Part shown: in pieces, positions 1 through 64,000 of the stretch
How the letters are laid out: each line of letters opens with the position of its first letter
Position numbering within the stretch: the stretch's first letter is position 1
Assembly: GCF_035084215.1 (NCBI RefSeq)
Contig: NW_027139260.1
Location: 1-64,000 of the forward strand
Reading direction: 5' to 3'
Length of the DNA: 64,000 nt
Origin: Heptranchias perlo
Lineage: Eukaryota
Program-made: the position numbers and the translations under genes
Notes under the pieces: model-generated
Told to the model about the DNA's origin: nothing
Seen by the model: only the letters and a program-made list of their open reading frames with translations
Databases searched by the model: none

Positions 1-3000
1 TGAATCAGCACAGACTGGGGATCGGGGCCTTTACCCAGTAAACGGTCAGGGAATCAGCACAGACTGGGGATCGGGGCCTTTACCCAGTAAACGGTCAGGG
101 AATCAGCACAGACTGGGGATCAGGGCCTTAACCCAGTAAACGGTCAGGGAATCAGCACAGACTGGGGATCGGGGCCTTTACCCAGTAAACGGTCAGGGAA
201 TCAGCACAGACTGGGGATCGGGGCCTTTACCCAGTAAACGGTCAGGAATCAGCACAGACTGGGGATCAGGGCCTTTACCCAGTAAACGTCAGGAATCAGC
301 ACAGACTGGGGATCGGGCCTTTACCCAGTAAACGGTCAGGGAATCAGCACAGACTGGGGATCGGGGCCTTTACCCAGTAAACGGTCAGGGAATCAGCACA
401 GACTGGGGATCAGGGCCTTTACCCAGTAAACGGTCAGGGAATCAGCACAGACTGGGATCGGGGCCTTTACCCAGTAAACGGTCAGGGAATCAGCACAGAC
501 TGGGGATCGGGGCCTTGACACAGTAAACGGTCAGGGAATCAGCACAGACTGGGGATCGGGCCTTTACCCAGTAAACGGTCAGGGAATCAGCACAGACTGG
601 GGATCGGGGCCTTTACCCAGTAAACGGTCAGGGAATCAGCACAGACTGGGGATCAGGGCTTTACCCAGTAAACGGTCAGAGGAATCAGCACAGACTGGGG
701 ATCAGGGCCTTTACCCAGTAAACGGTCAGGGAATCAGCACAGACTGGGGATCGGGGCCTTTACCCAGTAAACGGTCAGGGAATCAGCACAGACTGGGGAT
801 CAGGGCCTTTACCCAGTAAACCATCAGGGAATCAGCACAGACTGGGGATCAGGGCCTTTACCCAGTAAACGGTCAGGGAATCAGCACAGACTGGGGATCA
901 GGGCCTTTACCCAGTAAACGGTCAGGGAATCAGCACAGACTGGGGATCAGGGCCTTTACCCAGTAAACGGTCAGGGAATCAGCACAGACTGGGATCAGGG
1001 CCTTTACCCAGTAAACGGTCAGGGAATCAGCACAGACTGGGGATCGGGGCCTTTACCCAGTAAACCGTCAGGGAATCAGCACAGACTGGGGATCGGGGCC
1101 TTTACCCAGTAAACGGTCAGGGAATCAGCACAGACTGGGGATCGGGGCCTTTACCCAGTAAACGGTCAGGGAATCAGCACAGACTGGGGATCGGGGCCTT
1201 TACCCAGTAAACGGTCAGGGAATCAGCACAGACTGGGGATCAGGGGCCTTTACCCAGTAAACGGTCAGGGAATCAGCACAGACTGGGGATCGGGGCCTTT
1301 ACCCAGTAAACGGTCAGGGAATCAGCACAGACTGGGGATCAGGGCCTTTACCCAGTAAACGGTCAGGGAATCCGCACAGACTTGGGATCGGGGCCTTTAC
1401 CCAGTAAACGGTCAGGGAATCAGCACAGACTGGGGATCAGGGCCTTTACCCAGTAAACCATCAGGGAATCAGCACAGACTGGGGATCGGGGCCTTTACCC
1501 AGTAAACGGTCAGGGAATCAGCACAGACTGGGGATCGGGGCCTTTACCCAGTAAACGGTCAGGGAATCAGCACAGACTGGGGATCGGGGCCTTTACCCAG
1601 TAAACGGTCAGGGAATCAGCACAGACTGGGGATCGGGGCCTTTACCCAGTAAACGGTCAGGGAATCAGCACAGACTGGGGATCGGGGCCTTTACCCAGTA
1701 AACGGTCAGGGAATCAGCACAGACTGGGGATCAGGGCCTTTACCCAGTAAACGGTCAGGGAATCAGCACAGACTGGGGATCGGGGCCTTTACCCAGTAAA
1801 CGGTCAGGGAATCAGCACAGACTGGGGATCGGGGCCTTTACCCAGGAAACGGTCAGGGAATCAGCACAGACTGGGGATCAGGGCCTTTACCCAGTAAACG
1901 GTCAGGGAATCAGCACAGACTGGGGATCGGGGCCTTTACCCAGTAAACGGTCAGGGAATCAGCACAGACTGGGGATCGGGGCCTTTACCCAGTAAACGGT
2001 CAGGGAATCAGCACAGACTGGGGATCGGGGCCTTTACCCAGTAAACGGTCAGGGAATCAGCACAGACTAGGGATCGGGGCCTTTACCCAGTAAACGGTCA
2101 GGGAATCAGCACAGACTGGGGATCGGGGCCTTTACCCAGTAAACGGTCAGGGAATCAGCACAGACTGGGGATCGGGGCCTTTACCCAGTAAACGGTCAGG
2201 GAATCAGCACAGACTGGGGATCGGGGCCTTCACCCAGTAAACGGTCAGGGAATCAGCACAGACTAGGGATCGGGGCCTTTACCCAGTAAACGGTCAGGGA
2301 ATCAGCACAGACTGGGGATCGGGGCCTTTACCCAGTAAACGGTCAGGGAATCAGCACAGACTGGGGATCGGGGCCTTTACCCAGTAAACGGTCAGGGAAT
2401 CAGCACAGACTGGGGATCAGGGCCTTTACCCAGTAAACCATCAGGGAATCAGCACAGACTGGGGATCGGGGCCTTTACCCAGTAAACGGTCAGGGAATCA
2501 GCACAGACTGGGGATCGGGGCCTTTACCCAGTAAACGGTCAGGGAATCAGCACAGACTGGGGATCGGGGCCTTTACCCAGTAAACGGTCAGGGAATCAGC
2601 ACAGACTGGGGATCGGGGCCTTTACCCAGTAAACGGTCAGGGAATCAGCACAGACTGGGGATCAGGGCCTTTACCCAGTAAACGGTCAGGGAATCAGCAC
2701 AGACTGGGGATCGGGGCCTTTACCCAGTAAACGGTCAGGGAATCAGCACAGACTGGGGATCGGGGCCTTTACCCAGTAAACGGTCAGGGAATCAGCACAG
2801 ACTGGGGATCGGGGCCTTTACCCAGTAAACGGTCAGGGAATCAGCACAGACTGGGGATCGGGGCCTTTACCCAGTAAACGGTCAGGGAATCAGCACAGAC
2901 TGGGGATCGGGGCCTTTACCCAGTAAACGGTCAGGGAATCAGCACAGACTGGGGATCGGGGCCTTTACCCAGTAAACGGTCAGGGAATCAGCACAGACTG

Positions 3001-6000
3001 GGGGATCGGGGCCTTTACCCAGTAAACGGTCAGGGAATCAGCACAGACTGGGGATCAGGGCCTTTACCCAGTAAACGGTCAGGGAATCAGCACAGACTGG
3101 GGATCGGGGCCTTTACCCAGTAAACGGTCAGGGAATCAGCACAGACTGGGGATCGGGGCCTTTACCCAGTAAACCATCAGGGAATCAGCACAGACTGGGG
3201 ATCGGGCCTTTACCCAGTAAACCATCAGGGAATCAGCACAGACTGGGGATCGGGGCCTTTACCCAGTAAACGGTCAGGGAATCAGCACAGACTGGGGATC
3301 AGGGCCTTTACCCAGTAAACGGTCAGGGAATCAGGACAGACTGGGGATCAGGGCCTTTACCCAGTAAACGGTCAGGGAATCAGCACAGACTGGGGATCAG
3401 GGCCTTTACCCAGTAAACGGTCAGGGAATCAGCACAGACTGGGGATCGGGGCCTTTACCCAGTAAACGGTCAGGGAATCAGCACAGACTGGGGATCGGGG
3501 CCTTTACCCAGTAAACGGTCAGGGAATCAGCACAGACTGGGGATCGGGGCCTTTACCCAGTAAACGGTCAGGGAATCAGCACAGACTGGGGATCGGGGCC
3601 TTTACCCAGTAAACCATCAGGGAATCAGCACAGACTGGGGATCAGGGCCTTTACCCAGTAAACGGTCAGGGAATCAGCACAGACTGGGGATCAGGGCCTT
3701 TACCCAGTAAACGGTCAGGGAATCAGCACAGACTGGGGATCAGGGCCTTTACCCAGTAAACGGTCAGGGAATCAGCACAGACTGGGGATCGGGGCCTTTA
3801 CCCAGTAAACGGTCAGGGAATCAGCACAGACTGGGGATCGGGGCCTTTACCCAGTAAACGGTCAGGGAATCAGCACAGACTGGGGATCGGGGCCTTTACC
3901 CAGTAAACGGTCAGGGAATCAGCACAGACTGGGGATCGGGGCCTTTACCCAGTAAACGGTCAGGGAATCAGCACAGACTGGGGATCGGGGCCTTTACCCA
4001 GTAAACGGTCAGGGAATCAGCACAGACTGGGGATCAGGGCCTTTACCCAGTAAACGGTCAGGGAATCAGCACAGACTGGGGATCAGGGCCTTTACCCAGT
4101 AAACGGTCAGGGAATCAACACAGACTGGGGATCAGGGCCTTTACCCAGTAAACGGTCAGGGAATCAACACAGACTGGGGATCAGGGCCTTTACCCAGTAA
4201 ACGGTCAGGGAATCAGCACAGACTGGGGATCGGGGCCTTTACCCAGTAAACGGTCAGGGAATCAGCACAGACTGGGGATCAGGGCCTTTACCCAGTAAAC
4301 CATCAGGGAATCAGCACAGACTGGGGATCGGGGCCTTTACCCAGTAAACGGTCAGGGAATCAGCACAGACTGGGGATCGGGGCCTTTACCCAGTAAACGG
4401 TCAGGGAATCAGCACAGACTGGGGATCAGGGCCTTTACCCAGTAAACGGTCAGGGAATCAGCATAGACTGGGGATCAGGGCCTTTACCCAGTAAACGGTC
4501 AGGGAATCAGCACAGACTGGGGATCAGGGCCTTTACCCAGTAAACGGTCAGGGAATCAGCACAGACTGGGGATCGGGGCCTTTACCCAGTAAACGGTCAG
4601 GGAATCAGCACAGACTGGGGATCGGGGCCTTTACCCAGTAAACGGTCAGGGAATCAGCACAGACTGGGGATCGGGGCCTTTACCCAGTAAACGGTCAGGG
4701 AATCAGCACAGACTGGGGATCGGGGCCTTTCCCCAGTAAACGGTCAGGGAATCAGCACAGACTGGGGATCGGGGCCTTTACCCAGTAAACGGTCAGGGAA
4801 TCAGCACAGACTGGGGATCAGGGCCTTTACCCAGTAAACCATCAGGGAATCAGCACAGACTGGGGATCGGGGCCTTTACCCAGTAAACGGTCAGGGAATC
4901 AGCACAGACTGGGGATCAGGGCCTTTACCCAGTAAACGGTCAGGGAATCAGCACAGACTGGGGATCGGGGCCTTTACCCAGTAAACGGTCAGGGAATCAG
5001 CACAGACTGGGGATCAGGGGCCTTTACCCAGTAAACGGTCAGGGAATCAGCACAGACTGGGGATCGGGGCCTTTACCCAGTAAACGGTCAGGGAATCAGC
5101 ACAGACTGGGGATCAGGGCCTTTACCCAGTAAACGGTCAGGGAATCCGCACAGACTGGGGATCGGGGCCTTTACCCAGTAAACGGTCAGGGAATCAGCAC
5201 AGACTGGGGATCAGGGCCTTTACCCAGTAAACCATCAGGGAATCAGCACAGACTGGGGATCGGGGCCTTTACCCAGTAAACGGTCAGGGAATCAGCACAG
5301 ACTGGGGATCGGGGCCTTTACCCAGTAAACGGTCAGGGAATCAGCACAGACTGGGGATCGGGGCCTTTACCCAGTAAACGGTCAGGGAATCAGCACAGAC
5401 TGGGGATCGGGGCCTTTACCCAGTAAACGGTCAGGGAATCAGCACAGACTGGGGATCGGGGCCTTTACCCAGTAAACGGTCAGGGAATCAGCACAGACTG
5501 GGGATCAGGGCCTTTACCCAGTAAACGGTCAGGGAATCAGCACAGACTGGGGATCGGGGCCTTTACCCAGTAAACGGTCAGGGAATCAGCACAGACTGGG
5601 GATCGGGGCCTTTACCCAGTAAACGGTCAGGGAATCAGCACAGACTGGGGATCAGGGCCTTTACCCAGTAAACGGTCAGGGAATCAGCACAGACTGGGGA
5701 TCGGGGCCTTTACCCAGTAAACGGTCAGGGAATCAGCACAGACTGGGGATCGGGGCCTTTACCCAGTAAACGGTCAGGGAATCAGCACAGACTGGGGATC
5801 GGGGCCTTTACCCAGTAAACGGTCAGGGAATCAGCACAGACTAGGGATCGGGGCCTTTACCCAGTAAACGGTCAGGGAATCAGCACAGACTGGGGATCGG
5901 GGCCTTTACCCAGTAAACGGTCAGGGAATCAGCACAGACTGGGGATCGGGGCCTTTACCCAGTAAACGGTCAGGGAATCAGCACAGACTGGGGATCGGGG

Positions 6001-9000
6001 CCTTCACCCAGTAAACGGTCAGGGAATCAGCACAGACTAGGGATCGGGGCCTTTACCCAGTAAACGGTCAGGGAATCAGCACAGACTGGGGATCGGGGCC
6101 TTTACCCAGTAAACGGTCAGGGAATCAGCACAGACTGGGGATCGGGGCCTTTACCCAGTAAACGGTCAGGGAATCAGCACAGACTGGGGATCAGGGCCTT
6201 TACCCAGTAAACCGTCAGGGAATCAGCACAGACTGGGGATCGGGGCCTTTACCCAGTAAACGGTCAGGGAATCAGCACAGACTGGGGATCGGGGCCTTTA
6301 CCCAGTAAACGGTCAGGGAATCAGCACAGACTGGGGATCGGGGCCTTTACCCAGTAAACGGTCAGGGAATCAGCACAGACTGGGGATCGGGGCCTTTACC
6401 CAGTAAACGGTCAGGGAATCAGCACAGACTGGGGATCAGGGCCTTTACCCAGTAAACGGTCAGGGAATCAGCACAGACTGGGGATCGGGGCCTTTACCCA
6501 GTAAACGGTCAGGGAATCAGCACAGACTGGGGATCGGGGCCTTTACCCAGTAAACGGTCAGGGAATCAGCACAGACTGGGGATCGGGGCCTTTACCCAGT
6601 AAACGGTCAGGGAATCAGCACAGACTGGGGATCGGGGCCTTTACCCAGTAAACGGTCAGGGAATCAGCACAGACTGGGGATCGGGGCCTTTACCCAGTAA
6701 ACGGTCAGGGAATCAGCACAGACTGGGGATCGGGGCCTTTACCCAGTAAACGGTCAGGGAATCAGCACAGACTGGGGATCGGGGCCTTTACCCAGTAAAC
6801 GGTCAGGGAATCAGCACAGACTGGGGATCAGGGCCTTTACCCAGTAAACGGTCAGGGAATCAGCACAGACTGGGGATCGGGGCCTTTACCCAGTAAACGG
6901 TCAGGGAATCAGCACAGACTGGGGATCGGGGCCTTTACCCAGTAAACCATCAGGGAATCAGCACAGACTGGGGATCGGGGCCTTTACCCAGTAAACCATC
7001 AGGGAATCAGCACAGACTGGGGATCGGGGCCTTTACCCAGTAAACGGTCAGGGAATCAGCACAGACTGGGGATCAGGGCCTTTACCCAGTAAACGGTCAG
7101 GGAATCAGGACAGACTGGGGATCAGGGCCTTTACCCAGTAAACGGTCAGGGAATCAGCACAGACTGGGGATCAGGGCCTTTACCCAGTAAACGGTCAGGG
7201 AATCAGCACAGACTGGGGATCGGGGCCTTTACCCAGTAAACGGTCAGGGAATCAGCACAGACTGGGGATCGGGGCCTTTACCCAGTAAACGGTCAGGGAA
7301 TCAGCACAGACTGGGGATCGGGGCCTTTACCCAGTAAACGGTCAGGGAATCAGCACAGACTGGGGATCGGGGCCTTTACCCAGTAAACCATCAGGGAATC
7401 AGCACAGACTGGGGATCAGGGCCTTTACCCAGTAAACGGTCAGGGAATCAGCACAGACTGGGGATCAGGGCCTTTACCCAGTAAACGGTCAGGGAATCAG
7501 CACAGACTGGGGATCAGGGCCTTTACCCAGTAAACGGTCAGGGAATCAGCACAGACTGGGGATCGGGGCCTTTACCCAGTAAACGGTCAGGGAATCAGCA
7601 CAGACTGGGGATCGGGGCCTTTACCCAGTAAACGGTCAGGGAATCAGCACAGACTGGGGATCGGGGCCTTTACCCAGTAAACGGTCAGGGAATCAGCACA
7701 GACTGGGGATCGGGGCCTTTACCCAGTAAACGGTCAGGGAATCAGCACAGACTGGGGATCGGGGCCTTTACCCAGTAAACGGTCAGGGAATCAGCACAGA
7801 CTGGGGATCAGGGCCTTTACCCAGTAAACGGTCAGGGAATCAGCACAGACTGGGGATCAGGGCCTTTACCCAGTAAACGGTCAGGGAATCAACACAGACT
7901 GGGGATCGGGGCCTTTACCCAGTAAACGGTCAGGGAATCAGCACAGACTGGGGATCAGGGCCTTTACCCAGTAAACCATCAGGGAATCAGCACAGACTGG
8001 GGATCGGGGCCTTTACCCAGTAAACGGTCAGGGAATCAGCACAGACTGGGGATCGGGGCCTTTACCCAGTAAACGGTCAGGGAATCAGCACAGACTGGGG
8101 ATCAGGGACTTTACCCAGTAAACGGTCAGGGAATCAGCATAGACTGGGGATCAGGGCCTTTACCCAGTAAACGGTCAGGGAATCAGCACAGACTGGGGAT
8201 CAGGGCCTTTACCCAGTAAACGGTCAGGGAATCAGCACAGACTGGGGATCGGGGCCTTTACCCAGTAAACGGTCAGGGAATCAGCACAGACTGGGGATCA
8301 GGGCCTTTGCCCAGTAAACGGTCAGGGAATCAGCACAGACTGGGGATCGGGGCCTTTACCCAGTAAACGGTCAGGGAATCAGCACAGACTGGGGATCGGG
8401 GCCTTTACCCAGTAAACGGTCAGGGAATCAGCACAGACTGGGGATCAGGGCCTTTACCCAGTAAACGGTCAGGGAATCAGCACAGACTGGGGATCGGGGC
8501 CTTTACCCAGTAAACCATCAGGGAATCAGCACAGACTGGGGATCGGGGCCTTTACCCAGTAAACCATCAGGGAATCAGCACAGACTGGGGATCGGGGCCT
8601 TTACCCAGTAAACGGTCAGGGAATCAGCACAGACTGGGGATCGGGGCCTTTACCCAGTAAACGGTCAGGGAATCAGCACAGACTGGGGATCGGGGCCTTT
8701 ACCCAGTAAACGGTCAGGGAATCAGCACAGACTGGGGATCGGGGCCTTTACCCAGTAAACGGTCAGGGAATCAGCACAGACTGGGGATCGGGGCCTTTAC
8801 CCAGTAAACGGTCAGGGAATCAGCACAGACTGGGGATCAGGGCCTTTACCCAGTAAACGGTCAGGGAATCAGCACAGACTGGGGATCAGGGCCTTTACCC
8901 AGTAAACGGTCAGGGAATCAGCACAGACTGGGGATCGGGGCCTTTACCCAGTAAACCATCAGGGAATCAGCACAGACTGGGGATCGGGGCCTTTACCCAG

Positions 9001-12000
9001 TAAACGGTCAGGGAATCAGCACAGACTGGGGATCAGGGCCTTTACCCAGTAAACGGTCAGGGAATCAGCACAGACTGGGGATCGGGGCCTTTACCCAGTA
9101 AACGGTCAGGGAATCAGCACAGACTGGGGATCGGGGCCTTTACCCAGTAAACGGTCAGGGAATCAGCACAGACTGGGGATCGGGGCCTTTACCCAGTAAA
9201 CGGTCAGGGAATCAGCACAGACTGGGGATCGGGGCCTTTACCCAGTAAACGGTCAGGGAATCAGCACAGACTGGGGATCGGGGCCTTTACCCAGTAAACG
9301 TTCAGGGAATCAGCACAGACTGGGGATCAGGGCCTTTACCCAGTAAACGGTCAGGGAATCAGCACAGACTGGGGATCGGGGCCTTTACCCAGTAAACGGT
9401 CAGGGAATCAGCACAGACCAGGGATCAGGGCCTTTACCCAGTAAACGGTCAGGGAATCAGCACAGACCGGGGATCGGGGCCTTTACCCAGTAAACGGTCA
9501 GGGAATCAGCACAGACTGGGGATCAGGGCCTTTCCCCAGTAAACGGTCAGGGAATCAGCACAGACTGGGGATCGGGGCCTTTACCCAGTAAACGGTCAGG
9601 GAATCAGCACAGACTGGGGATCGGGGCCTTTACCCAGTAAACGGTCAGGGAATCAGCACAGACTGGGGATCAGGGCCTTTGCCCAGTAAACGGTCAGGGA
9701 ATCAGCACAGACTGGGGATCGGGGCCTTTACCCAGTAAACGGTCAGGGAATCAGCACAGACTGGGGATCGGGGCCTTTACCCAGTAAACGGTCAGGGAAT
9801 CAGCACAGACTGGGGATCAGGGCCTTTACCCAGTAAACGGTCAGGGAATCAGCACAGACTGGGGATCGGGGCCTTTACCCAGTAAACCATCAGGGAATCA
9901 GCACAGACTGGGGATCGGGGCCTTTACCCAGTAAACCATCAGGGAATCAGCACAGACTGGGGATCGGGGCCTTTACCCAGTAAACGGTCAGGGAATCAGC
10001 ACAGACTGGGGATCGGGGCCTTTACCCAGTAAACGGTCAGGGAATCAGCACAGACTGGGGATCGGGGCCTTTACCCAGTAAACGGTCAGGGAATCAGCAC
10101 AGACTGGGGATCGGGGCCTTTACCCAGTAAACGGTCAGGGAATCAGCACAGACTGGGGATCGGGGCCTTTACCCAGTAAACGGTCAGGGAATCAGCACAG
10201 ACTGGGGATCAGGGCCTTTACCCAGTAAACGGTCAGGGAATCAGCACAGACTGGGGATCAGGGCCTTTACCCAGTAAACGGTCAGGGAATCAGCACAGAC
10301 TGGGGATCGGGGCCTTTACCCAGTAAACCATCAGGGAATCAGCACAGACTGGGGATCGGGGCCTTTACCCAGTAAACGGTCAGGGAATCAGCACAGACTG
10401 GGGATCGGGGCCTTTACCCAGTAAACGGTCAGGGAATCAGCACAGACTGGGGATCGGGGCCTTTACCCAGTAAACGGTCAGGGAATCAGCACAGACTGGG
10501 GATCGGGGCCTTTACCCAGTAAACGGTCAGGGAATCAGCACAGACTGGGGATCGGGGCCTTTACCCAGTAAACGTTCAGGGAATCAGCACAGACTGGGGA
10601 TCAGGGCCTTTACCCAGTAAACGGTCAGGGAATCAGCACAGACTGGGGATCGGGGCCTTTACCCAGTAAACGGTCAGGGAATCAGCACAGACTGGGGATC
10701 AGGGCCTTTACCCAGTAAACGGTCAGGGAATCAGCACAGACTGGGGATCGGGGCCTTTACCCAGTAAACGGTCAGGGAATCAGCACAGACCAGGGATCAG
10801 GGCCTTTACCCAGTAAACGGTCAGGGAATCAGCACAGACCGGGGATCGGGGCCTTTACCCAGTAAACGGTCAGGGAATCAGCACAGACTGGGGATCAGGG
10901 CCTTTCCCCAGTAAACGGTCAGGGAATCAGCACAGACTGGGGATCGGGGCCTTTACCCAGTAAACGGTCAGGGAATCAGCACAGACTGGGGATCGGGGCC
11001 TTTACCCAGTAAACGGTCAGGGAATCAGCACAGACTGGGGATCGGTGCCTTTACCCAGTAAACGGTCAGGGAATCAGCACAGACTGGGGATCAGGGCCTT
11101 TACCCAGTAAACGGTCAGGGAATCAGCACAGACTGGGGATCGGGGCCTTTACCCAGTAAACGGTCAGGGAATCAGCACAGACTGGGGATCGGGGCCTTTA
11201 CCCAGTAAACCATCAGGGAATCAGCACAGACTGGGGATCAGGGCCTTTACCCAGTAAACGGTCAGGGAATCAGCACAGACTGGGGATCGGGGCCTTTACC
11301 CAGTAAACGGTCAGGGAATCAGCACAGACTGGGGATCGGGGCCTTTACCCAGTAAACGGTCAGGGAATCAGCACAGACTGGGGATCAGGGCCTTTACCCA
11401 GTAAACCATCAGGGAATCAGCACAGACTGGGGATCGGGGCCTTTACCCAGTAAACGGTCAGGGAATCAGCACAGACTGGGGATCAGGGCCTTTACCCAGT
11501 AAACGGTCAGGGAATCAGCACAGACTGGGGATCGGGGCCTTTACCCAGTAAACGGTCAGGGAATCAGCACAGACTGGGGATCAGGGCCTTTACCCAGTAA
11601 ACGGTCAGGGAATCAGCACAGACTGGGGATCGGGGCCTTTACCCAGTAAACGGTCAGGGAATCAGCACAGACTGGGGATCGGGGCCTTTACCCAGTAAAC
11701 GGTCAAGGAATCAGCACAGACTGGGGATCGGGGCCTTTACCCAGTAAACCATCAGGGAATCAGCACAGACTGGGGATCGGGGCCTTTACCCAGTAAACGG
11801 TCAGGGAATCAGCACAGACTGGGGATCGGGGCCTTTACCCAGTAAACGATCAGGGAATCAGCACAGACTGGGGATCGGGGCCTTTACCCAGTAAACGGTC
11901 AGGGAATCAGCACAGACTGGGGATCGGGGCCTTTACCCAGGAGACGGTCAGGGAATCAGCACAGACTGGGGATCGGGGCCTTTACCCAGTAAACGGTCAG

Positions 12001-15000
12001 GGAATCAGCACAGACTGGGGATCGGGGCCTTTACCCAGGAGACGGTCAGGGAATCAGCACAGACTGGGGATCGGGGCCTTTACCCAGTAAACGGTCAGGG
12101 AATCAGCACAGACTGGGGATCGGGGCCTTTACCCAGTAAACGGTCAGGGAATCAGCACAGACTGGGGATCAGGGCCTTTACCCAGTAAACGGTCAGGGAA
12201 TCAGCACAGACTGGGGATCAGGGCCTTTACCCAGTAAACCATCAGGGAATCAGCACAGACTGGGGATCAGGGCCTTTACCCAGTAAACGGTCAGGGAATC
12301 AGCACAGACTGGGGATCGGGGCCTTTACCCAGTAAACGGTCAGGGAATCAGCACAGACTGGGGATCAGGGCCTTTACCCAGTAAACGGTCAGGGAATCAG
12401 CACAGACTGGGGATCAGGGCCTTTACCCAGTAAACGGTCAGGGAATCAGCACAGACTGGGGATCGGGGCCTTTACCCAGGAGACGGTCAGGGAATCAGCA
12501 CAGACTGGGGATCGGGGCCTTTACCCAGTAAACGGTCAGGGAATCAGCACAGACTGGGGATCGGGGCCTTTACCCAGTAAACGGTCAGGGAATCAGCACA
12601 GACTGGGGATCGGGGCCTTTACCCAGTAAACCATCAGGGAATCAGCACAGACTGGGGATCGGGGCCTTTACCCAGGAGACGGTCAGGGAATCAGCACAGA
12701 CTGGGGATCGGGGCCTTTACCCAGTAAACGGTCAGGGAATCAGCACAGACTGGGGATCGGGGCCTTTACCCAGTAAACCATCAGGGAATCAGCACAGACT
12801 GGGGATCGGGGCCTTTACCCAGTAAACGGTCAGGGAATCAGCACAGACTGGGGATCGGGGCCTTTACCCAGTAAACCATCAGGGAATCAGCACAGACTGG
12901 GGATCGGGGCCTTTACCCAGTAAACCATCAGGGAATCAGCACAGACTGGGGATCGGGGCCTTTACCCAGTAAACGGTCAGGGAATCAGCACAGACTGGGG
13001 ATCGGGGCCTTTACCCAGTAAACGGTCAGGGAATCAGCACAGACTGGGGATCGGGGCCTTTACCCAGTAAACGGTCAGGGAATCAGCACAGACTGGGGAT
13101 CGGGGCCTTTACCCAGTAAACGGTCAGGGAATCAGCACAGACTGGGGATCGGGGCCTTTACCCAGTAAACGGTCAGGGAATCAGCACAGACTGGGGATCG
13201 GGGCCTTTACCCAGTAAACGGTCAGGGAATCAGCACAGACTGGGGATCGGGGCCTTTACCCAGTAAACGGTCAGGGAATCAGCACAGACTGGGGATCAGG
13301 GCCTTTACCCAGGAAACGGTCAGGGAATCAGCACAGACTGGGGATCAGGGCCTTTACCCAGTAAACGGTCAGGGAATCAGCACAGACTGGGGATCGGGGC
13401 CTTTACCCAGTAAACGGTCAGGGAATCAGCTCAGACTGGGGATCGGGGCCTTTACCCAGTAAACGGTCAGGGAATCAGCACAGACTGGGGATCGGGGCCT
13501 TTACCCAGTAAACGGTCAGGGAATCAGCACAGACTGGGGATCAGGGCCTTTACCCAGTAAACGGTCAGGGAATCAGCACAGACTGGGGATCGGGGCCTTT
13601 ACCCAGTAAACGGTCAGGGAATCAGCACAGACTGGGGATCAGGGCCTTTACCCAGTAAACGGTCAGGGAATCAGCACAGACTGGGGATCGGGGCCTTTAC
13701 CCAGTAAACCATCAGGGAATCAGCACAGACTGGGGATCAGGGCCTTTACCCAGTAAACGGTCAGGGAATCATCACAGACTGGGGATCAGGGCCTTTACCC
13801 AGTAAACGGTCAGGGAATCAGCACAGACTGGGGATCGGGGCCTTTACCCAGTAAACCATCAGGGAATCAGCACAGACTGGGGATCAGGGCCTTTACCCAG
13901 TAAACCATCAGGGAATCAGCACAGACTGGGGATCGGGGCCTTTACCCAGTAAACGGTCAGGGAATCAGCACAGACTGGGGATCGGGGCCTTTACCCAGTA
14001 AACCATCAGGGAATCAGCACAGACTGGGGATCGGGGCCTTTACCCAGGAGACGGTCAGGGAATCAGCACAGACTGGGGATCGGGGCCTTTACCCAGTAAA
14101 CGGTCAGGGAATCAGCACAGACTGGGGATCGGGGCCTTTACCCAGTAAACCATCAGGGAATCAGCACAGACTGGGGATCGGGGCCTTTACCCAGTAAACG
14201 GTCAGGGAATCAGCACAGACTGGGGATCGGGGCCTTTACCCAGTAAACGGTCAGGGAATCAGCACAGACTGGGGATCGGGGCCTTTACCCAGTAAACCAT
14301 CAGGGAATCAGCACAGACTGGGGATCGGGGCCTTTACCCAGTAAACCATCAGGGAATCAGCACAGACTGGGGATCGGGGCCTTTACCCAGTAAACGGTCA
14401 GGGAATCAGCACAGACTGGGGATCGGGGCCTTTACCCAGTAAACGGTCAGGGAATCAGCACAGACTGGGGATCGGGGCCTTTACCCAGTAAACGGTCAGG
14501 GAATCAGCACAGACTGGGGATCGGGGCCTTTACCCAGTAAACGGTCAGGGAATCAGCACAGACTGGGGATCGGGGCCTTTACCCAGTAAACGGTCAGGGA
14601 ATCAGCACAGACTGGGGATCGGGGCCTTTACCCAGTAAACGGTCAGGGAATCAGCACAGACTGGGGATCGGGGCCTTTACCCAGTAAACGGTCAGGGAAT
14701 CAGCACAGACTGGGGATCAGGGCCTTTACCCAGGAAACGGTCAGGGAATCAGCACAGACTGGGGATCAGGGCCTTTACCCAGTAAACGGTCAGGGAATCA
14801 GCACAGACTGGGGATCGGGGCCTTTACCCAGTAAACGGTCAGGGAATCAGCTCAGACTGGGGATCGGGGCCTTTACCCAGTAAACGGTCAGGGAATCAGC
14901 ACAGACTGGGGATCGGGGCCTTTACCCAGTAAACGGTCAGGGAATCAGCACAGACTGGGGATCAGGGCCTTTACCCAGTAAACGGTCAGGGAATCAGCAC

Positions 15001-18000
15001 AGACTGGGGATCGGGGCCTTTACCCAGTAAACGGTCAGGGAATCAGCACAGACTGGGGATCAGGGCCTTTACCCAGTAAACGGTCAGGGAATCAGCACAG
15101 ACTGGGGATCGGGGCCTTTACCCAGTAAACGGTCAGGGAATCAGCACAGACTGGGGATCAGGGCCTTTACCCAGTAAACGGTCAGGGAATCAGCACAGAC
15201 TGGGGATCGGGGCCTTTACCCAGTAAATGGTCAGGGAATCAGCACAGACTGGGGATCAGGGCCTTTACCCAGTAAACGGTCAGGGAATCAGCACAGACTG
15301 GGGATCGGGGCCTTTACCCAGTAAACGGTCAGGGAATCAGCACAGACTGGGGATCAGGGCCTTTACCCAGTAAACGGTCAGGGAATCAGCACAGACTGGG
15401 GATCGGGGCCTTTACCCAGTAAACGGTCAGGGAATCAGCACAGACTGGGGATCGGGGCCTTTACCCAGTAAACGGTCAGGGAATCAGCACAGACTGGGGA
15501 TCGGGGCCTTTACCCAGTAAACGGTCAGGGAATCAGCACAGACTGGGGATCGGGGCCTTTACCCAGTAAACGGTCAGGGAATCAGCACAGACTGGGGATC
15601 AGGGCCTTTACCCAGTAAACGGTCAGGGAATCAGCACAGACTGGGGATCGGGGCCTTTACCCAGTAAACCATCAGGGAATCATCACAGACTGGGGATCGG
15701 GGCCTTTACCCAGTAAACGGTCAGGGAATCAGCACAGACTGGGGATCAGGGCCTTAACCCAGTAAACGGTCAGGGAATCAGCACAGACTGGGGATCGGGG
15801 CCTTTACCCAGTAAACGGTCAGGGAATCAGCACAGACTGGGGATCGGGGCCTTTACCCAGTAAACGGTCAGGGAATCAGCACAGACTGGGGATCAGGGCC
15901 GTTACCCAGTAAACGGTCAGGGAATCAGCACAGACTGGGGATCGGGGCCTTTACCCAGTAAACGGTCAGGGAATCAGCACAGACTGGGGATCAGGGCCGT
16001 TACCCAGTAAACGGTCAGGGAATCAGCACAGACTGGGGATCAGGGCCTTTACCCAGTAAACGGTCAGGGAATCAGCACAGACTGGGGATCAGGGCCGTTA
16101 CCCAGTAAACGGTCAGGGAATCAGCACAGACTGGGGATCGGGGCCTTTACCCAGTAAACGGTCAGGGAATCAGCACAGACTGGGGATCAGGGCCTTTACC
16201 CAGTAAACGGTCAGGGAATCAGCACAGACTGGGGATCGGGGCCTTTACCCAGTAAACGGTCAGGGAATCAGCACAGACTGGGGATCGGGGCCTTTACCCA
16301 GTAAACGGTCAGGGAATCAGCACAGACTGGGGATCGGGGCCTTTACCCAGTAAACGGTCAGGGAATCAGCACAGACTGGGGATCGGGGCCTTTACCCAGT
16401 AAACGGTCAGGGAATCAGCACAGACTGGGGATCGGGGCCTTTACCCAGTAAACGGTCAGGGAATCAGCACAGACTGGGGATCGGGGCCTTTACCCAGTAA
16501 ACGGTCAGGGAATCAGCACAGACTGGGGATCGGGGCCTTTACCCAGTAAACGGTCAGGGAATCAGCACAGACTGGGGATCGGGGCCTTTACCCAGTAAAC
16601 CGTCAGGGAATCAGCACAGACTGGGGATCGGGGCCTTTACCCAGTAAACGGTCAGGGAATCAGCACAGACTGGGGATCGGGGCCTTTACCCAGTAAACGG
16701 TCAGGGAATCAGCACAGACTGGGGATCGGGGCCTTTACCCAGTAAACCATCAGGGAATCAGCACAGACTGGGGATCGGGGCCTTTACCCAGTAAACGGTC
16801 AGGGAATCAGCACAGACTGGGGATCAGGGCCTTTACCCAGTAAACCATCAGGGAATCAGCACAGACTGGGGATCGGGGCCTTTACCCAGTAAACGGTCAG
16901 GGAATCAGCACAGACTGGGGATCGGGGCCTTTACCCAGTAAACGGTCAGGGAATCAGCACAGACTGGGGATCGGGGCCTTTACCCAGTAAACGGTCAGGG
17001 AATCAGCACAGACTGGGGATCGGGGCCTTTACCCAGTAAACGGTCAGGGAATCAGCACAGACTGGGGATCAGGGCCTTTACCCAGTAAACGGTCAGGGAA
17101 TCAGCACAGACTGGGGATCAGGGCCTTTCCCCAGTAAACCATCAGGGAATCAGCACAGACTGGGGATCAGGGCCTTTACCCAGTAAACGGTCAGGGAATC
17201 AGCACAGACTGGGGATCGGGGCCTTTACCCAGTAAACGGTCAGGGAATCAGCACAGACTGGGGATCGGGGCCTTTACCCAGTAAACGGTCAGGGAATCAG
17301 CACAGACTGGGGATCAGGGCCTTTACCCAGTAAACGGTCAGGGAATCAGCACAGACTGGGGATCAGGGCCTTTACCCAGTAAACGGTCAGGGAATCAGCA
17401 CAGACTGGGGATCGGGGCCTTTACCCAGTAAACGGTCAGGGAATCAGCACAGACTGGGGATCGGGGCCTTTACCCAGTAAACGGTCAGGGAATCAGCACA
17501 GACTGGGGATCGGGGCCTTTACCCAGTAAACGGTCAGGGAATCAGCACAGACTGGGGATCAGGGCCTTTACCCAGTAAACGGTCAGGGAATCAGCACAGA
17601 CTGGTGATCGGGGCCTTTACCCAGTAAACGGTCAGGGAATCAGCAGACTGGGGATCGGGGCCTTTACCCAGGAGACGGTCAGGGAATCAGCACAGACTGG
17701 GGATCGGGGCCTTTACCCAGTAAACGGTCAGGAAATCAGCACAGACTGGGGATCGGGGCCTTTACCCAGTAAACGGTCAGGGAATCAGCACAGACTGGGG
17801 ATCGGGGCCTTTACCCAGTAAACGGTCAGGGAATCAGCACAGACTGGGGATCGGGGCCTTTACCCAGTAAACGGTCAGGGAATCAGCACAGACTGGGGAT
17901 CGGGGCCTTTACCCAGTAAACGGTCAGGGAATCAGCACAGACTGGGGATCGGGGCCTTTACCCAGTAAACGGTCAGGGAATCAGCACAGACTGGGGATCG

Positions 18001-18356
18001 GGGCCTTTACCCAGTAAACCATCAGGGAATCAGCACAGACTGGGGATCGGGGCCTTTACCCAGTAAACGGTCAGGGAATCAGCACAGACTGGGGATCAGG
18101 GCCTTTACCCAGTAAACGGTCAGGGAATCAGCACAGACTGGGGATCGGGGCCTTTACCCAGTAAACGGTCAGGGAATCAGCACAGACTGGGGATCGGGGC
18201 CTTTACCCAGTAAACGGTCAGGGAATCAGCACAGACTGGGGATCGGGGCCTTTACCCAGTAAACGGTCAGGGAATCAGCACAGACTGGGGATCGGGGCCT
18301 TTACCCAGTAAACGGTCAGGGAATCAGCACAGACTGGGGATCGGGGCCGTTACCCA
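1..18356. repeat. 49-bp tandem satellite array (about 375 units), open at the window start
   Basis: Consensus GGGAATCAGCACAGACTGGGGATCGGGGCCTTTACCCAGTAAACGGTCA repeats head-to-tail. Recurrent variants include ATCAGGG/ATCGGGG and AAACCATCA/AAACGGTCA. The ORF track shows no ORFs here. Confidence 0.99.
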
Positions 18357-18499
18357 AATGTGCACGCATTTTCTGCCCATCACATTGAGGACTTAGTGGG
18401 CCACTTACTGCCCGGATAATGGTCCTGCATTGCCAAATTTGTAGGCCTGTTCATCTTTTGATTCGATGTCGTTCCACTTTGTGAACTAGAAAGGGAAGT

Positions 18500-19585
18500 A
18501 GAGGGTGTTGCTGAGGTGAGTTGTGACACTATTCACATTACTCCCAGCACGGTCACCGAACAACTGGACAAAGTTAAGGTGAGTAAATCACAGACCGGAT
18601 AAGATTCATCCGAGGATTCTTCATGGAAGTCATTTTAGCGAGACTGACACAAATCATCCAGAAATCACTGAATATTGGCGAGGTGCCTGGGGACTGGAGA
18701 AAGGCAGATGTTGCTCCTAAGCTGCAGGGCAACGGACCGGGTGGTGGAAGTTGGGATTAGAATGGGCACCTGGTTGTTCTTCGAGCCGGCGCAGACTCAA
18801 TGGGCCGAATGGCCCCCATCTGTGCTGTATCTTTTCTATGGTTCTGTAATTTTGAAAAAGGTAGCTAAAGTTACGCAGGAAACTACAGATCACTGAATTT
18901 CACATCCATTGTGGGTAAAGTTATGGAAAGTAAAGATCATGGAACATCTGGATAGAAATAAAATCATAAAAGATGGTCAATATGGGTTCATGAAGGGGCA
19001 GTCTTGTCAATGTGATTTACTGGGTTGTTTTGAGGACTTTGACAGGAATAAGGCAGTGGATGTGGTGTACTTGGATTTCAGTAAAGCCTTTGATAGTTTT
19101 GATAGTTCCCCTGGAGAGGCTGGTACTGAAAATAAAGCAAGCGGGAATCGGGAAATATTTTACAATGGATGTGTAATTGCCCGATGGAGGGGGTAAATTC
19201 AGAACTAATCTGCGGAAACAATATTTCAGTGAGTGATCGATCTATGGAACAGACTCCCGAGAGAGACGGTGGAGTGCAAATTAGACAGATTTCTTTCAGA
19301 ACATAATATTTTGGGGTCCAGTATATGAGTAATTTGAGACATGACATGTGGTGAGTGTAACAAGCTGGGGAGGAACAAGTGACTTTGGATCTACGGTTCC
19401 TAAATCTCTCCACCACTGGGGGTTTCCCTCACCTCATGTCTGGGTCTGTTGTGGACACATTGATAGAGACTGATTGCTCTGATTAGTGAACTCTATAATC
19501 ATTGGATCTTGTGATTACCAGGATGGTAGAAGGTGATCTCGATGGATCCTGGCCTTTCTCCGTCTACCAATTCCTATGTTCCCCA
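18500..19585 (+). mobile_element. Degraded CR1 LINE (RT remnant plus 3' region), with a nested short CR1 3'-tail piece near 18720-18846
   Basis: ORF 18909 contains QYGFMKGQSC and VDVVYLDFSKAFD, which are CR1 RT motifs. The 3' part at about 19281-19585 recurs at about 58611-58920. Confidence 0.8.
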
Positions 19586-19812
19586 TGGCCCTTGTCTTAA
19601 CTTTCAATCACTCCACAGCCTCATCCCATCTTATCCGAGTCACATTCTGCAGCCTTACATCAAGTATTAGACCCGCCACTCCTCTGACTCAGGGTTACTC
19701 TTATGCCCTTGCCTACTCTGTTCCATCACCAAGGGCCAAGCCTTCTGGCACTTCGCCCCTACTCTCTGTAACTTTCCCCATAAACCACTACTCTCCAAAG
19801 GCCTGAGGCCAA

Positions 19813-19892
19813 AGATCAGCCATGATCTTATTTAATGGCGGAGCAGGCCTGAGGGGCCGAATGGCCTACTCCTGCTCCTATTTCTTATGTTC
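19813..19892 (+). mobile_element. CR1-type 3' tail fragment
   Basis: GATCAGCCATGATCTTATT...GGCGGAGCAGGC...GGCCTACTCCTGCTCCTATTTCTTATGTTC is the same tail seen at 22575-22662. Confidence 0.8.
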
Positions 19893-20574
19893 CCACTCCT
19901 GGCCCCATAAGGAAAGCTTAGGCTTTCTCTGCCACGGGCTCCACCCCCTTTCTGATCACAACACCCTCCTGAAACCCTCTCCCCGAGACTTACCTGTGTG
20001 TTGGAGACTGTATCCTTGGTCCTGGCCGGAGGCCTCTTGATGACCTTCATTCTGCTTCCTGCTGGTTTCAGGGGACATGCCAATGAGGCCTGGGAGTTAA
20101 AATCTCCCGGGCTTCACGCTGCCGAGGTTAGTGGGGTTTGGTGTTCACCTCGTCCCTCACCAGCCGGATTCTCGCTCAGAGTTAAAATCGGGGCTCGAGT
20201 GACAGGGACCTCCATCGTTATCCAGCAGGGTTTTACCATCCTGCTGAGCCAATTAAACAGAATTGTACAGAACATCGCAGCAGATTATTAAAACATGATG
20301 GTGAAAGTGTAACTACAACAAAACACTATTAGTCTAGAGATTTGTACAACTTTTAATGAAATCTGTGACACCACAAACATCTCAATGAACTGACATTGTT
20401 AATGGGACAAGAACAGGAGACGTTCCATTTCTAACATTAGATTTTCTTTGAAAAAGATGATGTTAAAAAAAATCATAAATTCTGAAGACATAATTGTATC
20501 AACCCGAGAATAAATCAACAATCCGGGAGTTCAGAAATAAGTTTCAGTTCATCGTAATTTCACACAAAGCGACG

Positions 20575-23500
20575 AGAGGAGACGCTGAGAACACGGTCTG
20601 GTGCTGAGAGGAGACGGTCTGGAGACGAGTGGAGACGGTCTGGTGCTGAGAGGAGATGGTCTGGAGACGAGTGGAGACGGTCTGGTGCTGAGAGGAGACG
20701 GTCTGGAGACGAGGGGAGACGGTCTGGAGACGAGAGGAGTCGGTCTGGCGACGAGAGGAGACGGTCTGGAGACGGGAGGAGACGGTCTGGAGACGAGGGG
20801 AGACGGTCTGGAGACGAGGGGAGACGGTCTGGCGACGGGAGGAGACGGTCTGGAGACGGGAGGAGACGGTCTGGAGACGGGAGGAGATGGTCTGGAGACA
20901 AGGGGAGACGGTCTGGAGACGAGGGGAGACGGTCTGGCGACGGGAGGAGACGGTCGGGAGACGAGGGGAGACGGTCTGGAGACGGGAGGAGACGGTCTGG
21001 AGACGAGGGGAGACGGTCTGGAGACGGGAGGAGACGGTCTGGAGACGGGAGGAGATGGTCTGGAGACGGGAGGAGATGGTCTGGAGACAAGGGGAGACGG
21101 TCTGGAGACGAGGGGAGATGGTCTGGCGACGGGAGGAGACGGTCGGGAGACGAGGGGAGACGGTCTGGAGACGGGAGGAGACGGTCTGGAGACGAGGGGA
21201 GACGGTCTGGAGACGAGGGGAGACGGTCTGGCGACGGGAGGAGACGGTCTGGAGACGGGAGGAGACGGTCTGGCGATGGGAGGAGACGGTCTGGAGACGG
21301 GAGGAGACGGTCTGGAGACGGGAGGAGATGGTCTGGAGACAAGGGGAGACGGTCTGGAGACGAGGGGAGACGGTCTGGCGACGGGAGGAGACGGTCGGGA
21401 GACGAGGGGAGACGGTCTGGCGATGGGAGGAGACGGTCTGGAGACGAGAGGGGTCGGTCTGGAGACGAGAGGAGACGGGAGGAGATGGTCTGGAGACGAG
21501 AGGGGTCGGTCTGGAGACGGCAGGAGACGGTCTGGCGATGGGAGGAGACGGTCTGGTGACGGGAGGAGACGGTCTGGAGACGAGAGGAGACGGTGAGGAG
21601 ATGGTCTGGAGATGAGAGGAGACGGGAGGAGATGGTCTGGAGACGAGAGGAGACGGTGAGGAGACGGTCTGGAGACGAGAGGAGACGGTCTGGAGACGAG
21701 AGGAGACGGTCTGGAGACGAGAGGAGACCGAGAGGAGACGGTCTGGAGACGAGAGGAGACGGTCTGGAGACGAGAGGAGACGGTCTGGAGACGAGAGGAG
21801 ACGGTCTGGAGACGAGAGGAGACGGTCTGGAGACGAGAGGAGACGGTCTGGAGACGAGGGGAGACGGCCTGGAGACGGGAGGAGACGGTCTGGAGACGAG
21901 GGGAGACGGTCTGGAGACGAGGGGAGACGGTCTGGAGACGAGGGGAGACGGTCTGGAGACGAGAGGAGTCGGTCTGGAGACGGGAGGAGACGGTCTGGAG
22001 ACGAGGGGAGATGGTCTGGAGACGAGGGGAGACGGTCTGGAGACGGGAGGAGACGGTCTGGAGACGAGGGGAGACGGTCTGGAGACGAGGGGAGACGGTC
22101 TGGCGATGGGAGGAGACGGTCTGGCGACGGGAGGAGACGGTCTGGAGACGGGAGGAGACGGTCTGGAGACGAGGGGAGACGGTCTGGAGACGAGGGGAGA
22201 CGGTCTGGCGATGGGAGGAGTCGGTCTGGCGACGGGAGGAGACGGTCTGGAGACGAGGGGAGACGGTCTGGAGACGGGAGGAGTCGGTCTGGAGACGAGA
22301 GGAGACGGTCTGGAGACGAGGGGAGACGGTCTGGCGACGGGAGGAGACGGTCTGGAGACGGGAGGAGACGGTCTGGCGACGGGAGGAGACGGTCTGGCGA
22401 CGGGAGGAGACGGTCTGGCGATGGGAGGAGACGGTCTGGCGACGGGAGGAGACGGTCTGGCGATGGGAGGAGACGGTCTGGAGACGAGGGGAGACGGTCT
22501 GGAGATGAGGGGAGACGAGAGGAGATGGTCCTGCTCCGACTTCTTGTGTTCTTTAGATTTGTGGTTGGGATCAGATCAGCCATGATCTTATTGAATGGCG
22601 GAGCAGGCTCGAGGGGCCGATTGGCCTACTCCTGCTCCAATTTCTTATGTTCTTATGTTCTTATGGTCTGGCGACGGGAGGAGACGGTCTGGAGACGAGG
22701 GGAGACGAGAGGAGACGGTCTGGCGATGGGAGGAGACGGTCTGGCGACGGGAGGAGACGGTCTGGAGACGAGGGGAGACGGTCTGGCGATGGGAGGAGAC
22801 GGTCTGGCGATGGGAGGAGACGGTCTGGAGACGGGAGGAGTCGGTCTCGCGACGGGAGGAGACGGTCTGGAGACGAAGGGAGACGGTCTGCCGATGGGAG
22901 GAGACGGTCTGGAGACGAGGGGAGACAGTCTGGAGACGAGGGGAGACAGTCTGGAGACGAGAGGAGACGGGAGGAGACGGTCTGGCGACGAGAGGAGACG
23001 GTCTGGAGACGGGAGGAGACGGTCTGGAGACGGGAGGAGTCGGTCTGGCGACGGGAGGAGACGGTCTGGAGACGAGGGGAGACGGTCTGGAGACGAGGGG
23101 AGTCGGTCTGGCGACGGGAGGAGACGGTCTGGAGACGGGAGGAGTCGGTCTGGCGACGGGAGGAGACGGTCTGGAGACGAGGGGAGACGGTCTGGAGACG
23201 AGGGGAGTCGGTCTGGCGACGGGAGGAGACGGTCTGGAGACGGGAGGAGACGGTCTGGCGACGGGAGGAGTCGGTCTGGCGACTGGAGGAGACGGTCTGG
23301 AGACGGTCTGGAGACGGTCTGGAGACGGGAGGAGTCGGTCTGGCGACGGGAGGAGACGGTCTGGAGACGGTCTGGAGACGGTCTGGAGACGGGAGGAGTC
23401 GGTCTGGCGACGGGAGGAGACGGTCTGGCGACGGGAGGAGACGGTCTGGAGACGGGAGGAGACGGTCTGGCGATGGGAGGAGACGGTCTGGAGACGGGAG

Positions 23501-24828
23501 GAGACGGTCTGGAGACGGGAGGAGACGGTCTGGCGATGGGAGGAGACGGTCTGGAGACGGGAGGAGACGGTCTGGCGAAGGGAGGAGACCGTCTGGCGAT
23601 GGGAGTAGACGGTCTGGCGACGGGAGGAGACGGTCTGGAGACGAGGGGAGACGGTCTGGAGACGAGGGGAGACGGTCTGGAGACGAGGGGAGACGAGAGG
23701 AGACGGTCTGGCGATGGGAGGAGACGGTCTGGCGACGGGATGAGACGGTCTGGAGACGAGGGGAGACGAGAGGAGACGGTCTGGCGACGGGAGGAGACGG
23801 TCTGGAGACGAGGGGAGACGGTCTGGCGATGGGAGGAGACGGTCTGGCGACGGGAGGAGACGGTCTGGCGACGGGAGGAGACGGTCTGGAGACAAGGGGA
23901 GACGAGGGGAGACGGTCTGGCGATGGGAGGAGACGGTCTGGCGACGGGAGGAGACGGTCTGGCGACGGGAGGAGACGGTCTGGAGACAAGGGGAGACGGT
24001 CTGGAGACGAGAGGAGACGGTCTGGAGACGGGAGGAGTCGGTCTGGCGCCGGGAGGAGACGGTCTGGAGACGAGGGGAGACAGTCTGGAGACGAGAGGAG
24101 ACGGTCTGGAGACGGGAGGAGTCGGTCTGGCGCCGGGAGGAGACGGTCTGGAGACGAGGGGAGACAGTCTGGAGACGAGAGGAGACGGTCTGGAGACGGG
24201 AGGAGTCGGTCTGGCGCCGGGAGGAGACGGTCTGGAGACGAGGGGAGACAGTCTGGAGACGAGAGGAGACGGGTGGAGTCGGTCTGGCGACGGGAGGAGA
24301 CGGTCTGGAGACGAGGGGAGACAGTCTGGAGACGAGAGGAGACGGGTGGAGTCGGTCTGGCGACGGGAGGAGACGGTCTGGAGACGAGGGGCGACGGTCT
24401 GGAGACGGGAGGAGACGGTCTGGAGACGGGAGGAGACGGTCTGGAGACGGGAGGAGACGGTCTGGAGACGAGGGGAGACGGTCTGGAGACGAGAGGAGAC
24501 GGTCTGGAGACGAGAGGAGACGGTCTGGAGACGAGAGGAGACGGTCTGGAGACGGGAGGAGACGGTCTGGCGACGGGAGGAGACGGTCTGGAGACGAGAG
24601 GAGACGGTCTGGAGACGAGAGGAGACGGTCTGGAGACGAGGGGAGACGGTCTGGAGACGAGGGGAGACGGTCTGGAGACGAGAGGAGACGGTCTGGCGAC
24701 GGGCGGAGACGGTCTGGAGATGAGAGGAGACGGTGAGGAGACGGTCTGGAGACGAGAGGAGACGGTCTGGAGACGAGAGGAGACGGTCTGGCGACGGGAG
24801 GAGACAGTCTGGAGATGAGGGGAGACGA
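20575..24828. repeat. 21-bp CpG-rich minisatellite array (about 4.2 kb), interrupted at 22531-22662
   Basis: Unit GGAGACGGTCTGGAGACG(A/G)G(A/G). It accounts for all the long low-complexity ORFs (SPDRLLP, GDGLETR and ETVWRRE heptads). Confidence 0.97.
22531..22662 (+). mobile_element. Short CR1-tail retroposon insertion inside the 21-bp array
   Basis: CR1 3' tail ending (TTCTTATG)n. Candidate target-site duplication ATGGTC at 22525-22530 and 22663-22668. Confidence 0.8.
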
Positions 24829-25372
24829 TGCGGTTAAACATTTTCTGCCTTGCACCTAAATTTGGAAAAAAGTCATCACAAACAGACCAGCAAAACTGGG
24901 CCCATTGATTATTGACCTCATTATCTGCACATTCCTCCCATCAGTAACTTGGGCTGGTCCTAGTTATTATGTGTGGGATTTGAATATAAACAGGTAACAA
25001 TGAGAGGATCTGTCTGAGCCCCGTCACAACATGCAATGGGCAAAATCATCACCTGTTGTAATGTCACAATGGATGGGGCCAGGATCTGAGAACGTCTCTC
25101 AGGTACCTCCCTACTGACCGCTATCTCTGGCAGACCAGACTGCGATTCACTATCCATGGAGAGGGGGGGTTGTGCCTTCGGCTCGAGTACAGTTAACCAC
25201 AGCAATATATAGATTAGTCCAAAGAATTAACGTTTATTTAGCATCAAGTTTCTCCACATCCATAAATCTCACTTCAGGTGACTTCGTTCAACAAAGACAG
25301 GCACAGGACGGAATGGGTTAAATACAATAATATATTAGAACACCCACAATCAGTCTATTGTCCGCCAAGCAG

Positions 25373-25452
25373 GCAGCTACAGATCATCGGCATGGGGTCA
25401 GCAGCAGCTACAGATCATCGGCATGGGGTCAGCAGCAGCTACAGATCATCGG
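25373..25452. repeat. 31-bp tandem repeat, about 2.6 copies
   Basis: GCAGCTACAGATCATCGGCATGGGGTCAGCA is repeated. Confidence 0.85.
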
Positions 25453-26154
25453 TCCCTAAAGCTCCATTGGCCCCTAAGGGTCATCGGGCCCGTCTGCCAC
25501 AAGCATTCGGTTTATCGATCGTTCTAATTCACAGTTATGTCCTATCGTATCCTGCAATGCAAATCTTCTCTCAATAAGCTGTGGTTTTGTCCACTTCCAA
25601 AGCATCTGGCCAGTTATAAGTGGAGGGCCCTATTGTGGTCAAACAGTTCTCAGTTTCAGGAGGAAGTGGCCATTCGTAACAGTAACCTGATCGTCACTGA
25701 TTATAATGGAACGGTTATTTTGGAAGAAACCTAATTTTTCCGTAATTCCCTCAGAAATTCCAAAGTTCTGTATAAGTTGGGATTTCGGTCACAAGCATTG
25801 AACATTTTACCCACAGTCGAGCACAGGGATCGGCATCAGACAAAGAAAGATTCTACTCAGCCCAACGACAGCGAGCCGAGAAAGATCATTAATATATTCT
25901 ATTCCAGTCAAACTTGTAAAAATGCCTGGGATTTCCCACTTCAGTGGTCCTGGCACTTGCCGGGAGTGCACATCGGGAATACCACTCCTGTGATTTTACA
26001 ACCATTAGAATTAATGGACAGAAAATCACTGGCTGGGGGCACGCAATTTCCTCCTGTGTGCTGCCAGCTAAATCGGAAAATCCCAACCAATGTGTCGCCA
26101 AGAGCCTTCCTCTTCACTGGGAAAATGGAACATGCCTCCTCACGGTGTTCCTGA

Positions 26155-28578
26155 ATGTCGTTTGCCGGTGTTTCTATAAACTCCCCGACCCATATTCACA
26201 GCCACCCCCTCGACCTTGCCATCTCACGTGGCCTCTCTACTTCCATCGTGTTAATCACAGATAACGCCATCTCTGATCATTTTCTTGTCTCCCTCTCCAC
26301 CCACATCCCCCTTCCCCCTCCCAACCCCACTTCCTTCTGTGTCCTCCCATGGAAAAAACTCTCCCCCAGGTTACTTACAATGGCACTTTCAAATTCCCCA
26401 CTCTCCAGCCTTTGGCCCTCCATTCACCACGACATTTCTGCAGCTACCGATTTGCCCAATCACACCCTCACCTCCACCTTTGATGCCCTTGTCCCCATTA
26501 AAACCATTACTCTCTCTCACTCTGGTCATTCCTCCTGGTACGGCCCTCATCTCCACTCCCTTAAGTCCAAGGGACGCAGAGTTGAATGTTTATGGCAGAC
26601 AACTGGTTTAGCCATTCATCGCCAGGTCTGCCTGGACCACATAAAGCACTATCGGGTCCTGCTCTCCTCTGCCCAAACTGCTCACTATTCCAGGATCATC
26701 CTGGAATGGAAAGATAATCCCCAGCTTCTCTTCTCTTCACTCCAAACTGTCTTCTTAAACCCCTGTACCCTGTCCCCTCCACCCTCACCTCCAACAACAA
26801 GTGTGAGGAGCTCATGGACTTTGTCACTAAGATTGAGACCATCCATTCAGCTGCCTCTGCCGTTTCCCTCCCTCCCCTTAGCCCACCGAGCCAAACTTCC
26901 CCTCCAGTTCCCCCCTGCCCTGGCCCTAAACTCACATCTTTCTCTAGTTTCCCTCCTACCTCCCCTCATGTCCTCTCCAAGCTCATCTTGACCATGAGAC
27001 CCACCTCCTGCTCCCTCGACCCTAGTCCCACCAAACTGCTGACCACCCAACTTCCCTTCCTGGCTCCCATGTTAGCTGATATTGTTAACGGTTCCATCTC
27101 CTCAGGTACTGTCCCCCTCCCCTTCAAATCTGCCATCATCACCCCCCACCTCAAAAAACTCACCCTTGACCCCTCTGTCCTTACAAACTCCCGCCTCACC
27201 TCCACCCTCCCTTTCCTCTCCAAAGTCCTTGAACGTTTTGTCTCCTCCCGAATCCGTGCCCATCTTTCCCACAACTCCATGTTTGAATCCCTCCAATCAG
27301 GTTTCTGACCCTCCCACAGGACTGAAACGGCCCTGATCAAAGTCACAAATGACATCCTCTGTGACTGTGACCGTGGTAAACGATCCCTCCTCATCCTTCT
27401 CCACCTGTCTGCAGCCGTTGACCACACCATCCTCCTCCAACACCTCTCCTCCATTGTCCAGCTGGGTGGGACTGCGCTCACCTGGTTCCATTCTTATCTA
27501 TCCAGTCGTAGCCAGAGAATCACCTGCAATGGCTTCTCTTCCCACTCCCGCACCGTTACCTCTGGAGTCCCCCAAGGATCGATCCTTGGCCCCCTCCTAT
27601 TTCTCATCTACATGCTGCCCCTCGGTGACATCATCCGAAAACACAATGTCAGATACCACATGTACGCTGACGACCCCCAGCTCTATCTCACCACCACCTC
27701 CCTCGACCCCTCCACTGTCTCTCATGTGTGACACTGCTTGTCTGACATCCAGTACTGGATGTGCAAAAATTTCCTCCAACTAAATATTGCGAAGACGGAA
27801 GCCATTGGTCTCCGCTACAAACTCCGTTCCCTAGCCACGGACTCCATCCCTCTCCCTGGCCACTGTCTGAGGCTGAACCAGAATGTAGGCGTCCTATTTG
27901 ACCCCGAGATGAGCTTCCGACCACATATCCGCTCCATCACCAAGACCGCCTACTTCCACCTCTGTAACATCGCCCATCTCTACCACTGCCTCGGCTCATC
28001 TGCTGCTGAAAGCCTCATCCATGCCTTTGTTACCTCCAGACCGGACTATTCCAATGCTCTCCTGGCCGGCCTCCCACCATCCACCCTCCATAAACTTGAG
28101 TTAATCCAAAATTCTGCTGCCCGTATCCTAACTCGCACCAAGTCCTGTTCACCCCCTGTGCTCGCTGGCCTACATTGGCTCCCGGTCTGGCAACGCCTCG
28201 ATTTTCAAATTCTTATCCTTGTTTTCAAATCCCTCCCTGGACTCACCTCCTCCACCCCTACAACCCTCCGAGATCTCTGCACTCCTCCAATTCTTGCGCA
28301 TCCCCAATTTTAATCGCTCCACCAATGGCGGCCGTGCCTTCAGCTGCCTCGGCCCTAAGCTCTGGAATTCCCTCCCTAAACCTCTCCACCTCTCTACCCC
28401 TCACTCCTCCTTTAAGAAGCACCTTAAAACCTATCTCTTTGACCAAGCTTTTGGTCATCTGTCCTAATATCTCCTTATGTGGCTCGGTGTGAAGTTTTGT
28501 TTGATAATCGCTCATGTGAAGCACCTTGGGACGTTTTACTACGTTAAAGGTGCTATATAAATGCAAGTTGTTGTTGTT
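26155..28578 (+). mobile_element. 5'-truncated, disrupted L2-clade LINE
   Basis: Fragmented ORF2 (HPLDLAISRGL, CSLDP, QSGF, GVPQGSILGP, YADD, LQLNIAKTE, LHWLPV). The 3' end is GCTATATAAATGCAAG(TTG)n. Confidence 0.93.
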
Positions 28579-29246
28579 TCCAAATGGCGTTTCCCGATGA
28601 AAACTGAATGCCCCCCAAATCTTCAGATGTTGAGCCTTGTGGACCTAACTCTGGACATGACCAATGACTGGGCCAAAAGAGCTATGGAGCCACACAGCCC
28701 AGGAACCGTCTGAGGGGTCCATTAGCCACCCAGCTCACTTCCTGCTCCCACTAAGGGATCACTTCGAAGAGGCACTAGAGGAGACACTCAGTATTCAAAG
28801 TCTCCAAGGGGATGCACGGGGAAGGACAAAGTACAGCACACCCCATTAGAAACAGGAAATGATTACAAGGGATATTGGTGTTGGTATTTCATTGGTGGGG
28901 CATTGATTTCTATTCTGCAGTATATGCCTGATTGCACTGTGATGATGGGTGAGGGATGGTGGGCGTTTCATCGTGAAATGTGTTGTATCTGCTCAGGGGC
29001 TACCTGATTCAGAAATATTTCTGCGGGATGGAGCGGGGCAGTAACCTTTGAAGTGAAGAGGGTTCAAACTAATCTTTGTCTCAAGTCACAAGCATGTTCC
29101 TGCTCAAGAGGTTCTGACAATTCCACATGCTGTGTCTCTTGTTGATTTTTTAAAAAAAAGTATCAGCCATAACTAAAATTTCCAATTTCCAAAATAAGGC
29201 TTTAAACAAAATTTTAAAAATGTAAGAATTACATATTTCACAGTAA

Positions 29247-31073
29247 CATAGAATCATAGAAGTTTACAACATGGAAACAGGCCCTTCGGCCCAACATGTC
29301 CATGTCGCCCAGTTTATACCACTAAGCTAGTCCCAATTGCCTGCACTTGGCCCATATCCCTCTATACCCATCTTACCCATGTAACTGTCCAAATGCTTTT
29401 TAAAAGACAAAATTGTACCCACCTCTACTACTGCCTCTGGCAGCTCGTTCCAGACACTCACCACCCTTTGAATGAAAAAATTGCCCCTCTGGACCCTTTT
29501 GTATCTCTCCCCTCTCACCTTAAATCTATGTCCCTTCGTTATAGACTCCCCTACCTTTGGGAAAAGATTTTGACTATCTACCTTATCTATGCCCCTCATT
29601 ATTTTATAGACTTCTATAAGATCACCCCTAAACCTCCTACTCTCCAGGGAAAAAAGTCTCAGTCTATCCAACCTCTCCCTATAAGTCAAACCATCAAGTC
29701 CTGGTAGCATCCTAGTAAATCTCTTCTGCACTCTTTCCAGTTTAATAATATCCTTTCTATAATAGGGTGACCAGAACTGTACACAGTATTCCAAGTGTGG
29801 CCTCACTAATGTCTTATACAACTTCAACAAGACATCCCAACTCCTGTATTCAATGTTCTGACCAATGAAACCAAGCATGCTGAATGCCTTCTTCACCACC
29901 CTATCCACCTGTGACTCCACTTTCAAGGAGCTATGAACCTGTACTCCCAGATCTCTTTGTTCTATAACTCTCCCCAACGCCCTACCATTAACGGAGTAGG
30001 TCCTGGCCCGATTCGATCTACCAAAATGCATCACCTCACATTTATCTAAATTAAACTCCATCTGCCATTCATCGGCCCACTGGCCCAATTTATCAAGATC
30101 CCGTTGCAATCCTAGATAACCTTCTTCACTGTCCACAATGCCACCAATCTTGGTGTCATCTGCAAACTTACTAACCATGCCTCCTAAATTCTCATCCAAA
30201 TCATTAATATAAATAACAAATAACAGCGGACCCAGCACCGATCCCTGAGGCACACCGCTGGTCACAGGCCTCCAGTTTGAAAAACAACCCTCTATAACCA
30301 CCCTCTGTCTTCTGTCGTCAATCCAATTTTGTATCCAATTGGCTACCTCACCTTGGATCCCATGAGATTTAACCTTATGTAACAACCTACCATGCGGTAC
30401 CTTGTCAAATGCTTTGCTGAAGTCCATGTAGACCACGTCTACTGCACAGCCCTCATCTATCTTCTTCGTTACCCCTTCAAAAAACTCAATCAAATTCGTG
30501 AGACATGATTTTCCTCTCACAAAACCATGCTGACTGTTCCTAATTAGTCCCTGCCTCTCCATATGCCTGTAGATCCTGTCCCTCAGAATACCCTCTAACA
30601 ACTTACCCACTACAGATGTCAGGCTCACTGGTCTGTAGTTCCCAGGCTTTTCCCTGCCGCCCTTCTTAAACAAAGGCACAACATTTGCTACCCTCCAATC
30701 TTCAGGCACCTCACCTGTAGCTGTCGATGATTCAAATATCTCTGCTAGGGGACCCGCAATTTCCTCCCTAACCTCCCATAACGTCCTGGGATACATTTCA
30801 TCAGGTCCCGGAGATTTATCTACCTTGATGCGCGTTAAGACTTCCAGCACCTCCCTCTCTGTAATATGTACACTCCTCAAGACATCACTATTTATTTCCC
30901 CAAGTTCCCTAACATCCATGCCTTTCTCAACCGTAAATACCGATGTGAAATATTCATTTAGGATCTCACCCATCTCTTGTGGTTCCGCACATAGATGACC
31001 TTGTTGATCCTTAAGAGGCTCCACTCTCTCCCTAGTTACTCTTTTGCCCTTTATGTATTTGTAGCTCTTTGGA
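29247..31073 (-). mobile_element. 5'-truncated young CR1 LINE with an uninterrupted RT-domain ORF2 fragment
   Basis: The 586-aa ORF 29327-31087 carries [31 protein letters not shown] and RPHLEYC. The 3' tail reads CATAGAATCATAGAA on the + strand. Confidence 0.96.
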
Positions 31074-31554
31074 TTAAATTTACCCACTAAAATGCCTCAG
31101 CCCGTCTCAAAAAACTGGGCTTCAAATGGATATTTTTATGTCAAAATAGTTGGACAGAAATTTGCATTCTGAGCATGTGTCGTCTATAGAACTTCCCAGC
31201 ATTCAATCTGTACATCAGCCAGAGTTAATATAAAGGACGGGGGTCCCTCCACTCTGGAGCATTTGCGAGTTTCCTTGCTTTTTCCAAGAAATGTTCAAAC
31301 AAACTGGAGATTAAATTCTCAAGAGTAGCCTGAAAAAAAAGCTTTATGTTTTTAAAATTTATTATGAACAAATGCTATTTTTCGATATAAACTGTTCCCA
31401 GACAAACCTGCAATGAGAGCAGGTGTGGTTTTGTTGTTAATGGTTAGAAAAGAAACCAGATTGTTTATCGAGAATGTCTTTTTAGTCACTTCACTTTATT
31501 TCAGTTGAAATTCAGTTTAAAAAAATCTCACTCTTCTGAAACATTTTGAGACTT

Positions 31555-31897
31555 CATGGAATTTACAGCACAGATGGAGGCCATTCAGCCCATCGTGCTG
31601 GATCTTTGAAAGAGCTATCCAATTAGTCCCTGTCCTCCCTCTTTCCCCATAGCCCTGCAAATCTTTCTTTTTCAAGTATTTATCCAATTCCCTTTTGAAA
31701 GTTATTATTGAATCTGCTTCCACCGCCCTTTCAGGCAGCACATTCCAGATCAGAACAACTGGCTGTGTGAAAAAATTTCTCCTCATCTCCCCTCTGGTTC
31801 TTTTGCCAATTACCTTAAACCTGTGTCCTTTGGTTACTGACCCTCCCGTCAGTGGAAAGAGTTTCTCCTTATGTACGCTATTAATACCCCTCATGAG
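31555..31897 (-). mobile_element. CR1 3' fragment
   Basis: ORF 31517-31918 encodes TKGHRFKV...FFTQPVVLIWNVLP...FKRELDKYL. Confidence 0.9.
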
Positions 31898-32318
31898 GCC
31901 CCTCATGAGGCCCTGCAAGAAGCACAGTGCCTAATTTACATAACATTCATCTCTTTAAATAATCCGGACATGTGCTCCTGACACTAACGGAGTTGCCTTT
32001 ACCAATATGGCGAATGGCACACTTCTGTCTCGTAATGAGTGTGCGCTTCCTGCCCGCCATATTGGAAGTTTAGGAGGCCACTTAGCGCCTAACAAATGGT
32101 CACCGCTCGGCTGAGTTTCTCGGCCGATATGAGTAGAGTCCTTTCACAACACCAGCCGGGCCAGTGAGACACTTTTTCAAATGTGAAGAGCCCCAAGATA
32201 TTAAATATATAAAATGTTACAGTTCTGTAGGAGGCAGAGGAAGTGAGAGATGGAGAGGAGGATGCAACAGGTTCAAAAATGATTGGAGCCCTTCAAAGCT
32301 AACTTTAAAGAAAACTGA

Positions 32319-32955
32319 CAGGCAGATGTTGATGTGCGGTTTTAAATTGGCAGTCCCACTCAGGCAGATGTTGACGTGGGGTTTTAAATTGGCGGTCCCA
32401 CTCAGGCAGATGTTGACGTGGGGTTTTAAATTGGCGGTCCCACTCAGGCAGATGTTGACGTGGGGTTTTAAATTGGCGGTCCCACTCAGGCAGATGTTGA
32501 CGTGGGGTTTTAAATTGGCGGTCCCACTCAGGCAGATGTTGATGTGGGGTTTTAAATTGGCGGTCCCACTCAGGCAGATGTTGACGTGGGGTTTTAAATT
32601 GGCGGTCCCACTCAGGCAGATGTTGACGTGGGGTTTTAAATTGGCGGTCCCACTCAGGCAGATGTTGATGTGGGGTTTTAAATTGGCGGTCCCACTCAGG
32701 CAGATGTTGACGTGGGGTTTTAAATTGGCGGTCCCACTCAGGCAGATGTTGACGTGGGGTTTTAAATTGGCGGTCCCACTCAGGCAGATGTTGATGTGGG
32801 GTTTTAAATTGGCGGTCCCACTCAGGCAGATGTTGATGTGGGGTTTTAAATTGGCGGTCCCACTCAGGCAGATGTTGATGTGGGGTTTTAAATTGGCGGT
32901 CCCACTCAGGCAGATGTTGATGTGGGGTTTTAAATTGGCGGTCCCACTCAGGCAG
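32319..32955. repeat. 42-bp minisatellite, about 15 copies
   Basis: Unit CAGGCAGATGTTGA(C/T)GTGGGGTTTTAAATTGGCGGTCCCACT, which gives the 14-aa repeat ORFs on both strands. Confidence 0.96.
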
Positions 32956-34164
32956 GTCACTGAGGTGACTGGTGAGGGAAACGGAACAAGTGTCAGACTG
33001 GTGCAGGATTGGGCACTCTTGCGATTTGGGTCATTGTTGGGGCAGTGTAGAGGGAACTTCACGCCAGGTTACGTTTACATCTTCACCACCTGGGCAGTAA
33101 TCTGGAGGGGTGGATCTGCCCGGTATAGAATCCCCCGCCTGATTTTCATTCCATTGATTGGAATAGAATGAACATTGGACCAGTTCCATAACCTGCGTGT
33201 CCACCCACCACATCACTGCCCAGCTGCTGAAGATGTAAACTGACCTCTCTGAATCTAGCAGTGCTATTTCTGACCTGGGAGTGCTCAATGTCGACACAGG
33301 GACCCAAAATGTAAAATATTCCACGACCCATCCCCAACATTCTCAGCTCAATGCACACAAAATTCACAACATTAAAAGGATCATTTCGGTTTAAATGTTC
33401 TGCGCAGCACTCCTGGTGCAGGTTCGGACTGAATATCAGGAAATTGTACACTCCCAGCCCACGATCTACTGTCTATTAAATGTAACAGATAGAAAATCTG
33501 GGGCAGAGGGTTCACAATTTCACAATGTGTGCTCCCGCCATGTGCTGGGAACACAGAAGTGGAAGATCTGCCCTTAATACATGTTTAAATATTCAGACCC
33601 CGAGGTGAAGAGCCAGGGGCCACAGTATAGGCAGCACCAAGACTAAAGAGAATCAAAGTCAAGACAAGATAAAACAGAATTAAATTTAATTAATTCAATG
33701 ATGCTATTCTTGGGAGTTTGAAGTCTGATAACTGGACTGTAATGAAGAACTTGTATTTAAATAGCAGGTTACATGACAACAAAGACACAACCCAAGGTTA
33801 GAGGCTAGAGCTGAGAGAGTGATTATTTATGAAAGAACAGCTTCACATGGGAGCAGTTTTCAAGTCTTGGATAAACTTGGGTTTTATGCACAAAAGATGG
33901 CTTTGTCGATGCAGCTTTAGTAAAGGAGGTGATGATAAGGCTAAGAATGGCAATAGATGGAGAAGGACTGAGGGTGGAACAGTCAGTGGTAATGGTGGGG
34001 TCTGCTGGTTGGAGTCGCGAGAGACAGAAAGAATCTGTTACCAGAAGATCAGAGGAATGTTACTGCTGTTCTGAGGGTTAGAGGTGGCCAGTGATGGTGC
34101 CAATGGGGATGAATGTGCTCAACAGATATGGGTTGAAAGGCTTCAAAACTAGATGAAACGTTTA

Positions 34165-34657
34165 CATAGAAAATAGGAGCAGGAGTAGGCCATTCGGCCC
34201 TTCGAGCCTGCTTCGCCATTCAATATGATCATGGCTGATCCTCTATCTCAATACCATATTCCTACTCTCTCCCCATACCCCTTGATGCCTTTTGTGGCTA
34301 GAAATCTATCGAGCTCCTTTTTAAATATATTCAGTGACTCGGCCTCCACAGCCTTCCATGGTAGAGAATTCCACAGGTTCACCACCCTCAGAGTGAAGAA
34401 ATTTCTCCTCATCTCAGTCCTAAATGTCCTACCCCATATCCTGAGACTGTGACCCCTCGTTCTGGACCCCCCAGCCAGGGGAAACATCCTCCCTGCATCC
34501 AGTCTGTCTAGCCCTGTCAGAATTTTATACGTTTCAATGAGATCCCCTCTCATTCTTCTAAACTCGAGTGAATACAGGCCGAGTCGACCCAATCTCTCCT
34601 CATACGACAGTCCCGCCATCCCAGGGATCAGTCTGGTGAACCTTCGCTGCACTCCCT
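34165..34657 (-). mobile_element. CR1 3' fragment
   Basis: ORF 34248-34691 encodes VQRRFTRLIPG...RGDLIETYKI...WNSLP, followed by the tail at 34165. Confidence 0.92.
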
Positions 34658-35430
34658 CTACGCTCGGGCCCAGCAGGGAGCAGCTCGGCATGAAGAAGGC
34701 TGCAGATGTCCGCGACTACCTGACGACTGATTCTGAGCCTCCGTATGCAATGCTTCTCAGAGAGGTTCAGGAAGCTGTCTGTACACCGTGTTGTGAGGGT
34801 AGTGCCTCCTGTGACGTCGCTCTCTCTGTTGTTGCCCCCCGTGCTGTTGTGCAGGTGCGTGTGGTGCAGCACTGTGTTGTGGAGCTCCACGTGGCGGAGG
34901 TGGACGGCGTGCCTGGCGAGGCTGGTGATGGTGCCCGCCCTCGGATGAAGTGATGAATGCAGCCATGGTGCCCCCCATCCTGACGGTGTGAGTTTGAGGG
35001 GGTCCGCAAAGTAGGTAAATGTGTTTGCACAGCAGAGTTTAGGGTATAAATTAATAATTTTGAGTGTAAACGCAAAGGTCTTGCAGCCAAAACTTAGTCT
35101 GAAGTGACAGAGTGCCCTGCTGCAATAAATGAGGTTTTCCCCCCACCTGTCAAATAATCCTTTGCATCTCCCACTGGCTGCTGAGTGAAACACGTCTGCT
35201 CCAACAGGGAGTGTTTCCCACAGCACGGGAAACACACTGAGGATCCTTCAAAATTGCACCCCTGCCAAAATCTCCACTCAATGAGGTCTCTCAAGTACCT
35301 CAACTATCTGACTAACTATGTAAATGATCATTCTGCCGGTTTTAATTGCCGCTGGGAGTCCCACATTCGGGAGGTGCGCGCACCCAAACGCCTCAGAGAA
35401 CCCGGAGCTCCGCCATCCGAATATCGGCCC
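34658..35430 (-). mobile_element. Harbinger/PIF transposon 5' end with N-terminal transposase fragment
   Basis: SFLNLSEKHCIRRLRISRQVVADICSLLHAELLP is homologous to the transposase at 45663 (TFLNLSEDQCTRRLHFSRQAVTDLCSLL). The terminus GGGCCGATATTC is flanked by TTA. It is truncated at the junction with the CR1. Confidence 0.8.
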
Positions 35431-36002
35431 TTATAACTCACTGTGATCTCTGCTCTGTTTGAAGATCACCAACTCGGTACTCTCTTATGGCGAAAAAGTC
35501 TTAACAAGGACAAAAGGGATATCCAGTGTAACTTTACATTTCTCAACTTTGGAAGGGTATGAATGATTTACTGAGTGAGGTGATGGGCAGCCAAGTTTTG
35601 ATCTCCTGAGTTTGAGTACCTGTTAAAGCTTCTGAAGCTACTTGTTCTTCATCCTTCATTGGAAATTTTACAGAATCATTAAAAAGCAAAACTCTGGTCA
35701 GTATAAGCCTTTCCGTGTTATGGTGTAGCAGCAAAGTAATGTCAGATGGTGAAGGTGTCGCCCTCTCCTGTAGGTGTGAGCTCTTCCTGGGCCTCCATCC
35801 TGCACCTCGTCCAAGTACCAATTCTTCATGTGATGGCCGGACGGTGAGTGTTGAGAAGGGTATACCAGCCGAGCTCAATCTTGTCCACCAATGTGTACTT
35901 TGCAGCAGGAATCAGTGATTAACAATCAGGAGTAGGGACCTCCTTCAGTAACATTAACAATACACACAGACTGTGAGGAGATCCTGTGCCCTGTACTTAC
36001 CC

Positions 36003-36148
36003 CTAGATCGCCCGTTGCTGAGCTTGCAGCCGCTGTCTCTCTTTGATCAGTAAGATGATCCCGACAACAGCACTGATGATTCCCAGAGTGAGTCCCAGAG
36101 CACAGATCACTGTCCCAGGACCAGACCTCTCCTCAGGCACTTCAGGTT
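36003..36148 (-). CDS. DAA: MHC class II alpha chain, connecting peptide/TM/cytoplasmic exon
   Basis: Acceptor tatacag|AA. Translates (E)PEVPEERSGPGTVICALGLTLGIISAVVGIILLIKERQRLQAQQRAI*, with the class II alpha TM signature C-A-L-G-L-x-x-G. The TAG at 36005-36003 is followed by GG|gtaagt, so a separate 3'UTR exon is expected. Confidence 0.95.
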
Positions 36149-36504
36149 CTGTATAGAGAGAGGCAAGAAAGGGGTGAGTGTCTCACAGTGAAACACAAGG
36201 TGAACACAACACAGTGGGGAGCCTATTGAACAAATGGGGAGCCTCGCTCACAGCAGAAACTTGGACACCTGCTGGTCACAAATGTCCATAACTCCATGGG
36301 CTACAGTCACAGTCTCACACTCAAGGATTCATAGTCTAGGAGTTACTGCTGGTGATAAATTTATATAAAACATTGGAACAGCCACAGTTAGAGCACTGTG
36401 TGCAGAGAAAGGACATTAAAGACACAGATAGCATACAGTGTAGATTCATCAGGATGCTACCAGGGATGGGAAACAAGTTATGAGCAGGGATTTGAGATAC
36501 TCAA

Positions 36505-36974
36505 AGAATGATACAGCAGAGAAAGAGGCCATTCAGCCCATCGTGCCTTTGGAAGAGTTATCCACTTAGTCTCAATCCCTTGCTCTTTCCTGATAGCCCT
36601 GCAATTTTGTCCCCTTCAAATATTTATCTAATTCCATTTTGAAAGTTATTATTGAATCTGCTTCTACCACCCTTTCAGGCAGCGCATTCCAGATCAGAAC
36701 AACTCGCTGCGTAAAAATTCTCATCACCCCTCTGGTTCTTTTGCCAATTACCTTAAATCTGTGTCCTCTGGTTCCCGACCCTCCTGCCAATGGAAACAGT
36801 TTCTCCCTGTTTACTCTATTAAAACCCCTCATAATTTTGAACCCCTCCATTAAATCTCCCCTTAACCTTCTCTGCTCTAAGGAGAACGACCCCAGCTTCT
36901 CCAGTCTCTCCACAAAACTGAAGTCGTTCATCCCTGGTATCATTCTAGTAAATCTCCTCTGCACCCTCTCCAAA
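36505..36974 (-). mobile_element. CR1 3' fragment in intron 3
   Basis: ORF 36572-36973 encodes ERVQRRFTRMIPG...WNALP. Confidence 0.9.
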
Positions 36975-37332
36975 GCAACAGAGACGGTTTCCGCTGAAGC
37001 AGAGAAGGCTAAAATGAGATTTAAAATTATGAAGTGTTTTGATAAGAGTGAATTTTTCCTCTGGTTGGAAAGTCAGTGATGAGGGGCCATCAATATAAAA
37101 TGATCACTAAGACTGTAAGAGGGGTTTGGAAATTTCTGTACACAGAGGGTCGTTGTAATGTGGAATACTTTGTCACAGGGAATGGTTGAGGCAGAGACCA
37201 TTGTATCATTTAAGTGAAAATTGGATCAATATTTAAAGCAGAGGAAGATACAGGAACTTGGGGAGAGCGTGGGGCATTGGAAATAGTTTGGGATTGATAC
37301 AGGAATATGGGGAGAGAGCGGGGGCAGTGGGA

Positions 37333-38476
37333 TCATAGAATCGTTACAGCACAGAAGGTGGCCATTTGGCCCATCGAGCCTGTGCCAGCTCTTTGTAAGA
37401 GCAATTCAGTTAGTCCCATTCCCCGCTCTTTCCCCATAGCACTGCAAATTTTTTTTCCCTTCAAATATTTATCCAATTCCTTTCTGAAAACCATGATTGA
37501 ATCTGCCTCCACCACCCCCTCGGGCAGTGCATTCCAGATCCTAACCACTCCCTGTGTAAAAAAGTTTTTCCTCATGTCGCCTTTGGTTCTTTTGCCAATC
37601 ACCTTAAATGTGTGTCCTCTGGTTCTTGACTCTTCCGCCAATGGGAACAGTTTCTCTTTATTTACTTTATCTAAACCTGTCATGATTTTGAAAACTTCTA
37701 TTAAATCTCCCCTTAACCTTCTCTGTTCTAAGGAGAACAACCCCAGCTTCTCCAGTCTCTCCACATAACTGAAGTCCCTCATCCCTGGAATCATTCTAGT
37801 AAATCTCCTCTGCACCCTCTCTGAGGCCTTCACATCAATCCTTTAAAATGTGGAGCCCAGAATTGTACACAATACTCCAGTTGTGGCCGAACCAGTGTTT
37901 TATAAAGGTTCACCATAACTTCCTTGCTTTTGTACTCTATGCCTCTATTTATAAAGCCCAGAATCCCGTATGCTTTTTTAACCGCTTTCTCAACCTGTCC
38001 TGTCATCTTCAAAGATTTGTGCACATATACCCCCAGATCTCTCTGTTCCTGCACCCCTTTAGAATTGTTCCCTTTAGTTTATATTGCCTGTCCTCATTCT
38101 TCCTGCCAAAATGTATCACTTCGCACTTCTCTGCATTAAATTTCATCTGGCCCATTCCACCAGCCTGTCTGTATCCTCTTGAAGTCTATCACTATCCTAC
38201 TCACTGTTCACGACACTTCCAAGTTTTGTGTCATCTGCAAATTTTGAAATTGTGCCCTGTACACCCAAGTCCAAGTCATTAATATATATCAAGAAAAGCA
38301 GTGGTCCTAGTACTGACCCCTGGGGAACAACACTGTACACCTCCCTCCAGTCCGAAAAACAACCGTTCACCACTACTCTCTGATTCCTGTCACTTAGCCA
38401 ATTTTGTATCCATGCTGCCACTGCCCCTTTTATTCCATGGGTTTCAATTTTGCTGACAAGACTATTATATGACACT
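37333..38476 (-). mobile_element. CR1 LINE 3' 1.1 kb, disrupted
   Basis: ORFs 37333, 37830 and 38197 carry [13 protein letters not shown] and RPQLEYC. Same subfamily as the copy at 40914-42203. Confidence 0.93.
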
Positions 38477-38635
38477 TCCCCAGGTAAAATTTATACAGGT
38501 CTTATTTTGAAGAGGCCGTGTCAATGTGTGCCTGTATGAGAAAAAATGTCAGTGGACGAATTATACATCTGTTGTAGCTTTTGTTTTGTGTTCTGTGAAG
38601 TTCAGAAAATGTTTTAAGCTGACAAGGGTATCGAG

Positions 38636-39350
38636 GGATAGAGAGAGAGAGAGAAAGGGAGAGAGAAAGGAAGGAGAGAGAGAAAAAAAGGGAGAGAGAA
38701 AGGAAGGAGAGAAAAAGAGAGAAAGGAAGGAGGGAGCAAAGGAGAGTGAAAGGAAAGGGAGAGACTAAGGAAGGAGAGAGAGCGAAAGCAAGGAGAGTGA
38801 AAGGAGACAGTTTCTTTCCTCATTCGAATTTTTTAAACATTTAATTCTGAAAACAAGCAAATCCTCTTCGGGAGGGGAGGGAAGGATGGAAACCGATTGA
38901 GGGTGAGAAGCCGTCTGTCCTTTCAACCTCCTGAGGAGAATGAGTGGGAGTGGAGGGGAGTGGGTGCAATGTTGAGGGGGAAGTGAATGACAGTAGAACA
39001 AGGGGGAGAGGAGAATAGAGAGATCAAAGGGGTAGTTCAAAGGGGAAGAGATGGGGTACCAATGGGAGTGAGGGGGTGATAGGAAGGAGTGGTAGGAAGC
39101 TGAAGGGGTGGAGGATGCGATTGGAGTGAGGGGGAAAGGGCGAGTGATTGGGGGAGGGGAGGGAATGGGAGCCGCTGAGGGCCACGTTTTCTCCATAACT
39201 CCCAACTTAATGCAACCTGCAGTCATCAGTGTAGAGAGAGAGAGAGAGAGAGATAAGAATTAAGGATAGAGCAGAAGTGAAGGGAAAGAGAGACAGAGGT
39301 AGAAGAGGAGAGACAGAGAAAGAACAACACAAAGAAATCAGAGGCTAATA
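38636..39350. repeat. Polypurine/polypyrimidine low-complexity tract with (AG)n microsatellites
   Basis: GA-rich runs at 38636-38810 and 39233-39252, with G/A-rich sequence between them. Confidence 0.8.
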
Positions 39351-40136
39351 AAAGAGATCATATCTGCTGACTTACTGTGGGAAACACCATGGGAGATAGA
39401 TTATATCATATAAAAATCACTTGTTTCACAGTTAAAGCCTAAAACGAGGTCTGATGTGATCTTCTGCTTCTCGGAAACACACGAGGAGGCACAGGATAGA
39501 GTCGCAACTCGAAAACTTTTCTGTTCATTATTCTGGGCACGTGGTCAAAACCTACCTAGTTATCAGTCTTGGTGACGATAGGCTGGAGGTCCTAGTGAGT
39601 GAAAACTCACCTATCAGAATAATCTAAAAGATGGAAGTCAAAATATGTAGAATAGGAAGGACAGATAAGACCCCAAAATGTAACGGACACATGTCCCCCC
39701 GTGCATGATACTGGGATATAGGTTTTCATGGTCAGGCTCTGCATGTAATTTCTGCTGAACCAGGACTGGGTAAGTTCCAACATTGGCCAGAGACGTATCC
39801 CTGAAGACTGTACACAATGAACCACTTTTCTCATTCTGTGTAGGCCAACTTTTGAGTTAATTACAGCTTTTGAGAGCTATTTATTGGCCTCTAGATCAGT
39901 TTTACAATTCCTGCTCCCTGGTCAAACTCACTCACCAACCAACCATACTAATTACAGTCAATGAATAAATCAAATTACATTTTATTACATGGGATTCTAT
40001 CTGTTTTTTGGTGAAAAACATAAATCTGAGGCCTTGCTTACAAATAAAGAACAACAAGTGAAGTTCGGGAATCACACAGCAGCCTGTCATAAACCAGTGC
40101 TGAAGTCATCTCATAGCTAATCAAATCCATACTGAC

Positions 40137-40418
40137 CCCAGAATACAGTAGCCGGCTCCTCCAGACCCTCGTGCTCCACATGACAGGAGTACATGTCTCC
40201 AGGACTCGGGACAAAGCTCAGGTACGTGAATCTCTGGGAGGAATAATCGTTTTTAATATAGTACTCTGTGATATTGTCTCCATCAGTCGTGGGTTCATTG
40301 TTTCTTCTCCATTTCATGGTGATGTGCGGAGGGTAGAATCCATCAGCCAGGCAGATCAACGTGTTGGGCTGTCCCCATTCTACAGAGGCTTCAGAGTACA
40401 TGGCAATCTGAGGGGGGA
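40137..40418 (-). CDS. DAA: MHC class II alpha chain, alpha2 (C1-set Ig) exon, 282 bp
   Basis: cccacag|TC...TGG G|gtcagt, phase 1 at both ends. Translates VPPQIAMYSEASVEWGQPNTLICLADGFYPPHITMKW...YSCHVEHEGLEEPATVFW, with the canonical PNTLIC, GFYPP and YSCHVEH motifs. Confidence 0.97.
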
Positions 40419-40913
40419 CTGTGGGAAGAGACAGGACACAGCATGGGTACAATTTAAACAACGTGATGCAGCAGGATAAACAAAACATCATGGATCCTGC
40501 AAACAGCAAATGAGATGAGAGATAAGTCCATCTGTATCTGATGATGTTGGTTGGGGGATAAACCTTGACCAGGACACTGGGAGAACTCCCTGCTCTTCTT
40601 CTAATAATGCCATGGGATCTTTTATGTCCACCTTTGAGGGAAAATGGGACCTCAATTTAATGTTACATCTAAATATCAATAAAGTGATCTCCTGGTACTT
40701 GTTTAAATTTCCTCTCAGGATGTGCATGACACTGGCCAGACTGGTATTTATTGTCTATCCCTAGTTGCCCTGAGAGGGTGATGGTGAGCCGCCTTCTCCT
40801 TGTACCGCTGCAGTCCTGATGGTGATGGTCCTCCCACAATGCTGTTAGGTAGGGAATTCCAGGATATTTACTCAGTGACAATGAAGGAACGGTGATATAT
40901 GTCCAAGTCAGGA

Positions 40914-42203
40914 AAGCCAGCATGGATTTGTTAAAGGCAAATCGTGTTTAACTAACCTGATTGAGTTTTTTGATGAGGTAACAGAGAGGGTCGATGAGGG
41001 CAGTCCGATTAATGTGGTGTATATGGACTTTCAAAAGGTGTTTGATAAAGTGCCACATAATAGGCTTATCATCAAAGTTGAAGCCCATGGAATAAAAGGG
41101 GGCAGTGGCAGCATGGATATGAAATTGGCTAAGTGACAGAAAAAACAGTGGTGAACGGTTGTTTATCGGACTGGAGAGAGGTGTACAGTGGTGTTCCCCA
41201 GGAGTCGGTACTAGGACCACTGCTTTTCTTGATATATATTAATGACTTGGACTTGGGTGTACAGGGCACAATTTCAAAATTTGCAGATGACTCAAAACTT
41301 GGAAGTGTAGTGAACAGTGAGGAGGATAGTGATGGACTTCAAGAGGACATAGACAGGCTGGTGGAATGGGCGGACATGTGGCAGATGAAATTTAACGTAG
41401 AAAAGTGCGAAGTGATACATTTTGGTTGAAAGAATGAGGAGAGGCAATATAAACTGAAGGGTACAATTCTAAAAGGGGTGCGGCAACAGAGAGATCTGGG
41501 GGTATATGTGCACAAATCTTTGAAGGTGGCAGGGCAGGTTGAGAAAGCGGTAAAAAAAACATACAGGATTTTGGGCTTTATAAATAGAGGCATAGAGTAC
41601 AAAACCAAGGAAGTTATGATGAACCTCTATAAAACGCTGGTTTGGCCACAACTGGAGTATTGTGTCCAATTCTGGACACCACACTTTAGGAAGGATGTGA
41701 AGGCCTTAGAGAGGGTGCAGAAGAGATTTACCAGAATGATTCCAGGGATGAGGGACTTTAGTTACGTGGGTAGACTGGAGAAGCTGGGGTTGTTCTCCTT
41801 CGAGCAGAGAAAGTTGAGAGGAGATTTGATCGAGGTATTCAAAATCATGAAGGGTCTAGACAGAGTAGATAGAGAGAAACTGTTCCCATTGGTGGATGGG
41901 TCAAGAACCAGAGGACATAGATTTAAGGTGATTGGCAAAAGAACCAAAGGTGACATGAGGAAAAACCTTTTTACACAGCAAGTGGTTATGATCTGGAATG
42001 CACTGCCCGAGGGGGTGGTGGAGGCAGATTCAATCATGGCTTTCAAAAGGGAACTGGATAAGTACTTGAAGGGAAAAAATTTGCAGGGTTACGGGGAAAG
42101 GGCGGGTGAGTGGGACTAGCTGGATTGCTCTTGCAGAGAGCCAGCACGGACTCGACGGGCCAAATGGCCTCCTTCCGTGCTGTAACCTTTCTATGATTCT
42201 ATG
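40914..42203 (+). mobile_element. CR1 LINE 3' 1.3 kb, inserted into an older repeat with a 9-bp TSD
   Basis: RT/C-terminal ORFs at 41133 and 41478, with tail TTCTATGATTCTATG. Direct repeat AAGTCAGGA at 40905-40913 and 42204-42212. Confidence 0.93.
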
Positions 42204-42344
42204 AAGTCAGGATAGGGTGTGTGGCTCGGAGGGGAACTTGGAGGTGATGTTGTTCCCATGAAATTTCTGCTCTTGTCCCTCTCAATGGTAGAGTTTACAG
42301 AGGAGAGAGGTGATGCTAAAGTAACCTTGGTGAGTTGCTGCAGT

Positions 42345-42440
42345 GTCAGTCTAAATTATGGGCTAAAGTCTGTACAGTGGGGCGTGAACCCTTAACCTTC
42401 TGACTCAAGGGAAACAGTGTTACCAACTGAGCCAATCTGA
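42345..42440 (-). mobile_element. tRNA-derived SINE 5' head fragment
   Basis: The minus strand reads TGGCTCAGTTGGTAAC (A box)...GGGTTCACGCCCCAC (B box). Related to the SINE at 55275. Confidence 0.65.
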
Positions 42441-42700
42441 CATTTATCCATTTAAAAGTCCTGGGCTGGATTTTGCTGTGAGCGGTGATCGGACGGTGCC
42501 TGCCGTTTGTTAGACCTGTACTTTCCCATAGACCTTCTGTGAGCTTTTGCACGGCAGCTTCCTCTAAATTAAAGATCCAAAAAGCACGGCGCCCTCTACA
42601 GGGCATCTGGGACCTGTGTGAACAGGGCAAAATGGGACAGGCTCCACTTGAACCGGAATGGGACCAGAGTCTGAGCGGGAAGGATAAACAGGGCGGTGCG

Positions 42701-43012
42701 AAGGGAAATAGGTCCTTCCTATCCACTCTATCTAGGTCCCTCATAATTTTGTACACCCCAATTAAATCTCCCCTCAGCCTCCTCTGCTCCAAAGGGAACA
42801 ACCCCAGCCTATCCAATCTTTCCTCATAGCTAAAATTCTTTAGTCCTGGCAACATCCTCATAAATCTCCTCTGCACCCTCTCTAGTGCAATTACATCCTT
42901 CCTGTAATGTGGTGATCAGAACTGTACGCAGTACTCAAGCTGTGGCCTAACTAGTGTTTTATACAGTTCCAGCATAACCTCCCAGCTCTTACATTCTATG
43001 CCTCTGCTAAAG
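42701..43012 (-). mobile_element. CR1 internal/3' fragment
   Basis: Encodes RGIECKSWEVMLELYKTLVRPQLEYCVQF and QRRFMRMLPGL...RGDLIGVYKI. Confidence 0.88.
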
Positions 43013-43395
43013 GTGCCTGTACAGCAATGTACACAGCGTCCAAAATAAAACGGGGGAACTGGGGGCAATAATCTGTGGTGAGGAACCAGATGTAGTAGGA
43101 ATAAATGAAACCTGGCTACATAAAGGGCAGGACTGGCAACTAAATATTGCAAGTTATAACATTATCAGAAAGAATAGAGAAGGAAGAAGGGGATGGGGTG
43201 GAGTAGCTGTACTAATTAGAGATAATATAAGGGCAGTAGAAAAAAGGGACATAACTAACAGAAGGTTAGAAACAGAATCCATCTGGATTGAAATAAAAGA
43301 TAAGGGATCGATCACTCTAATAGGGTTTACTACAGACCACCTAATAGTGGAAAGGAGGTGGAGGAAGAAACCTGTAAGCAAATATGTGAAATGAA
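43013..43395 (+). mobile_element. Old CR1 endonuclease-domain fragment
   Basis: Degenerate CLYSNVHSVQNK...INETWL...GGVAVLIR...ESIWIEI...YRPP APE motifs, read by eye. Confidence 0.7.
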
Positions 43396-43861
43396 TAATG
43401 TAAGATAATAATGTAAAAGAATAAAAGTTAGCTTATAATAAAAAGTGCCCAGCGCAGAAAGGGGCAAATAGAAGGAGGGAATGTGAAAAAATAAGAACTG
43501 GCAGTTCTGCTGATGAGAGATCTTTACTGATCAGGGAACAGATGTCCTCGAGATGGTCAGTCTGTACAAAGCAATTGTCAGCAATGAATGTCCTGAATAA
43601 GGTAACTCTCAGATCAAAGAAGTCAAAACATGTCCCTGCTGAGCAATTGACTTTCTATTGTGTAGATGCAAATGGTGTCACTCCAGACCACATTTTTGCC
43701 CGGGAAAGGTATAGAATGAGACGAGAAGTTTGACCAGCTCTGTCTTATCAAACAAAGGAAACAGAGATAATCCCGTTGACTGTTGAATTACTTTGGGCGC
43801 CTTTGACCTTGATAAACAACAAAGACAGTCAGTCTGGGAAAGATTGGTCAAGTACAGGGAA

Positions 43862-44081
43862 TGATGTGGAGATGCCGGTGATGGACTGGGGTTGACAATT
43901 GTAAACAATTTTACAACACCAAGTTATAGTCCAGCAATTTTATTTTAAATTCACAAGCTTTCGGAGATTTTCTCCTTCCTCAGGCAAAACATTTGCCTGA
44001 GGAAGGAGAAAATCTCCGAAAGCTTGTGAATTTAAAATAAAATTGCTGGACTATAACTTGGTGTTGTAAAATTGTTTACAA
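43862..44081. mobile_element. Penelope-like element terminus forming a perfect 90-bp inverted repeat
   Basis: Arms 43899-43988 and 43992-44081 with an ACA loop. Flanking direct repeat CAAGTACAGGGAA at 43849-43861 and 44079-44091. Contains a CTGAGGA...GAAAGCTT hammerhead-like core. Confidence 0.8.
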
Positions 44082-44099
44082 GTACAGGGAAGTCACACT

Positions 44100-44564
44100 T
44101 AGAAACATAGAAAAATTACAGCACAGAAGGAGGCCATTCAGCCCATCGTATCCGTGCCAGTCGAAAAAGAGCTACCCAGCCTTATCCCACTTTCCAGCAC
44201 TTGGTCCGTAGCCCTGTAGGTTACGGCTCTTCAGGTGCACATCCAGGTACTTTTTAAATGAGTTGAGGGTTTCTGCCTCTCCCACCCTTTCAGGCAGTGA
44301 GTTCCAGACCCCCAGCAGCCTCTGGGTGAAAACATTTCTCCTCAGCTCCCCTCTAATCCTTCTACCAATTACTTTAAATCTATGGCCCCTGGTTATTGAC
44401 CTATCTGCTAAGGGAAATAGGTCCTTCCTGTCCACTCTATTTAGGCCCCTCATAATTTTATACACCTCAATTAAATCTCCCCTCAGCCTCCTCTGTTCCA
44501 AAGAAAACAACCCCAGCATATCCAATCTTTCCACATAGCTAAAATTCTCCAGTCCTGGCAACAT
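44100..44564 (-). mobile_element. CR1 3' fragment
   Basis: ORF 44172-44564 is a CR1 ORF2 C-terminus, followed by the tail. Confidence 0.9.
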
Positions 44565-44815
44565 TTACAGGGCTTTGGTGAGACCTCACCTGGAGTACTG
44601 TGTACAGTTTTGGTCTCCTTATCTAAGGAAGGATATACTTGCCTTAGAGAGGGTGCAGTGAAGGTTCACTAAATTAATTCCTGGGGTGAGAGGGTTGTCC
44701 TATGAGGAGAGATTGAGTAGAATGGGACTATACTCTCTGGAGTTTAGAAGAATGGGAGGTGATCTCATAGAAACATATAAGATTATGAGGGGGCTTGACA
44801 ACGTAGACGCTGAGG
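44565..44815 (+). mobile_element. CR1 fragment from a different subfamily, opposite orientation
   Basis: Encodes [18 protein letters not shown]...LSYEERL...GDLIETYKI. Confidence 0.85.
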
Positions 44816-45729
44816 GAGATTAGTCCGTATCTATGACGTCAGTGCAGGAACTTCACACTGTTCCATTCATTTGAATACAGAGCCAGACGGCGAGATGCCG
44901 TTTTCGTGAAGCTTATGGGGGAGCGGTGTATCTCGTACAGCAACTTCCGGATTTCAGTATTTAACTGCACATGTGCACTCACCGGAAGTACTGTCCGATT
45001 TGTACAGAAATAACGCTGAGCGCCGTTAGTCTCACCCTTATTATTACAGCAAAATCCAGCCCCTTGTGTTTAGTGTGTGTCTGTAGAATCATCTCTCACG
45101 CACCTGTCCAACCAAAAATCAGGAATGGCTCAAATAACCATGAGGTGTTAAGGTAATCATACTGATTGGATCAAATATACCAATGACTAAATGTGAACCA
45201 ATCAAAAATCACTTCCATTCACTAAACAAATAGTAAAATTACCAGCAGAAAACCAACCAAAGGTACTGGTAACAAATCAGCAGCTGACCAAGGGATGGGA
45301 ACTAGTTTCCATAAACTGAATTAAATACATGGGGAGGGGTTTAACCCACCTTTCCCGGGGGAACGGGCCCGGCGTGCCGTTACAATACACGGATTATTTA
45401 CTGTCCTGTTCCCACTCGATTCCTGACCATCGTCGTTTTAACCCCCGACTTTTTTAGGTGGCTGATCGACCCCAGAAGCAGGCTGGTGCTCCATCAACAC
45501 ATGCAAACCGGGGTCCTAGGATGACATGAGGACCCCAATGTGTTTTTGACACCGAATTGTGGAATTCCTACCCACGCTGAACCCACTCAGTAAACAGGAA
45601 CGGTTTCAGACGGCGACTGGATCTGCGTGCTATTGTACTGAGCGGATTTCCAAGGGATATTTGTGCTTGGAGATCGCCTGTTTCTAATTTTCTTTGCCTT
45701 ACTCACCATGAATAAGCACTCGCAGCTTA

Positions 45730-46822
45730 TCATGGGCACCATTCTTTCTTTATTGTTTTGGATGGAGAAAGATGGTCAGCAGAAGTGGAAATGGGCTGTT
45801 CGACCAGGAGGAGCAGCTGGCAGGGCTGTTAGAAGGCAGCAGGTGAGGGGAGCTTCTCGTAGAAGGCCTCACCCAGCACACAGGGTCTGTAGGCCAGGAG
45901 TGACCTTCCTGAACCTCTCTGAGGACCAGTGCACGAGGAGGCTTCACTTCTCCAGGCAGGCTGTCACAGACCTCTGCAGCCTCCTACTACAAGACGTGCT
46001 GCTTTCTGGGACAGGTGGCCATGCTTTGCCAGTGGGTGTCAAAGTCACCACTGCCCTTATATTTTTTGTCTCTGGTTCCTTCCGGGCTGCTGCAGGGGAC
46101 ATCTCCCAGTCTGCAATGCACAAGTGCATCAAGCAGGTCACCAATGCCTTATTTGTCAAGGCCAACCAATACGCCACCTGTCCTCTGGATGTCAACAGTC
46201 TAAACGAGAGAGCCCTGGGATTTGAAGCAGTGACCAGCTTCCCTCGTGTCCGGGGGTTCCAGACTGCACTCGTAACATTCAGGGCACCAGAAGACCAGCC
46301 AGCGGCTTTCCTCAATAGGAAGGGCTTTCACTCCATTAATGTCCAGCTGGTGTGTGATCACCACAGAGGCTCAGGCCAGTCTGTGCCAGTTTCACAGGTA
46401 GTTGTCACAAAGCCTTTATCCTGCGACAGTCAACCATCACCACACTATTCCACCCCTCCAGGAATGTCAGAGGATCGCTGCTTGGAGACCAGGTCCATAG
46501 ACACACCAGCTCAGGTACAACCAGGAACATTGCTGAGCACACTATTGGGCTATTGAAGCTAAGGGGCAGGTGCCTGGATAGGCCTGGGGGCTCCCTACAA
46601 TATGCCCAGAGAAAGACTCCTCCATCACTGTAGTGTGCTGCATGTTGCACAAGATGATAATACAGAGAGGACCACAGTTGGAGGAGGCAGAACAGCAGCA
46701 ACTGTCATTATCAGGTGAGGAAGATTTGGGTGAAAGTGAGGGAGAAGCAGAGAAGGAGGCCCAGCACAAAGTATCGCAGCCAGAGGGGCCGGGGGTCAGT
46801 TAATAGCACAGCTCTTCCAGTG
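45730..46822 (+). pseudogene. Harbinger (HARBI1-family) DDE transposase remnant
   Basis: ALPVGVKVTTALIFFVSGSF, ISQSAMHKCIKQVTNAL and FLNRKGFHSINVQLVCDH, then a frameshifted C-terminus with VVCCMLH and an acidic tail. Confidence 0.88.
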
Positions 46823-47099
46823 ACCTGCACACTCCCCTTCCCTGTACAGCTACACAAAGCCCCTCTGCATTAAAAATCCTTGTTACCTCCTTCACCACTC
46901 CCTTAATCCTGCATTAAAGAACATTGAAACCATTCAGAGAACTTTTATCTGAATAACACACTGACGATGCAGACTCAGAGCTACTGTGAAAAGGTAATAC
47001 AGACCAAAGTGCCAAATGTGAGAAAGGTCATTCATTTAATGCCCAAAACTATAATCACCTTGAATTTATTGCTCTCCCTGGTATCAAACCATACTGCCT

Positions 47100-48906
47100 T
47101 TCTCACAGAAGGTTTTCTAACCTGACTACTCCGACGAGGTGCTCCCCTTGTGGCCTGAGCAGTGCTGGTGGAAGGGGCTGTTGCTCATGTGGGGACCCTG
47201 GAGATGCTCATGGCCGGTGCCCTCTGGTTTCTCGAGCCTGAGAGGGCCCGGCTGCAGATTGTAGCACTGCAGCTCCTGCCGGAGCAGTCAGGCCCAACTG
47301 GCTTCCAGGCACCATGATGGGGTGGCAAGGGGGCAGACATGCTGACATCCTGAGAGAGGGCAACATGTGCCACTCTCATTATACCACTGCCACTCCCATG
47401 GGGTTTGAGTTCATCACTCCCTGATCTGTGGGAGAACAGACTGCAGGGATTGAGTGTCTCCTTGAAAGCCCCGATCCATGTGGTCCATCAATCTCTCCAA
47501 GGTGGAGCACAGAGTCTGGATGGCAGCTGTTTGAGCTTCCATCAAAGCTGTAAAGGCTGCAAGAGACCCTCCTGTTGTAAGCTGCAGCATCCCTGGATGT
47601 GGCCACATGCTCCAAGGTAGACTGCAGAGTGCTGATGCTGCGCGACAGGACGACACACAAGCTGGGAGTAAACTCCTTCATACTTTCAGCCAAGGTGCAT
47701 AAACTCCCTGGCAGGCCTTTCAATACCTCTTATGATTGACTGTCTTACTCAAGCAGTTTTCTTTTCAAGGCTGGGCCCCTGAAGACAGCATCTCTATCCT
47801 GCACAGCAGAGCTGGGAGACAATCTCAGCCTCCAGCAGGCTGTCCCTGTCACCACTGCCTGCTGCTGCTCACTTGTGCTGGGTGCTTCACCAAGTGCAGA
47901 CCCCTCTAACTAACCCACCTGGGGTCCCAATCTCTGTGCTGATGATTGGGAGGAATGGAGTTCATGATAAAGAATCCTCAGGAGGATTGTCCTCCTCAGG
48001 AGGTGTCTGCGTGAGGTTCTTGCTGCTGAAAAGGAGCCAGTGGAGAAAGAAAAGGGACAAGAGTTAGCCTGACACTGACAGGCTGCACAGTAGCAAATGA
48101 GACTTCACAATGCAGCTTGAAGTTGTTAAACAGGCTGAATGTGTGATTTTTTTGAGGTACATGAAGGGGCACAAGTAACAGGTAGACATCCTGCTCAGAT
48201 AAGCCACCAGCCTCGCCATCTCCAATGTGCATCACTTCTGAAGCTTCCGACTCCATCTGGGTGAGAGCCATGATGCTGGTGGTCGTCCCCCGGTCTTACT
48301 GCTCTCGTTTTATTTATGCGCCATTTTCTCCTGCAGAAAGAGAGGGTGAGAATTAGTGAGTGGCTACTGAAAAGGCAAGTGGACATGTATGGGGCCTCTG
48401 TATATAGTGCATATGCTGAGGGGGAGCAGAGCAAGATGTAAGTAGGATGGGGAGGTGTTGGATGGTAAACAAGTGGCTGGAGTGTGGAGGAAGGAGTCAT
48501 GAGAGGAGTTCCTGGTTCTACAATTGCTACCCTGTGAGACCAGAATGCTGTTGCTGGCTGCTGGAAAGATAACAAGAGGTGAGTGTGTGCTTGGACTGAA
48601 TTAGAGGCGATGTACCGAGCCCTTGTGATTGGTGATGAAGAACGTAATGTTGGGGCGTGAGGTGTATTGAAAGAGATGGAGAAATGGAGAGCTGTACTTA
48701 CCCTTGCTGCTCCTGAATTGGATCCAGGTCCTGGGGCAGTGCTCCTGGAGTTGACCATCTCGGCCACCTCTCTCTCGGCCTGGTCAATGTATGTCTGGGA
48801 ATCTTCATCCCACTTGTGGAAACAGAATGTCGTTCCTTTCCCTCACCTCTTCCACTAAGACCTCCAGGGAGGCTTCAGAGAACCCGGGGGCAGCCGTGTG
48901 ACTCAT
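47100..48906 (-). pseudogene. Harbinger Myb/SANT-like DNA-binding gene remnant (spliced)
   Basis: ATG at 48906 gives MSHTAAPGFSEASLEVLVEEVRERNDILFP, then EVAEMVNSRSTAP. Donor AGG|gtaagt at 48702/48701 and acceptor ctgcag|GAG at 48331/48330 give EKMAHK*NESSKTGGRPP. Stops and frameshifts are present. The distal boundary is approximate. Confidence 0.78.
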
Positions 48907-49179
48907 TTCTAACGCCCACAAACAAATCTGCCAGGAGTGACAGCGACCTCCCCTTTAAGAGGTCCATTCCATTCACACTTTGAATTGGCCCCTGGATGCC
49001 CAACAGATATTGTGCCCAGAAAGTGGGCGGGCTGCCCGTTCCCAGAGTGATCAGGTGGGCAGCCATCAAACCGATACCACCGGGTGGGCCTGATGCTCAT
49101 CCCACCCCCGCTCCCAGTGAAATCCCCCCACACTATCGACATTAAAATATCCTCCCACACCCAAACTTCACTGGTGTTA

Positions 49180-50296
49180 CATCGCTGGGGCAGTGAGGGC
49201 GGAACAAGGACAATATCCATCACTGGGGCAGTGAGAGCGGAACAAGGACAATATCCATCACTGGGGCAGTGAGGGCAGAACAAGGACAATATCCATCACT
49301 GGGGCAGTGAGGGCAGAACAAGGACAATATCCATCACTGGGGCAGTGAGGGCGGAACATGGACAATATCCATCACTGGGGCAGTGAGGGTGGAACAAGGA
49401 CAGTATCCATCACTGGGGCAGTGAGGGTGGAACAAGGACAATATCCATCGCTGGGGCGGTGAGGGCGGAACAAGGACAATATCCATCGCTGGGGCAGTGA
49501 GGGCGGAACAAGGACAATATCCATCGCTGGGGCGGTAAGGGCGGAACAAAGACAATATCCATCGCTGGGGCAGTGAGGGCGGAACAAGGACAATATCCAT
49601 CGCTGGGGCGGTAAGGGCGGAACAAGGACAATATCCATCGCTGGGGCAGTGAGGGCGGAACAAGGACAATATCCATCGCTGGGGCAGTGAGGGTGGAACA
49701 AGGACAATATCCATCACTGGGGCAGTGAGGGCGGAACAAGGACAATATCCATCGCTGGGGCAGTGAGGGTGGAACAAGGACAATATCCATCACTGGGGCA
49801 GTGAGGGTGGAACAAGGACAATATCCATCGGTGGGGCAGTGAGGGCGGAACAAGGACAATATCCATCGCTGGGGCAGTGAGGGCGGAACAAGGACAATAT
49901 CCATCACTGGGGCAGTGAGGGCGGAACAAGGACAATATCCATCGCTGGGGCAGTGAGGGTGGAACAAGGACAATATCCATCACTGGGGCAGTGAGGGCGG
50001 AACAAGGACAATATCCATCACTGGGGCAGTGAGGGTGGAACAAGGACAATATCCATCACTGGGGCAGTGAGGGCGGAACAAGGACAATATCCATCACTGG
50101 GGCAGTGAGGGTGGAACAAGGACAATATCCATCGGTGGGGCAGTGAGGGCGGAACAAGGACAATATCCATCACTGGGGCAGTGAGGGCGGAACAAGGACA
50201 ATATCCATCGCTGGGGCAGTGAGGGTGGAACAAGGACAATATCCATCACTGGGGCAGTGAGGGTGGAACAAGGACAATATCCATCGCTGGGGCGGT
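49180..50296. repeat. 38-bp minisatellite, about 29 copies
   Basis: Unit CACTGGGGCAGTGAGGG(C/T)GGAACAAGGACAATATCCAT. Confidence 0.97.
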
Positions 50297-50341
50297 GGGC
50301 CAGGTACCGGAAACCAGAGCAGCTGACCCGCCCCAGGCCGG

Positions 50342-50480
50342 GTTACCCCGAGTACCCGATCCCGCCCCGCCCCAGGGCCCAGTTACCCCGAGTACCCGAT
50401 CCCGCCTCGCTCCAGGGCCCAGTTACCCCGAGTACCCGATCCCGCCTCGCTCCAGGGCCCAGTTACCCCGAGTACCCGAT
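50342..50480. repeat. 40-bp GC-rich minisatellite, about 3.5 copies
   Basis: Unit CCCAGTTACCCCGAGTACCCGATCCCGCCTCGCTCCAGGG. Confidence 0.9.
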
Positions 50481-50537
50481 TCTTCCCCCACTCCCACTCC
50501 AGGCCCAGGCTCGGGGAGCGGGCCTACACTCTCTTAC

Positions 50538-50786
50538 CTTTAGATTCCGGGGGCCCGCCCGACAGGTTTTTCCAAACATTTAAATTCTGTTTCATGATGG
50601 CGATGTTGGCAGAGATCCCTGCCTCTCCACCCTGCATCGTGTGGCCCTGGAACTCGGGGAGCCGCGGCACCTCCTTCTTCAGATTGAAATCCATGTAGAA
50701 AACCTCATCACCGTTCACCTCCACGTCGAACTGCTTGTCCGGGCTCCGATCCTGCACCACGTAGATCAGGAGGTCTCGGTGCAGGT
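50538..50786 (-). CDS. DAA: MHC class II alpha chain, alpha1 peptide-binding exon, 249 bp
   Basis: (CT)n-cag|AC...AAA G|gtaag, phase 1 at both ends. Translates xLHRDLLIYVVQDRSPDKQFDVEVNGDEVFYMDFNLKKEVPRLPEFQGHTMQGGEAGISANIAIMKQNLNVWKNLSGGPPESK, with the alpha1 hallmarks GDE-FY-DF, RLPEF and NIAI-K-NL, plus an NLS sequon. From memory it closely resembles shark class II A. Confidence 0.96.
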
Positions 50787-50842
50787 CTGAGAGAGAGAGA
50801 GAGAGGATCAAACTCACTGCACCTCACGGGGAGAATTCATAT

Positions 50843-50981
50843 TAATAAACAGAGAATAAACCAGATATTAAACAGAATAAACCAGATATTGAACAGAGAA
50901 TAAACCAGATATTAAACAGGGAATAAACCAGATATTGAACAGGGAATAAACCAGATATTGAACAGGGAATAAACCAGATAT
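50843..50981. repeat. 23-bp minisatellite, left part
   Basis: Unit TAAACCAGATATT(A/G)AACAG(A/G)GAA. Confidence 0.92.
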
Positions 50982-51066
50982 AGAGTCATAGAGTCATAGA
51001 GTTATACAGCACGGATAGAGGCCCTTCGGCCCATCGTGTCCGCGCCGGCCATCAGCCCTGTCTACT

Positions 51067-54006
51067 CTAATCCCATATTCCAGCATTTGGTCCGTAGCCT
51101 TGTATGCTATGGCATTTCAAGTGCTCATCCAAATGCTTCTTGAATGTTGTGAGGGTTCCTGCCTCCACAACCCTTTCAGACAGTGAGTTCCAGACTCCAA
51201 CCACCCTCTGGGTGAAAATGTTCTTTCTCAAATCCCCTCTAAACCTCCTGCCTTTTACCTTGAATCTATGTCCCCTTGTTATAGAACCCTCAACGAAGGG
51301 AAAAAGCTCCTTAGTATCCATCCTATCTGTGCCCCTCATAATTTTGTACACCTCAATCATGTCCCCCCTCAGCCTCCTCTGCTCCAAGGAAAACAAACCC
51401 AATCTTCCCAGTCTCTCTTCATAGCTGAAGCGCTCCAGCCCTGGTAACATCCTGGTGAATCTCCTCTGCACCCTCTCCAAAGCGATCACATCCTTCCTGT
51501 AGTGTGGCGACCAGAACTGCACACAGTACTCCAGCTGTGGCCTAACCAGTGTTTTATACAGCTCCATCATAACCTCCTTGCTCTTATATTCTATGCCTCG
51601 GCTAATAAAGGCAAGTATCGCATATGCCTTCTTTACCACCTTATCTACCTGTTCCGCCGCCTTCAGGGATCTGTGAACTTGCACACCAAGATCCCTCTGA
51701 CCCTCTGTCTTGCCTAGGGTCCTCCCATTCATTGTGTATTCCCTTGCCTTGTTAGTCCCTCCAAAGTGCATCACCTCGCACTTTTCCGGCTTAATTTCCA
51801 TTTGCCACTGTTCCGCCCATCTGACCAACCCATCTATATCGTCCTGCAGACTGAGGCTATCCTCCTCGCTATTTACCACCCTACCAATTTTTGTATCATC
51901 AGCGAACTTACTGATCATACCTTTTACATTCATATCCAAGTCATTAATGTAGACCACAAACAGCAAGGGACCCAGCACCGATCCCTGTGGTACCCCACTG
52001 GCCACAGGCTTCCAGTCACAAAAACAACCTTCGACCATCACCCTCTGCCTTCTGCCACTAAGCCAGTTTTGTATCCAAAGTGCCAAGGCACCTTGGATTC
52101 CATGGGCTCGTACCTTCTTGACCAGTCTCCTGTGGGGGACTTTATCGAAGGCCTTACTGAAATCCATGTATACCACATCCACTGCGTTACCCTCATCCAC
52201 ACGCCGAGTCACCCCCTCAAAAAATTCAATCAAATTAGTCAGACATGATCTTCCCTTGACAAAGCCATGTTGACTATCCCTGATTAATCCTTGCTTCTCC
52301 AAGTGGAGACTAATTTTGTCCTTCAGAATTTTTTCCAATAATTTTCCTACCACTGATGTTAGGCTCACTGGCCTGTAGTTCCCCGGTTTTTCCCTACTCC
52401 CCTTCTTAAATAATGGTACTACATTAGCGGTTCTCCAGTCCTCTGGCACATCCCCTGTGGCCAGAGAGGTTCTGAATATATGTGTCAGAGCCCCCGCAAT
52501 CTCCTCCTTTGCCTCACACAGTAGCCTGGGATACATTTCGTCCGGGCCTGGGGATTTATCCATTTTTAGGCCTGCTAAAACCGCCAATACCTCCTCCCGC
52601 TCGATGTTAATATGTTCGAGTATATCACAGTCCCCCTGCCGTATTTCTATGTCTACATCGTCCTTCTCCATAGTGAAAACAGATGCAAAAAAATCATTTA
52701 GAACCCCTCCTACATCTGCCGGCTCCACACACAGATTGCCATTTTTGTCCCTAATGGGCCCTATTTTTTCCCTAGTCATCCTCTTACCCTTAATATACTT
52801 ATAAAACATCTTAGGATTTTCCTTTATTTTGCTCACCAGTGTTATTTCATGGCCCCTCCTTGATCTAATTTCTTTTTTAAGTATCCCCCTGCACTTTTTG
52901 TACTCCTCTAGGGCTTCCTCCGTCTTTAGCCTTTTGTATCTGCCAAAAGCCCTCCTTTTTTTCCTAATCCATTCTTGTATATCCCCTGACATCCAAGGTT
53001 CCCTGGAGTTCTTGGAACCACCCTTGACCTTTACGGGAACATGTTGCCATTGTATAGTCTCAATCTCCCTTCTGAAAGACTCCCATTGCTCCGATGCGGA
53101 TTTTCCTACAAGCTGCTGATCCCAGTCCATTTTGGCCAGATCCTGCCTTATCCTATTAAAATCGGCCTTCCCCCAATTTAGAACCTTTATTTCCGGCCCC
53201 TCCCTGTCCTTTTCCATGACCACCTTAAATCTCACCGAATTATGGTCACTGTCACCAAAGTGCTCACCTACTAGCACTTCTTCCACTTGGCCGGCCACAT
53301 TCCCTAGAATTAGGTCCAGTACCGCCCCCTCTCTTGTAGGACTTTCTACATGCTGGCTCAAAAAGCTCTCCTGGATGCACGTTAAGAATTTTGTACCCTC
53401 TAAGCCTTTTACACTCTGAGTATCCCAGTTAATATTGGGGAAGTTGAAATCCCCCACTATTATTACCCTATTATTTGCACAATTTTCTGAGATTTGCCTA
53501 CATATCTGTTCCTCTATCTCCCCCTGACTGTTTGGGGGCCTATAGTACACTCCCATCAAAGTGCTTGCCCCCTTTTTGTTTTTAAGCTCCACCCATATGG
53601 CCTCATTAGAGGAACCTGCTAATATATCATCCCTCCTTATGGCAGTAATTGATTCTTTAATTAATATTGCGACCCCCCCTCCTCTTATACCTCCCCCTCT
53701 GTCTCGCCTGAAGATTCTGTACCCCGGAATATTGAGCTGCCAGTCTTGCCCCTCCCTCAATCATGTCTCTGTGACAGCAACCATATCATACTCCCATGTG
53801 TTTATCAACACCTTCAGTTCATCCACCTTATTCGCAAGACTCCTTGCATTAAAATAGATGCCATCCAGCCTTGCCCTCACATATTTGCCCTGTCTTCCAA
53901 GCTGACTTGTTTTTTTCTCTATATTTGGCTGCACATCACCCCCTATTGTAGCTCCACTCTGTATCCCATCCCCCTGCCAAGTTAGTTTAAACCCCCCCCA
54001 ACAGTG
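51067..54006 (-). pseudogene. CR1 ORF2 (APE endonuclease plus reverse transcriptase) with a single nonsense codon
   Basis: The frame is open from 54006 through YFNARSLANK...AVTET. A TGA at 53763-53761 replaces the conserved Trp of TETW. The frame then stays open for 897 codons (YRPPN, GDFN, SDH, FADD). Confidence 0.93.
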
Positions 54007-54460
54007 CTAGCAAACCTCCCCGCAAGGATATTTGTCCCGCTCTGGTTCAGGTGCAACCCGTCCGACTTGTACAAGTCCCACCTTCCCCAGAAGCAGGCCC
54101 AGTGATCCAGGAAACTGAAACCCTCCCTCCTGCACCAACTCTTTAGCCACGCATTCATCTGTTCTATCCTCCTATTTGTATACTCACTAGCCCGTGGCAC
54201 TGGGAGTAATCCAGAGATTACAACCTTTGAGGTCCTGCTCTTTAATCTGCTACCTAGCTCCCTAAATTCTTGATGCAGGACCTCATCTCCCTTCCTACCT
54301 ATGTCGTTGGTCCCAATGTGGACCACGACCTCTGCCTGCTCACCCTCCCCCTTGAGAATGCCCTGTAGCCGCTCAGTGACATCCATGACCCTGGCACCAG
54401 GGAGGCAACAAACCATCCTGGAGTCACGTTTATGGCCACAGAAACGCCTGTCTGTTCCCC
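53982..54460 (-). CDS. CR1 ORF1 C-terminal SGNH-esterase-like domain, 5'-truncated
   Basis: CLPGA, HIGTND and DGLHLN blocks, ending GGGLN*. The GDS block is lost to truncation. Confidence 0.88.
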
Positions 54461-55180
54461 TTGAACAGGGAATACACCAGATATTAAACAGAGAATAAAC
54501 CAGATATTAAACAGAGAATAAACCAGATATTAAACAGAGAACAAACCAGATATTAAACAGAGAACAAACCAGATATTAAACAGGGAATAAACCAGATATT
54601 GAACAGAGAATAAACCAGATATTAAACAGGGAATACACCAGATATTAAACAGGGAATAAACCAGATATTAAACAGGGAATAAACCAGATATTGAACAGAG
54701 AATAAACCAGATATTGAACAGAGAATAAACCAGATATTGAACAGGGAATAAACCAGATATTGAACAGGGAATAAACCAGATATTAAACAGGGAATAAACC
54801 AGATATTGAACAGAGAATAAACCAGATATTGAACAGAGAATAAACCAGATATTAAACAGGGAATACACCAGATATTAAACAGGGAATAAACCAGATATTA
54901 AACAGGGAATACACCAGATATTAAACAGAGAATAAACCAGATATTGAACAGGGAATAAACCAGATATTAAACAGGGAATAAACCAGATATTGAACAGAGA
55001 ATAAACCAGATATTAAACAGGGAATACACCAGATATTAAACAGGGAATAAACCAGATATTAAACAGGGAATACACCAGATATTAAACAGGGAATAAACTA
55101 GATATTGAACAGGGATAAATCCAGATATTGAACAGAGAATAAACCAGATATTAAACAGGGATAAAACCAGATATTGAACC
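54461..55180. repeat. 23-bp minisatellite, right part (about 31 copies)
   Basis: Same unit as 50843-50981. Confidence 0.96.
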
Positions 55181-55274
55181 GGGATGGTCTGAAATATTAA
55201 GCAAATATAATCTGGAACTCATACCACCTGAAAATTGTGGAATGGTCATATTTCCACCTTCTATTTTATTTACT

Positions 55275-55718
55275 TGGTTCGATTGGTTGAACTCATGTCC
55301 AAGTTGAAGGTTGTGGGTTCAAGCCCCACTCCAGGACTTGATCACACAATCCAGACCGGCCTCACACACTACACGGGGGGCGGGGCTGCATTGTTACAAG
55401 GTGGATCCTTTAGTTAAGATGTTAAATCAGAACCTTGTTTGTCTGTTCAGATAGATTCAAAGAAGAGCATGGAGTTTTCTGCAACTTTTCCCCCTCAACC
55501 AACACCATAAACAGATTAACTAGTCATTCATCTCATTGCTGTTTTTGGGGCCTTGTTTTTGCATAAAATGGCTGCCACATGAAAAATAGTGACTACTTCA
55601 CAGAAATTCATTGGACATGAGGGAGGTTAAAGGACCAATTTCAAACCCAAAGCACTTTTGAGCATTTCTGAAGATGTGATAAGGCACGACATAATTGCAG
55701 GGCTTTCTTTCTTTCTTA
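55275..55718 (+). mobile_element. tRNA-derived SINE with an L2-like tail
   Basis: B box GGTTCAAGCCC, a central region resembling conserved vertebrate SINE cores, and a 3' end ...TGCAGGGC(TTTC)n. Confidence 0.7.
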
Positions 55719-58292
55719 TGAAACTAAAATTATGTTTCTTTCTAAGCTGTTGGTCATCTGACTCTGTATGATTTGTGTTATTATTTTCTAATTATGTTGG
55801 GTCTGTGATCAAAATGCACTTTATGTTTGAGATTTACTCCCTGTAATACATTTCTCTCCCAGGTTAGGATCACCAGGACATTGGACACTGAACTCACACA
55901 CATTTCATTATATTCAGGGTTCTGGAATTTTGTGCAATTCAAGTCAAAGACTATTTACTGTGATCACAAATTACTGAGATACAAGCAAACCCACCAGCTT
56001 TCTAATTAAATACAGTCTGAGGTGGATTCAGTCTCTGTTTTATGTGCTTGTACCTTGTTAGACTCGAGACCAGGAGAGTCCACACCATGGACCACATGCA
56101 AATCCTGCCCACAAAGCCCAGGGGATTTAGTCCCATTTGTGTGTGTGTTTCTTCCTCGATTGTTTGTCCTTTGAATTTTGTGAGCCTGGAGGTTTGGAAG
56201 GAGCAGTTTTTTGCACTGTTTCCTCATTGGTGGATAAAACCTAAATCTCCATCAACAACCTGAGATATAATTAATGGAAACAGGGATTTGAACTTTATTG
56301 GGCGTATATTTCTGTTCCTGCGGCTGGGGAGATTCGATTGCCTGGGTGCAACAAATAGAGGAAAATTGGGTGTAGTGCATGCCTCTCACGGATCTGGCCT
56401 GATTCTCCTATAGTCACTGCCCCCAGACAATCCAATCCCTCACAGGAACAGGAATAGGGAAATCTGCTCCAATACATGGCCTTGAGGCTCCACGGCATGC
56501 TCCTAAGTGGTCCAGAGAGGCAAAAAGCTCCTGGGCTAGACTGAACCCAGGAGCTTTCTCTTTCTTTATTACAGGCCCATAACTATAGGTTGCTGGGTTG
56601 ATTTTGTTCCATTGTATGTCCCAATCTGCACAGAGCCTGCGTTTGAATCTCTGTTCATTTTGCATTACAGTAACAAAGTCAGTATCTAGATCATATTCCT
56701 GCCAGTTTTAGTTATAATTCATGTGGCCAATTTTACTTCAATATCTCCACTGCACTATGGGCAGTTTTCTGAGCACATGCACCTACCACCAGTACACATT
56801 GGATAACCATGGGAGCACGGCCTGCTGTACTCTGGTGGCAGGTGAGGTCCCCAACACCAGCTCGTACTGGGAAAATTAACCCTTTGTCTTACTACCTGGG
56901 TACGTTTCTGTTAATTATCTCTGCTGAGTGAAATGGGTCTGCACTTTACACTGAAGGACTATCCTTTAAATATAACACCAGTCTGATTCTTGTCTCGCTA
57001 GCTGTTAATAATGTTGCCTCTTTATTTTCTGTCAGATCAGACCGATACTAATGTACATAAATGAACCTTTTATCAGGTTTCTGCTTGTTCCCATCAATCT
57101 TACTGCCACTCCCCCATTCCCTCTTTGCTGGTACTCCCAGTGGCTTTGTTATCTACCCCTGGAATAAAATCTACCTGGAGTAGGGTTGGAGGAGTTTGGT
57201 TTTAGGTTTAAGGCTTGGATTATGGCTCAGTTTTAAGGCTCGGGTCAAATTATTTTGAGGATTCATTTTATTTCATTGAAGGGCAGTGTTTATTTGAAGG
57301 GGAAGGCTTTGTTCTGGATGAATTTAATGGGATGAGATGACCTGCTGCAGTGGCTGATAGATTTACAGCCTTGCTCTTACTCCAATACCCTTGCTGCTGC
57401 CACTATTCCATCTCCACTACTCTGCCATACTGTCACTGCTCCATCGAGCTGGTAGTGAACCATACTGTTGAATATCAAAGGGAAGAAAATATTTATGGGA
57501 TGTCAAGACTTACATGTATTTCTCAGTACATTCGGGAAAGAAATTTGTGCACACGTCCGTGTTGCTTGGCGTGAGTTGGAGGTCACACTGGTTTTGTAAG
57601 GACAGGAGCATTACCCGATACAACACAGAATGGGTTATTATGCTGGAATATTTTTGCCACTTTTGGGAATAAATAAATGAATGTAAAACATTTTTCCTGC
57701 TGTCAGCATGGTCCCAGTAGCACAGGAGAAAGGCTGATTCATGTGGGCACAGCACCAGATTAGAGAGATTAAGCAGCAAGGCTGTGAGTAATCAGCACTG
57801 GGGGAGAGGGAGCAGATAGTGCGACTATGTACCACATGGGGAAGGTGGGTGGGGAGCTGGTGCAAGTGAGTGGGAAGGATGGGGTCTGGCATGGGTGTTT
57901 GGTGGGAGCCAGGGAGGAATGCAGTTTCGGGCTGACACAGGTGCAGAAAGAGTGAGGTCAGGGATCGTTCATTGCATTGCAACTTCTACACTGGCATTAT
58001 TTTTTCTGATAAATTAATAAATTGATCCTTATCCTTATTGTGTGAGGATGTCCAAGTAATTCTGAAATCCTAAAGGTTGCAGGGTCAAGGTTACATAATT
58101 CGGGGGCGAGTACCCCTTCTTAACAAATTCCACTTTGTTCCTTTCAGTGTAAGTAAGTGGTTAATCAGATGGCCAGGACAAGTAATAGTCACTTTTAACA
58201 ATATAGTAACAACCTGCACTGATATAGGAACTTTTAATCTAATGAAACATGCCAAAGTGCTTCACAGAGGTGAAATTAAATGGACACCAAGT

Positions 58293-58460
58293 ATCATAGT
58301 ATCAAAGTAGGAGGCCATTCGGCCCATCGTGCCTGTGCCAGCTCTTTGAAAGAGCTGTTCAATTAATCCCATTCCCCTGCTCTTCCCCATAGCCCTGTAA
58401 ATTTTTTCCCTTTAAGTATATATCTAATTCCCTTTTGAAAGTTACTATTGAATCTGCTTG
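58293..58460 (-). mobile_element. CR1 3' tail fragment
   Basis: Similar to 31555-31720 and 37333-37510. Confidence 0.8.
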
Positions 58461-58479
58461 AAGTAGGGGCAGGAAAGGG

Positions 58480-60320
58480 TTAAGGCTGGTGACTGATGCC
58501 AGGATCAAGGAGGGAGGATTCCAGGAGACTTGTGAATGAGGGGGGGAGAGGTAGCGAGGCAGAGGGGTTTAGATATAGAGTTCCAGAATGTGGGGCCAAG
58601 ACGACTGAAGGCAAATTAGATAGATTTCTTCAGAACATAATATTTTGGGGCCCAGTATATGAGTAATTTGAGACATGACATGTGGTGAGTGTAACAGGCT
58701 GGGGAGGAACAGGTGACTTTGGATCTACGGTTCCTAAATCTCTCCACCACTGGGGGTTTTCCTCACCTCATGTCTGGGTCTGTTGCAGACACATTGATGG
58801 AGACTGATTGCTCTGATTAATCAAAAACTCCATTATCGTTGTATCATGTGATTACCAGGATGGTAGAAGGCAGACTTGATGGACCTTAGTCTTTTTCCGT
58901 CCAGCAATTCCCATGTTCCTAAGGTCCTGAAGCCAAAGTTGGAGCAGAGGGAGGGAAGATGCAAAGACGGCCAGAGTTGGACAAGCAGAAGGCATGTGCA
59001 GAAATAGGGCTGAATGAGGTTGCAGAGGGAGGGGCAATACTGTGGAGGACTTGTGGATAAGTCAATGCATTGGAGGACAGGAAGCCAGTGGAGATTGATG
59101 AGGACAGGCATGAGTTAATAGGGCACAGGATGCAGGCAGCATAGTTTTGGATGAGTCACAGTCTGTGAAATATTGAACTCAGGAAGCTGGCAACGAAATT
59201 TGGAGTAATCGAGTCTGGAGATTATGAAGGTGTATGTATGTGTGTTAATGGCACTGAGGGTGAGGTTGGGCAGAGGCGACCACTGTCGTGGTAGTAGAAT
59301 TAGGAGAACTAAGTCATCTTGTAGAGTTTGGATCAGAGCTCAGGGTTAATCAGCACTTTGAGGATGCACACCATTGGATTTCGCCAAAGAGAGGGCAGGA
59401 GCTGAGCACAATGAGGTAGATGTTGGCCTTTACTACCTGGACACGAAGAATCGCTTGAATGGAGCACAGAGAGGGAAATCGGGTGGGGAGGATTGCGGTA
59501 GGGGTGCCTGCCTGATATTCCAGGCAGGAAAGAAAAAATCTACCTCAGTGGTTTTGGTCTAGCCAATGTTGAGTTGAAAGAGGTTCTTGCTCAGCCAGCA
59601 TTTTATATTGGTTAAGTAGTTGGATAGCATGCTCACGATCGAGGAGGCAAGAGAGGTGACACGGAGCTGGGTGTCATCAGCATTTATATGTAATATGGAA
59701 GCTGACCCCATACTCATGGATGGTGAGGATGAGGGGCAACAGGTAGACAAGGAAACAAAGCAGGTCGAGGACAGAGCCTGAGGCACAGGTGACTGTGTAG
59801 AGGCAGGAGGAGAAGGCATTACAGGAGCAGGCAAGTGTGGAACCAGGTTACTGTGGTGCCATGGAGGACGATAGAGTGATTGATTGTTTTGAATGCCATG
59901 GAGAGGTAATTGAAGACAAGAAGGGATCGTGCACCACGGTCACAATCACAGAGGAGATCACTAATGATTTTGATCAGGGCAGTCTTGGTGCTGGGGGCAG
60001 GGTGGAAACCAGATTGGATGGATTCTGAGAGAATGATGGGAAAGGTGGGTATGTTGATGGGTGTCAATTATACACTAGAGGACTTGAAAGAAGTTGGGAA
60101 ATTGGAGGTAGTTTGATAGTTGGGGAGGATAGCGGGATTCAGAGAACCTTTTTCTGAGGGGGAGAGTGATGATAGCAGTTTTGAAAAGTGGGGGAGATAA
60201 ACATAGGAAAGATGAGCCATTGATGAATGTCAGTGGGGCATTGGGTCCAGGAAGGGTAACTGTGATGACAAGTTGGGTCAGGAGACGGTCAGAGGTGCAT
60301 CTCCTAGTGGGTCTCTCATT
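58480..60320 (-). mobile_element. Old, degraded L2 LINE, interrupted by a CR1 3' piece at about 58611-58920
   Basis: Minus-strand ORFs carry LHWLPV, NADDTQL, FQLN and QSGFHPAPSTKTALIKI. Confidence 0.82.
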
Positions 60321-61427
60321 ACTGTTCACAGTAAGACAGGTGATGCACTGTTTATTAAGGACAGGAGTTTGTACCATATAACGTATTATGCTGCTGCTAA
60401 GGTGGATCTGTGTCCCTTTAAGACCACAAAGTTTAATTGTTGTTAAGTAAATACATCGAGGTCAATCAGTTAAATTGCTGCTTGATCAGGGAACTTTGTA
60501 GGTCAGAAGTACTCTACGATCAGGAGTTCACCTTTACTACCCAATATCCAGTTATTCAATAGCATGATCCAGGGCTGCAACAAATAGACCCCTTGTGTGT
60601 ACTGGATACAGTGATCTTGCCCATGTCCATGGGAATTTCTCCTATTGTCTGGAAAGTAGACTAATGAGCACTCTAGTGAGACGAGGCCAACTGTAAACCA
60701 ACAAACGGGCTACATAACTGAACAGAATATAGTTTTTAGGGAGAATCAACTTCTTGCTCAAAATTGTACAAACGTAGCCTTTGATATCGACCTAGTTTCA
60801 CTTTACAAATCAGTATTTGCTGAAGTGACTGGCCCGAACCTTAGGAGGAGAGAGTTCTCAGCCTCTCTGACTGTTTCCAAGTCAAACTTACTTCAGACTG
60901 TCTCCTTTTCCAGGTAGACAGGAAACCAAAACCTGACCTCTAACCTCTCCAACAGCTTTCTGTGTTGCGGATTGGCTCATTGCACTGCCAATCAAACTAC
61001 CATTGCCGTCCTCCCCCAGTGTGAGGGTCATGGCATAAGATTGTCTGGTCAGGTAGGGCAACTACTGAGGTCAATAAATGGAAGCCATTCTAATATTACA
61101 TTCAATTCCTGTCTGGAATGTGCTCACAAACCCCATTGTCTCAAACTGGTATAAGTGAAATATACACTTGTGCTAGCTACTTCATCTGGTTCCATCTAAT
61201 CGGTCTGTTCCCAAATAAGAGTGAACTCTTTGCAGCTCAAATTTCACTTAATGGCAACAACATAACAAATTAACTCAAAATCTCTCAAAGGCCAACTAGG
61301 TAACAAAATCTTGCAAACTGGGAGCCGAGCCTGTGGCTGGAGTGAGGTCTGGAGTTTTAGGAGCAGTGTCAGTGGCCTCCACACTCAGCCTGGTTCCCTC
61401 CTCTCCTGCAATCTCATATCTTCATTG

Positions 61428-61530
61428 GCGGGGGAGTTGGACTGGCTGGATTGCTCTTGCATAGAGCCGGCGCAGACTCAATGGGCCGAATGGCCTCCTT
61501 CCATGATGTAACCTTTCTATGATTCTATGA
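61428..61530 (+). mobile_element. CR1 3' tail fragment
   Basis: Matches 42102-42203 and ends TTCTATGATTCTATG. Confidence 0.82.
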
Positions 61531-62404
61531 TCTGTTTCTCTCAAAAAGGCTTTGTTATCTTTCAAAATTCAACTTTTTTTAAAGAAATGAATTAGAATGA
61601 GGAAAGACACTGACTGCTTCTCTCTCCTCTCTCTCTCTCTCTCTCTGTCTCACAGGTGCAATACATTGGCAATTATCTTTTCTGTCAATAAGACATAACT
61701 GAGAAAATTAATTGGCTTCAAAATTAATTTGGTGTTTTCTTTGACTATTAAACTAATGGGACGAAAGGTTCTCTCACTCTCTCCCTTTTTCTTACCTGTT
61801 CCTCTTTAGTGTCTCTCTGTCCCCCATCTCTCTCTCTTTCCCACAGCTTCTGAAGCTTTTAGAACACAAACTAAAACTACAGTAAGTTTGTAATCAGTGC
61901 ACTGTCATTTTCCTCTCCCCCTCCTCTCCTCCCAGCTCCACGATGGGCCACTGTCAGTCTGCACTCAGCCCCTCCTGCATCTCACTCCTCCATGTATTGG
62001 AGCTTGTGATGTAAAATCAGGGTGTGCAGCTCCCCACACGCACTGAGAATCCTCGTTCTCCGTCCCCTTGTTCCCCATTCACCCACCAGTGGAAACAATC
62101 TCACTATTTACCCACAGTAAGGTCCCCAGGTTTTACTCACCCCTTTACAGAGTGCTCCTCTCTCAGTGCTACTCCCACTCACCACCTTGCTGCTGCTCCT
62201 GGCACTGCAGGAAATGCTGGTCCCCTCGCCCACCCCATTCCCCAGTCTCCATCTCCCCCCAATCCCCAGTCTCCCTCTCTTTCCCCCCGAGCCCCGATCT
62301 CCCGACTCGCCCCGAGCCCTGATCACCCGACTCCCCCCCGCACTCGAGCCCGATCACCCGACTCCTGCCCCCCACCGAGCTCCGATCACCCGACTTCAGC
62401 CATC

Positions 62405-63864
62405 CGAGTCCCAAGTAAAACCATTACTCTCTTCCACCCTGGTCGTTCCCCATCTCCACCCCTTAAGTCCAAGGGACACAGACTTGAACGTTTATGGCGG
62501 ACAACTGGTTTAGCCATTCATCGCCAGATCTGGCTGGACCACATAAAGCACTATCGGGTCCTGCTCTCCTCTGCCCAAACTGCTCACTATTCCAGGATCA
62601 TCCTGGAATGTAAAGATAATCCCCGGCTTCTCTTCACTACAAACCGTCCTCTTAAACCCCTCTATCCTGCCCCCTCCACCCTCATCTCCAACAAGTGCGA
62701 GGAGCTCATGGACTTCTTTGTCACTAAGATTAAGACCATTCATTCAGCTGCCTCTGATGCTTCCCCCCTTCCCCGAGCCCACAAGCCAAACCTTCCCCTA
62801 CGGTTCCCCCCTGCCCTGGCCCTGACCCCATGTCTCACTCTAGTTTCTCCCCTATCTCACCTCATGCCCTCTCCGAGCTCATCCTGACCATGAGACCCAC
62901 CTCCTGTTCCCTCAATCCTATTCCCAATAAACTGATGACCACCCAACTTCCCTTCCTGGCTCCTATGTTTGCTGATATTGTTAACGGTTCCCTCTCCTCA
63001 GGTACTGTCCCCCTCCCCATTAAATCTGCTGTCTTCAACCCCCCCCCCCCCTCAAAAAACACACCCCTGACCATTTTCCAATCAGGTTTCCACCCCTGTC
63101 ACAGTACTGAAACGGCCCTGATCAAAGTCACAAATGACATCCTCTGTGACTGTGACCGTGGTAAACGATCCCTCCTCATCCTTCTCCACCTGTCTGCAGC
63201 CGTTGACCACACCATCCTCCTCCAACACCTCTCCTCCATCGTCCAGCTGGGTGGGACTGCGCTCACCTGGTTCCATTCTTATCTATCCAGTCGTAGCCAG
63301 AGAATCACCTGCAATGGCTTCTCTTCCCACTCCCGCACCGTTACCTCTGGAGTCCCCCAAGGATCGATCCTTCGCCCCCTCCTATTTCTCATCTCCACGC
63401 TGCCCCTCGGTGACATCATCCTAAAACACAACGTCAGGTTCCACATGTACACTGACGACCCCCAGCTCGACCTCACCACCACCTCCCTCGACCCCTCCAC
63501 TCTCTCTCATTGGTCACATTGTTTGTCCGACATCCAGGACTGGAGGAGCAAAAATTTCCTCCAATTAAATATTGGGGAGACTGAAGCCATTGTCTTCGGT
63601 CCCGGATTTCCTTCACCCCACCATTGGCGGCCGTGCTTCAGCTGCCTAAAGCCTAAGCTCTGGAATTCCCTCCCTAAAGCCCTCCACCTCTCTCCATTCT
63701 CCTTTAAGAAACTCCTTAAAATCAATTATTTGACCAAGCATTTAGCCATCCCATGTAATGTCTCCTTCTTTGGCTCGGTGTCAACCTTTGTCTGAATACG
63801 CTCCAGTGAAGCGCCTTGGGGCATTTTCCTACGTAAAAGGTGCTATATAAATGCAAGTTGTTGT
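62405..63864 (+). mobile_element. Internally deleted L2 LINE, same family as 26155-28578
   Basis: ORFs 62024 and 62830 match the first copy. Same GCTATATAAATGCAAGTTGTTG end. Confidence 0.92.
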
Positions 63865-63886
63865 AATATAAATATAAATATAAATA

Positions 63887-64000
63887 TAACTCACAGACTG
63901 CACTCCCTGTAATAACACCACACTGAGCCCAGTGAGATCAGGATTATTAATATAATATAATAACTCACAGACTGCACTCCCTGTAATAACACCACACTGA
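63887..64000. repeat. 74-bp tandem repeat, open at the window end
   Basis: TAACTCACAGACTGCACTCCCTGTAATAACACCACACTGA begins at both 63887 and 63961. Confidence 0.8.

What the first reader, a model, noticed from the sequence alone, without database searches (positions are those of the whole stretch)
53761..54009. Candidate programmed -1 ribosomal frameshift (U_UUA_AAC) joining ORF1 and ORF2 of a CR1 LINE
Seen: on the minus strand ORF1 ends ...GGT TTA AAC TAA. The heptamer T_TTA_AAC (53991-53985) sits in the X_XXY_YYZ register directly before the stop. The ORF2 frame is exactly -1. It opens at 54006, just after a TAG at 54009-54007, and reads FKLTWQGDG...LDGIYFNARSLANK. The first in-frame ATG (53784) comes after the first APE motif (YFNARS), so AUG initiation would truncate the endonuclease. 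A G-rich stretch follows the heptamer (GGCAGGGGGATGGG...GGGGG), with a possible weak TTGGC/GCCAA pairing. Established: UUUAAAC is the slippery site of coronaviruses, and -1 frameshifting makes gag-pol fusions in many retroelements. Mammalian L1 ORF2 instead uses unconventional reinitiation. Inference: this CR1 family makes an esterase-ORF1/EN-RT fusion protein by frameshifting. I am not aware of this being demonstrated for vertebrate CR1s, but could not check the literature.
Basis: partly seen in the sequence, partly recalled or inferred. Interest (0 to 1): 0.8.

Follow-up and report, generated by a model that had tools for sequence, protein, structure and literature searches.

The report
Conserved frameshift site in CR1 LINEs
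In this abundant vertebrate jumping gene (a CR1-type LINE), the first gene ends in the same virus-style slippery sequence plus a stop in every lineage examined, and the second gene runs on one base back without a shared start codon, so it is likely made by ribosomes slipping back one base, as in retroviruses.

Summary
Observation confirmed. This copy is decayed, but the junction is a family feature: 992 of 1,184 exact-match junctions of this family keep T_TTA_AAC + stop with ORF2 in -1; the rest differ only in the length of a G-run before it. All 8 families sampled in this genome keep the site. Their linkers to the first endonuclease motif are 141-381 nt, always a multiple of 3 and stop-free only in -1. 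A sturgeon-like contig agrees. 69 of 72 ORF1 proteins, from sharks to birds, end in Leu-Asn-stop. In this family the first in-frame AUG lies about 100 codons inside the endonuclease. Best reading: programmed -1 frameshifting that gives an esterase-EN-RT fusion (about 0.75; no fusion protein shown). Against: no conserved hairpin was found, and 4 of 8 families carry an in-frame AUG before the motif, at unshared positions. Added here: an invariant GGGGG 10 nt after the heptamer, a candidate stimulator. Ten literature searches found no CR1 frameshift paper, but the primary CR1 papers were not readable. This scan noted the same signal before on other DNA (2 findings).

The parts
53982..54460 (-). 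5'-truncated ORF1 (SGNH/GDSL esterase domain), ends ...GGGLN-stop
   Evidence: Pfam Lipase_GDSL_2 E 2.5e-15; full-length frame 317 aa in many other copies
53985..53991 (-). Slippery heptamer T_TTA_AAC, in register with ORF1
   Evidence: invariant in 8 of 8 lineages
53988..53994 (-). Second, overlapping in-register heptamer G_GGT_TTA one codon earlier (not in all families)
   Evidence: found in copy L033; same letters in the window
53992..53999 (-). G8 run before the heptamer; G9 copies fuse ORF1 and ORF2 in frame, G7 copies break the register
   Evidence: 992 G8, 146+3 G9, 43 G7 exact matches in the genome
53982..53984 (-). ORF1 stop (TAA) directly 3' of the heptamer; TAA or TAG is the commonest codon in all 8 families
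53970..53974 (-). GGGGG run 10 nt after the heptamer, candidate stimulator (inferred)
   Evidence: invariant in 8 of 8 lineages, including two third-codon positions of the -1 frame
53851..54006 (-). AUG-free opening of the ORF2 (-1) frame: overlap with ORF1 plus the 47-codon linker FKLTWQGDG...
53764..53850 (-). Start of the APE endonuclease domain (NARS motif to VTET); copy-specific ATG at 53784
   Evidence: Pfam Exo_endo_phos starts at residue 47 counted from the heptamer in copy L033, profile position 3 of 225
53761..53763 (-). Premature TGA in this copy (TGG in the family)
51067..53760 (-). Rest of ORF2, 897 codons: APE endonuclease and reverse transcriptase
   Evidence: Pfam RVT_1 E 4e-35, Exo_endo_phos_2 E 8.5e-12
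50981..51001 (-). 3' tail of short repeats (CTCTATGA units) that ends the element

Best explanation
ORF1 of this CR1 LINE family ends in an in-register U_UUA_AAC plus stop with ORF2 open from that point in the -1 frame, and ORF2 is likely made by programmed -1 ribosomal frameshifting there. Inferred steps: most ribosomes stop at the UAR and release the esterase ORF1p. A minority would slip back one base (tRNA-Leu UUA to UUU, tRNA-Asn AAC to AAA), read CUA next, and give an ORF1p-linker-endonuclease-RT fusion with the junction ...GGLN-LTWQGDG. The stimulator is probably not a local hairpin or pseudoknot. The candidates are the adjacent stop codon and the invariant GGGGG 10 nt downstream (weak G-quadruplex or protein-binding site). 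A low, fixed ORF2:ORF1 ratio and tethering of the enzyme to ORF1p multimers would follow.
For: (1) Register: 8 of 8 families have heptamer-to-NARS distances of 141, 171, 180, 204, 213, 219, 282 and 381 nt, all multiples of 3, with 0 stops among the commonest codons in -1 against 4-12 in frame 0 and 3-12 in +1. The linkers diverge in sequence and length. The -1 frame closes 5 codons (F3: 1) before the heptamer. So ORF2 translation begins at or within a few codons of the heptamer. (2) Letter-level constraint: TTTAAACTA is invariant in 8 of 8 lineages whose ORF1 ends are 45-98% identical in protein. Background: 23 of 96 third positions invariant (3 of them Trp); 2 of 8 other invariant Leu columns use a single codon. 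(3) 69 of 72 ORF1 proteins ending at the expected place end in LN. The residue before LN is one of 11 amino acids and never K, E, Q, M or W, the five whose codons cannot end in T; neighbouring positions -4, -5, -6 and -8 do hold them. (4) Bird gene models enter ORF2 at FKLDSKGE (P0197, P0206), and in-frame mutants of rays and others read GFKLNLQGAG, GFKLDVQGAG, VFKLIWQGDG and RYLKLVGQGG. (5) Contig L061 has CAT TTA AAC TAG with an open Met-free -1 frame to YLNARS. (6) No listed variant at 53970-53994 in contigs of 4 other organisms, against many on both sides (2 rows were not shown). (7) AUG initiation in this family would lose about 100 codons of the endonuclease. (8) U_UUA_AAC is among the most shift-prone heptamers for mammalian ribosomes, and a stop near a shift site matters in PEMV (PMC5009743, passages).
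Against: No fusion protein, reporter or ribosome profile. No stable conserved RNA structure: z from -2.15 to +1.98 over 36 folds of 12 copies, only family F5 reaching -2; z +1.23 for the window. No shared long-range partner for the G-run. 4 of 8 families have an in-frame AUG before NARS (F4 codon 23, about 60 nt after the stop with G at -3 and +4; F3 52; F2c 53; F5 57), and the two bird models have Met in the linker. The 8 lineages fall into only about 3 deep groups, and same-residue codons are still 41-76% identical between groups, so the letter-level test is modest (about 0.01 for three third positions, post hoc). Copies were picked as best hits to queries that include the junction, so within-family counts (152 of 179 exact heptamers) are biased upward and show ancestry, not selection. 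Outside cartilaginous fish, DNA evidence is one contig; birds and turtles rest on proteins only. L1 ORF2 is made without AUG dependence and without fusion (PMC5009743; PMC5972666).
Confidence: 0.75

Rival explanations
1. Termination then AUG-independent reinitiation at or beside the ORF1 stop (L1-like, or a post-termination 80S ribosome whose tRNA-Asn re-pairs one base back). ORF2p is a separate protein starting near LTWQG.
For: The stop always follows the heptamer directly. L1 ORF2 and SART1 use termination-reinitiation (PMC5972666, PMC2881922, passages). It explains the fixed register and the open linker equally well. No frameshift-type RNA structure was found.
Against: It does not need the first T or the TTA Leu codon, both invariant. 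There is no stop-start overlap such as UAAUG and no shared near-cognate start codon in -1 after the stop.
Confidence: 0.15
2. Ordinary reinitiation at a downstream AUG; the heptamer is only the coding of a conserved Leu-Asn C-terminus.
For: F4 has an AUG in good context about 60 nt after the stop, much like the 63-nt L1 spacer; F2c, F3 and F5 also have an AUG before NARS.
Against: No such AUG in F0, F1, F2a, F2b or L061. The AUGs lie at unshared positions, and even those families keep an open -1 frame from the heptamer to the AUG. It does not explain the absence of K, E, Q, M and W before LN.
Confidence: 0.05
3. Transcriptional slippage on the G-run before the heptamer adds one G and makes an in-frame fusion mRNA.
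For: 149 of 1,184 genomic junctions have 9 letters in the run and are fused in frame, against 43 with G7.
Against: A control G7 run inside ORF2 is also longer in 15 of 73 copies and shorter in 1, so G-runs simply tend to expand. G9 copies are scattered over haplotypes. F1, F3 and L061 have no G-run there. With cis preference (established for L1; recalled) most copies would be G9.
Confidence: 0.03

Closest known systems
Retroviral and coronaviral -1 programmed frameshift sites with U_UUA_AAC (IBV named in PMC5009743; HTLV/BLV pro-pol and stop-adjacent RSV/BLV sites recalled)
   Same: Same heptamer, in register; short overlap; structural ORF then enzyme ORF in -1.
   Different: No stable stem or pseudoknot downstream; purine-rich, C-poor linker; invariant GGGGG at 10 nt; host is a non-LTR element.
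Dictyostelium TRE5-A / TRE3-A (APE-type non-LTR elements)
   Same: A review figure legend states that both need a -1 frameshift for ORF2 (PMC5911963, passage).
   Different: Amoeba elements of another lineage; I did not see their shift site or any experiment; no esterase ORF1 is mentioned in the passage.
Mammalian L1 and silkworm SART1 ORF2 translation
   Same: Bicistronic LINE RNA; ORF2 translation depends on ORF1 translation (PMC2881922).
   Different: These use termination-reinitiation (63-nt spacer, or overlapping stop-start), giving a separate ORF2p. Here the ORFs overlap through a slippery heptamer with no shared AUG.
CR1-clade LINEs with SGNH esterase ORF1p (ZfL2-1 type; PMC3905857, passages)
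   Same: SGNH esterase ORF1, APE-RT ORF2, short-repeat 3' tail.
   Different: That paper has 0 occurrences of 'frameshift'. The chicken report describes two separate ORFs (PMC11835228).
Protein-stimulated frameshifting of PRRSV (nsp1-beta with PCBP; PMC5009743) and G-quadruplex-stimulated -1 shifting (PMC3919603, part 2 of 4 read)
   Same: Short single-strand or G-rich motif at a fixed distance instead of a pseudoknot (PRRSV's 10-nt spacing is recalled). G4s work best at a 6-8 nt spacer, and the G-rich block here starts 6 nt after the heptamer.
   Different: The motif here is G5, not C-rich. The predicted G4s are mostly two-tier and appear in 7 of 12 copies; fewer quartets gave less shifting in that paper. 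No binding factor is known.

Membership tests
CR1-type LINE with esterase ORF1 | ORF1 with SGNH/GDSL esterase domain | tested here: met
   Pfam PF13472 E 2.5e-15; 3.2e-15 for copy L033
CR1-type LINE with esterase ORF1 | ORF2 with APE endonuclease followed by RT | tested here: met
   Pfam PF03372, PF14529, PF00078
CR1-type LINE with esterase ORF1 | 3' end of short tandem repeats, 5' truncation, no LTR | tested here: met
   CTCTATGA units at 51001-50981; the element starts inside ORF1
CR1-type LINE with esterase ORF1 | RT phylogeny inside the CR1 clade | not tested
   No reference RT set fetched; the assignment rests on architecture and on ORF1 likeness to bird and turtle proteins
Canonical -1 programmed frameshift signal | X_XXY_YYZ heptamer in register with ORF1 | tested here: met
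Canonical -1 programmed frameshift signal | Overlapping -1 ORF open from the heptamer, conserved | tested here: met
   8 of 8 families, 0 stops in -1; L061
Canonical -1 programmed frameshift signal | Stable stem-loop or pseudoknot 5-9 nt downstream | tested here: not met
   z -2.15 to +1.98 in 36 folds; z +1.23. Pseudoknots were not modelled directly, but C is only 6-16% of the region
Canonical -1 programmed frameshift signal | Transframe fusion protein demonstrated | not testable with these tools
   needs reporter, mass spectrometry or ribosome profiling
Termination-reinitiation (SART1 / L1 type) | Overlapping stop-start or a conserved ORF2 AUG upstream of the endonuclease | tested here: not met
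   no AUG in -1 before NARS in 4 of 8 families; unshared positions in the other 4

The most novel reading that the evidence does not exclude
Esterase-type CR1 LINEs across jawed vertebrates (and an invertebrate-type lineage) express their endonuclease-RT as a Gag-Pol-like ORF1-ORF2 fusion through a -1 frameshift signal kept since the shark-bird split. The signal uses no pseudoknot and is driven by the adjacent stop and a G5 element at a fixed 10-nt distance, possibly bound by a protein: a new type of shift stimulator in cellular genomes.
Probability: 0.35. Interest if true: 0.85.

Novelty: new variant of a known kind. Interest (0 to 1): 0.68.

Why it matters
How LINEs translate ORF2 is known only for a few elements, all by reinitiation. 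CR1 is the most abundant interspersed repeat in chicken (PMC11835228) and is highly active in this genome (about 1,000 exact junctions). A conserved -1 frameshift would make a vertebrate LINE work like a retrovirus at this step, fix the ORF1:ORF2 ratio, and tie the RT to an esterase. It would also mean that CR1 ORF2 annotations starting at an AUG are cut short. The prediction is sharp and cheap to test with a 60-nt cassette.

Tried and rejected
Local stem (TTGGC/GCCAA): no better than shuffles. Long-range partner for the G-run: no shared downstream site among 12 copies, within the DNA each locus held. Stop-less sub-lineage: 9 of 30 F4 copies lack the stop, but the TGG and GAG copies are not monophyletic (3 changes each, rough bootstrap), so these are independent mutations. 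Selected in-frame-fused sub-lineage: rejected by the control G-run and the haplotypes. Amplified sub-lineage with the TGA in the endonuclease: all 10 TGA copies came from the query that held that site, with no other shared variants. DNA of birds and reptiles: two genome-contig scans, two viral scans and a plasmid search found none; the phage search gave only an unrelated esterase. The one metagenome scan gave 14 loci, of which 1 (L061) is a close relative. No RNA holder listed on record. Laying four runs on L061 gave 0 records, uninformative. PDB search gave only a weak Exonuclease III match (E 0.35). In the alignment one row (L191) was cut at the wrong place and is not used. Haas 1997 and 2001, a turtle CR1 paper, Kapitonov and Jurka 2003, Kojima 2005 and Alisch 2006 were not held.

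Full report
What is there. The window is contig C1093 of a 3.25-Gb genome. The nearest named ORF1 relatives are shark and ray proteins, so the host is inferred to be a cartilaginous fish. A 3.5-kb LINE lies on the minus strand from about 54460 to 50981, inside a 23-bp tandem array and upstream of an MHC class II alpha exon on the same strand. It has a truncated SGNH esterase ORF1, an APE-RT ORF2 and a short-repeat tail. This copy is decayed: its ATG at 53784 and its TGA at 53763 are private changes.

The family. A protein search gave 51,424 candidates; the 150 scored were 98-100% identical, many with a 317-codon ORF1 frame. Exact patterns over the junction count 992 copies with G8 + TTTAAAC + TAA (ORF2 in -1), 146 + 3 with a 9-letter run (in-frame fusion) and 43 with G7. 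The excess of longer runs matches a control G-run inside ORF2 (15 longer, 1 shorter of 73). In 28 of 29 open loci the first Met of the -1 frame is codon 146-147. The Pfam endonuclease match starts at residue 47, and a weak match aligns NARS and ET with Exonuclease III N7 and E34 (E 0.35; their catalytic role is recalled). An AUG start would therefore drop about 100 codons of the enzyme.

Other families. Of 244 loci, 230 had an anchor and 206 were distinct. 179 went into 8 family alignments; left out were 18 further F0 copies, 5 unassigned records and 4 singletons. Exact heptamers: F0 37/40, F1 26/30, F2a 8/8, F2b 7/8, F2c 4/5, F3 22/26, F4 24/32, F5 24/30. These are best hits to queries that include the junction, so they are biased upward. 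The commonest next codon is TAA or TAG in all 8. The distance to the Asn of the first APE motif is 141-381 nt and a multiple of 3 in 8 of 8, with no stop among the commonest codons in -1 and 3-12 in each other frame. The -1 frame closes 1-5 codons before the heptamer. Since the linkers differ freely in length and sequence, translation of ORF2 must begin at or beside the heptamer. Against: an in-frame AUG precedes the motif in F4 (codon 23), F3 (52), F2c (53) and F5 (57), though not in F0, F1, F2a or F2b.

Letter-level conservation. Across 7 families (F2b left out as a near twin of F2a) plus contig L061, TTTAAACTA is invariant, as are G at +13 and GGGGG at +17 to +21. Background is 23 of 96 invariant third positions, 3 of them Trp. 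The lineages form about three deep groups at 45-60% protein identity, so the test is modest: about 0.01 for the three third positions of the heptamer, about 0.0005 with the two in the G-run, both post hoc. Contigs of four other organisms laid at 80% likeness show no listed variant from 53970 to 53994 and many either side (40 of 42 rows shown).

Beyond this genome. L061, whose ORF1 is 96% identical to a protein labelled sturgeon, has CAT TTA AAC TAG and a Met-free -1 frame to YLNARS. Of 212 proteins held, 85 carried the anchor motif; 72 end at the expected place and 69 of these end in LN (rays, sharks, chimaera, sturgeon, turtles, many birds, and an invertebrate-type family with an SH3 domain). 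The residue before LN takes 11 values and never K, E, Q, M or W. Two stork gene models enter ORF2 at FKLDSKGE. LN-stop in one frame and FKLD in the other together imply TTTAAAY-TAG in birds (deduction; no bird DNA could be fetched). Distant esterase ORF1s from teleost and coral-type elements do not end in LN, so the signal marks one branch.

Stimulator. No stable fold follows the site; the region is purine-rich with 6-16% C. ViennaRNA places a weak, mostly two-tier G-quadruplex there in 7 of 12 copies. Engineered three-tier G4s give about 7% shifting at a 6-8 nt spacer, and fewer tiers give less (PMC3919603, part 2 of 4). A nearby stop strongly affects shifting in PEMV, and PRRSV shifting is protein-stimulated (PMC5009743, passages). 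So the stop and the G5 run are the candidates. Their role is inference, and the G-run could partly reflect a Gly-rich start of the linker.

Mechanism and odds. Tandem -1 slippage giving an ORF1-ORF2 fusion: 0.75. Reinitiation without AUG at the stop: 0.15. Downstream AUG: 0.05. Transcriptional slippage: 0.03. Shown: sequence, register, conservation, absence of a usable AUG in this family, absence of a stable local fold. Inferred: the shift, the fusion protein and the stimulator.

Literature. Ten full-text searches found no paper reporting frameshifting in CR1. Passages read: PMC5009743 (first 300,000 of 449,034 characters held; 0 hits for CR1), PMC2881922, PMC5972666, PMC5911963 (TRE5-A and TRE3-A said to need a -1 frameshift), PMC5006619, PMC4255032, PMC3905857, PMC11835228 (first 300,000 characters). 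No supplements were opened. The primary CR1 papers of 1997-2003 were not held, so an earlier proposal cannot be excluded; the title of Haas 1997, seen in a reference list, calls the ORFs 'closely spaced'. Two earlier notes of this scan on other genomes describe the same signal; one gave the TRE5-A lead, which I checked in a review only.

Verdict. A real, family-wide and lineage-wide feature. It works like a retroviral -1 shift site but fails the canonical membership test on the downstream structure, so it is filed as a new variant of a known kind.

Noticed in passing
window 50527-50823 (-) and arrays 50846-50981, 54464-55184: The LINE sits in sense orientation inside a 23-bp tandem array just upstream of an MHC class II alpha domain exon (Pfam PF00993, E 5.5e-16), probably in an intron; the first exon was not found.
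   Followed up: partly
L072:1200-1744: A metagenome element with an esterase-like ORF followed in the same frame, after a single TGA CTA, by an APE-like frame (YYNINS...LAETK). UGA-CUA is a known readthrough context (recalled). One copy only, and a Met precedes the motif.
   Followed up: no
window 53969-53943 (-): An ATG in the ORF1 frame 7 codons after the heptamer opens a short frame in 6 of 8 families; it would divert scanning ribosomes away from ORF2.
   Followed up: no
L136:1998 onward (family F2b): The 381-nt linker holds a second copy of the post-shift motif (KLWQGVGNLSRETEE), apparently a recombinant of two families that kept the -1 register.
   Followed up: no
proteins P0070-P0085 (no window coordinates): An invertebrate-type LINE ORF1 family carries an SH3 domain ahead of the esterase and also ends in LN.
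   Followed up: partly
window 29327-31096 (-) and 62758-63795 (+): Two further reverse transcriptase frames (Pfam RVT_1 E 6e-35 and 3e-8).
   Followed up: no
proteins P0026, P0152 (no window coordinates): Vertebrate CR1 ORF1 proteins are filed in public databases under Proteus mirabilis and Klebsiella pneumoniae, likely host contamination.
   Followed up: no
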